Assembly (NCBI GenBank): GCA_015520065.1
Contig: WAQV01000059.1
Span: forward strand, 1-25,466
DNA from: Candidatus Pacearchaeota archaeon
GTDB taxonomy: Archaea; Nanobdellota; Nanobdellia; Pacearchaeales; GW2011-AR1
Length of the DNA stretch: 25,466 nt
Direction: 5' to 3'
In this document: positions 1 through 25,466 of the stretch, one piece after another
Layout of the letters: each line of letters starts with the position of its first letter
Position numbering within the stretch: position 1 is the first letter of the stretch
Program-made: the position numbers and the translations under genes
Notes under the pieces: generated by a model
The model's database searches: none
What the model saw: the letters and a program-made list of their open reading frames with translations, nothing else
Told to the model about the DNA's origin: nothing

Positions 1-2
1 GC

Positions 3-260
3 GTAGGAGTCAGGACGTTTTATGGAGATATTAAAAAATATAGAAATCCTGCATACCTTCTTGGGTGGGTTGAGGCTTACGAGATTCAGCCAGAGGATAA
101 GCAGAGGAATAAAAACTCAACAAAAGTTTATCTTCTGAGAGCATCAGAAGAAGGAAGAAAAGTTCTTGACGGATTGAGAGAAATTCAAGGGAAACCTTCC
201 ATTAAAGAGTCAAATGAAAGATTGATGCAGTTTTTATTTGCAAACCCTTCTTTGCCTTAG
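3..260 (+). CDS. 3' end of a hypothetical protein, truncated by the window edge (possible winged-helix C-terminus)
   Basis: Manually read open frame from position 3 (VGVRTFYGDIKKY...KVYLLRASEEGRKVL...ANPSLP) to TAG at 258-260, converging on the gene at 265. The 'VYLLRASEEGRKVL' pattern resembles a wHTH wing plus final helix. Confidence 0.6.
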   Translation, partial: VGVRTFYGDIKKYRNPAYLLGWVEAYEIQPEDKQRNKNSTKVYLLRASEEGRKVLDGLREIQGKPSIKESNERLMQFLFANPSLP

Positions 261-264
261 GGAA

Positions 265-897
265 TTAACCCAACCATCTAAGTTTTCCTGGCCTTGGTTC
301 AAAAATTATTCCCTCTTCAAGAAGAGACTTGATTTCCTGATTAATTATGTCTGGACTGACATTTGCTAATGAAGGGTTCATAATAAGCTTGTCGGTTTCT
401 ATGCCTCCTTCATTTTCTGCATTTTTTATTAACTCTAAAATCCTGTCTTTCACAGCCATAATCTCTTTTTTTTCAAGCTGTTTGGAATTTTTTGCCTTTT
501 CTTTCTCAATCTCCAGTTTTCTCACTAAAAGATATTTATGGTCTAACTCTCTGACAATCTCCGGTGAAATGTAAGTTTCATTGTTAAAGTTTCTTAGAAC
601 TCCTATTACAACAATAGTCATTCCCTGCATGATGCCGTTTAACTTTTCTGCATCATCTCCGAAAGCCTTTATTCTTATCTGTCCTGAGCCGTCATCAAGA
701 GTAAGAAACACGTACTTTCTTTCTCCATCAACCTCATGCCTGTCAACAATGTTTCCAACAACATTCACCCTTACTATCTTTTTATCTCCAAACTCAAGAA
801 AAGAAAACTTCTCCCCATCAAATATAGGCTTTCCTATCAGAATGTCCCCAATCCTTAACTTGTATGCTACATTTCTTTTAAACTGTTGTTCAGACAT
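265..897 (-). CDS. Replication protein A subunit RPA2/RPA32-like ssDNA-binding protein (OB fold + C-terminal winged helix)
   Basis: OB-fold signature VRVNVVGNIVD...FLTLDDGSGQIRIKAF...IVVIGVLRNFNNETYISPEIV and C-terminal WH (IKSLLEEGIIFEPRPGKL). ATG at 897 preferred over TTG at 903; TATA box (CTTATAAA, 926-919) lies 21 nt upstream. Confidence 0.85.
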   Translation of the reverse strand: MSEQQFKRNVAYKLRIGDILIGKPIFDGEKFSFLEFGDKKIVRVNVVGNIVDRHEVDGERKYVFLTLDDGSGQIRIKAFGDDAEKLNGIMQGMTIVVIGVLRNFNNETYISPEIVRELDHKYLLVRKLEIEKEKAKNSKQLEKKEIMAVKDRILELIKNAENEGGIETDKLIMNPSLANVSPDIINQEIKSLLEEGIIFEPRPGKLRWLG

Positions 898-951
898 TCT
901 CAAAGAAGATTATGCTGGTTTATAAGTTTTTATGGTGAGAATTGTTAAAGA

Positions 952-1022
952 TGGCCTTGCCAGGAATCGAACCTGGACATCATCCACGTCAAGGATGCAG
1001 TCTACCATTAGCTTACAAGGCC
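952..1022 (-). tRNA. tRNA-Val(GAC), 71 nt, no encoded CCA
   Basis: Reverse complement folds as a cloverleaf: acceptor GGCCTTG/CAAGGCC, anticodon stem CATCC/GGATG with loop TTGACGT, T arm CCAGG-TTCGATT-CCTGG, discriminator A73. Confidence 0.92.
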
Positions 1023-1044
1023 ATAAAATTTCAGGTTTTTGCAA

Positions 1045-1056
1045 ATATTTAAATAT
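1045..1056. promoter_or_regulatory. Palindromic TATA element between divergent tRNA-Val and the small membrane protein gene
   Basis: Perfect 12-bp palindrome ATATTTAAATAT, about 22 nt from tRNA G1 (1022) and about 20 nt from the ATG at 1077. Confidence 0.6.
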
Positions 1057-1076
1057 AGTGTTTTTTTATCAGAGGT

Positions 1077-1301
1077 ATGAGAAGAGGAGGTGGAAAGACT
1101 TTATTTTTTATATCATATGTTATAGTTGGAATTTACCTCATAAATCTGGGATTTTCTGAACTTCCTGGAATAGGAAAGAATTTTATTCCTGTGCCTGAGG
1201 CGCTATCACAAATAATAAACAGCTGGGTTATAACTTTAGGAGGAATCCTAACAATACTTGGAGGAATCAATTATATTAAATCTTCAAGAAGATACAACTA
1301 A
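1077..1301 (+). CDS. Small hypothetical membrane protein (74 aa, 2 predicted TM helices)
   Basis: Two hydrophobic segments (TLFFISYVIVGIYLINLGF; WVITLGGILTILGGINYI); TATA 21 nt upstream; stop is 1 nt before the next ATG. Confidence 0.75.
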   Translation: MRRGGGKTLFFISYVIVGIYLINLGFSELPGIGKNFIPVPEALSQIINSWVITLGGILTILGGINYIKSSRRYN

Positions 1302-1302
1302 T

Positions 1303-2283
1303 ATGGCAGAATATAAAAAGGATTTCAGCAGGTACCTGTTTTTTGCAATAATTTTTTTCCTAATTTTTCTCTCATACCAGATTTTAAAACCCTACCTGAT
1401 AATTCTAATTTCAGCATTCATACTTGCATATCTTTTAAAGCCTGTTTATAAAAGCCTTTCAAATAAGATAGGAGAGAATCTTTCAGCACTGACCTGCATT
1501 TTGATAGTGTTCTTAGTTGTTTTAATACCTCTAAGCGCAGTTATTGGCGGTTTAACCAATCAGATTTATGTTTTTCTAAATTCCAACGGAGACTTTCTTA
1601 ACAATATCTCTTTCTCTTTTAAGAACATTGAGAAATTCGGAATCAGCCTTGATAAGATACTTCAACAGGGAGCAGAGTTTACTGCTTCGCTTCTAACATC
1701 AGCTGTATTTTATATTCCTTCCCTTGTAATATCTGCAATAATCTTATTGTTTGGGATTTATTATATTTTAATAGAGTGGGATTTAATTGCCAGAGAATTG
1801 AGAAAGTATATAATCTTCAAGAACAAAGAAAAGTTTGTTAAAGAGTTAGGAAACGCAACCAAGGGAATAATTTACGGCTCTCTACTTATAGCTATAATAG
1901 AGTTTGCTGTAGCAAGTGCAGGATTTTATATTTCAGGAGTTAAGTTCTATTTTCTTTTGCCATCAGTTATATTTTTTCTTGCATTTATCCCAGGACTTGG
2001 ACCAACAATAGTGTGGGTCCCTATGGCATTATACTATCTGTTTGTTAAGGAGTGGCTTATTTTTAGCGGAGTTTTAATAACTGGAATTATACTTAGTGTT
2101 TATATTGATACAATCCTCAGGACAAAAATACTCGGAGGAAAGTCAAAAATAAATCCTTTAGTGATGCTTGTAGGAATTTTAGGAGGAATCTCTCTGTTCG
2201 GTATTTTCGGATTTGTTATAGGACCGCTAATACTTGTTTACACTCTAAGAATTCTCAAGGAACTTAGTTCTGAGTTTAGATGA
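1303..2283 (+). CDS. AI-2E family (PerM/UPF0118) transporter
   Basis: Multi-TM protein with family motifs 'ILKPYLIILISAFILAYLLKPVY', 'FIPGLGPTIVWVP', 'DTILRTKILG...INPLVMLVGILGGISLFGIFGFVIGPLI'. Start moved to ATG 1303 (MAEYKK). Confidence 0.92.
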   Translation: MAEYKKDFSRYLFFAIIFFLIFLSYQILKPYLIILISAFILAYLLKPVYKSLSNKIGENLSALTCILIVFLVVLIPLSAVIGGLTNQIYVFLNSNGDFLNNISFSFKNIEKFGISLDKILQQGAEFTASLLTSAVFYIPSLVISAIILLFGIYYILIEWDLIARELRKYIIFKNKEKFVKELGNATKGIIYGSLLIAIIEFAVASAGFYISGVKFYFLLPSVIFFLAFIPGLGPTIVWVPMALYYLFVKEWLIFSGVLITGIILSVYIDTILRTKILGGKSKINPLVMLVGILGGISLFGIFGFVIGPLILVYTLRILKELSSEFR

Positions 2284-2352
2284 TAGGTGAATTAAGCTTC
2301 TTTATTTGGAAAGGGGCATAAATTTTAAAAATTTTAGTAAGCATAGGGGATT

Positions 2353-2628
2353 ATGCCTGATGAAAAATTAGCTAGAGCAATAAGGTCTAGAATAAGAAGA
2401 GAGATTTTACATATATTGAATAAACAAAAGGCTTCAGTTCAAGATATAGCAACAAAGCTAGGGATAACAGAATCATCAGCATCAAAACACCTTAAGCTGT
2501 TGTATGATTTAGGATTTATTGATTATGAAGAAAAACATCCTCAAAAATTCTATTTTCTAAGCATAAAAGAAATTAAAGATCTCTTTGACATCTATGATAA
2601 AATCCTAGAAAAGATGAGGAAAAAATAA
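2353..2628 (+). CDS. ArsR/SmtB-family winged-helix transcriptional regulator
   Basis: 'RAIRSRIRREILHIL...SVQDIATKLGITESSASKHLKLLYDLGFI' wHTH; no Cys metal-binding motif; TATA TTTTAAAA at 2323-2330. Confidence 0.88.
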   Translation: MPDEKLARAIRSRIRREILHILNKQKASVQDIATKLGITESSASKHLKLLYDLGFIDYEEKHPQKFYFLSIKEIKDLFDIYDKILEKMRKK

Positions 2629-2656
2629 TTTCTTTTTTATTTTTTCTCTTTCTTTA
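2629..2656 (+). terminator. Oligo-T tract after the ArsR gene (archaeal-type intrinsic terminator)
   Basis: TTTCTTTTTATTTTTTCTCTTTCTTT directly after the stop codon. Confidence 0.45.
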
Positions 2657-2663
2657 TTCCATG

Positions 2664-2697
2664 TTTCTCAATTGGGAAAACTGGAAACATTTAAATA
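2664..2697 (+). promoter_or_regulatory. Promoter of the CBS-Kef operon with an upstream imperfect palindrome
   Basis: TTTCTCAATTGGGAAA (2664-2679, 14/16 self-complementary), then GGAAACA (BRE-like) and TTTAAATA (2690-2697). Confidence 0.5.
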
Positions 2698-2721
2698 GGA
2701 TCTAAGACTTATACCTATGTT

Positions 2722-3228
2722 ATGAGTAGCAAAAAAATCGATTCTTTAAGGAAAGACCATTCCAACAGCTTAATGTACTTTGCCGAGGAAGAAGGAATAA
2801 ATATTCATAAAGTTGCAAAAGATGCTATGATTAAGCCAGTTTTTCTCTATCCTGAAGACAGTGCAGACACAATTATTGAAAAACTGAAAAAAGAAGATAC
2901 TAATGTATGTATAGTTGTAACTAAAGACAAGAAATTCATAGGAGAGATAGGGGTAGAAGACTTGATTAGACTTTTCTTACATCAGGTAAAGTATGAACCT
3001 CTTGTTAAAACTCTCAATATTGGTTACAGAAGAAAGTTCCTATACAAATCTGCAAAAGATTTAATAAACAAGCATAAGTCGACTGTAAGACTTAATGATT
3101 CAATCAACAAAGTAATTAGACTTCTCTATAAAGAAGGATTCAACTATATTCCTGTATTGGATGATGATAACAGGGTTGTTGGAGTAGTTACTCCGAGCAG
3201 TCTAATTGACTTCTTGCAGAACGAGTGA
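2722..3228 (+). CDS. Tandem CBS-domain protein
   Basis: Two CBS repeats (AKDAM.KPVFLYPEDS...VCIVV.KDKKFIGEIGVEDLI; AKDLI...VRLNDSI...IPVLDDDNRVVGVVTPSSLI). Confidence 0.9.
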   Translation: MSSKKIDSLRKDHSNSLMYFAEEEGINIHKVAKDAMIKPVFLYPEDSADTIIEKLKKEDTNVCIVVTKDKKFIGEIGVEDLIRLFLHQVKYEPLVKTLNIGYRRKFLYKSAKDLINKHKSTVRLNDSINKVIRLLYKEGFNYIPVLDDDNRVVGVVTPSSLIDFLQNE

Positions 3229-3232
3229 TAAA

Positions 3233-4951
3233 ATGGAGATATTCATAGAGTTGAGCATAATAATCGGCATAACTGTATTAATCGCAGGAATAATGAGGTT
3301 TCTAAAACAACCTCTAATAATAGGGTATATTCTTGCAGGAATAATAGTCAGTCCTTATTTTTTGGATGTTGTAAAGTCTACAGAAACGATAAAAGTTTTC
3401 TCTCAGATAGGTGTTGCATTTCTCTTGTTTATTGTTGGATTGAGTTTAAGCCCTAAGGTTATAAGAGAGGTTGGAAAGATTTCTCTTATTACTGGTGTAG
3501 GTCAGATACTCTTTACTTCTTTATTCGGGTTCATTATAAGCAAGCTCTTAGGATTTAGCACCATAGTTTCTATATATATTGCAATAGCTCTGACATTCAG
3601 CAGCACAATTATAATTATGAAACTTTTATCAGATAAGAGAGACTTGGAAAAGCTTTATGGAAAAATCTCTATAGGGTTCTTGCTTGTTCAGGATATATTC
3701 GCAATAATCCTTTTAATGGCAGTTTCAACTCTTTCAGGAAGTTCAGGATTTGAAGGATTATCAGCTATAAACTTTTTGGAGGGAATTTTTCTTATTGGAG
3801 GTTTTGTTCTTACCAGTATTTATGTTCTTCCAAAACTATCTTCTTTCTTTGCCAAATCTCAAGAGTTTTTATTTCTTTTTTCTGTAGGATGGGGTTTAGG
3901 GCTTGCAGCTCTTTTCCACTCTATAGGGTTTTCAATGGAGATTGGAGCTCTAATTGCAGGAATAGCACTCTCAATGACACCTTTCCACTATGAGATAAGC
4001 TCAAAAATGAGACCTTTGAGAGATTTTTTTATAATTCTTTTTTTCATACTTCTCGGATCCCAGATGAGTTTTGGAAATATAAACGAGTTAATACCTGCTG
4101 CAGTAATTTTCTCGCTGTTTATTCTTATAGGAAATCCTTTAATAGTGATGATTTTAATGGGGATGTTAGGATATAGGAAAAAAACAGGTTTCCAAGCAGG
4201 ACTTACTGTTGCGCAAATAAGCGAATTTTCATTGATTCTTATCTCGTTAGGAGTAGGAGTCGGACATCTCAACAACGATATCCTCTCTCTTACAACAATA
4301 GTCGGCTTAATAACAATTTCTGGTTCAACCTATCTCATACTCTACTCTGACAAAATATATCCTCACATTTCAAAATATCTTTCTATATTTGAGAAAAAAA
4401 GAGTTAGGGATAAAAAAGAGAGAGGCAAGAGTTATGACATAATTCTTTTTGGATACAATAGAATAGGATATGATTTGCTTCCTTCTTTTAAAAAACTCAA
4501 TAAGGATTTTCTGGTTGTGGACTACAATCCTGAAACAATATCTCACTTGTCAAATAGAAATATTAATTGTAGGTATGGAGATGCAGATGACAGCGAATTC
4601 TTAGAGGAGATAATTTCTCCAAAAACTAAATTGATAGTCTCAACAATCCCAGAATACGATACCAATCTTTTAATAATAAATAAGGCTAAAACTTTAAATA
4701 AACACATGATTGTAATAGTGGTTTCACATAGCATTGATGAAGCTAAACTACTTTACAAAGCAGGTGCATCTTATGTAATAATGCCTCATTTTTTGGGAGG
4801 AAATCATGCTTCACTAATGATTAAGAGATACGGTCTGAACGAAGACAAGTTTTTAATGGAGAGAGAAAGGCATCTTAAGCAACTTAGAATGAGAAAAGAG
4901 CTTGGACATGAGCATCCAAAAAAAGGAAACAACAGTGAAAACAGATTGTAA
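3233..4951 (+). CDS. Kef-type (CPA2) cation:proton antiporter with C-terminal TrkA-N (RCK/KTN) domain
   Basis: About 12-13 TM segments with CPA2 motifs 'SQIGVAFLLFIVGL', 'ALTFSSTIIIMKLL', 'GFLLVQD', 'AQISEFSLI'; Rossmann-like RCK 'IILFGYNRIG...VVDYNP...YGDADD'. Start at ATG 3233. Confidence 0.93.
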   Translation: MEIFIELSIIIGITVLIAGIMRFLKQPLIIGYILAGIIVSPYFLDVVKSTETIKVFSQIGVAFLLFIVGLSLSPKVIREVGKISLITGVGQILFTSLFGFIISKLLGFSTIVSIYIAIALTFSSTIIIMKLLSDKRDLEKLYGKISIGFLLVQDIFAIILLMAVSTLSGSSGFEGLSAINFLEGIFLIGGFVLTSIYVLPKLSSFFAKSQEFLFLFSVGWGLGLAALFHSIGFSMEIGALIAGIALSMTPFHYEISSKMRPLRDFFIILFFILLGSQMSFGNINELIPAAVIFSLFILIGNPLIVMILMGMLGYRKKTGFQAGLTVAQISEFSLILISLGVGVGHLNNDILSLTTIVGLITISGSTYLILYSDKIYPHISKYLSIFEKKRVRDKKERGKSYDIILFGYNRIGYDLLPSFKKLNKDFLVVDYNPETISHLSNRNINCRYGDADDSEFLEEIISPKTKLIVSTIPEYDTNLLIINKAKTLNKHMIVIVVSHSIDEAKLLYKAGASYVIMPHFLGGNHASLMIKRYGLNEDKFLMERERHLKQLRMRKELGHEHPKKGNNSENRL

Positions 4952-4960
4952 TTGTATTGT

Positions 4961-4977
4961 AAAACAAACTTTATATA
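4961..4977 (+). promoter_or_regulatory. BRE/TATA promoter of the pilin-like/SLT operon
   Basis: AAAACAAAC followed by TTTATATA (4970-4977), 21 nt before ATG 4999, so this unit has its own promoter. Confidence 0.65.
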
Positions 4978-4998
4978 CATAATTTCCGTTGTTTTTAT

Positions 4999-6897
4999 AT
5001 GAATAAAAAAAGAGGACAGGTAAGTGTTTTTGTGATTGTTGCTATACTTGTTATAGGCGGAATTGCAGCATTTTTCATGCTTAAGGACAGGTTTGTTTCA
5101 AAAGCCCTTCTGCCAGCATCTCTAGAGCCGCCATACAAAAGTTTTCTAAGCTGTCTTGAGGATGCTGCAGAAATAGGAACTGATGTTCTTTCTTTTCAGG
5201 CTGGCTACATTGAACTGCCTGAATTTGAGCCAGGCTCTGATTTTATGCCTTTCTCCTCGCAACTTGACTTTATGGGCACTCCAGTACCTTACTGGTATTA
5301 TGTTTCAGGAAACAACATTCAGAAAGAACAGATACCTTCTAAAACAGAAATGGAAGACCAGCTGAACAGCTTTATCGAGGATAAAATAAAATCCTGCAGG
5401 TTTGACAATTATTATGAAGAAGGATTTAAGATAACACTCGGAAATCCTAAAGCAAAAACCTCAATCAAAGAGGATGCAGTAGAAGTAAACCTTGGAATGA
5501 AAATGGAAATTGAAAAAGGCGACGAGAAAGCAATAATAAATAACCATAAGATAACAATTAAATCAAAACTTGGAAAACTCTATGATGCAGCAAAAAAGAT
5601 TTACAATTACGAGCAGAAAACTCTTTTTCTTGAGAATTACTCTGTAGATATTTTAAGGCTTTATGCTCCTGTTGATGGTGTTGAGCTGTCATGCAGCCCA
5701 AAAGTATGGATTGCTGATAATGTTTTTGACACTCTGCAGGATGCAATTGAATCAAACATTATGGCTTTAAAAGTTAAAACAGGTGACTACTCTTTAAGAA
5801 GCAAGGAAAACAGGTATTTTGTTGTTGATTTAAGCCTTGACAGGGATATTGATGTTAGATTCATTAACTCTAAAAACTGGCCTAATTCATTTGAGGTTGC
5901 TCCTACAGAATCAGCTGAAAACAATATCCTTATTGCAAAGCCTGTTGGAAACCAGCCAGGGCTTGGGATAATGGGATTTTGTTATGCTCCTTATCATTTT
6001 GTTTATAACATTAAATATCCTGTTCTTGTTCAGCTTTCTTCAGGAGATGAGATGTTTCAGTTTCCTGTTGCAGTTGTAATTCAAGGCAATAAGCCAAGAA
6101 AACCTCTTGAAGGTGCTGAGTCTTTAAGCCTGCAGGCAACAGAGTTATGCAAGTACAGGAATACTTTTATTGAGGTTAATACTTATGATACACGGCTTAA
6201 TCCTGTTGAAGCAAAGATTTCGTATGAGTGTTTAGGAGTGAAATGCGACATAGGAAAAACTTCTAAGACAAAGCCTCTTAAAGGACTGTTTCCTGAGTGC
6301 GTTAATGGCTATATAATTACAGAAGCAGAAGGATTTGAAGATGCTAAATATTTATTCTCTACAAACAAGGAGGGAAGTGCAGACATTATTCTTGACAAAT
6401 TGTATAAACTGAAAATCAATCTTAATCTTGATGGAAGGCCTTACTCAGGAGACAACGCAATAATCCATTTCATTCCTATTGACAAGCCATCAAAAGGAGG
6501 AAAGAGTATTGTTTATCCTATGCAAAAAACAATAGAGTTAAGCGAAGGAGAGTATGAGATAAGGGCTTATATTTACAGAAATTCCTCTTTAAGAATACCT
6601 TCATCTTCAATCCAGCAGTGCGTTGATGTTCCTGCATCAGGAATTGGAGGAATTCTCGGAATTACAAAAAAAGAGTGCTTTGATGTTGAAATTCCAGAAC
6701 AGATTGTCTCAAACGCTCTTGCAGGAGGAGGTGTTGAAAGATATTATGTTCTTGAGTCAGAACTCGAAAATTCAGGCACAATAGAAATAAATGCTTACAG
6801 CCTGCCTTTGCCGAACTCACTTGAAAAACTTCAGGAAAATTATATATTATTTGAAGAACAGGATTTAGATATAATCTTTAAGAATGCAGAAGAATAA
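4999..6897 (+). CDS. Exported surface protein with class III (type IV prepilin-like) signal peptide, 632 aa, 10 Cys, beta-rich C-terminal half
   Basis: N-terminus MNKKRG|QVSVFVIVAILVIGGIAAFFML fits the archaeal [KR][GA]|Q-hydrophobic prepilin peptidase consensus. A carboxypeptidase-regulatory/Ig-like stretch is suggested by 'IEVNTYDTRLNPVEAKISY...GYIITEAEGFEDAKY'. Confidence 0.75.
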   Translation: MNKKRGQVSVFVIVAILVIGGIAAFFMLKDRFVSKALLPASLEPPYKSFLSCLEDAAEIGTDVLSFQAGYIELPEFEPGSDFMPFSSQLDFMGTPVPYWYYVSGNNIQKEQIPSKTEMEDQLNSFIEDKIKSCRFDNYYEEGFKITLGNPKAKTSIKEDAVEVNLGMKMEIEKGDEKAIINNHKITIKSKLGKLYDAAKKIYNYEQKTLFLENYSVDILRLYAPVDGVELSCSPKVWIADNVFDTLQDAIESNIMALKVKTGDYSLRSKENRYFVVDLSLDRDIDVRFINSKNWPNSFEVAPTESAENNILIAKPVGNQPGLGIMGFCYAPYHFVYNIKYPVLVQLSSGDEMFQFPVAVVIQGNKPRKPLEGAESLSLQATELCKYRNTFIEVNTYDTRLNPVEAKISYECLGVKCDIGKTSKTKPLKGLFPECVNGYIITEAEGFEDAKYLFSTNKEGSADIILDKLYKLKINLNLDGRPYSGDNAIIHFIPIDKPSKGGKSIVYPMQKTIELSEGEYEIRAYIYRNSSLRIPSSSIQQCVDVPASGIGGILGITKKECFDVEIPEQIVSNALAGGGVERYYVLESELENSGTIEINAYSLPLPNSLEKLQENYILFEEQDLDIIFKNAEE

Positions 6898-6917
6898 ACC
6901 TGTTAAAGAAAACTAAA

Positions 6918-9900
6918 ATGTCGCAAATAACTCTGAAAGAAATGCAGAAAGAAAAAACAAAGAGGCTTTTAATGCTCTTGACAGTGTCAGTTATAGTTGT
7001 TTTGTTAGTGTCTTCTGTTATTTCTGCTTATTACAGGTCAAGTGTTCAGTACACAAGACCTGGGATAAGTTCTTATAGTTACCTAGGCAAGCAGGGAGTT
7101 TCTTTTCCTGTTTTCGATGATGAGCTGTGCAAGTCTGGGCAGGATTTTATAGTACAGATAAGTCCTCTTGGATGCACTCCGAGTGTTGTGAGAAGCGACC
7201 TTTTAGAGGAACAGAATGTTCCTGTTTTTTGTCCATTAATAGCTACAAAACTAAATCCTTTGATTGATGTGGAAGCAATAGATTATATAAGCTTCTCTCC
7301 CCGTGGATACACTAAAGAGGTTGCAGGAGTTGGGTTTCATCCTGCAAGAGCAGCTCTTAGAGGAAACTACAAAACTCTTCTTAATTCTCCTGTTTTAGAG
7401 AATATTGGTTATGCTGTTATTGTTCTTAAAAAACAAAAGAATGAGTCGGCAATGCCTGACTGGGTTCAAGGTAATTTAACAGCAAAAATAAGATATGACA
7501 TTAAAAATGCTTTTGGAGTTGGAAAAGCGGTTTACTATCTGCCTGAGCTGGATGACACGGAGTGGGTTTTAAATTACAAGCAGTATGGATTCTGGCAAGG
7601 AAGAGGGTTTTTAAGAGCAGAGGATATTGACAAAGATTCTGCTTTTATATCTATTTATTCTGACAAGAACAATAAAGTGTCAGGAGTCAGGCTTAAGAAA
7701 GGTGAAACTTCAAGAGAGATTTACATCCCTGGATTTTATTGTTTTGGAGGGATGCAGTTGAAACTTCATGACTTGGATGTTCCTGACAGGAGAGCAAAAC
7801 TTAATGTAAATGGAGAAATTGTAGAGGTTGCAAAAGGTGAAAAATTCCTTGACAACAAGTGCCGTGTCAAGGAGCTTCAAAAATACGGTCTTCTTGAGAG
7901 TGTCTCAATAACATGCGAAGAAGATGATGGAATAAACAAGTTTGATCTGACTATCAGTCCAAGGATTGCTCTTTCTATAACTGATAAAAGTGGCAGTGAA
8001 GTTGTTAAAGATTATGGAGTAGGAGACAAGCTGTATGAGTTTGATAAGGATGGAAAAAAAGAGTATGTTTATATTGGATATATTGGAACTGCAATTCAAA
8101 ATGCTCGAGATGGCAATAAAAGATACACCATGTCAAACTCTTACAGGGAAGATGAATTGATAGTTTATCTTTACAAAACTCCTCAAGATAAAGGAGAGCA
8201 GCTAAGTTTCAGAGATATATCCTCAATAGGAAAATCCATTAACTCTTATCTTTATTGGATTTCTGGTCCTGTAAAAAGAGTCATTAAAGGAGAGGTAAGT
8301 GAAGCTGTTTATTATAAAGATGAACCTAAAGAAGTTTGGGGAAAAAATAAAATTAAAATCATAGGATTTGCTGGACCTCAGGACAAGCCGTTTGGCAAAT
8401 GCGAAAAGAGTAATGATGTGACTAATGGTGAAAATACTCCTGAGTGTAATCAGTATGAAACTCAGGAGGAATGTGAAAGTGCAGATGCAGGCAGTTGTCA
8501 ATGGGTTGAAGAAAGTGGAGATTTAAAGGAAGTAAAAACAAACTATGAAAATGCATTAAAGGATTACAGGACTCTTATTGAGAGTTTTCCTTCTGAAAAG
8601 GAAAATGAAAACAGCCTTGAAACTTTCGGTGAGAGAGCATTTTTCAATTCAATAAGGCTTGCAGAGAAATTAGGACAGAAAAGAACAATGCTTAAATTCT
8701 GCAAGGAATTTGAGGAAAGTTTCCCTGACTCAAAACTTCTTTATGATTTAAGAGAAACCTGCTCAAGCGAGCTGAAAGCTTCAAGCCAGAGCACCTCAAC
8801 AATGGATGTTCTTGTTAATGGCAGAGTAAAGGAAATTTCCCTTGAAAGAGTTTATGAGCCAAGCCTTGAAGAATACAGCGCAGAGGTTAAAATTAATGGT
8901 TTAGGAAAGAGCAGCATTGTCAAGATTTTAAGAAAAAACACTCCTTCTTCTCTTGAGGAAAATGGCAATACTGTAGGGTCAATAGAGATTTTATCTTTAA
9001 CAGAGGATTCAGCAAAACTGAGAATAGAGATTTCTCCTGCAGACAGCACTGACAGCAAAAAAAGGAAATTTTCAAAGACAGTAACACTTAAACTTGACGC
9101 TCCAGAGAGTTTTGATAGTGATTATACATTTACTTTAACAAAAATTAACTTAAAGAAACTCGCAAAAGTGTCTGTAATACCTCGTGTAAACAATGCAGGT
9201 ACAGAAGCAAACTTCAGCTTTAAGATTGGAATTGAGAAAAGAGCAATACAGCTAAGCCCTGAACAAGCAAAAGAGAAAATAAAGAACCTCAATGAGTCAA
9301 TTGAAAAATGGGAGAAAATCTCAAACAATTTAGGAAATGTAGTGAGAGGAATGAAAGCTGCATGTTTAATGACAGGAACTGCACTGACAATCAAAAATTT
9401 ATTTGCAGGAATGAAGGGAAAAGCAGGAGCAAGGCACGAAGCAACACAGTTTTACAGGGAAAAATGCAGCCGTGATATTAAAGACCCTGACAGCCCATAT
9501 TATAAAAAATCAGTTTCCCAATGCCTTGTCGGCTACAATGACGAGATTAACAGTGCAGTAGAGATAATCGCGAAAAAAAGAATGTCTCAAATAAGGTTTT
9601 CTGAGAAAGAGTTGTGCAGTGATAAGATAAATAGTTTAGGAAGTGGTTTAAAAAATATCAATAGTGATGAAGAACTAAGCAGACTTGCAAAAGATGAAGA
9701 CATAAAAGGTTTGTTTTCCCCAGCATCACTGAGCGACGGAACATGTGACAAGCCATTAACAACAGACGAGGCAGAGAGAGTTGCATTGTATCTTGATATT
9801 ATTAATGATGACAGGTTAAGTTCTGAGGTAAGAGGTGGCTACAAAGAAAAACTCAAACAGCTCTTAACAGAACTAAAAGAGAATGCTGAGGATTATGCAT

Positions 9901-12842
9901 CAGTTAAAAAGGCGCAGGAAAGTGAAATTCCAGGAGAGGTAGTTTGGATCAAGCGAAAAGATTCAGTAGAAGCAGAATGGTATGGAACAAAAACATCAAA
10001 AGAGGGTGAGATAGGAAGTGAGCAAGAAGGAACTCCTTATCAGAAGATAATTTACAATGGAGTGCTGTATATTGTTACACTCAAAGAAACCTATGAAGGA
10101 AGCGGAGAGTATGTTATTAAGAACATATACAACGAGGATGGAAAAGAGGTAACAGATGAAGAATTAACTGAGAAGATTAAACAGCGTTACGAGATTTTCA
10201 AAAAAATCGACCCTGCTGCATACAAGAACAGATATGAAAATCCTGAAGTGAAGTACTGGGAGGCAGGAGAGTTCAAAGGGCTTCCTGCTGTTGTTCCGTT
10301 TGACATTAAAAACGGATGGTATGCAGCAACAAAGTCATTTTCAAGAGGAACAATTAAAGCATATCATGAAAGCGGTGCTGTAAACTTCTTCTATATATGC
10401 AATGTTATGAAAAACAATCGACAGGACGGAATAAACAGAGGAGATGATAAATGCGTTGGATTTTTTGCATCAGATATAGGAAACCTTAAAGGCAAAAAAT
10501 TCCCAGGGCTTACAGAAGCACAAACATCCAAGCTGTTGAGAAAAGCAATTCAAGCAATTGAGGATGCATCAAGAGGTTACAAAACTGGAGTAAGAAAAGT
10601 CAAAATAAGAAATGTTGGCTATGTTGATGTAGGAGTTCCTGAAGTAAACCTTCCTGGAACTCAGTGCGAGGACTTCATGTCTCCAAAAGACTGCAATCTA
10701 TTGTTTAATGTTTGCGACCCAGTAATCTGCCCTTCAAGCAGGTGTAATGCAGGAGGTTCTTACTATGTAAGCAATGTAATTAGGTCTGGATTTGTAGGAA
10801 GCACGTTCTTGTGCCTTCATAATTTTGGGACTCCATCCGAAGGAGGTGTTTTAATTCCAGTATGTCTTTCAGGGCTTAAAGCAGCTGCAGATGGGTGGCT
10901 GTCAATACTAAAAAGCCATAGGGACTGTTTGCAGAGAAATCTCCAGACAGGTGAGATGATAGGGTTTTGCGATGAGGTATATAGTATTTATGTATGTGAC
11001 TTCTTCTGGAAGCAAGCATTGCCTCTTATAAAAATGAAGCTTCCTGATATTGTTACATCAATGGTTACAGGCAGGAAGGATTCTGGAGGAGGAGAGTATT
11101 TAATATTTAAAGAAGCATGGGAAAATGCAGGAAAATCAATTGATTATATGGCTCAGTATTATGCCGAAAACTCTTACAAAGCATTCATATTGAGAAGCAC
11201 AGATGAAATAGGAAGCGCGCTATGCAAATCATTCATATCAGCAAGATACCCTGCTTCAGCAGACTTCTTCGATAATCTCATAGAACCAGATGTTCCCGCT
11301 CAGTACAACGCATGGTTTCATGAAACTCCTTTTACAACAGCAACATCGCCTCCAACATCTCAATACAAAGTGTTTTACCACATCTATTCAGGGAAAGATA
11401 CTGGAGTGTATTACAGTGTTTATCTTAAAAGCCCTTCGGGAAGTTCTTTTTACCAGTACTCAGAAACACTTCCTGTTGCAAGAGGATTCATACCTCGTGG
11501 AGAATATGCATCTGAAACGAGAGATTTTACTGCGCCATCAGGATATCAGGAGTTATGCATAAACATAAACGGTCAGGAAGAGTGTGGGTTTGGAAGGGTT
11601 TCAACATCATTTGCAATGGATTACATTGAGGATAAGATTGTAAAAGACCAGATTGAAAGGCAAGACATTAAGTCTGAAAAAGAGTGCATTTCAGGAAGTC
11701 CGAGCCTTTATGGCTTAATAAGCCCTAATCTTCAGGCAGGAGCAGAGCAGGCAATAGACCCTCAAATCTATAACAAAGGAATTGTAAGAGTATGTTCAAC
11801 AGAAAATCCAGGCAAGGGAACAAACGAGGAAAGATGGGTGAGAGTCGGTTATTGCGATGAAACAAAAAGAGTGAAATGCTGGCTTGACAAAGAAAGCATA
11901 AACAGTGTTGTTGAGTTCAATGCAACACGTGAGGAGTTGAAGGAATTCACTGATGACATACTTGAAAAATTAAGAGAAGAAGGAGGATACATTAAGCTTG
12001 ATGAAAATGATGTTAGAGAGTTTAGGAAAATTGTTGGTGGAGATGATAAAGGAAAGATTAAGAAATTAATAGAGGACATTACTGGAACAGATGAAAGAAA
12101 AGGGCTTATTGACAGAGTATTCTTCAGCAAAGAAAAAGCAACACTTTATCTTCTAAGAGGAGATGCTTATGCAAGGCTTGCTGAAATGCTGTTTACAGGC
12201 ATGAAGGATGAAGAAAAAGAAAAAGCCAACACTGAGGAAAAAGAGGAGAAAACAGCAGAAGAAGAAAAAGCTGAAAGAGATGAAGAAACACCTGAAGATA
12301 AAATTAAAGAGAGTGGTCCAATATTACCTGAACCTAATCTTGACCCTAAACCAGACAATGCCGAACTTTTAGACAGATTAAGTAAATACGATAGGATTAT
12401 TAAAGAGAATTCTAAGAAATATGGTGTTTCTCAAAGCCTAATTAAAGCTATTATTTCTCAAGAAAGTGATGCCAAATATGACGCTATTGATAAAAAAGGA
12501 GATTCTTATGGCTTAATGGGTATTACTGAAGGGGCTGCGAAAGATGTTGGGATGTATACTCAGTTTCAAAATAATAAGCTTAGACCATCAACAAATATAG
12601 AAATTGGAACTAAGTATTACAAAAGATTGGAGAAATACTACAGTGAAATGAATTCAGGAGAAGATTTAAAGAAGATAACTCTAGCAGCATACAATTGGGG
12701 AATGGGAAACATTTATGTAGAAGGATACGAAGATAAAGCAGCGTGTCAGGAAGGAAGATGGGTAAATTGCAAGAATATTCCTCAAGAAGTTTTACAATAT
12801 GTTTCTAATGTGATTGCTTATGAGAAAGAATTTGCTAAATAA
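6918..12842 (+). CDS. Giant (1974 aa) exported Cys-rich multidomain protein with a C-terminal lytic transglycosylase (SLT, GH23) domain
   Basis: N-terminal basic + hydrophobic signal (KRLLMLLTVSVIVVLLVSSVISA); about 38 Cys by hand count; acidic linker; SLT motifs IISQES (Glu1849), YGLMGI, NIEIGTKYY, LAAYNWG, YVSNV. Alternative start ATG 6942. Confidence 0.88.
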   Translation: MSQITLKEMQKEKTKRLLMLLTVSVIVVLLVSSVISAYYRSSVQYTRPGISSYSYLGKQGVSFPVFDDELCKSGQDFIVQISPLGCTPSVVRSDLLEEQNVPVFCPLIATKLNPLIDVEAIDYISFSPRGYTKEVAGVGFHPARAALRGNYKTLLNSPVLENIGYAVIVLKKQKNESAMPDWVQGNLTAKIRYDIKNAFGVGKAVYYLPELDDTEWVLNYKQYGFWQGRGFLRAEDIDKDSAFISIYSDKNNKVSGVRLKKGETSREIYIPGFYCFGGMQLKLHDLDVPDRRAKLNVNGEIVEVAKGEKFLDNKCRVKELQKYGLLESVSITCEEDDGINKFDLTISPRIALSITDKSGSEVVKDYGVGDKLYEFDKDGKKEYVYIGYIGTAIQNARDGNKRYTMSNSYREDELIVYLYKTPQDKGEQLSFRDISSIGKSINSYLYWISGPVKRVIKGEVSEAVYYKDEPKEVWGKNKIKIIGFAGPQDKPFGKCEKSNDVTNGENTPECNQYETQEECESADAGSCQWVEESGDLKEVKTNYENALKDYRTLIESFPSEKENENSLETFGERAFFNSIRLAEKLGQKRTMLKFCKEFEESFPDSKLLYDLRETCSSELKASSQSTSTMDVLVNGRVKEISLERVYEPSLEEYSAEVKINGLGKSSIVKILRKNTPSSLEENGNTVGSIEILSLTEDSAKLRIEISPADSTDSKKRKFSKTVTLKLDAPESFDSDYTFTLTKINLKKLAKVSVIPRVNNAGTEANFSFKIGIEKRAIQLSPEQAKEKIKNLNESIEKWEKISNNLGNVVRGMKAACLMTGTALTIKNLFAGMKGKAGARHEATQFYREKCSRDIKDPDSPYYKKSVSQCLVGYNDEINSAVEIIAKKRMSQIRFSEKELCSDKINSLGSGLKNINSDEELSRLAKDEDIKGLFSPASLSDGTCDKPLTTDEAERVALYLDIINDDRLSSEVRGGYKEKLKQLLTELKENAEDYASVKKAQESEIPGEVVWIKRKDSVEAEWYGTKTSKEGEIGSEQEGTPYQKIIYNGVLYIVTLKETYEGSGEYVIKNIYNEDGKEVTDEELTEKIKQRYEIFKKIDPAAYKNRYENPEVKYWEAGEFKGLPAVVPFDIKNGWYAATKSFSRGTIKAYHESGAVNFFYICNVMKNNRQDGINRGDDKCVGFFASDIGNLKGKKFPGLTEAQTSKLLRKAIQAIEDASRGYKTGVRKVKIRNVGYVDVGVPEVNLPGTQCEDFMSPKDCNLLFNVCDPVICPSSRCNAGGSYYVSNVIRSGFVGSTFLCLHNFGTPSEGGVLIPVCLSGLKAAADGWLSILKSHRDCLQRNLQTGEMIGFCDEVYSIYVCDFFWKQALPLIKMKLPDIVTSMVTGRKDSGGGEYLIFKEAWENAGKSIDYMAQYYAENSYKAFILRSTDEIGSALCKSFISARYPASADFFDNLIEPDVPAQYNAWFHETPFTTATSPPTSQYKVFYHIYSGKDTGVYYSVYLKSPSGSSFYQYSETLPVARGFIPRGEYASETRDFTAPSGYQELCININGQEECGFGRVSTSFAMDYIEDKIVKDQIERQDIKSEKECISGSPSLYGLISPNLQAGAEQAIDPQIYNKGIVRVCSTENPGKGTNEERWVRVGYCDETKRVKCWLDKESINSVVEFNATREELKEFTDDILEKLREEGGYIKLDENDVREFRKIVGGDDKGKIKKLIEDITGTDERKGLIDRVFFSKEKATLYLLRGDAYARLAEMLFTGMKDEEKEKANTEEKEEKTAEEEKAERDEETPEDKIKESGPILPEPNLDPKPDNAELLDRLSKYDRIIKENSKKYGVSQSLIKAIISQESDAKYDAIDKKGDSYGLMGITEGAAKDVGMYTQFQNNKLRPSTNIEIGTKYYKRLEKYYSEMNSGEDLKKITLAAYNWGMGNIYVEGYEDKAACQEGRWVNCKNIPQEVLQYVSNVIAYEKEFAK

Positions 12843-12916
12843 ATTTTAAATGAGATGAAATTCTTTTGCATTAGATACTTCTCTAATTTCTATTTTTGAA
12901 GTAATCTTAAAAAGCA

Positions 12917-13000
12917 TGCGGGGAGAAGGATTCGAACCTTCGCAGGCACTAAGCCAGCGCGTCTTGAGCGCGCCCCGTTTGACCGCTCCGGCATCCCCGC
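12917..13000 (-). tRNA. tRNA-Leu(CAA), 84 nt, long variable arm
   Basis: Acceptor GCGGGGA/TCCCCGC, anticodon stem GCGCG/CGCGC with loop CTCAAGA, variable arm, GGTTCGAATCC T loop, A73. Confidence 0.97.
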
Positions 13001-13082
13001 ATATAAGAAGCAGAAATTACTCATATAAAAATCTTTAGAATTAATTAAAGCAGGAACAAACAACTGAGCAACCAAAACAAGA

Positions 13083-14015
13083 TTACCCCTCTTTCTTTTT
13101 GCTCAACTCTTTTTCTTTCTGCTTTATTTTCTCTTCAAGGTTAAGCTTTTCTATTAACTCTTTGTACCTGTTTCTTATTGTTACCTCTGTTATTCCTGCA
13201 ATATCTGCAACCTCTCTCTGAGTCTTCTTCTCGTCATTCATTAATGCAGCAACATACAAAGCAGCTGCTGAGATTCCTGCAGGACCTCTTCCTGATGTAA
13301 GCTCAACTTTCTCTGCCTGTTTAAGTATCTTCAAAGCATCGTTTTGGGTTTTAGGAGAGAGTTTCAAAACTGAGGAGAATCTCGCAATATAATCTTTTGG
13401 AGAACTTTGTTTTACTTTAATTCCGAGCTTCCTTATTATAAACCTGTATGTTCTTCCAATCTCTTTTCTCTCAACATCAGAGGCAGTTGCCATCTCATCC
13501 AAAGTTCTCGGAATATTGTAAGACCTGCATGCAGTATATAAACATGCTGCAATTACTGACTCCATGCTTCTTCCTCTTACAAGCCCTCTCTGAAGAACAT
13601 AGTTGTAAATTCTTGCAGCCTCGTCACGCACAACATTTGGAAGATTCAAGTAAGATGCAATGACTCTAAGCTCTGCCATAGCAAGCCTTAAGTTTCTTTC
13701 AATGCTTGTTGAAACTCTTTCCTGCCATTTTTTAAGTCTCAGGAATTTTCTTGTCTGACCTGGAGCAAGTTTGTAAATATCAGAAATCTCTCCAACATTT
13801 GTCGTAAGCCCTTTGTCAAACTTCTGCATGCTTATAGGAGCTCCGCCACGACCTTTTTTCTCATGTTTGTCAAACTTTCCAGAAAGGTCAATTCCAGTAT
13901 CAACCATCTTTTCCTCAATAACAAGGCTGCAGTCATTGCAGATTATCTCTCCAAGATGAGGGTCATAAGTCAGGTTGATACTTCCGCATTCAGGACATTT
14001 TTTGACAAAAGCCAT
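13083..14015 (-). CDS. tfb: Transcription initiation factor IIB (TFB)
   Basis: Zn ribbon CPECGS...GEIICNDC, two cyclin repeats ('RGLVRGRSMESVIAACLYTACR', 'GRGPAGISAAALY'), C-terminal 'TQREVADIAGITEVTIRNRYKEL'. Confidence 0.98.
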   Translation of the reverse strand: MAFVKKCPECGSINLTYDPHLGEIICNDCSLVIEEKMVDTGIDLSGKFDKHEKKGRGGAPISMQKFDKGLTTNVGEISDIYKLAPGQTRKFLRLKKWQERVSTSIERNLRLAMAELRVIASYLNLPNVVRDEAARIYNYVLQRGLVRGRSMESVIAACLYTACRSYNIPRTLDEMATASDVERKEIGRTYRFIIRKLGIKVKQSSPKDYIARFSSVLKLSPKTQNDALKILKQAEKVELTSGRGPAGISAAALYVAALMNDEKKTQREVADIAGITEVTIRNRYKELIEKLNLEEKIKQKEKELSKKKEG

Positions 14016-14030
14016 TTTCCAGAAATTTCA

Positions 14031-14085
14031 TTTATAAATCTATCGTAACCTTTATAAATGGAGTGCATTTATAAACCTTTCGGTT
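14031..14085 (-). promoter_or_regulatory. tfb promoter: BRE + TATA followed by two further TTTATAAA boxes
   Basis: Minus strand AACCGAAAGG-TTTATAAA (14075-14068), with extra TTTATAAA at 14058-14051 and 14038-14031. Confidence 0.7.
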
Positions 14086-14243
14086 TTTACTAGGAGTTCA
14101 TAATTGCAACTTCTGTTCATTAATACACTTCTGATTAATTTAAGACAACTTATTATTTTATCCTCGTGAAAAATTATAATTTAATAGAATGATTAACTGA
14201 CGCATACAAAAACCTTTTTAAATATATTTTCATCTGAATTCTC

Positions 14244-15080
14244 ATGGCACGAACAAAAGCTCAAGAATTAACTGGAGAGGAGCTTAAAAAAGCTGCAGAA
14301 GAAGAATCACTAAAAACAGAGAAAGGAAAAGAGAGTAAGACAGAAAAAGCTGAAAAGACAGAAGGAAAAGAAAAGTCTTTGGAAGAAAAAAAGAAGGAGC
14401 TGCTGGAAAAAGCAAAAAAGCTTAAAGAGAAAGTAACAGCAGAAACTGTTTCTACTCAGGAACTTAAAGAACAGGTTAAAATCAAAAAGAAGACAGAAAT
14501 GCTTGTTCCTCTTGAAGAGTATGTAAAAGCAGGAATTTATTTAGGAACGAGAGTTGTAACTCCTGATATGAGGCCTTTTATTTACAGAAGAAGAGCAGAC
14601 GGACTGGCAATATTCAACACCAATCTTATAGACGAGAAATTAAGAGAGGGTGCAGAGTATCTCGCAAAGTTTAAGCCTGAAGATGTAATTCTTGTATGCA
14701 AAAGGCAGGCAGGATGGAGAGCAGCAGAGATGTTTTCAAAGGTAACTGGAATAAGAGTCTTTACAAAAAAGTATCCTGCAGGAATACTAACAAACACAGC
14801 ACTTCCTGATTTTTTTGAGAACGAGCTTACAATAATAACTGACCACTGGCTTGACAAGAATGCTTTAAATGACACTCTGAAAGTTCATAAAAAAGTTCTT
14901 ATGATATGCGATACAAATAACTTTTCAAAAGGAGCTGACCAAGTGATAATAGGAAACAACAAAAGCCCTAAGAGTTTGGGCTTAATTTTCTACATTCTTG
15001 CAAGAGAATACTGCAAAGCAAGAGGCATAAAAGCAGACATCCCTGATATGGAAGTGTGGGTTTCTACAGAGCAGGAGTGA
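14244..15080 (+). CDS. rps2: 30S ribosomal protein uS2 with an approximately 85-aa Lys/Glu-rich N-terminal extension
   Basis: Core 'LVPLEEYVKAGIYLGTR...MRPFIYRRRADGLAIFN...ICDTNN...IIGNNKSPKSLGLIFYILARE' is archaeal uS2. Confidence 0.95.
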   Translation: MARTKAQELTGEELKKAAEEESLKTEKGKESKTEKAEKTEGKEKSLEEKKKELLEKAKKLKEKVTAETVSTQELKEQVKIKKKTEMLVPLEEYVKAGIYLGTRVVTPDMRPFIYRRRADGLAIFNTNLIDEKLREGAEYLAKFKPEDVILVCKRQAGWRAAEMFSKVTGIRVFTKKYPAGILTNTALPDFFENELTIITDHWLDKNALNDTLKVHKKVLMICDTNNFSKGADQVIIGNNKSPKSLGLIFYILAREYCKARGIKADIPDMEVWVSTEQE

Positions 15081-15191
15081 GGATAATTTCTAAGTATTAT
15101 CTTGTCTATTATCACATTCTATTTATATCAATAACTGTACAAAAATATTTAAAAATTTGAATGTCCTTATGCTATAAAGGAGGCATATAAA

Positions 15192-15410
15192 ATGCTTGAG
15201 GATAAAGCAAAAGAGGGAAGGAAGAAGATAAGCAGAGAGGAAGTTCTTAGGCTTTTAGATGAAGACCTGAAAAAAGCGTTTTCAGATGAGGAATACATGA
15301 GAAAATGCAGAGAGGAATATGTGAAAGAAGCAAAAAAGATAGACGACTGGCTGTTTGAAAGCTGGAAACATTCCCATACAACATGGGTTAGAGCTTCCTA
15401 CTACAGTTAA
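15192..15410 (+). CDS. Small hypothetical protein (72 aa)
   Basis: ATG with AGGAGG Shine-Dalgarno 8 nt upstream (15178-15183) and TATA at 15148-15155; charged helical sequence. Confidence 0.7.
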   Translation: MLEDKAKEGRKKISREEVLRLLDEDLKKAFSDEEYMRKCREEYVKEAKKIDDWLFESWKHSHTTWVRASYYS

Positions 15411-15441
15411 AATAAATCTTCCAGAGAAGCTAACTATAAAG

Positions 15442-15639
15442 ATGGCAAAATCCATAGATAAAATAACAGAAGAATTCTGCAAGAATTTACCTCCTTACAA
15501 TTATTCAGCTTTACCAGATAAGAGCGACTATATAACAGTTGATGAGCTGAGTGAGCGTTGTCAAAAAGCAGCAGAAATTTACGGCCCTGTTTTCCATGAG
15601 TATTTATTATCTAAGTATGTTGATAAGAAGGAAGAATAA
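15442..15639 (+). CDS. Small hypothetical protein (65 aa)
   Basis: ATG 15442 (MAKSIDK) avoids overlap with the upstream gene; stop is 1 nt before the next ATG. Confidence 0.6.
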   Translation: MAKSIDKITEEFCKNLPPYNYSALPDKSDYITVDELSERCQKAAEIYGPVFHEYLLSKYVDKKEE

Positions 15640-15640
15640 A

Positions 15641-15955
15641 ATGGATGACAGAGAGTATGAAATACTGAAAAAATTTAGCAAAGGTGCTTTTGTAGACGAT
15701 GAAGACAGATATATAGTAAATCGTTTTGCAAACATTGGTTTGATTAAGTTTGGATATGATACTAACAAAAAAGGAGAAATACAAGAAACTGCAAGTTTAA
15801 CTCCTCTCGGTTATGATTTTTATGATGCAGAAACAAGATGGAGAAGAGCCCAAATGAATTCTTTAGAACGGGCTTTGTACGACTTTAGGAAGTTTAAAGA
15901 AAATTGCAAAGAAAGATTCTCAAGATTATTGAACTATTTTAGATATGACTTCTGA
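15641..15955 (+). CDS. Small hypothetical protein, possible winged helix (104 aa)
   Basis: ATG 15641; 'YEILKKF...IVNRFANIGLIKFGY...ETASLTPLGYDF' has a wHTH-like helix/wing/'LT..G' pattern. Confidence 0.65.
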   Translation: MDDREYEILKKFSKGAFVDDEDRYIVNRFANIGLIKFGYDTNKKGEIQETASLTPLGYDFYDAETRWRRAQMNSLERALYDFRKFKENCKERFSRLLNYFRYDF

Positions 15956-16073
15956 CTTTTTAACAAATTCATAGATAATTCTGATTTTTATCGGATTGTC
16001 TTTATTTTATAAAACTCTTTGTATCTTTTTGGTTTGCTTATCTATAAGCTATCAACATGCACAAGTTGTACAA

Positions 16074-16146
16074 CGCCCCGTCCGGGATTCGAACCCGGGT
16101 CACAGCCTCGAAAGGGCTGTATTCTTGGCCTCTGAACTAACGGGGC
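16074..16146 (-). tRNA. tRNA-Glu(TTC), 73 nt
   Basis: Acceptor GCCCCGT/ACGGGGC, anticodon stem CAGCC/GGCTG with loop CTTTCGA, T loop GGTTCGAATCC. Confidence 0.96.
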
Positions 16147-16182
16147 TTTTGATTTCCTTGCCAACCTAAGTTAAGCAAGGAG

Positions 16183-16309
16183 TGAGCCTGCCCGGATTTG
16201 AACCGGGGACCTCTGGCTCTCTTAGATTTGTCCAAGAGATATGCAACCGTTCAGAAAACGGTCACACTCTTATAAGACCAGCGCTCTAACCAGGCTGAGC
16301 TACAGGCTC
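16183..16309 (-). tRNA. tRNA-Ile(TAT) with a 52-nt canonical 37/38 intron (16219-16270)
   Basis: Acceptor GAGCCTG/CAGGCTC, A73, D stem GCTC/GAGC, anticodon TAT at 16274-16272. BHB: central helix C32-A35 (CTTA) with intron TAAG, 3-nt bulges TA|A and AG|A. Mature length 75 nt. Confidence 0.93.
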
Positions 16310-16429
16310 TTGTTAAATGAGTAATAATGTTAATATTTAAAGTTTATTACAAGCACGGATTTGTGTAAGGTAAATAAAAAAACAGAACAATTTAGAACTT
16401 TCAAAAACATTTATAAAAATCTTCAGCTA

Positions 16430-16708
16430 ATGAAAATTATGGAAGATATATACAAAAAAGTAAAAAGGAGTGTGCATCTTAACCTGGCAATATATGGAGG
16501 GATTATATTTGCATTGCTTGTAGGAATAAGTATGTATAGGCCTCCAGTAAATTATACTTATAAGCAAAAAGAGTTTGGATACTTTAACCTTCATAAAGGT
16601 CTTGAGAAGAAAATAGAGCCTATAGAATCTACAGGTATTATTAAACACTCTCTTAAAAAATATAACTCTTCCAGAAAAGACTCAAATGAAAAGAAAGGAG
16701 ATAAATAG
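16430..16708 (+). CDS. Single-TM hypothetical membrane protein
   Basis: Hydrophobic 'LNLAIYGGIIFALLVGISMY'; start ATG 16430 or 16439 (BRE/TATA CAAAAACATTTATAAA just upstream favours 16439). Confidence 0.65.
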   Translation: MKIMEDIYKKVKRSVHLNLAIYGGIIFALLVGISMYRPPVNYTYKQKEFGYFNLHKGLEKKIEPIESTGIIKHSLKKYNSSRKDSNEKKGDK

Positions 16709-16722
16709 CATTCGTACTTGAA

Positions 16723-17112
16723 TCAACCAACTCTAAAAAACAGCCAGTTTTTGTTTTTTCCAGAATCTTTTTCAGATGAAGAAAATTTCGCCTTTAACAA
16801 TACATACTTTCCATTAAGTTTTTTTCCATTCAGATGAAAAACTATTTTTTCTGGCTTTCTGCTTTCCAAAACAAAATCTCCTTTATCCCATATCTTCACC
16901 TTTCCGGCTCCGTAATGTCCTTCTGGAATAGTGCCTTCAAAACCCGCATACTCTAAAGAATGGTCTTCTGTCTGTATTGCAAGCCTTTTCAGATTTTTAA
17001 TTTTAGGAGGCTGTTTAGGCAAGGCCCATGATTTTAAAACGCCATCCATCTCCAGCCTTAAGTCCCAGTGCAACCTTCTTGCGTGATGCTCATGAATAAC
17101 AAAAACTGGCAT
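16723..17112 (-). CDS. Stand-alone LigD 3'-phosphoesterase (PE) domain protein
   Basis: 'FVIHEHHARRLHWDLRLEMDGVLKSWALPK...RLAIQTEDHSLEYAGFEGTIPEGHYGAGKVKIWDKG' is the LigD PE signature. Confidence 0.95.
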   Translation of the reverse strand: MPVFVIHEHHARRLHWDLRLEMDGVLKSWALPKQPPKIKNLKRLAIQTEDHSLEYAGFEGTIPEGHYGAGKVKIWDKGDFVLESRKPEKIVFHLNGKKLNGKYVLLKAKFSSSEKDSGKNKNWLFFRVG

Positions 17113-17154
17113 AGACTAGTAAGTTATTGCAGATATTTAAAACATCCTCCAGAA

Positions 17155-17583
17155 TTATGGTTTTTTCCATGCAACAAGCCCGATTATTATTAGATATAAG
17201 ATTGTTCCAAGGCCAGTTACTCCCGGAGCAAAATCAATCACTGGAGCAAGACTTAGCCATCCAGGATATTTTCTTTTCTCAAACACTTTCCATGTTGCAG
17301 CAGTAGCAATTATGAACACTCCAATCCAGCCTATCATTGGAACTAAAACAAGAAATATCCATGCCCAGTGAAATCCTCCTAGCTGCATTATCATGGAAAC
17401 ATTTGCAAAAGGTATCCAAGCAAGCCAGGGGTATTTATACTTCAGGTCTTTTGCAATTTTCATCCAGGCAAAAGCAAAATAGACATATATAGCAAGAGCA
17501 AAAAGAATTGCCATCAGCCCTAAAGCAACAATAGCACTTCCAATCATGCTTCCTGCAAGTATGCTTACAATGTCATAATCCAT
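17155..17583 (-). CDS. Integral membrane protein, DUF5684-like
   Basis: Duplicated motif 'WMKIAKDLKYKYPWLAWIPF' / 'WKVFEKRKYPGWLSLAPV' with about 4 TM segments. Confidence 0.7.
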   Translation of the reverse strand: MDYDIVSILAGSMIGSAIVALGLMAILFALAIYVYFAFAWMKIAKDLKYKYPWLAWIPFANVSMIMQLGGFHWAWIFLVLVPMIGWIGVFIIATAATWKVFEKRKYPGWLSLAPVIDFAPGVTGLGTILYLIIIGLVAWKKP

Positions 17584-17606
17584 TTTATATTCAGAGCATA
17601 ATTAAC

Positions 17607-17849
17607 TTAAGGGAGATTATATTTTGTGCAAAATTTTTCCAGTTTTTTCCTAGAAACATCTGCTTTAAACTTAATGAACATTCTATCTTTAACTACTTCT
17701 TCAGGAGATGGTTTGCAAGAATAGATAAAAGAAGAACATCCTCCGTAATGCTCTATTTTAATTCCAGATTCTTTTTCTATCTCGCCAATAGTCTTTCCTA
17801 TGATAGGTGATTTTTCTGGAATAAATGTCTCATAATCAGACACTATCAT
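17607..17849 (-). CDS. Small TrkA-C (RCK_C)-like domain protein
   Basis: 'FIPEKSPIIGKTIGEIEKESGIKIEH' matches the TrkA-C 'SP..GK.l.el' pattern; TATA TTTATAAA (17878-17871) 21 nt upstream. Confidence 0.6.
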   Translation of the reverse strand: MIVSDYETFIPEKSPIIGKTIGEIEKESGIKIEHYGGCSSFIYSCKPSPEEVVKDRMFIKFKADVSRKKLEKFCTKYNLP

Positions 17850-17945
17850 GTTTTTCAGACGAGTATTTAATTTATAAAGATTGCGTATCTTACCTAATTA
17901 GCATGAATGGAATAATTTAATAAACTCTTGCTTTCTTTTTGATAT

Positions 17946-18677
17946 ATGCTTTACTTAATTGGATTAGGACTGAATCTTGACAGCATCTCAAAATCTGGTT
18001 TGGAAATTGTTAAAAGATGCAAGAAAATCTATCTTGAGAGCTATACAGTAGATTTTCCATACAGCGTTTCAGCACTGCAGGAAGTAATAGGAAAAAAAAT
18101 CATTCCTGTTGATAGGGATTTTGTAGAGTCATATAAAATTATAGATGAAGCAAAAAAGATGGATGTTGCACTACTGGTTTACGGAAACCCTTTAACAGCA
18201 ACTACCCATATATCCCTCTTGCATGAGGCAAAACTAAGCAAAATTAAATGCAAGGTAATTCACAACGCATCAATTCTGGATGCTGTTGCTGAAACCGGGT
18301 TGCAGTTATATAAATTCGGAAAAGTTGCGAGCATGCCTTCCTGGGATTACGAAAAGAAATTCACTCCTGACAGTTTTATGAAGATAATTCAGGAAAATTT
18401 GTCAATAAACGCTCACTCTTTGTTGTTGGTTGACATAGGACTTCCTTTCGATAGTGCTTTGCAGCAACTTGAAAAAGCTGCTGAAAACTACAATATAAAA
18501 CTAAAAAAGATAATTATTTGCCAGGCACTTGGAACAAAGCACAGCAAAATCATCTTTAAGGACATAAAAGAGCTGATAAAAGACAAAAAAAAGTTCAATA
18601 TTAAGAGTCCTTATTGCATAATCCTGCCGGCAAAACTTCATTTCTTTGAGAAGGAGATTTTGGAGAGTTTTGAATAA
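17946..18677 (+). CDS. dph5: Diphthine synthase (diphthamide biosynthesis methyltransferase)
   Basis: 'MLYLIGLGL', 'LESYT', 'VALLVYGNPLTATTH', 'IHNASI..AV..TGLQLYKFGK', 'HSLLLVDI'. Confidence 0.95.
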   Translation: MLYLIGLGLNLDSISKSGLEIVKRCKKIYLESYTVDFPYSVSALQEVIGKKIIPVDRDFVESYKIIDEAKKMDVALLVYGNPLTATTHISLLHEAKLSKIKCKVIHNASILDAVAETGLQLYKFGKVASMPSWDYEKKFTPDSFMKIIQENLSINAHSLLLVDIGLPFDSALQQLEKAAENYNIKLKKIIICQALGTKHSKIIFKDIKELIKDKKKFNIKSPYCIILPAKLHFFEKEILESFE

Positions 18678-18712
18678 ATAAACTTTAAAAGCAGTACATC
18701 TCTTAAAATACC

Positions 18713-21577
18713 ATGTATGATCCGAAAAAATCCGAGCCTGAGATGCAGAAATTCTGGAGAGAGAAACAGATTTATGAGAAACTGAAGAAAAAGAATTCTA
18801 ATGGAAAACCTTTTTACATGATGGATGGACCTCCTTATGCCAATGGAGATATCCATATGGGGCATGCTCTTAATAAAATTCTCAAAGATATTGCTATGCG
18901 TTCAAGAAGAATGCAAGGATATAATGTTTTTGACAGGCCGGGTTATGACACCCACGGAGTTCCAATAGAGTATCAGGTTGAAAAAGAGATAGGAAGCAAA
19001 AGCAAGAAAGACATTGAGAAATACGGAGTTAAAAGATTTATTGAGAAGTGCAAAGAGTTTGCTACTAAGTATATAGAGGCAATGAATCAGCAGTTCGAGG
19101 ACTTAGGAGTCTGGATGGATTTTAAAGACCCTTATCTGACTCTTGATAAGGAGTATATTGAAACAATTTGGGATACATTTAAGGAAGCTGACAAAAAAGG
19201 GCTTCTTTACTTAGGCAAATATCCTGTTCATATCTGCCCGCGATGCGAAACAGCTGTTGCATATAACGAGATAGAGTATGAAAAACAAGACGACACATCA
19301 ATTTATGTTAAATTTCCTCTAAAGGACGAGAAAAACAAGTTTTTCGTAATATGGACAACAACTCCATGGACTCTGCCAGGAAATACTGGAATAATGGTAA
19401 ATCCTGATATTGAGTATGTAGAAGCAGAATTAAGCAATGGCGAGATATGGATAATTGCAAAAGACAGGATAGAGGAGTTAATGAGTGCAACAGAGAGAGG
19501 TTACACAATTAAGAAGATTTTGAAAGGAAAAGAGCTGGAAGGAATTGAGTACATAAACCCTCTGGCAGACAAATTAAAACTTACTGTTAAAAATGGTTAC
19601 AGAGTTGTATTGTCTTCAAGATATGTAAATGTTGAGGATGGAAGCGGATTAGTTCATTGCGCTCCTGGCCATGGAAAAGAGGATTACGAAGTCGGGAAAG
19701 AGTATGGATTGGATATGCCTTCTCCTGTGGCTGTGAACGGAATTCTTACTGAGGAAGCAGGGAAATACTCTGGGAAAAAAGCAAGAGTTGTTGATGCTGA
19801 AATAATCGAGGATCTTGAAAAAGAAGGTTTTCTTGTTTACAAACATAAATACACTCATGACTATCCTTTGTGCTGGAGATGCAAATCAGCACTTTTGATG
19901 GTGTCTATGCCCCAATGGTTTTTTAGCATTAAAGATATTCACCAGAAACTTCTTGACTCAAATGAAAAGGTTAACTGGATACCTAAATATATGAAGCTGA
20001 GAATGAAAGCATGGCTTGAAGGTATCTCAGACTGGCCTATTTCAAGAAATAGATATTGGGGAACTCCTCTCCCAATATGGGTATGTGAAGAGTGTTCTGA
20101 AAAGGAAGTAATAGGTTCTATTAAAGAGTTGGAAGAAAAATCAGGGGTTAAAGTAACAGAAGTTCATAAGCCGGAAATAGATGACATTTTCCTTAAATGC
20201 CAGTGCGGAGGGAAAATGAAAAGAGTTTCAGAAGTGTTGGATGTCTGGTTTGATTCAGGAGTTGCAAGCTGGGCTGCACTGCACTCAGAGGAGGAAATGA
20301 ACAAATTTTGGCCTGCAGATTTAAATATTGAGGGAAAAGACCAGATAAGAGGATGGTGGAATTCTCAATTGATTCTTTCAGAGATAAAGTTTGGGAAGCT
20401 TCCATACAAAAACATTATGGTGCATGGAATGGTCTTGGATTTAGGTAAGAAGAAAATGTCAAAATCTAAAGGAAATGTTATCTCCCCTCAAGATGTCATT
20501 AACTCTTATAGCAGGGATTTAATGAGGTATTACTTTGCAAAAACATCTAAAGGGGAAGATTTCGCTTTTGATGAGAATGAGTTTAAAAGAATCAAGCAAA
20601 TATTTATTGTTTTGGAAAATGTAATAAACTATGAAAGAACTCTCAATCCTTCAGAAAAAGGAGAACTCAAAACAGAAGATAAATGGATTCTCTCTAGATT
20701 CAACTCTGTGCTTGAGAACATAATCAACTCTTATAATAATTTTAACTTTCAGAAAGTGCTTGAGAATTATGAGAGGTTTTTGTTAGAAGACTTTAGTAGA
20801 ACTTACATAAAGATAATAAGGGAAAGAGAGAATGAAGAGATAATTAGAAATATAATTAACAGCATAAATTTCGGACTTATTGCACTAATATCTCCTGTAT
20901 GCCCTTTTATAACAGAATATATCTATCAAAACTCCTTTAGGAATTCCTCAGAGACCAGCAATAAAGGAAATAAAGAAGAGTCAATTCATCTGTGCAGTAT
21001 GCCTGTTTCTGATAAATCAGTGATTGACAAAGAACTTGAATCTAAGTTTGCAGTTATCCTAAAAGCTATCGAGGAAGGTCTTTCAGAAAGAGATAAACAA
21101 AAAATAGGTTTAAGATGGCCTTTGAGAAAAGCTATAGTTTATGTTGGAAAGGACATTGCAAATGTTAAAGAATTAGAGGAATTTGGATATATCATTAAAT
21201 CCCAGTTGAATGTAAAGGAAGTTGAATTTAAAACAGCAGAGAATGCAAATGAAATTTCTGTTGAGCTTGACACTGAGCTTACTTCTGAACTTGAAGCAGA
21301 AGGGTTTGCAAGGGAACTTTCAAGAAAAGTGCAGGCATTCAGAAAGAAACTTTCTCTGCAGAAGCATCAGAAGATAAAGCTTTTGGTTTTTACAGATGAC
21401 TCAGAGCTTAGAGATATGCTGGAAACTCACAAAGACTTCATACAAGAAAGAACAAATGCTGCTTCATTTGAGATAGTCGATAACGAGTCAAAAATAGACG
21501 AAGAAAACTTTAAAAATAAAGAAAGCTTTAAGATAAAAGATAAAAGAGGTATAATAGCGATAAATAACTACCAATAA
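18713..21577 (+). CDS. ileS: Isoleucine--tRNA ligase (archaeal/type 2)
   Basis: 'DGPPYANGDIHMGH' (HIGH), 'WTTTPWTLP' and 'GSGLVHCAPGHGKED' editing motifs, 'WPISRNRYWGTPLP', 'KMSKSKGN'; type-2 C-terminus without Zn finger. Confidence 0.98.
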   Translation: MYDPKKSEPEMQKFWREKQIYEKLKKKNSNGKPFYMMDGPPYANGDIHMGHALNKILKDIAMRSRRMQGYNVFDRPGYDTHGVPIEYQVEKEIGSKSKKDIEKYGVKRFIEKCKEFATKYIEAMNQQFEDLGVWMDFKDPYLTLDKEYIETIWDTFKEADKKGLLYLGKYPVHICPRCETAVAYNEIEYEKQDDTSIYVKFPLKDEKNKFFVIWTTTPWTLPGNTGIMVNPDIEYVEAELSNGEIWIIAKDRIEELMSATERGYTIKKILKGKELEGIEYINPLADKLKLTVKNGYRVVLSSRYVNVEDGSGLVHCAPGHGKEDYEVGKEYGLDMPSPVAVNGILTEEAGKYSGKKARVVDAEIIEDLEKEGFLVYKHKYTHDYPLCWRCKSALLMVSMPQWFFSIKDIHQKLLDSNEKVNWIPKYMKLRMKAWLEGISDWPISRNRYWGTPLPIWVCEECSEKEVIGSIKELEEKSGVKVTEVHKPEIDDIFLKCQCGGKMKRVSEVLDVWFDSGVASWAALHSEEEMNKFWPADLNIEGKDQIRGWWNSQLILSEIKFGKLPYKNIMVHGMVLDLGKKKMSKSKGNVISPQDVINSYSRDLMRYYFAKTSKGEDFAFDENEFKRIKQIFIVLENVINYERTLNPSEKGELKTEDKWILSRFNSVLENIINSYNNFNFQKVLENYERFLLEDFSRTYIKIIRERENEEIIRNIINSINFGLIALISPVCPFITEYIYQNSFRNSSETSNKGNKEESIHLCSMPVSDKSVIDKELESKFAVILKAIEEGLSERDKQKIGLRWPLRKAIVYVGKDIANVKELEEFGYIIKSQLNVKEVEFKTAENANEISVELDTELTSELEAEGFARELSRKVQAFRKKLSLQKHQKIKLLVFTDDSELRDMLETHKDFIQERTNAASFEIVDNESKIDEENFKNKESFKIKDKRGIIAINNYQ

Positions 21578-21647
21578 GTAATGCTGCAAGGTTACTCTTT
21601 TATCATAATAAAATTTAAAAAAGGTAATTTGTTAGGGAAAATATAAA

Positions 21648-22454
21648 ATGATAGTAAAAGATGAATTTTTAAGCAGACTGAGAAAGATTTTTGACCTTAA
21701 TCTTTATGAAGTAAAGGTATGGACAGCTCTTCTTTCACGTGGGACAAGCACAGCTGGAGAGCTAAGCACAATATCAGATGTTCCAAGATCAAGAACATAT
21801 GATATTCTTGAGAGTCTTGAAAAGAAAGGATTTATTGTAATGAAGCTCGGAAAACCAATAAAGTTTGTTGCTCTTAAGCCAGAAGAGGTTGTTGAGAGAG
21901 TTAAAAAGAATCTTATGAGAGAGGCTCAGGAAAAAGCAAAAAGGCTTGAAAAATTAAAGGATGATGAGGTTCTTGACGAGCTTACAACTCTTTTCACTCA
22001 AGGCGTTAAGTTTGTAGAGCCATCAGACCTTTCTGGAAGCTTAAGAGGCAGGCAAAACCTTTACAATCATCTTGACATGATGGTTAGGAGTGCAGAGAAA
22101 ACTATAACACTAGTAACCACAAGAGAGGGCTTAAACAGAAAACTTGAGGCATTGATGCCGAGCCTTGAAAAATGCAAAAAAAGAGGAGTCAAGATAAGAG
22201 TTGCTGCACCAATTGATAGCAATAATCTTAAAGTTGCCAGGGATTTTAAGAAAGTTGCAGAAGTAAGGAACCTTGAGAAAATAAGGGCAAGATTTGTTAT
22301 TATTGACTCTAATCAGTTAATGTTCATGCTTCTTGATGATGAGAAGTTCCACCCTAATTATGATATAGGAGTGTGGATAAACACAGACTTCTTTGCTCAG
22401 GCACTCGAGCAGCTATTTGAGCTTGCATGGAAAGAGATGAAGCCTGTTAAATAA
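21648..22454 (+). CDS. TrmB-family transcriptional regulator/chromatin protein
   Basis: N-terminal wHTH 'LNLYEVKVWTALL...TAGELSTISDVPRSRTYDILESLEKKGF', coiled coil and a PLD-like C-terminal domain ('RARFVIIDSNQLM'). Confidence 0.92.
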   Translation: MIVKDEFLSRLRKIFDLNLYEVKVWTALLSRGTSTAGELSTISDVPRSRTYDILESLEKKGFIVMKLGKPIKFVALKPEEVVERVKKNLMREAQEKAKRLEKLKDDEVLDELTTLFTQGVKFVEPSDLSGSLRGRQNLYNHLDMMVRSAEKTITLVTTREGLNRKLEALMPSLEKCKKRGVKIRVAAPIDSNNLKVARDFKKVAEVRNLEKIRARFVIIDSNQLMFMLLDDEKFHPNYDIGVWINTDFFAQALEQLFELAWKEMKPVK

Positions 22455-22478
22455 ATCTCTTTTATATTTCTGCTTAGA

Positions 22479-23336
22479 CTATTTAATAGAATTAAAAATC
22501 CTCTCAATCTCTTCAACGCCTTCTGCTCTTGAAATTTTCATTCTTAACTCTCTTGCATTTTTCTTGAATCTTGTGAAATTCATAGCCTGAAACTTTATCT
22601 GGCTGAAAGGGAATTTGTATTTTCTTGCAAGTTTAAGGTAGTCATTAAAATCAAGCTTTCTTGTTGTTTTTCCTGTCAGCTGGCTGAAAATGTTTGGATT
22701 GCCTATCGCCTCTCTTCCTATCATCACAAAATCAAACTCTTTTAATAGAGAGTCAGCATTTTTTAGATTAACATTTCCTGAATAAATTACTGGAATGTTC
22801 AGTTTTGATTTTAGTTTTCTTGCAAAATCAATATCTGGCTTGCCACTGTAACCCTGTTCCTGGGTTCGCGGATGGATAGTTATAGCATTGCAATATTTTT
22901 CTGCAGTTTTAGCTATTTTAATTGCTTGTTTTGATTTCCTTATTTTTATTGTAAATGGTTTTTTTGTAGAGTTTCTTATTGTTGAGAGTATTTTTTCTAT
23001 TGTTCTTGGCTTGTTATGAAGAAAACACCCGAATCTGTGTTTTTTTGCAGCTTTTGAAGGGCATCCTAAGTTGAAATCAATCAGAGATATTTTCCTTTCA
23101 TATTTCTTAATGAACTCTTTTATACCCCTTTCATCTTTTGAAAAAATCTGCAATGCTGGCTTATCATCAAGAAGGATTTTTTGATGCGTAAGCGGATTTG
23201 TCATTCCAGTATAGCTCAACCCTGCTCCTGCTTTTTTGCACAATATCCTGAAAGCTATGTCATTCACTTTCTCCATAGGAGCTAAAAAATAAGGGTTTTT
23301 CAGTTTAAGGTTGCCAATTTTCCAGCAGCCAGTCAT
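22479..23336 (-). CDS. tRNA-dihydrouridine synthase (Dus family)
   Basis: 'LAPM', 'DFNLGCP' (catalytic Cys), 'TIKIR', 'IHPRT', 'IPVIYSGNV', 'VMIGREAIGNP'. ATG 23336 is 1 nt after the argS stop. Confidence 0.93.
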   Translation of the reverse strand: MTGCWKIGNLKLKNPYFLAPMEKVNDIAFRILCKKAGAGLSYTGMTNPLTHQKILLDDKPALQIFSKDERGIKEFIKKYERKISLIDFNLGCPSKAAKKHRFGCFLHNKPRTIEKILSTIRNSTKKPFTIKIRKSKQAIKIAKTAEKYCNAITIHPRTQEQGYSGKPDIDFARKLKSKLNIPVIYSGNVNLKNADSLLKEFDFVMIGREAIGNPNIFSQLTGKTTRKLDFNDYLKLARKYKFPFSQIKFQAMNFTRFKKNARELRMKISRAEGVEEIERIFNSIK

Positions 23337-23337
23337 T

Positions 23338-25032
23338 TTACATCTCTTCAATTGTTTCAATTCCAAGAAGCCATAAAGAGTTCTTTAAGACAGTTCTGAA
23401 TGACTCAACAAGAGCAAGCCTGAACTCTTTCTGATGAGATTGCATTACAGGGCAGGAATGATAAAACTCATTAAAGATTTGTGCAAGTTGGTAAGAGTAA
23501 TTGGCTATTAGTGAGGGATTTAAGTTATTGTAGGCGCTCAAAACAACCTCTGGAAACTGAGAGAGTTTTTTTACAAGCTCTATCTCCTTTAAGTCCAGTT
23601 CTTCAATATTGACTTCTTTTAACTCTGTTTTCTCAGTTTTTTCTTTTCTTTTCGCTTTTCTTATGATGCTTGATGCCCTCGCATAGCTGTAAAGCAGATA
23701 AGGCCCTGTATCTCCCTCAAAGTTTAGTGCCTCGTCTAAAGAGAAAGCTATAGACCTGTTTGGGCTGTTCTTAATGATTGCATATTTTACTGAACCTATT
23801 CCTATCTTTTCGGGGCTTCCTTTTCTCTGCCTTTCTTGAGCATTCTTTTTTGCTTTTTTAATTACTTTTTCAAGGAAATCTTCTAACAGTACAACATCTC
23901 CTTTTCTTGTGGACATTTTTTTTCTTTTGCCTTCCTCATGAATCAGTATGAATGAGTAATGGACAACTTCAGGAGCGTTAAATCCTAAAAGCTTTAAAGC
24001 CTCTTTAATCTGCAGAAAATACAGCTTCTGGTCTTCTCCAAGGACAATTATGTTTCTTTTTGCTGATTTAAGTTTATGAATTGTATAAGCAATATCTCTT
24101 AGAGGATAAAGCCCTGTTCCATCACTTCTCGTAAGCACAAGAACAGGAGATTTCATTTTGTTTTCTAAAACAGTTCCTTTCAAATCCAGAACAGCTCTTC
24201 CTTCTTTATCTTTGAAAAGCTTTCCTGTTTTCTCCAAGTCAGTTAAAACTTTCTTTGCAGAACCAATATAATCTGACTCATAATCAAATACATCATATTT
24301 AATCCCAAGTTTGAGCAATATCTTTTTTTGCCCTTCTATGCAGGTTTTTGTTATTTTTTTAAACCTCTCAACAACATCTTTATCTTTTTGCTCAAATCTC
24401 TGAAGCAGCTCAAAAACCTCTTTTTCGAGTTTTTTTGATTTGCTTACCTTTTTTGCAATCTCCACATACTTATTTAACATGCTTTCAAATTTTAATCTCT
24501 CTGCTTTTGCTAAAACCAGCATTGCTATCTGCTTAGAAACATCATTTACATAATAATGAACCTCTGTTTTAAAACCAAAAAATCTCAGAATTCTTGCAAG
24601 AGAATCTCCTATAATTGCATTTCTCGCTCTTCCTACATGAGGTGAGGAGTTTGGATTTAGGCTTGTATGTTCCAGTATAACTTTCTCTCCCTTGCCAATA
24701 TCTGTTTTCCCAAAATCTTCTTTTTTTGTCAAAATCTCTGAGATAAGGTTTTTTGCAAACTCTTTTCTGTTCAGAAAAAAGTTAATATATGCTCCTGCAG
24801 TCTGTATGTCTTCAAACTCCTTTGGAGGATTTCCTATGTTTTCTCTTAATTTTATTGCAATTGCATGAGGGTTTTCTTTGAATTTTGGCGCAAGAAAAAA
24901 GCACGGAAATGCATAATCTCCCATCTCAACAGAAGGAGGAATCTCAATAAATTTTGCAATTTCTTCTTCTGTCAGTTCAACACCTTCCTCAGCAAGGGCT
25001 TTCTTTAATAAATCAGCTATTAACTGTCTCAT
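23338..25032 (-). CDS. argS: Arginine--tRNA ligase
   Basis: N-terminal 'GDYAFPCF' and 'GAYINFF'; 'EHTSLNPNSSPHVGRARNAIIGDSL'; 'RSDGTGLYPLRDIAY'; 'KMSTRKG'; 'GDTGPYLLYSYARA'; DALR domain. Confidence 0.98.
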   Translation of the reverse strand: MRQLIADLLKKALAEEGVELTEEEIAKFIEIPPSVEMGDYAFPCFFLAPKFKENPHAIAIKLRENIGNPPKEFEDIQTAGAYINFFLNRKEFAKNLISEILTKKEDFGKTDIGKGEKVILEHTSLNPNSSPHVGRARNAIIGDSLARILRFFGFKTEVHYYVNDVSKQIAMLVLAKAERLKFESMLNKYVEIAKKVSKSKKLEKEVFELLQRFEQKDKDVVERFKKITKTCIEGQKKILLKLGIKYDVFDYESDYIGSAKKVLTDLEKTGKLFKDKEGRAVLDLKGTVLENKMKSPVLVLTRSDGTGLYPLRDIAYTIHKLKSAKRNIIVLGEDQKLYFLQIKEALKLLGFNAPEVVHYSFILIHEEGKRKKMSTRKGDVVLLEDFLEKVIKKAKKNAQERQRKGSPEKIGIGSVKYAIIKNSPNRSIAFSLDEALNFEGDTGPYLLYSYARASSIIRKAKRKEKTEKTELKEVNIEELDLKEIELVKKLSQFPEVVLSAYNNLNPSLIANYSYQLAQIFNEFYHSCPVMQSHQKEFRLALVESFRTVLKNSLWLLGIETIEEM

Positions 25033-25139
25033 GAAGGAGTAAATCCTGCAAACTTAATAAAGGTTGTGAATGCATTTTAATGAATTGTTTGGCAAAGCAA
25101 AAACAATACATTTATTAACCAAGAATATTTCAAATATGC

Positions 25140-25403
25140 ATGGTAAGCATAGATAAAGAAAATCTAGAAAAAGCTTTAGGCTCTTCTAATAATGAGACAA
25201 CAGCTGCTTCAGCTTCTGACAATCCTCTTCTGCCAAGTTCTGAAGAGGAGGAAAAGGGATTTCATAAAGGAGCTTTAAGCACCTTAATCAATGAAAGAAG
25301 CGAGTTGTTAAGAATGCTCCACAATGTTGAGATTATAATGCAGAGCCATATCAAAAGGCTTGAAGAGTTAGGGGTAAAGTTTCAACGCCAAGATAAAAAT
25401 TAG
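25140..25403 (+). CDS. Hypothetical coiled-coil protein (87 aa)
   Basis: TATA TTTATTAA at 25111-25118, 21 nt upstream; amphipathic 'GFHKGALSTLINERSELLRMLHNVEIIMQSHIKRLEELG'. Confidence 0.75.
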   Translation: MVSIDKENLEKALGSSNNETTAASASDNPLLPSSEEEEKGFHKGALSTLINERSELLRMLHNVEIIMQSHIKRLEELGVKFQRQDKN

Positions 25404-25446
25404 AATTTCTTTACCTAGCGCTATCAGCCTGTTTTTCAGACTCAAC

Positions 25447-25466
25447 CTGTCTCTTATACACATCCT
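25447..25466 (+). other. Nextera/Tn5 mosaic-end adapter read-through (library artifact)
   Basis: CTGTCTCTTATACACATC matches the first 18 of 19 nt of the adapter CTGTCTCTTATACACATCT, at the very end of the window. Confidence 0.93.

Follow-up and report, generated by a model that had tools for sequence, protein, structure and literature searches.

A predicted peptidoglycan-cutting enzyme encoded by an archaeon that apparently makes no peptidoglycan raises the question of what larger structure the enzyme belongs to and against which target it would be directed. The window, the whole 25,466-nucleotide stretch of Candidatus Pacearchaeota DNA that was analysed, contains such an enzyme at the end of a giant reading frame (gene B), directly behind a second reading frame (gene A). 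An earlier note on this DNA had suggested that the two may form a surface appendage that opens or penetrates a bacterial wall. The locus contains the following features:

4966..4977, plus strand: archaeal promoter, a BRE-like AAAC followed by the TATA box TTTATATA, read from the sequence
4999-6897, plus strand: gene A, an ORF of 632 aa for the predicted pilin-like, anchored partner protein
6898..6917, plus strand: A-B spacer of 20 nt, read from the sequence
6918-12842, plus strand: gene B, an ORF of 1974 aa for the predicted exported giant, with conserved core, linker and SLT tail
12843..12915, plus strand: intergenic tail with oligo-T tracts resembling archaeal terminators, read from the sequence
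12916-13001, minus strand: tRNA-Leu(CAA), convergent, closing the A-B unit
13083-14015, convergent: TFB gene, next after the tRNA-Leu

The dedicated promoter described in the earlier note was found, with the TATA box TTTATATA at 4970-4977 and the ATG of gene A 22 nt downstream, a spacing that implies a leaderless or near-leaderless mRNA. In 13 of 22 orthologous loci, an (A/C)TTTATATA box lies exactly at -29 relative to the start codon, and thus the box is more than an A+T-rich coincidence. The spacer between the genes contains no TATA box or promoter and no Shine-Dalgarno sequence. Its length of 20 nt stands for B as called, but may be 44 nt, since homologues align from M9 of B and the true start may therefore be at 6942. 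In relatives the two genes are shown to be translationally coupled: the junction is an ATGA overlap at 12 of 21 loci and measures 0-3 nt at six of the 21. At the 3' end, the convergent tRNA-Leu that had been described as closing the unit is present, and it and the TFB gene occupy the place after B, where the window has no immunity-like ORF, again as the earlier note had stated. The same A-B pair occurs in the orthologous neighbourhoods L004-L007, and in L004-L006 it is followed by a convergent TFB gene or by a homing-endonuclease ORF.

In 40/40 species genomes drawn from the whole class, gene A lies directly 5' of gene B in the same orientation, and the adjacency holds even in families in which A is only ~30% identical. 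Gene A itself was present in all 85 sampled genomes of its own order (76/76 in its own family and 9/9 in the rest). The co-conservation on which the earlier note had staked its pairing is therefore borne out and, judged by gene order and homology, A and B are a real co-conserved unit.

The product of gene A has no family match in Pfam, NCBIfam or PHROG and no relative among IMG/VR viral contigs. It has more than 2,235 homologues, and the top 120 share 57-63% identity across 99% of its length; such identity is unusually high for a host-contact protein in an arms race. Three features were delimited within it:

5008..5085, plus strand: class III (prepilin-type) signal of A, KRG/QVSV (slash, cleavage site), then a hydrophobic helix (aa 4-29)
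4999..5643, plus strand: pilin-like N-terminal domain of A (aa 1-215), modelled as a long helix followed by a four-stranded sheet
6151..6888, plus strand: three beta-sandwich (Ig/CnaB-like) domains of A (aa 385-630), AF2 pLDDT mostly 85-94

The protein begins MNKKRGQVSVFVIVAILVIGG and fits the FlaFind-type class III pattern, given that KRG followed by QVSVFVIVAILVIGG provides a basic N-terminus, a [KR][GA] cleavage site and a hydrophobic helix. Of 120 homologues, 94 retain the pattern [KR][GAS]-Q-[VLI]-T-[IVL]-F and the majority of the others have Ser at -1, in agreement with the signal that had been assigned to A. A PibD-type class III signal peptidase is encoded in the same genome (PF01478 match at C4:2440-2787, E 2.8e-15), and a PibD-like peptidase occurs in 60 of 61 genomes of the order. 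The genome also has genes for T2SSE ATPases and T2SSF/TadC-type platform proteins on contigs other than that of A; all three components that the earlier note had proposed looking for were thus located, elsewhere in the genome. No pilus-assembly gene adjoins A in any neighbourhood examined.

In the AF2 model, the N-terminal domain of A has helices at aa 4-32 and 40-66 and a four-stranded sheet at 144-188, an arrangement predicted to be compatible with a pilin fold. The family to which this 215-aa domain belongs is represented by 2-5 copies in each genome of 13/13 relatives, and its stand-alone members are 245-300 aa long. Short paralogues of the domain lie directly 5' of large Cys-rich exported proteins in the three genomes examined, and the design of a short pilin-like protein paired with a Cys-rich exoprotein recurs in these genomes. 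Foldseek matches to A are confined to the C-terminal beta-sandwiches and comprise Gram-positive pilins and adhesins, together with SlaB at a low TM-score. The most conserved segment of A (aa 210-335) is left unfolded by AF2, and profile and fold searches with the core of A found no resemblance to any solved fold.

Gene B is present as a single copy in its genome, and its orthologues are 39-56% identical over the core. The following parts were distinguished:

6966..7031, plus strand: Sec-type signal peptide or signal anchor of B (aa 17-38, ending ISA/YY), from a hydropathy scan
7095..7997, plus strand: N-terminal core block of B (aa 60-360), with six invariant Cys and a column conservation of 0.6-0.86 among 120 giants
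8595..9557, plus strand: middle core block of B (aa 560-880), conserved, helical or coiled-coil-like
10155..11957, plus strand: C-terminal core block of B (aa 1080-1680), conserved, including the Cys-dense aa 1245-1460
12201..12362, plus strand: flexible linker of B (aa 1762-1815), 56% Glu/Asp/Lys, then a Pro-rich stretch
12396..12713, plus strand: SLT/GH23 lytic transglycosylase domain of B (Pfam match), with the Glu1849 codon at 12462-12464, GLMG at 12510-12521 and AYNWG at 12687-12701

The hydropathy scan identified aa 17-37 as the sole hydrophobic or transmembrane-like segment, and B matches its description as a predicted exported protein of 1974 aa. Its description as Cys-rich needs a qualification, as Cys makes up 1.9% of the protein (38 residues), with 30 of these conserved to at least 94%. 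The most conserved part of B is its Cys-dense segment (aa 1245-1460, nt 10650-11297), which cannot be folded by AF2. The core has no PDB relative by profile or by fold search and no PHROG relative. Past aa 1760, both occupancy and conservation of the alignment collapse, and on this evidence the linker is the border between a conserved core and a variable tail. B comprises a conserved, presumably disulfide-rich core of ~1,750 aa and a variable C-terminal tail.

The SLT motifs noted earlier at the end of B were confirmed by profile search, in which aa 1827-1932 matched Pfam SLT (PF01464) with 58 bits and E 8.5e-16 (curated cut-off 21.3). The best solved relative is MltC (E 2e-7), and structures of MltF and goose lysozyme were also matched. 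The motifs comprise E1849 in ISQES, YGLMGI and AAYNWG. Across the family, the catalytic Glu is present in 66/66 SLT tails and the adjoining Ser in 61/66; the GLMG of the window has Gly at a position occupied by Gln (GLMQ) in 60/66 relatives and by Gly in only 5/66, with AYNWG present. The catalytic residues appear intact, the unusual Gly of GLMG is a point against the wall-cutting reading given below, and the domain is a predicted lytic transglycosylase.

The SLT domain is not a defining part of the A-B system, given that only 10 of 40 complete orthologues carry one. Other tails contain Peptidase_M23, Peptidase_M15_4, NlpC/P60, Amidase_2, Amidase_3 or VanY, and some have another domain or none that Pfam recognises. 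Altogether, wall-cutting enzymes of several chemistries occupy the tail slot in 16/40 complete orthologues, a recognisable enzyme is absent from 22/40, and the tail is almost missing in 3/40. The presence or absence of SLT across the tree of the B core requires at least 31 changes. Two consequences follow. The occurrence of independent peptidoglycan hydrolase families in the same C-terminal slot strengthens the case for peptidoglycan as the target. However, the rarity of SLT and the three orthologues with almost no tail mean that the conserved core of A and B must act independently of it and, with 22 orthologues lacking a recognisable tail enzyme, wall cutting cannot be the core function of the pair.

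Giant extracellular murein-like transglycosylases of Pace- and Woesearchaeota have already been described as fam00969 and interpreted as tools against bacterial walls (PMC8204110; PMC9723730). Neither the giant SLT protein nor its anti-bacterial interpretation is therefore new. As far as these papers describe the family, it is defined by its SLT domain (PMC8204110; PMC9723730), and B fits the description in its lineage, its size (1974 aa in a class of 2,000-3,000 aa), its N-terminal export signal, its C-terminal SLT/GH23 domain and its proposed role. The nearest homologues of B come from entries assigned to Pacearchaeota or Nanoarchaeota, some of them under the name 'transglycosylase SLT domain-containing protein'. 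So far as searched, neither paper describes an obligate upstream pilin-like partner, a ~1,750-aa core existing without SLT or an exchange of the tail for M23, M15, NlpC/P60 or amidase (PMC8204110; PMC9723730). Within the literature searched, as far as those sources extend, the fixed partner, the exchangeable tail and the pilin-like family of A go beyond the published giants.

With moderate confidence, A and B are proposed to form a surface scaffold with a pilin-like anchor, by which a tethered peptidoglycan hydrolase is held against bacterial cells. The two genes would constitute one predicted operon that builds a two-protein cell-surface device. The class III signal of A would probably be cut by the PibD-type peptidase of the genome, its N-terminal hydrophobic helix would anchor it either in the membrane or in an assembly resembling a type IV filament, and its three beta-sandwich domains would serve as a stalk. 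B would be exported via Sec, fold into a disulfide-rich scaffold of ~1,750 aa and stay attached to the surface through A, its own signal anchor or the two together. Its C-terminus would be an exchangeable module, here an apparently intact GH23 lytic transglycosylase borne by a flexible acidic/proline linker of 55 aa. On contact with a bacterium, the tethered enzyme would cut the glycan strands of peptidoglycan locally, which would help attachment, access or feeding. We infer that A and B bind each other physically, that they are located at the surface or in a filament, that the SLT enzyme is active and that the target is a living bacterial host. The terms 'surface appendage' and 'penetration' used in the earlier note are overstated, as no pilus-assembly gene is linked and neither core resembles a solved fold.

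The producer itself appears to lack the target, as the earlier note had held for archaea in general: no Mur ligase, transpeptidase or FtsW/RodA match occurs in its ~0.7-Mb genome (102 contigs), a provisional result at 80% completeness. An archaeon that makes no peptidoglycan would need no immunity protein. Archaeal peptidoglycan hydrolases able to kill bacteria have been reported (PMC12352652). Tentatively, the pair could be more than this, namely a lineage-defining host-contact organelle of the Pacearchaeales and related Nanoarchaeia, with a pilin-anchored, disulfide-locked scaffold and interchangeable wall-cutting heads. If so, these very abundant uncultured archaea would have bacteria, and not archaea, as the hosts or prey of an episymbiotic or predatory life, the type of tail would predict the wall chemistry of the bacterial partner of each lineage, and the short pilin-like/Cys-rich sister pairs would be part of this one surface system, which had not been recognised before.

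A structural envelope is considered an unlikely alternative, in which A would be the anchored stalk and B the outer canopy of a two-component, S-layer-like lattice, as in SlaB and SlaA, with enzyme tails as optional decoration. This would suit a pair that is found in every sampled genome of the order, among housekeeping genes and in conserved synteny, with high sequence conservation and a B tail that some lineages can do without. Highly expressed genes typically combine a leaderless start with a strong TATA box at a conserved position, and several other pilin-like/Cys-rich exoprotein pairs occur, as if the whole surface were so built. As in Sulfolobus SlaA/SlaB, two adjacent genes specify a large outer protein and a smaller stalk protein that is anchored in the membrane and built of beta-sandwiches. 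SlaB (8qox_B, E 2e-4) is indeed among the Foldseek matches to the stalk of A; however, this sole fold match to an S-layer protein has a TM-score of 0.13 and is a generic beta-sandwich match. Gene order and anchor type differ between the two systems, S-layer proteins usually diverge fast and, to our knowledge, they do not use class III signals, nor do we know of enzyme modules on SlaA. Furthermore, several wall-cutting chemistries in 16 of 40 tail slots are hard to explain for a pure lattice.

More doubtful still is a surface-tethered digestive enzyme that harvests peptidoglycan fragments (amino sugars, amino acids) from bacterial necromass or shed wall, with no specific host to be touched or penetrated. 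Nutrient harvest, too, would be served by the variety of peptidoglycan-degrading chemistries, two further small secreted SLT proteins are encoded in the same genome, and dead-cell peptidoglycan has been proposed as an amino-acid source for Pacearchaeota (PMC11537232). However, a scaffold of ~1,750 aa with a dedicated partner is costly for a 150-aa enzyme in a genome of ~0.7 Mb, and many B orthologues have no recognisable enzyme. An artefactual architecture, through chimeric assembly at the SLT end or through fusion or miscalling of the B ORF, is extremely improbable even for a contig from a fragmented 102-contig assembly, as the order core, linker, SLT recurs across independent assemblies, in no fewer than nine further complete GTDB genomes and in 66 of the 120 nearest homologues, with no G+C break at the SLT end and an uninterrupted reading frame in B.

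The proposed scaffold with a tethered hydrolase shares features with several known systems. Polymorphic toxins and effectors (CDI CdiA, Rhs, T6SS/T7SS effectors) combine a conserved delivery region with a variable C-terminal enzyme domain. B resembles them in its long conserved region, its border and its variable enzymatic module with frequent turnover among close relatives, but it has no downstream immunity gene, known demarcation motif or linked secretion-system gene, and its modules are predicted to target peptidoglycan rather than the cytoplasm, in an archaeon without that target. In type IVb pilus tip complexes such as CofB-CofJ of ETEC and TcpB-TcpF of Vibrio cholerae, a secreted protein is displayed by a large minor pilin. 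A similarly joins a pilin-type N-terminus to beta-rich C-terminal domains, and B is a separately exported partner; unlike those pairs, A-B has no sequence or fold match to them, is unlinked to a pilus-assembly operon and has a partner of ~2,000 aa with an enzyme. As for phage virion- or tail-associated lysins and VirB1-type conjugation hydrolases, the core of B has no PHROG or PDB relative and the match is limited to the 150-aa SLT part, whereas the attachment of SLT to a large structural protein for local cutting is shared. The PHROG matches of that part are annotated as 'lytic tail protein' and 'internal virion protein with endolysin domain'.

The genes for the pilin-like protein (A) and for the giant exported protein ending in a GH23 lytic transglycosylase (SLT) domain (B) are arranged in tandem:

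4970-4977: TATA box TTTATATA, 22 nt 5' of the ATG of A
4999-6897, + strand: ORF A, 632 aa
A-B spacer: 20 nt, without promoter or Shine-Dalgarno signals
6918-12842, + strand: ORF B, 1974 aa
3' of B: oligo-T tracts, then convergent tRNA-Leu(CAA) at 12916-13001, then the convergent TFB gene

This layout had been read from the sequence in the earlier note and was found to be correct from the TATA box to the convergent tRNA-Leu, with one small correction: B may start at 6942, as homologue alignments begin at M9 of B. The promoter call is supported by the fixed position of the box, given that (A/C)TTTATATA lies at exactly -29 from the ATG of A in 13 of 22 loci. In the remaining nine, which lack a TATA box at -29, a small ORF lies upstream along with a GGAGGTG-like site (e.g., the relative at L004:9873-10004, where a 43-codon ORF overlaps the start of A and an SD-like GGAGGTG site precedes A). 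This small operon-heading ORF is absent from the window, and a search of the source genome, made with a short query against an 80% complete assembly, did not find it. The source assembly comprises 0.70 Mb in 102 contigs, of which the window is one entire contig of 25.5 kb, and the window also encodes TFB, an archaeal-type ribosomal protein S2 and aminoacyl-tRNA synthetases. A proposed intron-containing tRNA-Ile(UAU) at 16183-16309 was not reported by ARAGORN, which at default settings gave only tRNA-Val, tRNA-Leu and tRNA-Glu in the window.

The pairing of A with B is conserved well beyond this contig. When the DNA 3' of A was surveyed in 40 species genomes (20 from Pacearchaeales and 20 from other families, in which A is only ~30% identical), the next same-strand gene was a B homologue of 1,590-2,977 aa in all 40, one of these homologues being cut by a contig end and one split by a frameshift. 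Thus, the co-conservation of the two genes proposed in the earlier note is borne out. The same pair followed by a convergent TFB gene was found in three further metagenomic neighbourhoods. At the A/B junction, the genes overlap by ATGA in 12 of 21 loci and are 0-3 nt apart in six more, which indicates, at the level of gene arrangement, that A and B are translationally coupled; the 20-nt spacer of the window is at the loose end of this range. In one relative, an ORF with weak matches to LAGLIDADG homing endonucleases lies between the giant gene and TFB (L006:18052-18765, - strand). A split B homologue is present in one GTDB genome (L052:3830-9530, - strand), where it occupies two overlapping frames of 1,464 and 488 aa; either a frameshift, an error in sequencing or pseudogene formation would account for it.

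More than 2,235 homologues of A were identified, and the best 120 are 57-63% identical over their full length; none of these 120 carries a functional name in its source annotation. Of 401 sampled genomes of the class Nanobdellia, 235 contain A, including 76/76 of its own family and 9/9 from the rest of the order, and its presence in other families is mostly all-or-none.

B consists of a conserved core and an exchangeable C-terminal tail. It has a single hydrophobic segment (aa 17-37) and 38 cysteines, of which 30 reach a family-wide conservation of 94% or more. Three blocks (aa 60-360, 560-880 and 1080-1680) are highly conserved in an alignment of 120 homologous giants, and conservation collapses past aa 1760; one alignment of giants contained 37 sequences. 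In the window, the boundary between core and tail is marked by a 55-aa linker composed of 56% Glu/Asp/Lys, followed by a Pro-rich stretch. The SLT domain that had been called from motifs at the end of B was recovered by a Pfam search in the last ~150 aa (PF01464, E 8.5e-16), where the solved MltC and MltF were also matched and where E1849, YGLMGI and AAYNWG are all in place. A family-specific, iterated SLT HMM, which replaced a single-linkage BLAST clustering that had merged all tails into one cluster, found SLT in 66 of the nearest 120 giants. All 66 of these tails keep the catalytic Glu and at least 63 keep the Y-N motif, so the search stayed free of drift.

Other domains found in the same slot include Amidase_3, Amidase_2 with Peptidase_M15_4, VanY/LdcB, Peptidase_M10, GDSL lipase, DUF1615 and TPM. 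A tally of complete genes is as follows:

Tail domains in 40 complete B genes (the window and 39 from GTDB species genomes)
SLT: 10/40
Peptidase_M23: 3/40 (three genomes)
Peptidase_M15_4: 2/40 (two genomes)
NlpC/P60: 1/40
Transglutaminase-like (weak match): 1/40
Calcineurin-like phosphoesterase: 1/40
No Pfam domain: 22/40

A peptidoglycan hydrolase from one of several unrelated enzyme families therefore occupies the tail in 16 of the 40 complete orthologues, and three of the 22 tails with no Pfam domain are nearly absent, with only 69-142 aa beyond aa 1680. On the tree of the core, SLT presence requires at least 31 changes (52.7 ± 3.4 for shuffled labels), a count that leans upward because contig ends cut off some of the SLT-absent members of the 120-protein set. 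SLT state differs between sisters in 16 of 52 cherries, some of these differences arising from the same truncation, and the tally from complete genes is safer than the tree count. The convergence of several unrelated hydrolase families on one slot is strong comparative evidence that peptidoglycan would be the usual target of the tail enzymes. Furthermore, the tail enzyme is optional, so the A-B core must serve some purpose besides it, of which presentation or contact is the simplest candidate.

A begins with MNKKRGQVSVFVIVAILVIGG, a class III signal of the FlaFind-type pattern. In its AlphaFold2 model (pLDDT 72), two helices (aa 4-32 and 40-66) are followed by a small alpha/beta domain containing a four-stranded sheet. 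The region at aa 210-335 is strongly conserved yet unfolded, and aa 385-630 form three confidently modelled beta-sandwich domains. Foldseek matched only the sandwiches, with low TM-scores, to Gram-positive pilins and adhesins, the B. anthracis TIE protein and SlaB. Pfam, NCBIfam and PHROGs yielded no family for A or for the B core, and profile searches of the PDB with both gave no match; Foldseek searches of both against the PDB and viral structures returned only generic beta-sandwich matches with TM-scores of ~0.1. No relatives of A were found in IMG/VR viral contigs. Given that the core folds match nothing solved, the core structures of A and B are probably new. The C-terminal core of B was modelled with a pLDDT of 62.5, and in neither protein did the models fold the most conserved segments, so the mechanism is unreadable from structure models; we speculate that these segments may fold on each other.

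The PibD and type IV pilus ATPase/TadC-type genes named in the earlier note are present in the source genome, as a PibD-type peptidase (also found in 60 of 61 genomes of the order), T2SSE ATPases and T2SSF platform proteins. None of these genes is linked to the A-B operon. The PibD-type gene lies 18-32 kb from A in 12 of 14 genomes with both on one contig (e.g., G089, G114, G168 and G293), which looks like conserved macro-synteny and not operon linkage; in genome G132 it lies only 3.6 kb away.

The best-supported reading is that A-B is a surface device combining a pilin-anchored scaffold with a tethered hydrolase. The pilin-type helix of A would fix the protein in the membrane or within a type-IV-like filament, and A would retain the Sec-exported, disulfide-rich B. 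The distal tail of B would act as a hydrolase tethered on a flexible linker, in the window an intact GH23 transglycosylase that could open bacterial murein locally. We infer that A binds B, where the two proteins are located, that they are active and what kind of organism the partner is. A structural, S-layer-like envelope pair would fit the universality, synteny and conservation of A-B as well as its optional tail, but it leaves several wall-cutting chemistries in one slot unexplained and is considered rather unlikely. That B is a tethered digestive enzyme for necromass is unlikely, given that the cost of the scaffold and the tail-less orthologues are unexplained, even though the enzymology and two extra small secreted SLT proteins of the source genome would fit. 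An assembly chimera at the SLT end is very unlikely and was rejected, since the same architecture recurs in independent assemblies and the G+C profile is flat. Membership of a polymorphic toxin system was also rejected, because there is no immunity gene; this lack is consistent with the 80% complete source genome, in which no Mur ligase, transpeptidase or FtsW/RodA gene was found.

Giant SLT proteins of this kind have been described as fam00969 (Castelle et al., 2021; PMC8204110), a paper that also cites observations made before it by Rinke (2013) and Castelle (2015), and Vigneron et al. (2022; PMC9723730) interpreted 'large lytic murein transglycosylase' genes as pointing to predation. In addition, archaeal peptidoglycan hydrolases able to kill bacteria were reported in PLoS Biology in 2025, with such hydrolase genes prominent in Nanoarchaeota (PMC12352652). 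Given fam00969 and the 'large lytic murein transglycosylase' papers, neither the giant SLT protein nor the idea that it acts against bacteria is new. No paper on the partner gene or the modular tail was found in the searchable part of the literature. Thus, what the earlier note observed holds, and its interpretation as a candidate uncharacterised, pilin-anchored contact system that cuts bacterial walls has partial support. It stands in its A-B pairing, in its SLT domain with the catalytic Glu and in a two-component architecture for which no published description was found; the giant SLT protein and its anti-bacterial reading had already been published. B belongs to an already published family of proteins, and the operon structure, the partner, the core of unknown fold and the swappable tip go beyond accessible published descriptions. 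The occurrence of A-B in all sampled genomes of the order, together with the hydrolase tails, makes one of the strongest genomic cases for a bacterial partner. To our knowledge, no member of the Pace- or Woesearchaeota has been cultured with a known partner. The operon offers concrete handles in two localisable proteins, one assayable enzyme domain and a tail type that can be compared with co-occurring bacteria.

A-B also has smaller counterparts. The family defined by residues 1-215 of A numbers 2-5 members per genome in 13/13 relatives. Apart from A itself, these are stand-alone proteins of 245-300 aa that share its class III start. In the source genome and two relatives, short paralogues lie directly 5' of a large exported partner. 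These partners are very Cys-rich and mutually homologous (25-48% identity), and neither similarity to B by BLAST nor a Pfam domain was found in them. The clusters are as follows:

L054:5753-6604 (source genome, contig C100): 283-aa class III paralogue
L054:6605-10078: exported partner, truncated by the contig end (at least 1,158 aa; 62 Cys), at zero gap from the paralogue
L057:8023-14884 (G362) and L058:1702-11390 (G405): tandem sets, each a ~256-aa pilin-like protein and then a Cys-rich exoprotein (489-1,267 aa, 40-66 Cys); the exoproteins share 25-48% identity among themselves and with the C100 giant

No type IV filament ATPase gene was found near the clusters of the two relatives. Judged from their sequences, the Cys-rich partners form a second uncharacterised surface protein family. 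The direct succession of short paralogue and Cys-rich exported partner in three genomes points to a pilin-like protein followed by a Cys-rich exoprotein as a recurrent design, of which A-B is the largest and most conserved case. Two more short paralogues of the N-domain of A are encoded in the source genome, on contig C64 (4404-4997) and on contig C77 (L055:2937-3674, - strand; 245 aa), the latter followed by a 404-aa exported ORF and SecY. A small secreted SLT protein of 209 aa is encoded 1.4 kb upstream of the C100 pair (L054:3710-4339). The third SLT gene of the source genome, on contig C83 (L056:2812-3942), encodes 376 aa with an N-terminal membrane segment, 14 Cys and an SLT match at E 4.6e-13.

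Follow-up and report, generated by a model that had tools for sequence, protein, structure and literature searches.

The stretch of DNA analysed here (the window; 25,466 nt, contig WAQV01000059.1 of the Candidatus Pacearchaeota archaeon assembly GCA_015520065.1) carries on its minus strand a complete pre-tRNA gene for an isoleucine tRNA with a UAU anticodon, interrupted by an intron and followed by a tRNA-Glu gene (Table 1). The Rfam tRNA model RF00005 aligned to the minus strand from 16309 to 16183 over its full length (model positions 1-71; 58.4 bits, E = 1.9e-10), with a 53-nt insertion within the anticodon loop. The gene was missed by ARAGORN at its default settings (introns off), and ARAGORN -i called it as tRNA-Ile(tat), with an intron between positions 37 and 38 and a cloverleaf of 7/4/5/5-bp stems that includes one U31.G39 wobble and A73. 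Dissection of the sequence found that all 17 scored stem pairs form, and the spliced RNA, with a predicted length of 75 nt and an exon junction at which ...GGTCTTATA is joined to AGCCAGAGG..., folds as a cloverleaf; CCA is not encoded. The tRNA, its TAT anticodon with U34 at 16274 and the 37/38 intron position given in the preliminary description were thus borne out by Rfam, ARAGORN -i and dissection, and the A73, C4-G69 and U31.G39 that it listed can all be read in the sequence. The TATA-box-like element upstream is likely to be an archaeal promoter for this gene, judging from its resemblance to the TATA consensus and its spacing.

Table 1 Features of the tRNA-Ile(UAU) locus and the tRNA-Ile(GAU) gene of the same genome (G000).
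Feature	Position	Strand	Details and source
pre-tRNA-Ile(UAU) gene, complete	16183..16309	-	127 nt; Rfam RF00005, ARAGORN -i, Logan contigs
5' exon, tRNA positions 1-37	16271..16309	-	39 nt; sequence dissection
Anticodon TAT	16272..16274	-	U34 = 16274; dissection, no alternative letter in three DNA runs
Intron at canonical 37/38 site	16219..16270	-	52 nt; ARAGORN -i and dissection
3' exon, tRNA positions 38-73	16183..16218	-	Sequence dissection
TATA-box-like TTTAAATA	16334..16341	-	24 nt upstream of the first tRNA nucleotide; read from sequence
tRNA-Glu(UUC)	16074..16146	-	36 nt downstream of tRNA-Ile(UAU); ARAGORN and Rfam
ORF with LigD 3'-phosphoesterase domain	16723-17112	-	Stand-alone, 129 aa; PF13298, E 3.4e-39
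dph5 (diphthine synthase) and ileS pair	17946-21577	+	Syntenic with relative G003
IleRS (ileS)	18713..21577	+	954 aa; NCBIfam TIGR00392, 853 bits (cut-off 621)
tRNA-Ile(GAU)	G000:C14:4605-4700	-	17-nt intron at 37/38

The tRNA-Glu(UUC) gene also lies inside the 3-kb locus of tRNA-Ile(UAU) in 18 of 25 relatives. Across loci L033-L055 there is no fixed distance or relative order between the Ile and Glu genes, and the Glu gene of some relatives has an intron as well. The isoleucyl-tRNA synthetase gene ileS lies 2.4 kb from the tRNA gene and encodes an enzyme of the archaeal/eukaryote type (Pfam domains tRNA-synt_1, Anticodon_1 and DUF5915), which would be expected to charge tRNA-Ile(UAU). A functional linkage between the two genes was considered and rejected for this family, as the relative G003 keeps the dph5-ileS synteny with its tRNA gene about 400 kb away. 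The 129-aa ORF with the LigD domain likewise has an orthologue in G003.

By its sequence, the body of the UAU tRNA is of the isoleucine type. Once spliced, it is identical to the tRNA-Ile(GAU) of the same genome at 70 of 75 positions, and the five differences comprise nucleotide 34 and compensatory pair swaps at 30-40 and 50-64. The 5' exons of the two tRNAs differ at two positions only, and the two share their acceptor stem, D arm, variable loop and A73; the UAU/GAU pair of the relative G003 shows the same relation. Compared with the elongator tRNA-Met of the same genome, only 58 positions are identical.

The codon read by this anticodon is heavily used. ATA was described previously as abundant in the window, and the count of 261 among the 6616 codons of the window ORFs agrees with this; genome-wide, in ORFs of >=200 aa, ATA occurs at 41.7 per 1000 codons, makes up 45% of isoleucine codons and is twice as frequent as ATG. 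When 195 pairs of orthologues from this genome and G003 were compared codon by codon, 70% of the ATA codons of this genome aligned with an isoleucine codon and 1.6% with ATG; the respective figures were 66% and 2.0% for its ATT codons and 11% and 58% for its ATG codons. The alignment profile of ATA is the same as that of ATT and ATC (with ATT, ATA and ATC as partners). As judged from these substitution patterns, AUA behaves as an isoleucine codon, and its reassignment to methionine is ruled out because ATA aligns so predominantly with isoleucine codons and so rarely with ATG.

An intron at 37/38 was present in all 25 complete orthologues dissected, with lengths of 30-99 nt and 3' ends of the form ..CUAAG/CUAGG plus two further nucleotides, and was also present in two class-level examples. 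In this gene, C32-A35 can pair with the intron UAAG to form the 4-bp central helix of a bulge-helix-bulge (BHB) motif, flanked at the splice sites by bulges of 3 nt each (UA/A and AG/A, with the slash at the splice site). The same arrangement was found in 25 of 25 relatives, with UAAG or UAGG close to the intron 3' end as the partner of C32-A35 and a 3-nt bulge on either side. Beside the 5' splice site, the outer helix has only 2 contiguous bp here (1-5 bp in relatives), short of the strict hBHBh' form, and the BHB-constrained fold lies 10.8 kcal/mol above the minimum free energy fold, the largest gap among the relatives. The 'clean BHB' of the preliminary description is therefore too generous: its central helix and two bulges stand, but the short outer helix and the energy gap show the motif to be relaxed.

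The intron holds a 12-bp hairpin starting from 16267. A second segment, UCUCUUGGA (from 16239), is able to pair with the intron 3' end UCUAAGAGA; the unconstrained fold prefers this hairpin, which sequesters the UAAG strand of the central helix and accounts for the energy gap. A segment resembling UCUCUUGGA is retained in several family members, and locus L033 shows an apparent compensatory change. Nearly every orthologue intron has a possible stem-loop a few nucleotides past the 5' splice site, formed by very different sequences. A box C/D guide within the intron was rejected as a candidate, as reading of the 25 introns revealed no RUGAUGA-like box in any of them. The genome encodes a splicing endonuclease catalytic domain (PF01974, 87.7 bits, G000:C4), which is partial at a contig end.

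Taken together, the gene very probably specifies the isoleucine tRNA with which a DPANN archaeon without TiaS reads AUA. It would be transcribed from its own TATA-box promoter, and the 52-nt intron would be removed at the bulge-helix-bulge by the archaeal splicing endonuclease. The 75-nt product, sharing its body with tRNA-Ile(GAU), would then be charged by the archaeal/eukaryote-type IleRS, and its UAU anticodon would pair directly with AUA, the codon that accounts for 45% of isoleucine codons. On this reading, the UAU tRNA would replace the tRNA-Ile2(CAU) and agmatidine system of most archaea, and the replacement would be an ancestral trait of the whole phylum.

Decoding AUA with a genomically encoded UAU anticodon raises the matter of how AUA is distinguished from AUG at the wobble position. 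Elp3 makes 5-substituted U34; this genome encodes an Elp3 (555 bits), as do 36 of the 50 high-quality genomes searched in the order. Our best guess, weakly held, is that U34 in this tRNA may carry an Elp3-dependent 5-substitution, which would favour A over G as its partner. However, at least five genomes without Elp3 match the UAU tRNA pattern (G051, G059, G063, G009 and G039), so Elp3 cannot be the universal answer. The search for U34-modifying enzymes suggested at the outset thus gave a divided result, with Elp3 found here and in most of the order but missing from these relatives.

The fallback is a serious if tentative possibility, namely that U34 may be left unmodified and that AUG would be rejected by the ribosome together with the tRNA body, and not through wobble chemistry. 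This is the situation in Mycoplasma mobile, where U34 of tRNA-Ile2(UAU) is unmodified (Taniguchi et al. 2013, PMC3575796) and where, as in a Bacillus subtilis mutant, no significant misreading of AUG was seen (PMC3575796, PMC3895270). Like the archaeon studied here, M. mobile has lost its C34-modifying enzyme, encodes a genomic UAU anticodon instead and has a reduced, AT-rich genome; it differs in being a bacterium, in having no intron in the gene and in possessing a bacterial-type IleRS with a specific arginine. The absence of detectable Elp3 from several relatives with the UAU tRNA and the very reduced set of modification enzymes in the lineage are both consistent with an unmodified U34. Against it, M. 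mobile relies on Arg865 of its IleRS, for which there is no established equivalent in the archaeal type (PMC3575796), the bacterial and archaeal/eukaryote types differing in their C-terminal domains (PMC3575796). The presence of Elp3 in this genome also argues for a modified U34.

In yeast pre-tRNA-Ile(UAU), Pus1 converts U34 and U36 to pseudouridine in an intron-dependent manner. A eukaryote-like route of this kind, in which the intron would be needed for a pseudouridine synthase to act at U34 and U36 and the resulting pseudoU-A-pseudoU anticodon would discriminate AUA from AUG, has several features in its favour: every UAU gene examined bears the 37/38 intron, the intron pairs with U33-A35 as in the eukaryotic pre-tRNA, compensatory changes preserve the intron hairpin, and introns also occur in the UAU tRNAs of ARMAN and Korarchaeum (PMC3239211, PMC6000648). 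The eukaryotic minor tRNA-Ile(UAU), with its intron-dependent pseudoU34 and pseudoU36 (cited in PMC3575796), thus resembles the tRNA described here in its anticodon, in an obligatory 37/38 intron that pairs with the anticodon and in a synthetase of the eukaryote/archaeal type, a type that accepts UAU-type anticodons, as shown in eukaryotes (PMC3575796). The required enzymes, however, were not found: the TruA/Pus1 domain PF01416 was absent from this genome and from all 50 high-quality genomes of the order (13 of 14 controls were positive), and TruD/Pus7 was not found in this genome. Moreover, tRNA-Ile(GAU) and several other tRNAs of this genome bear introns, again in contrast to the eukaryotic case, so the intron is not special to the UAU tRNA, and inspection of the UAU gene's intron by eye revealed neither a box C/D-like nor an H/ACA-like motif. 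Pseudouridylation of the anticodon is therefore an improbable solution here.

In most archaea AUA is read by tRNA-Ile2(CAU), whose anticodon is modified to agmatidine by TiaS. The TiaS_FLD domain (PF08489) had no match in this genome (80% complete), in any of 151 genomes of the order (68 of high quality) or in any of 301 genomes of the phylum (300 of high quality). The catalytic TiaS_TCKD domain (PF22641) gave nothing significant in this genome (12.4 bits against a cut-off of 27) or in any of 51 genomes of the order (50 of high quality), and all four archaeal control genomes matched in each of these searches. No TilS was found in this genome either, the sole TilS-like match being a 285-aa PP-loop protein that fell below the TilS cut-off and scored best as the TtuA/NcsA type. 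The assembly contains two CAU tRNAs, one initiator-like (A1-U72, AGCGGGG...) and one elongator-like, a count that applies to an 80% complete assembly and to assignments made with no isotype-specific model.

At 80% completeness, the apparent lack of TiaS and of a third, Ile2-type CAU tRNA in this genome leans in part on evidence from related genomes. Across the order, there is at most one elongator-type CAU tRNA with the D arm of the genome's own elongator per genome, and the 511-kb contig of G003 carries one CAU tRNA among its 36-38 tRNAs. A TiaS and tRNA-Ile2(CAU) pair hidden in the unassembled 20%, coexisting with the UAU tRNA so that nothing has been replaced, would fit the incompleteness of the assembly and the frequent loss of tRNAs and small genes from MAGs, but is highly improbable given these tRNA counts and the uniform absence of both TiaS domains from relatives with positive controls. 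The suggestion made from the sequence that tiaS has been lost and AUA is read in another way is accordingly supported, with the qualification that the whole phylum, and not this genome alone, shares the loss.

With neither agmatidine nor lysidine, without Pus1-type pseudouridine and, in several relatives, without Elp3, the order may separate AUA (about 4% of codons) from AUG without any known wobble chemistry, although we consider this rather unlikely. Two further observations can be cited for the same reading. The first is that the universal t6A37 pathway looks incomplete in most of the order, since Kae1/TsaD was found in 51 of 51 genomes (this genome's copy at G000:C88:229-1053) but just 8 of 50 high-quality genomes gave a Sua5/TsaC (PF01300) match, and this genome gave none; alternatively, the Sua5 of the order may be too divergent for detection. 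The second is the elongator tRNA-Met(CAU) of this genome (G000:C43:3190-3263, plus strand), which has G37 in a CUCAUGA loop. G37 occurs in all 23 matches from its own family (f1), and A37 (CUCAUAA) in the three matches from other families of the order; to our knowledge, A37 is near-universal in elongator tRNA-Met. If true, this reading would imply decoding of a minimal kind, resting on either the ribosome or the body of the tRNA, which would resemble the M. mobile solution but be independent of it.

The sequence on which these arguments depend appears sound. The locus was recovered from three DNA runs on different samples of one hydrothermal-vent metagenome study, and independently built Logan contigs spanning 16055-16308, 15998-16308 and 16061-16308 show zero differences, with no alternative letter reported at 16274. 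The identity of the three runs' contigs over 16061-16308 rules out an assembly error as the source of the T at position 34, an artefact that the preliminary description had named as grounds for rejecting its claim. An error of assembly or sequencing at T34, or the decay of a pseudogene copied from tRNA-Ile(GAU) or tRNA-Ile2(CAU), might be entertained because the claim hangs on one nucleotide of a fragmented MAG (102 contigs), but this is effectively refuted by the three-run agreement, by the same TAT anticodon loop in more than 100 related genomes and by intact stems in which the differences from tRNA-Ile(GAU) are compensatory.

In runs X1 and X3, contigs over 16213-16281 agree with the tRNA exons, yet where the intron would stand they have other, shorter inserts, which most likely represent the tRNAs of co-occurring relatives with other intron variants. 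These joints were rejected as spliced RNA, as other letters stand between the two sides and the runs with the locus are all of DNA. The host assembly (698 kb in 102 contigs, 80% complete, 0.1% contamination, 34.6% GC) has window genes of archaeal type (TFB, dph5, TrmB and IleRS), and the genomes of all relatives are tiny, which fits a Pacearchaeota-type DPANN host.

The preliminary description regarded tRNA-Ile(UAU) as rare, but this does not hold within the lineage. A strict pattern combining the Ile-type D arm (GCTCAG..TNAGAGC) with a CUUAUA loop matched 26 of 41 close relatives, all 11 high-quality genomes among them, and 41 of 301 genomes phylum-wide. Its failure outside the order is due only to variation in the D arm (GCTTAG..., GGCTAGAGC), variants that were exposed by two very loose patterns whose matches were otherwise mostly noise. 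A revised Ile-type pattern with the UAU anticodon matched 102 of 151 genomes of the phylum, compared with 3 matches of a reversed control pattern. On this distribution, tRNA-Ile(UAU) is the rule in this lineage and no rarity. Such genes are easily overlooked: ARAGORN run with introns labels many of the orthologues Ser(tga) or Stop because the placement of the intron is ambiguous (these were re-dissected with a custom script), and it labels this genome's own tRNA-Ile(GAU) Ser(gga) or '???(gata)'. For annotators, this means that tRNA finders without intron support will miss or mislabel these genes.

The closest described counterparts are those of ARMAN-2, -4 and -5, which possess a tRNA-Ile(UAU) with a 37/38 intron and lack TiaS and tRNA-Ile(CAU) (Fujishima et al. 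2011, PMC3239211). These share with the present case the UAU anticodon, the canonical intron position, a BHB-type motif, the absence of TiaS and a tiny DPANN genome. They differ in phylum (Micrarchaeota/Parvarchaeota, whereas the host here is Pacearchaeota-type, in the phylum of Nanoarchaeum), in intron length (25 nt versus 52 nt here) and in having the strict hBHBh' form rather than a 2-bp outer helix. The ARMAN-2 pre-tRNA-Ile(UAU) was moreover cleaved in vitro (PMC3239211), whereas splicing is here a prediction from the sequence.

A tRNA-Leu(AAG) with A34, which is unusual for archaea, occurs in this genome (G000:C70:3367-3450, plus strand) and in G003 (G003:C1:298085-298168), and the ARAGORN lists contain no tRNA-Leu(GAG). 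The co-occurrence of this tRNA with tRNA-Ile(UAU) is a further likeness to ARMAN-4 and -5, in which tRNA-Leu(AAG) has been reported (PMC3239211).

Nanoarchaeum equitans and Korarchaeum cryptofilum also encode tRNA-Ile(UAU) ('tRNA-Ile3') and have no tRNA-Ile2(CAU) (PMC6000648, PMC8450103, PMC3895270). As in those species, a genomic UAU anticodon in tRNA-Ile would here take the place of tRNA-Ile2(CAU), and as in Korarchaeum the gene is a near copy of tRNA-Ile(GAU) and has an intron; the difference is one of extent, the trait being order-wide here and present in most of a phylum. Surveys of cultured archaea treat tRNA-Ile(UAU) as a two-species oddity (PMC8450103, PMC6000648, PMC3895270), and a full-text literature search turned up no paper in which the term DPANN is connected with TiaS or agmatidine, suggesting that the phylum-wide extent may not have been stated in those words. 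That extent nonetheless follows naturally from the published cases, and the gene itself is a further case of the kind known from Nanoarchaeum, Korarchaeum and ARMAN, ordinary for its lineage.

The survey is of more use than the single gene. In Pacearchaeota-type archaea, as in Nanoarchaeum and ARMAN, AUA would be read by an intron-bearing tRNA-Ile(UAU) in cells without TiaS, and this tRNA is the default across a large uncultured phylum.
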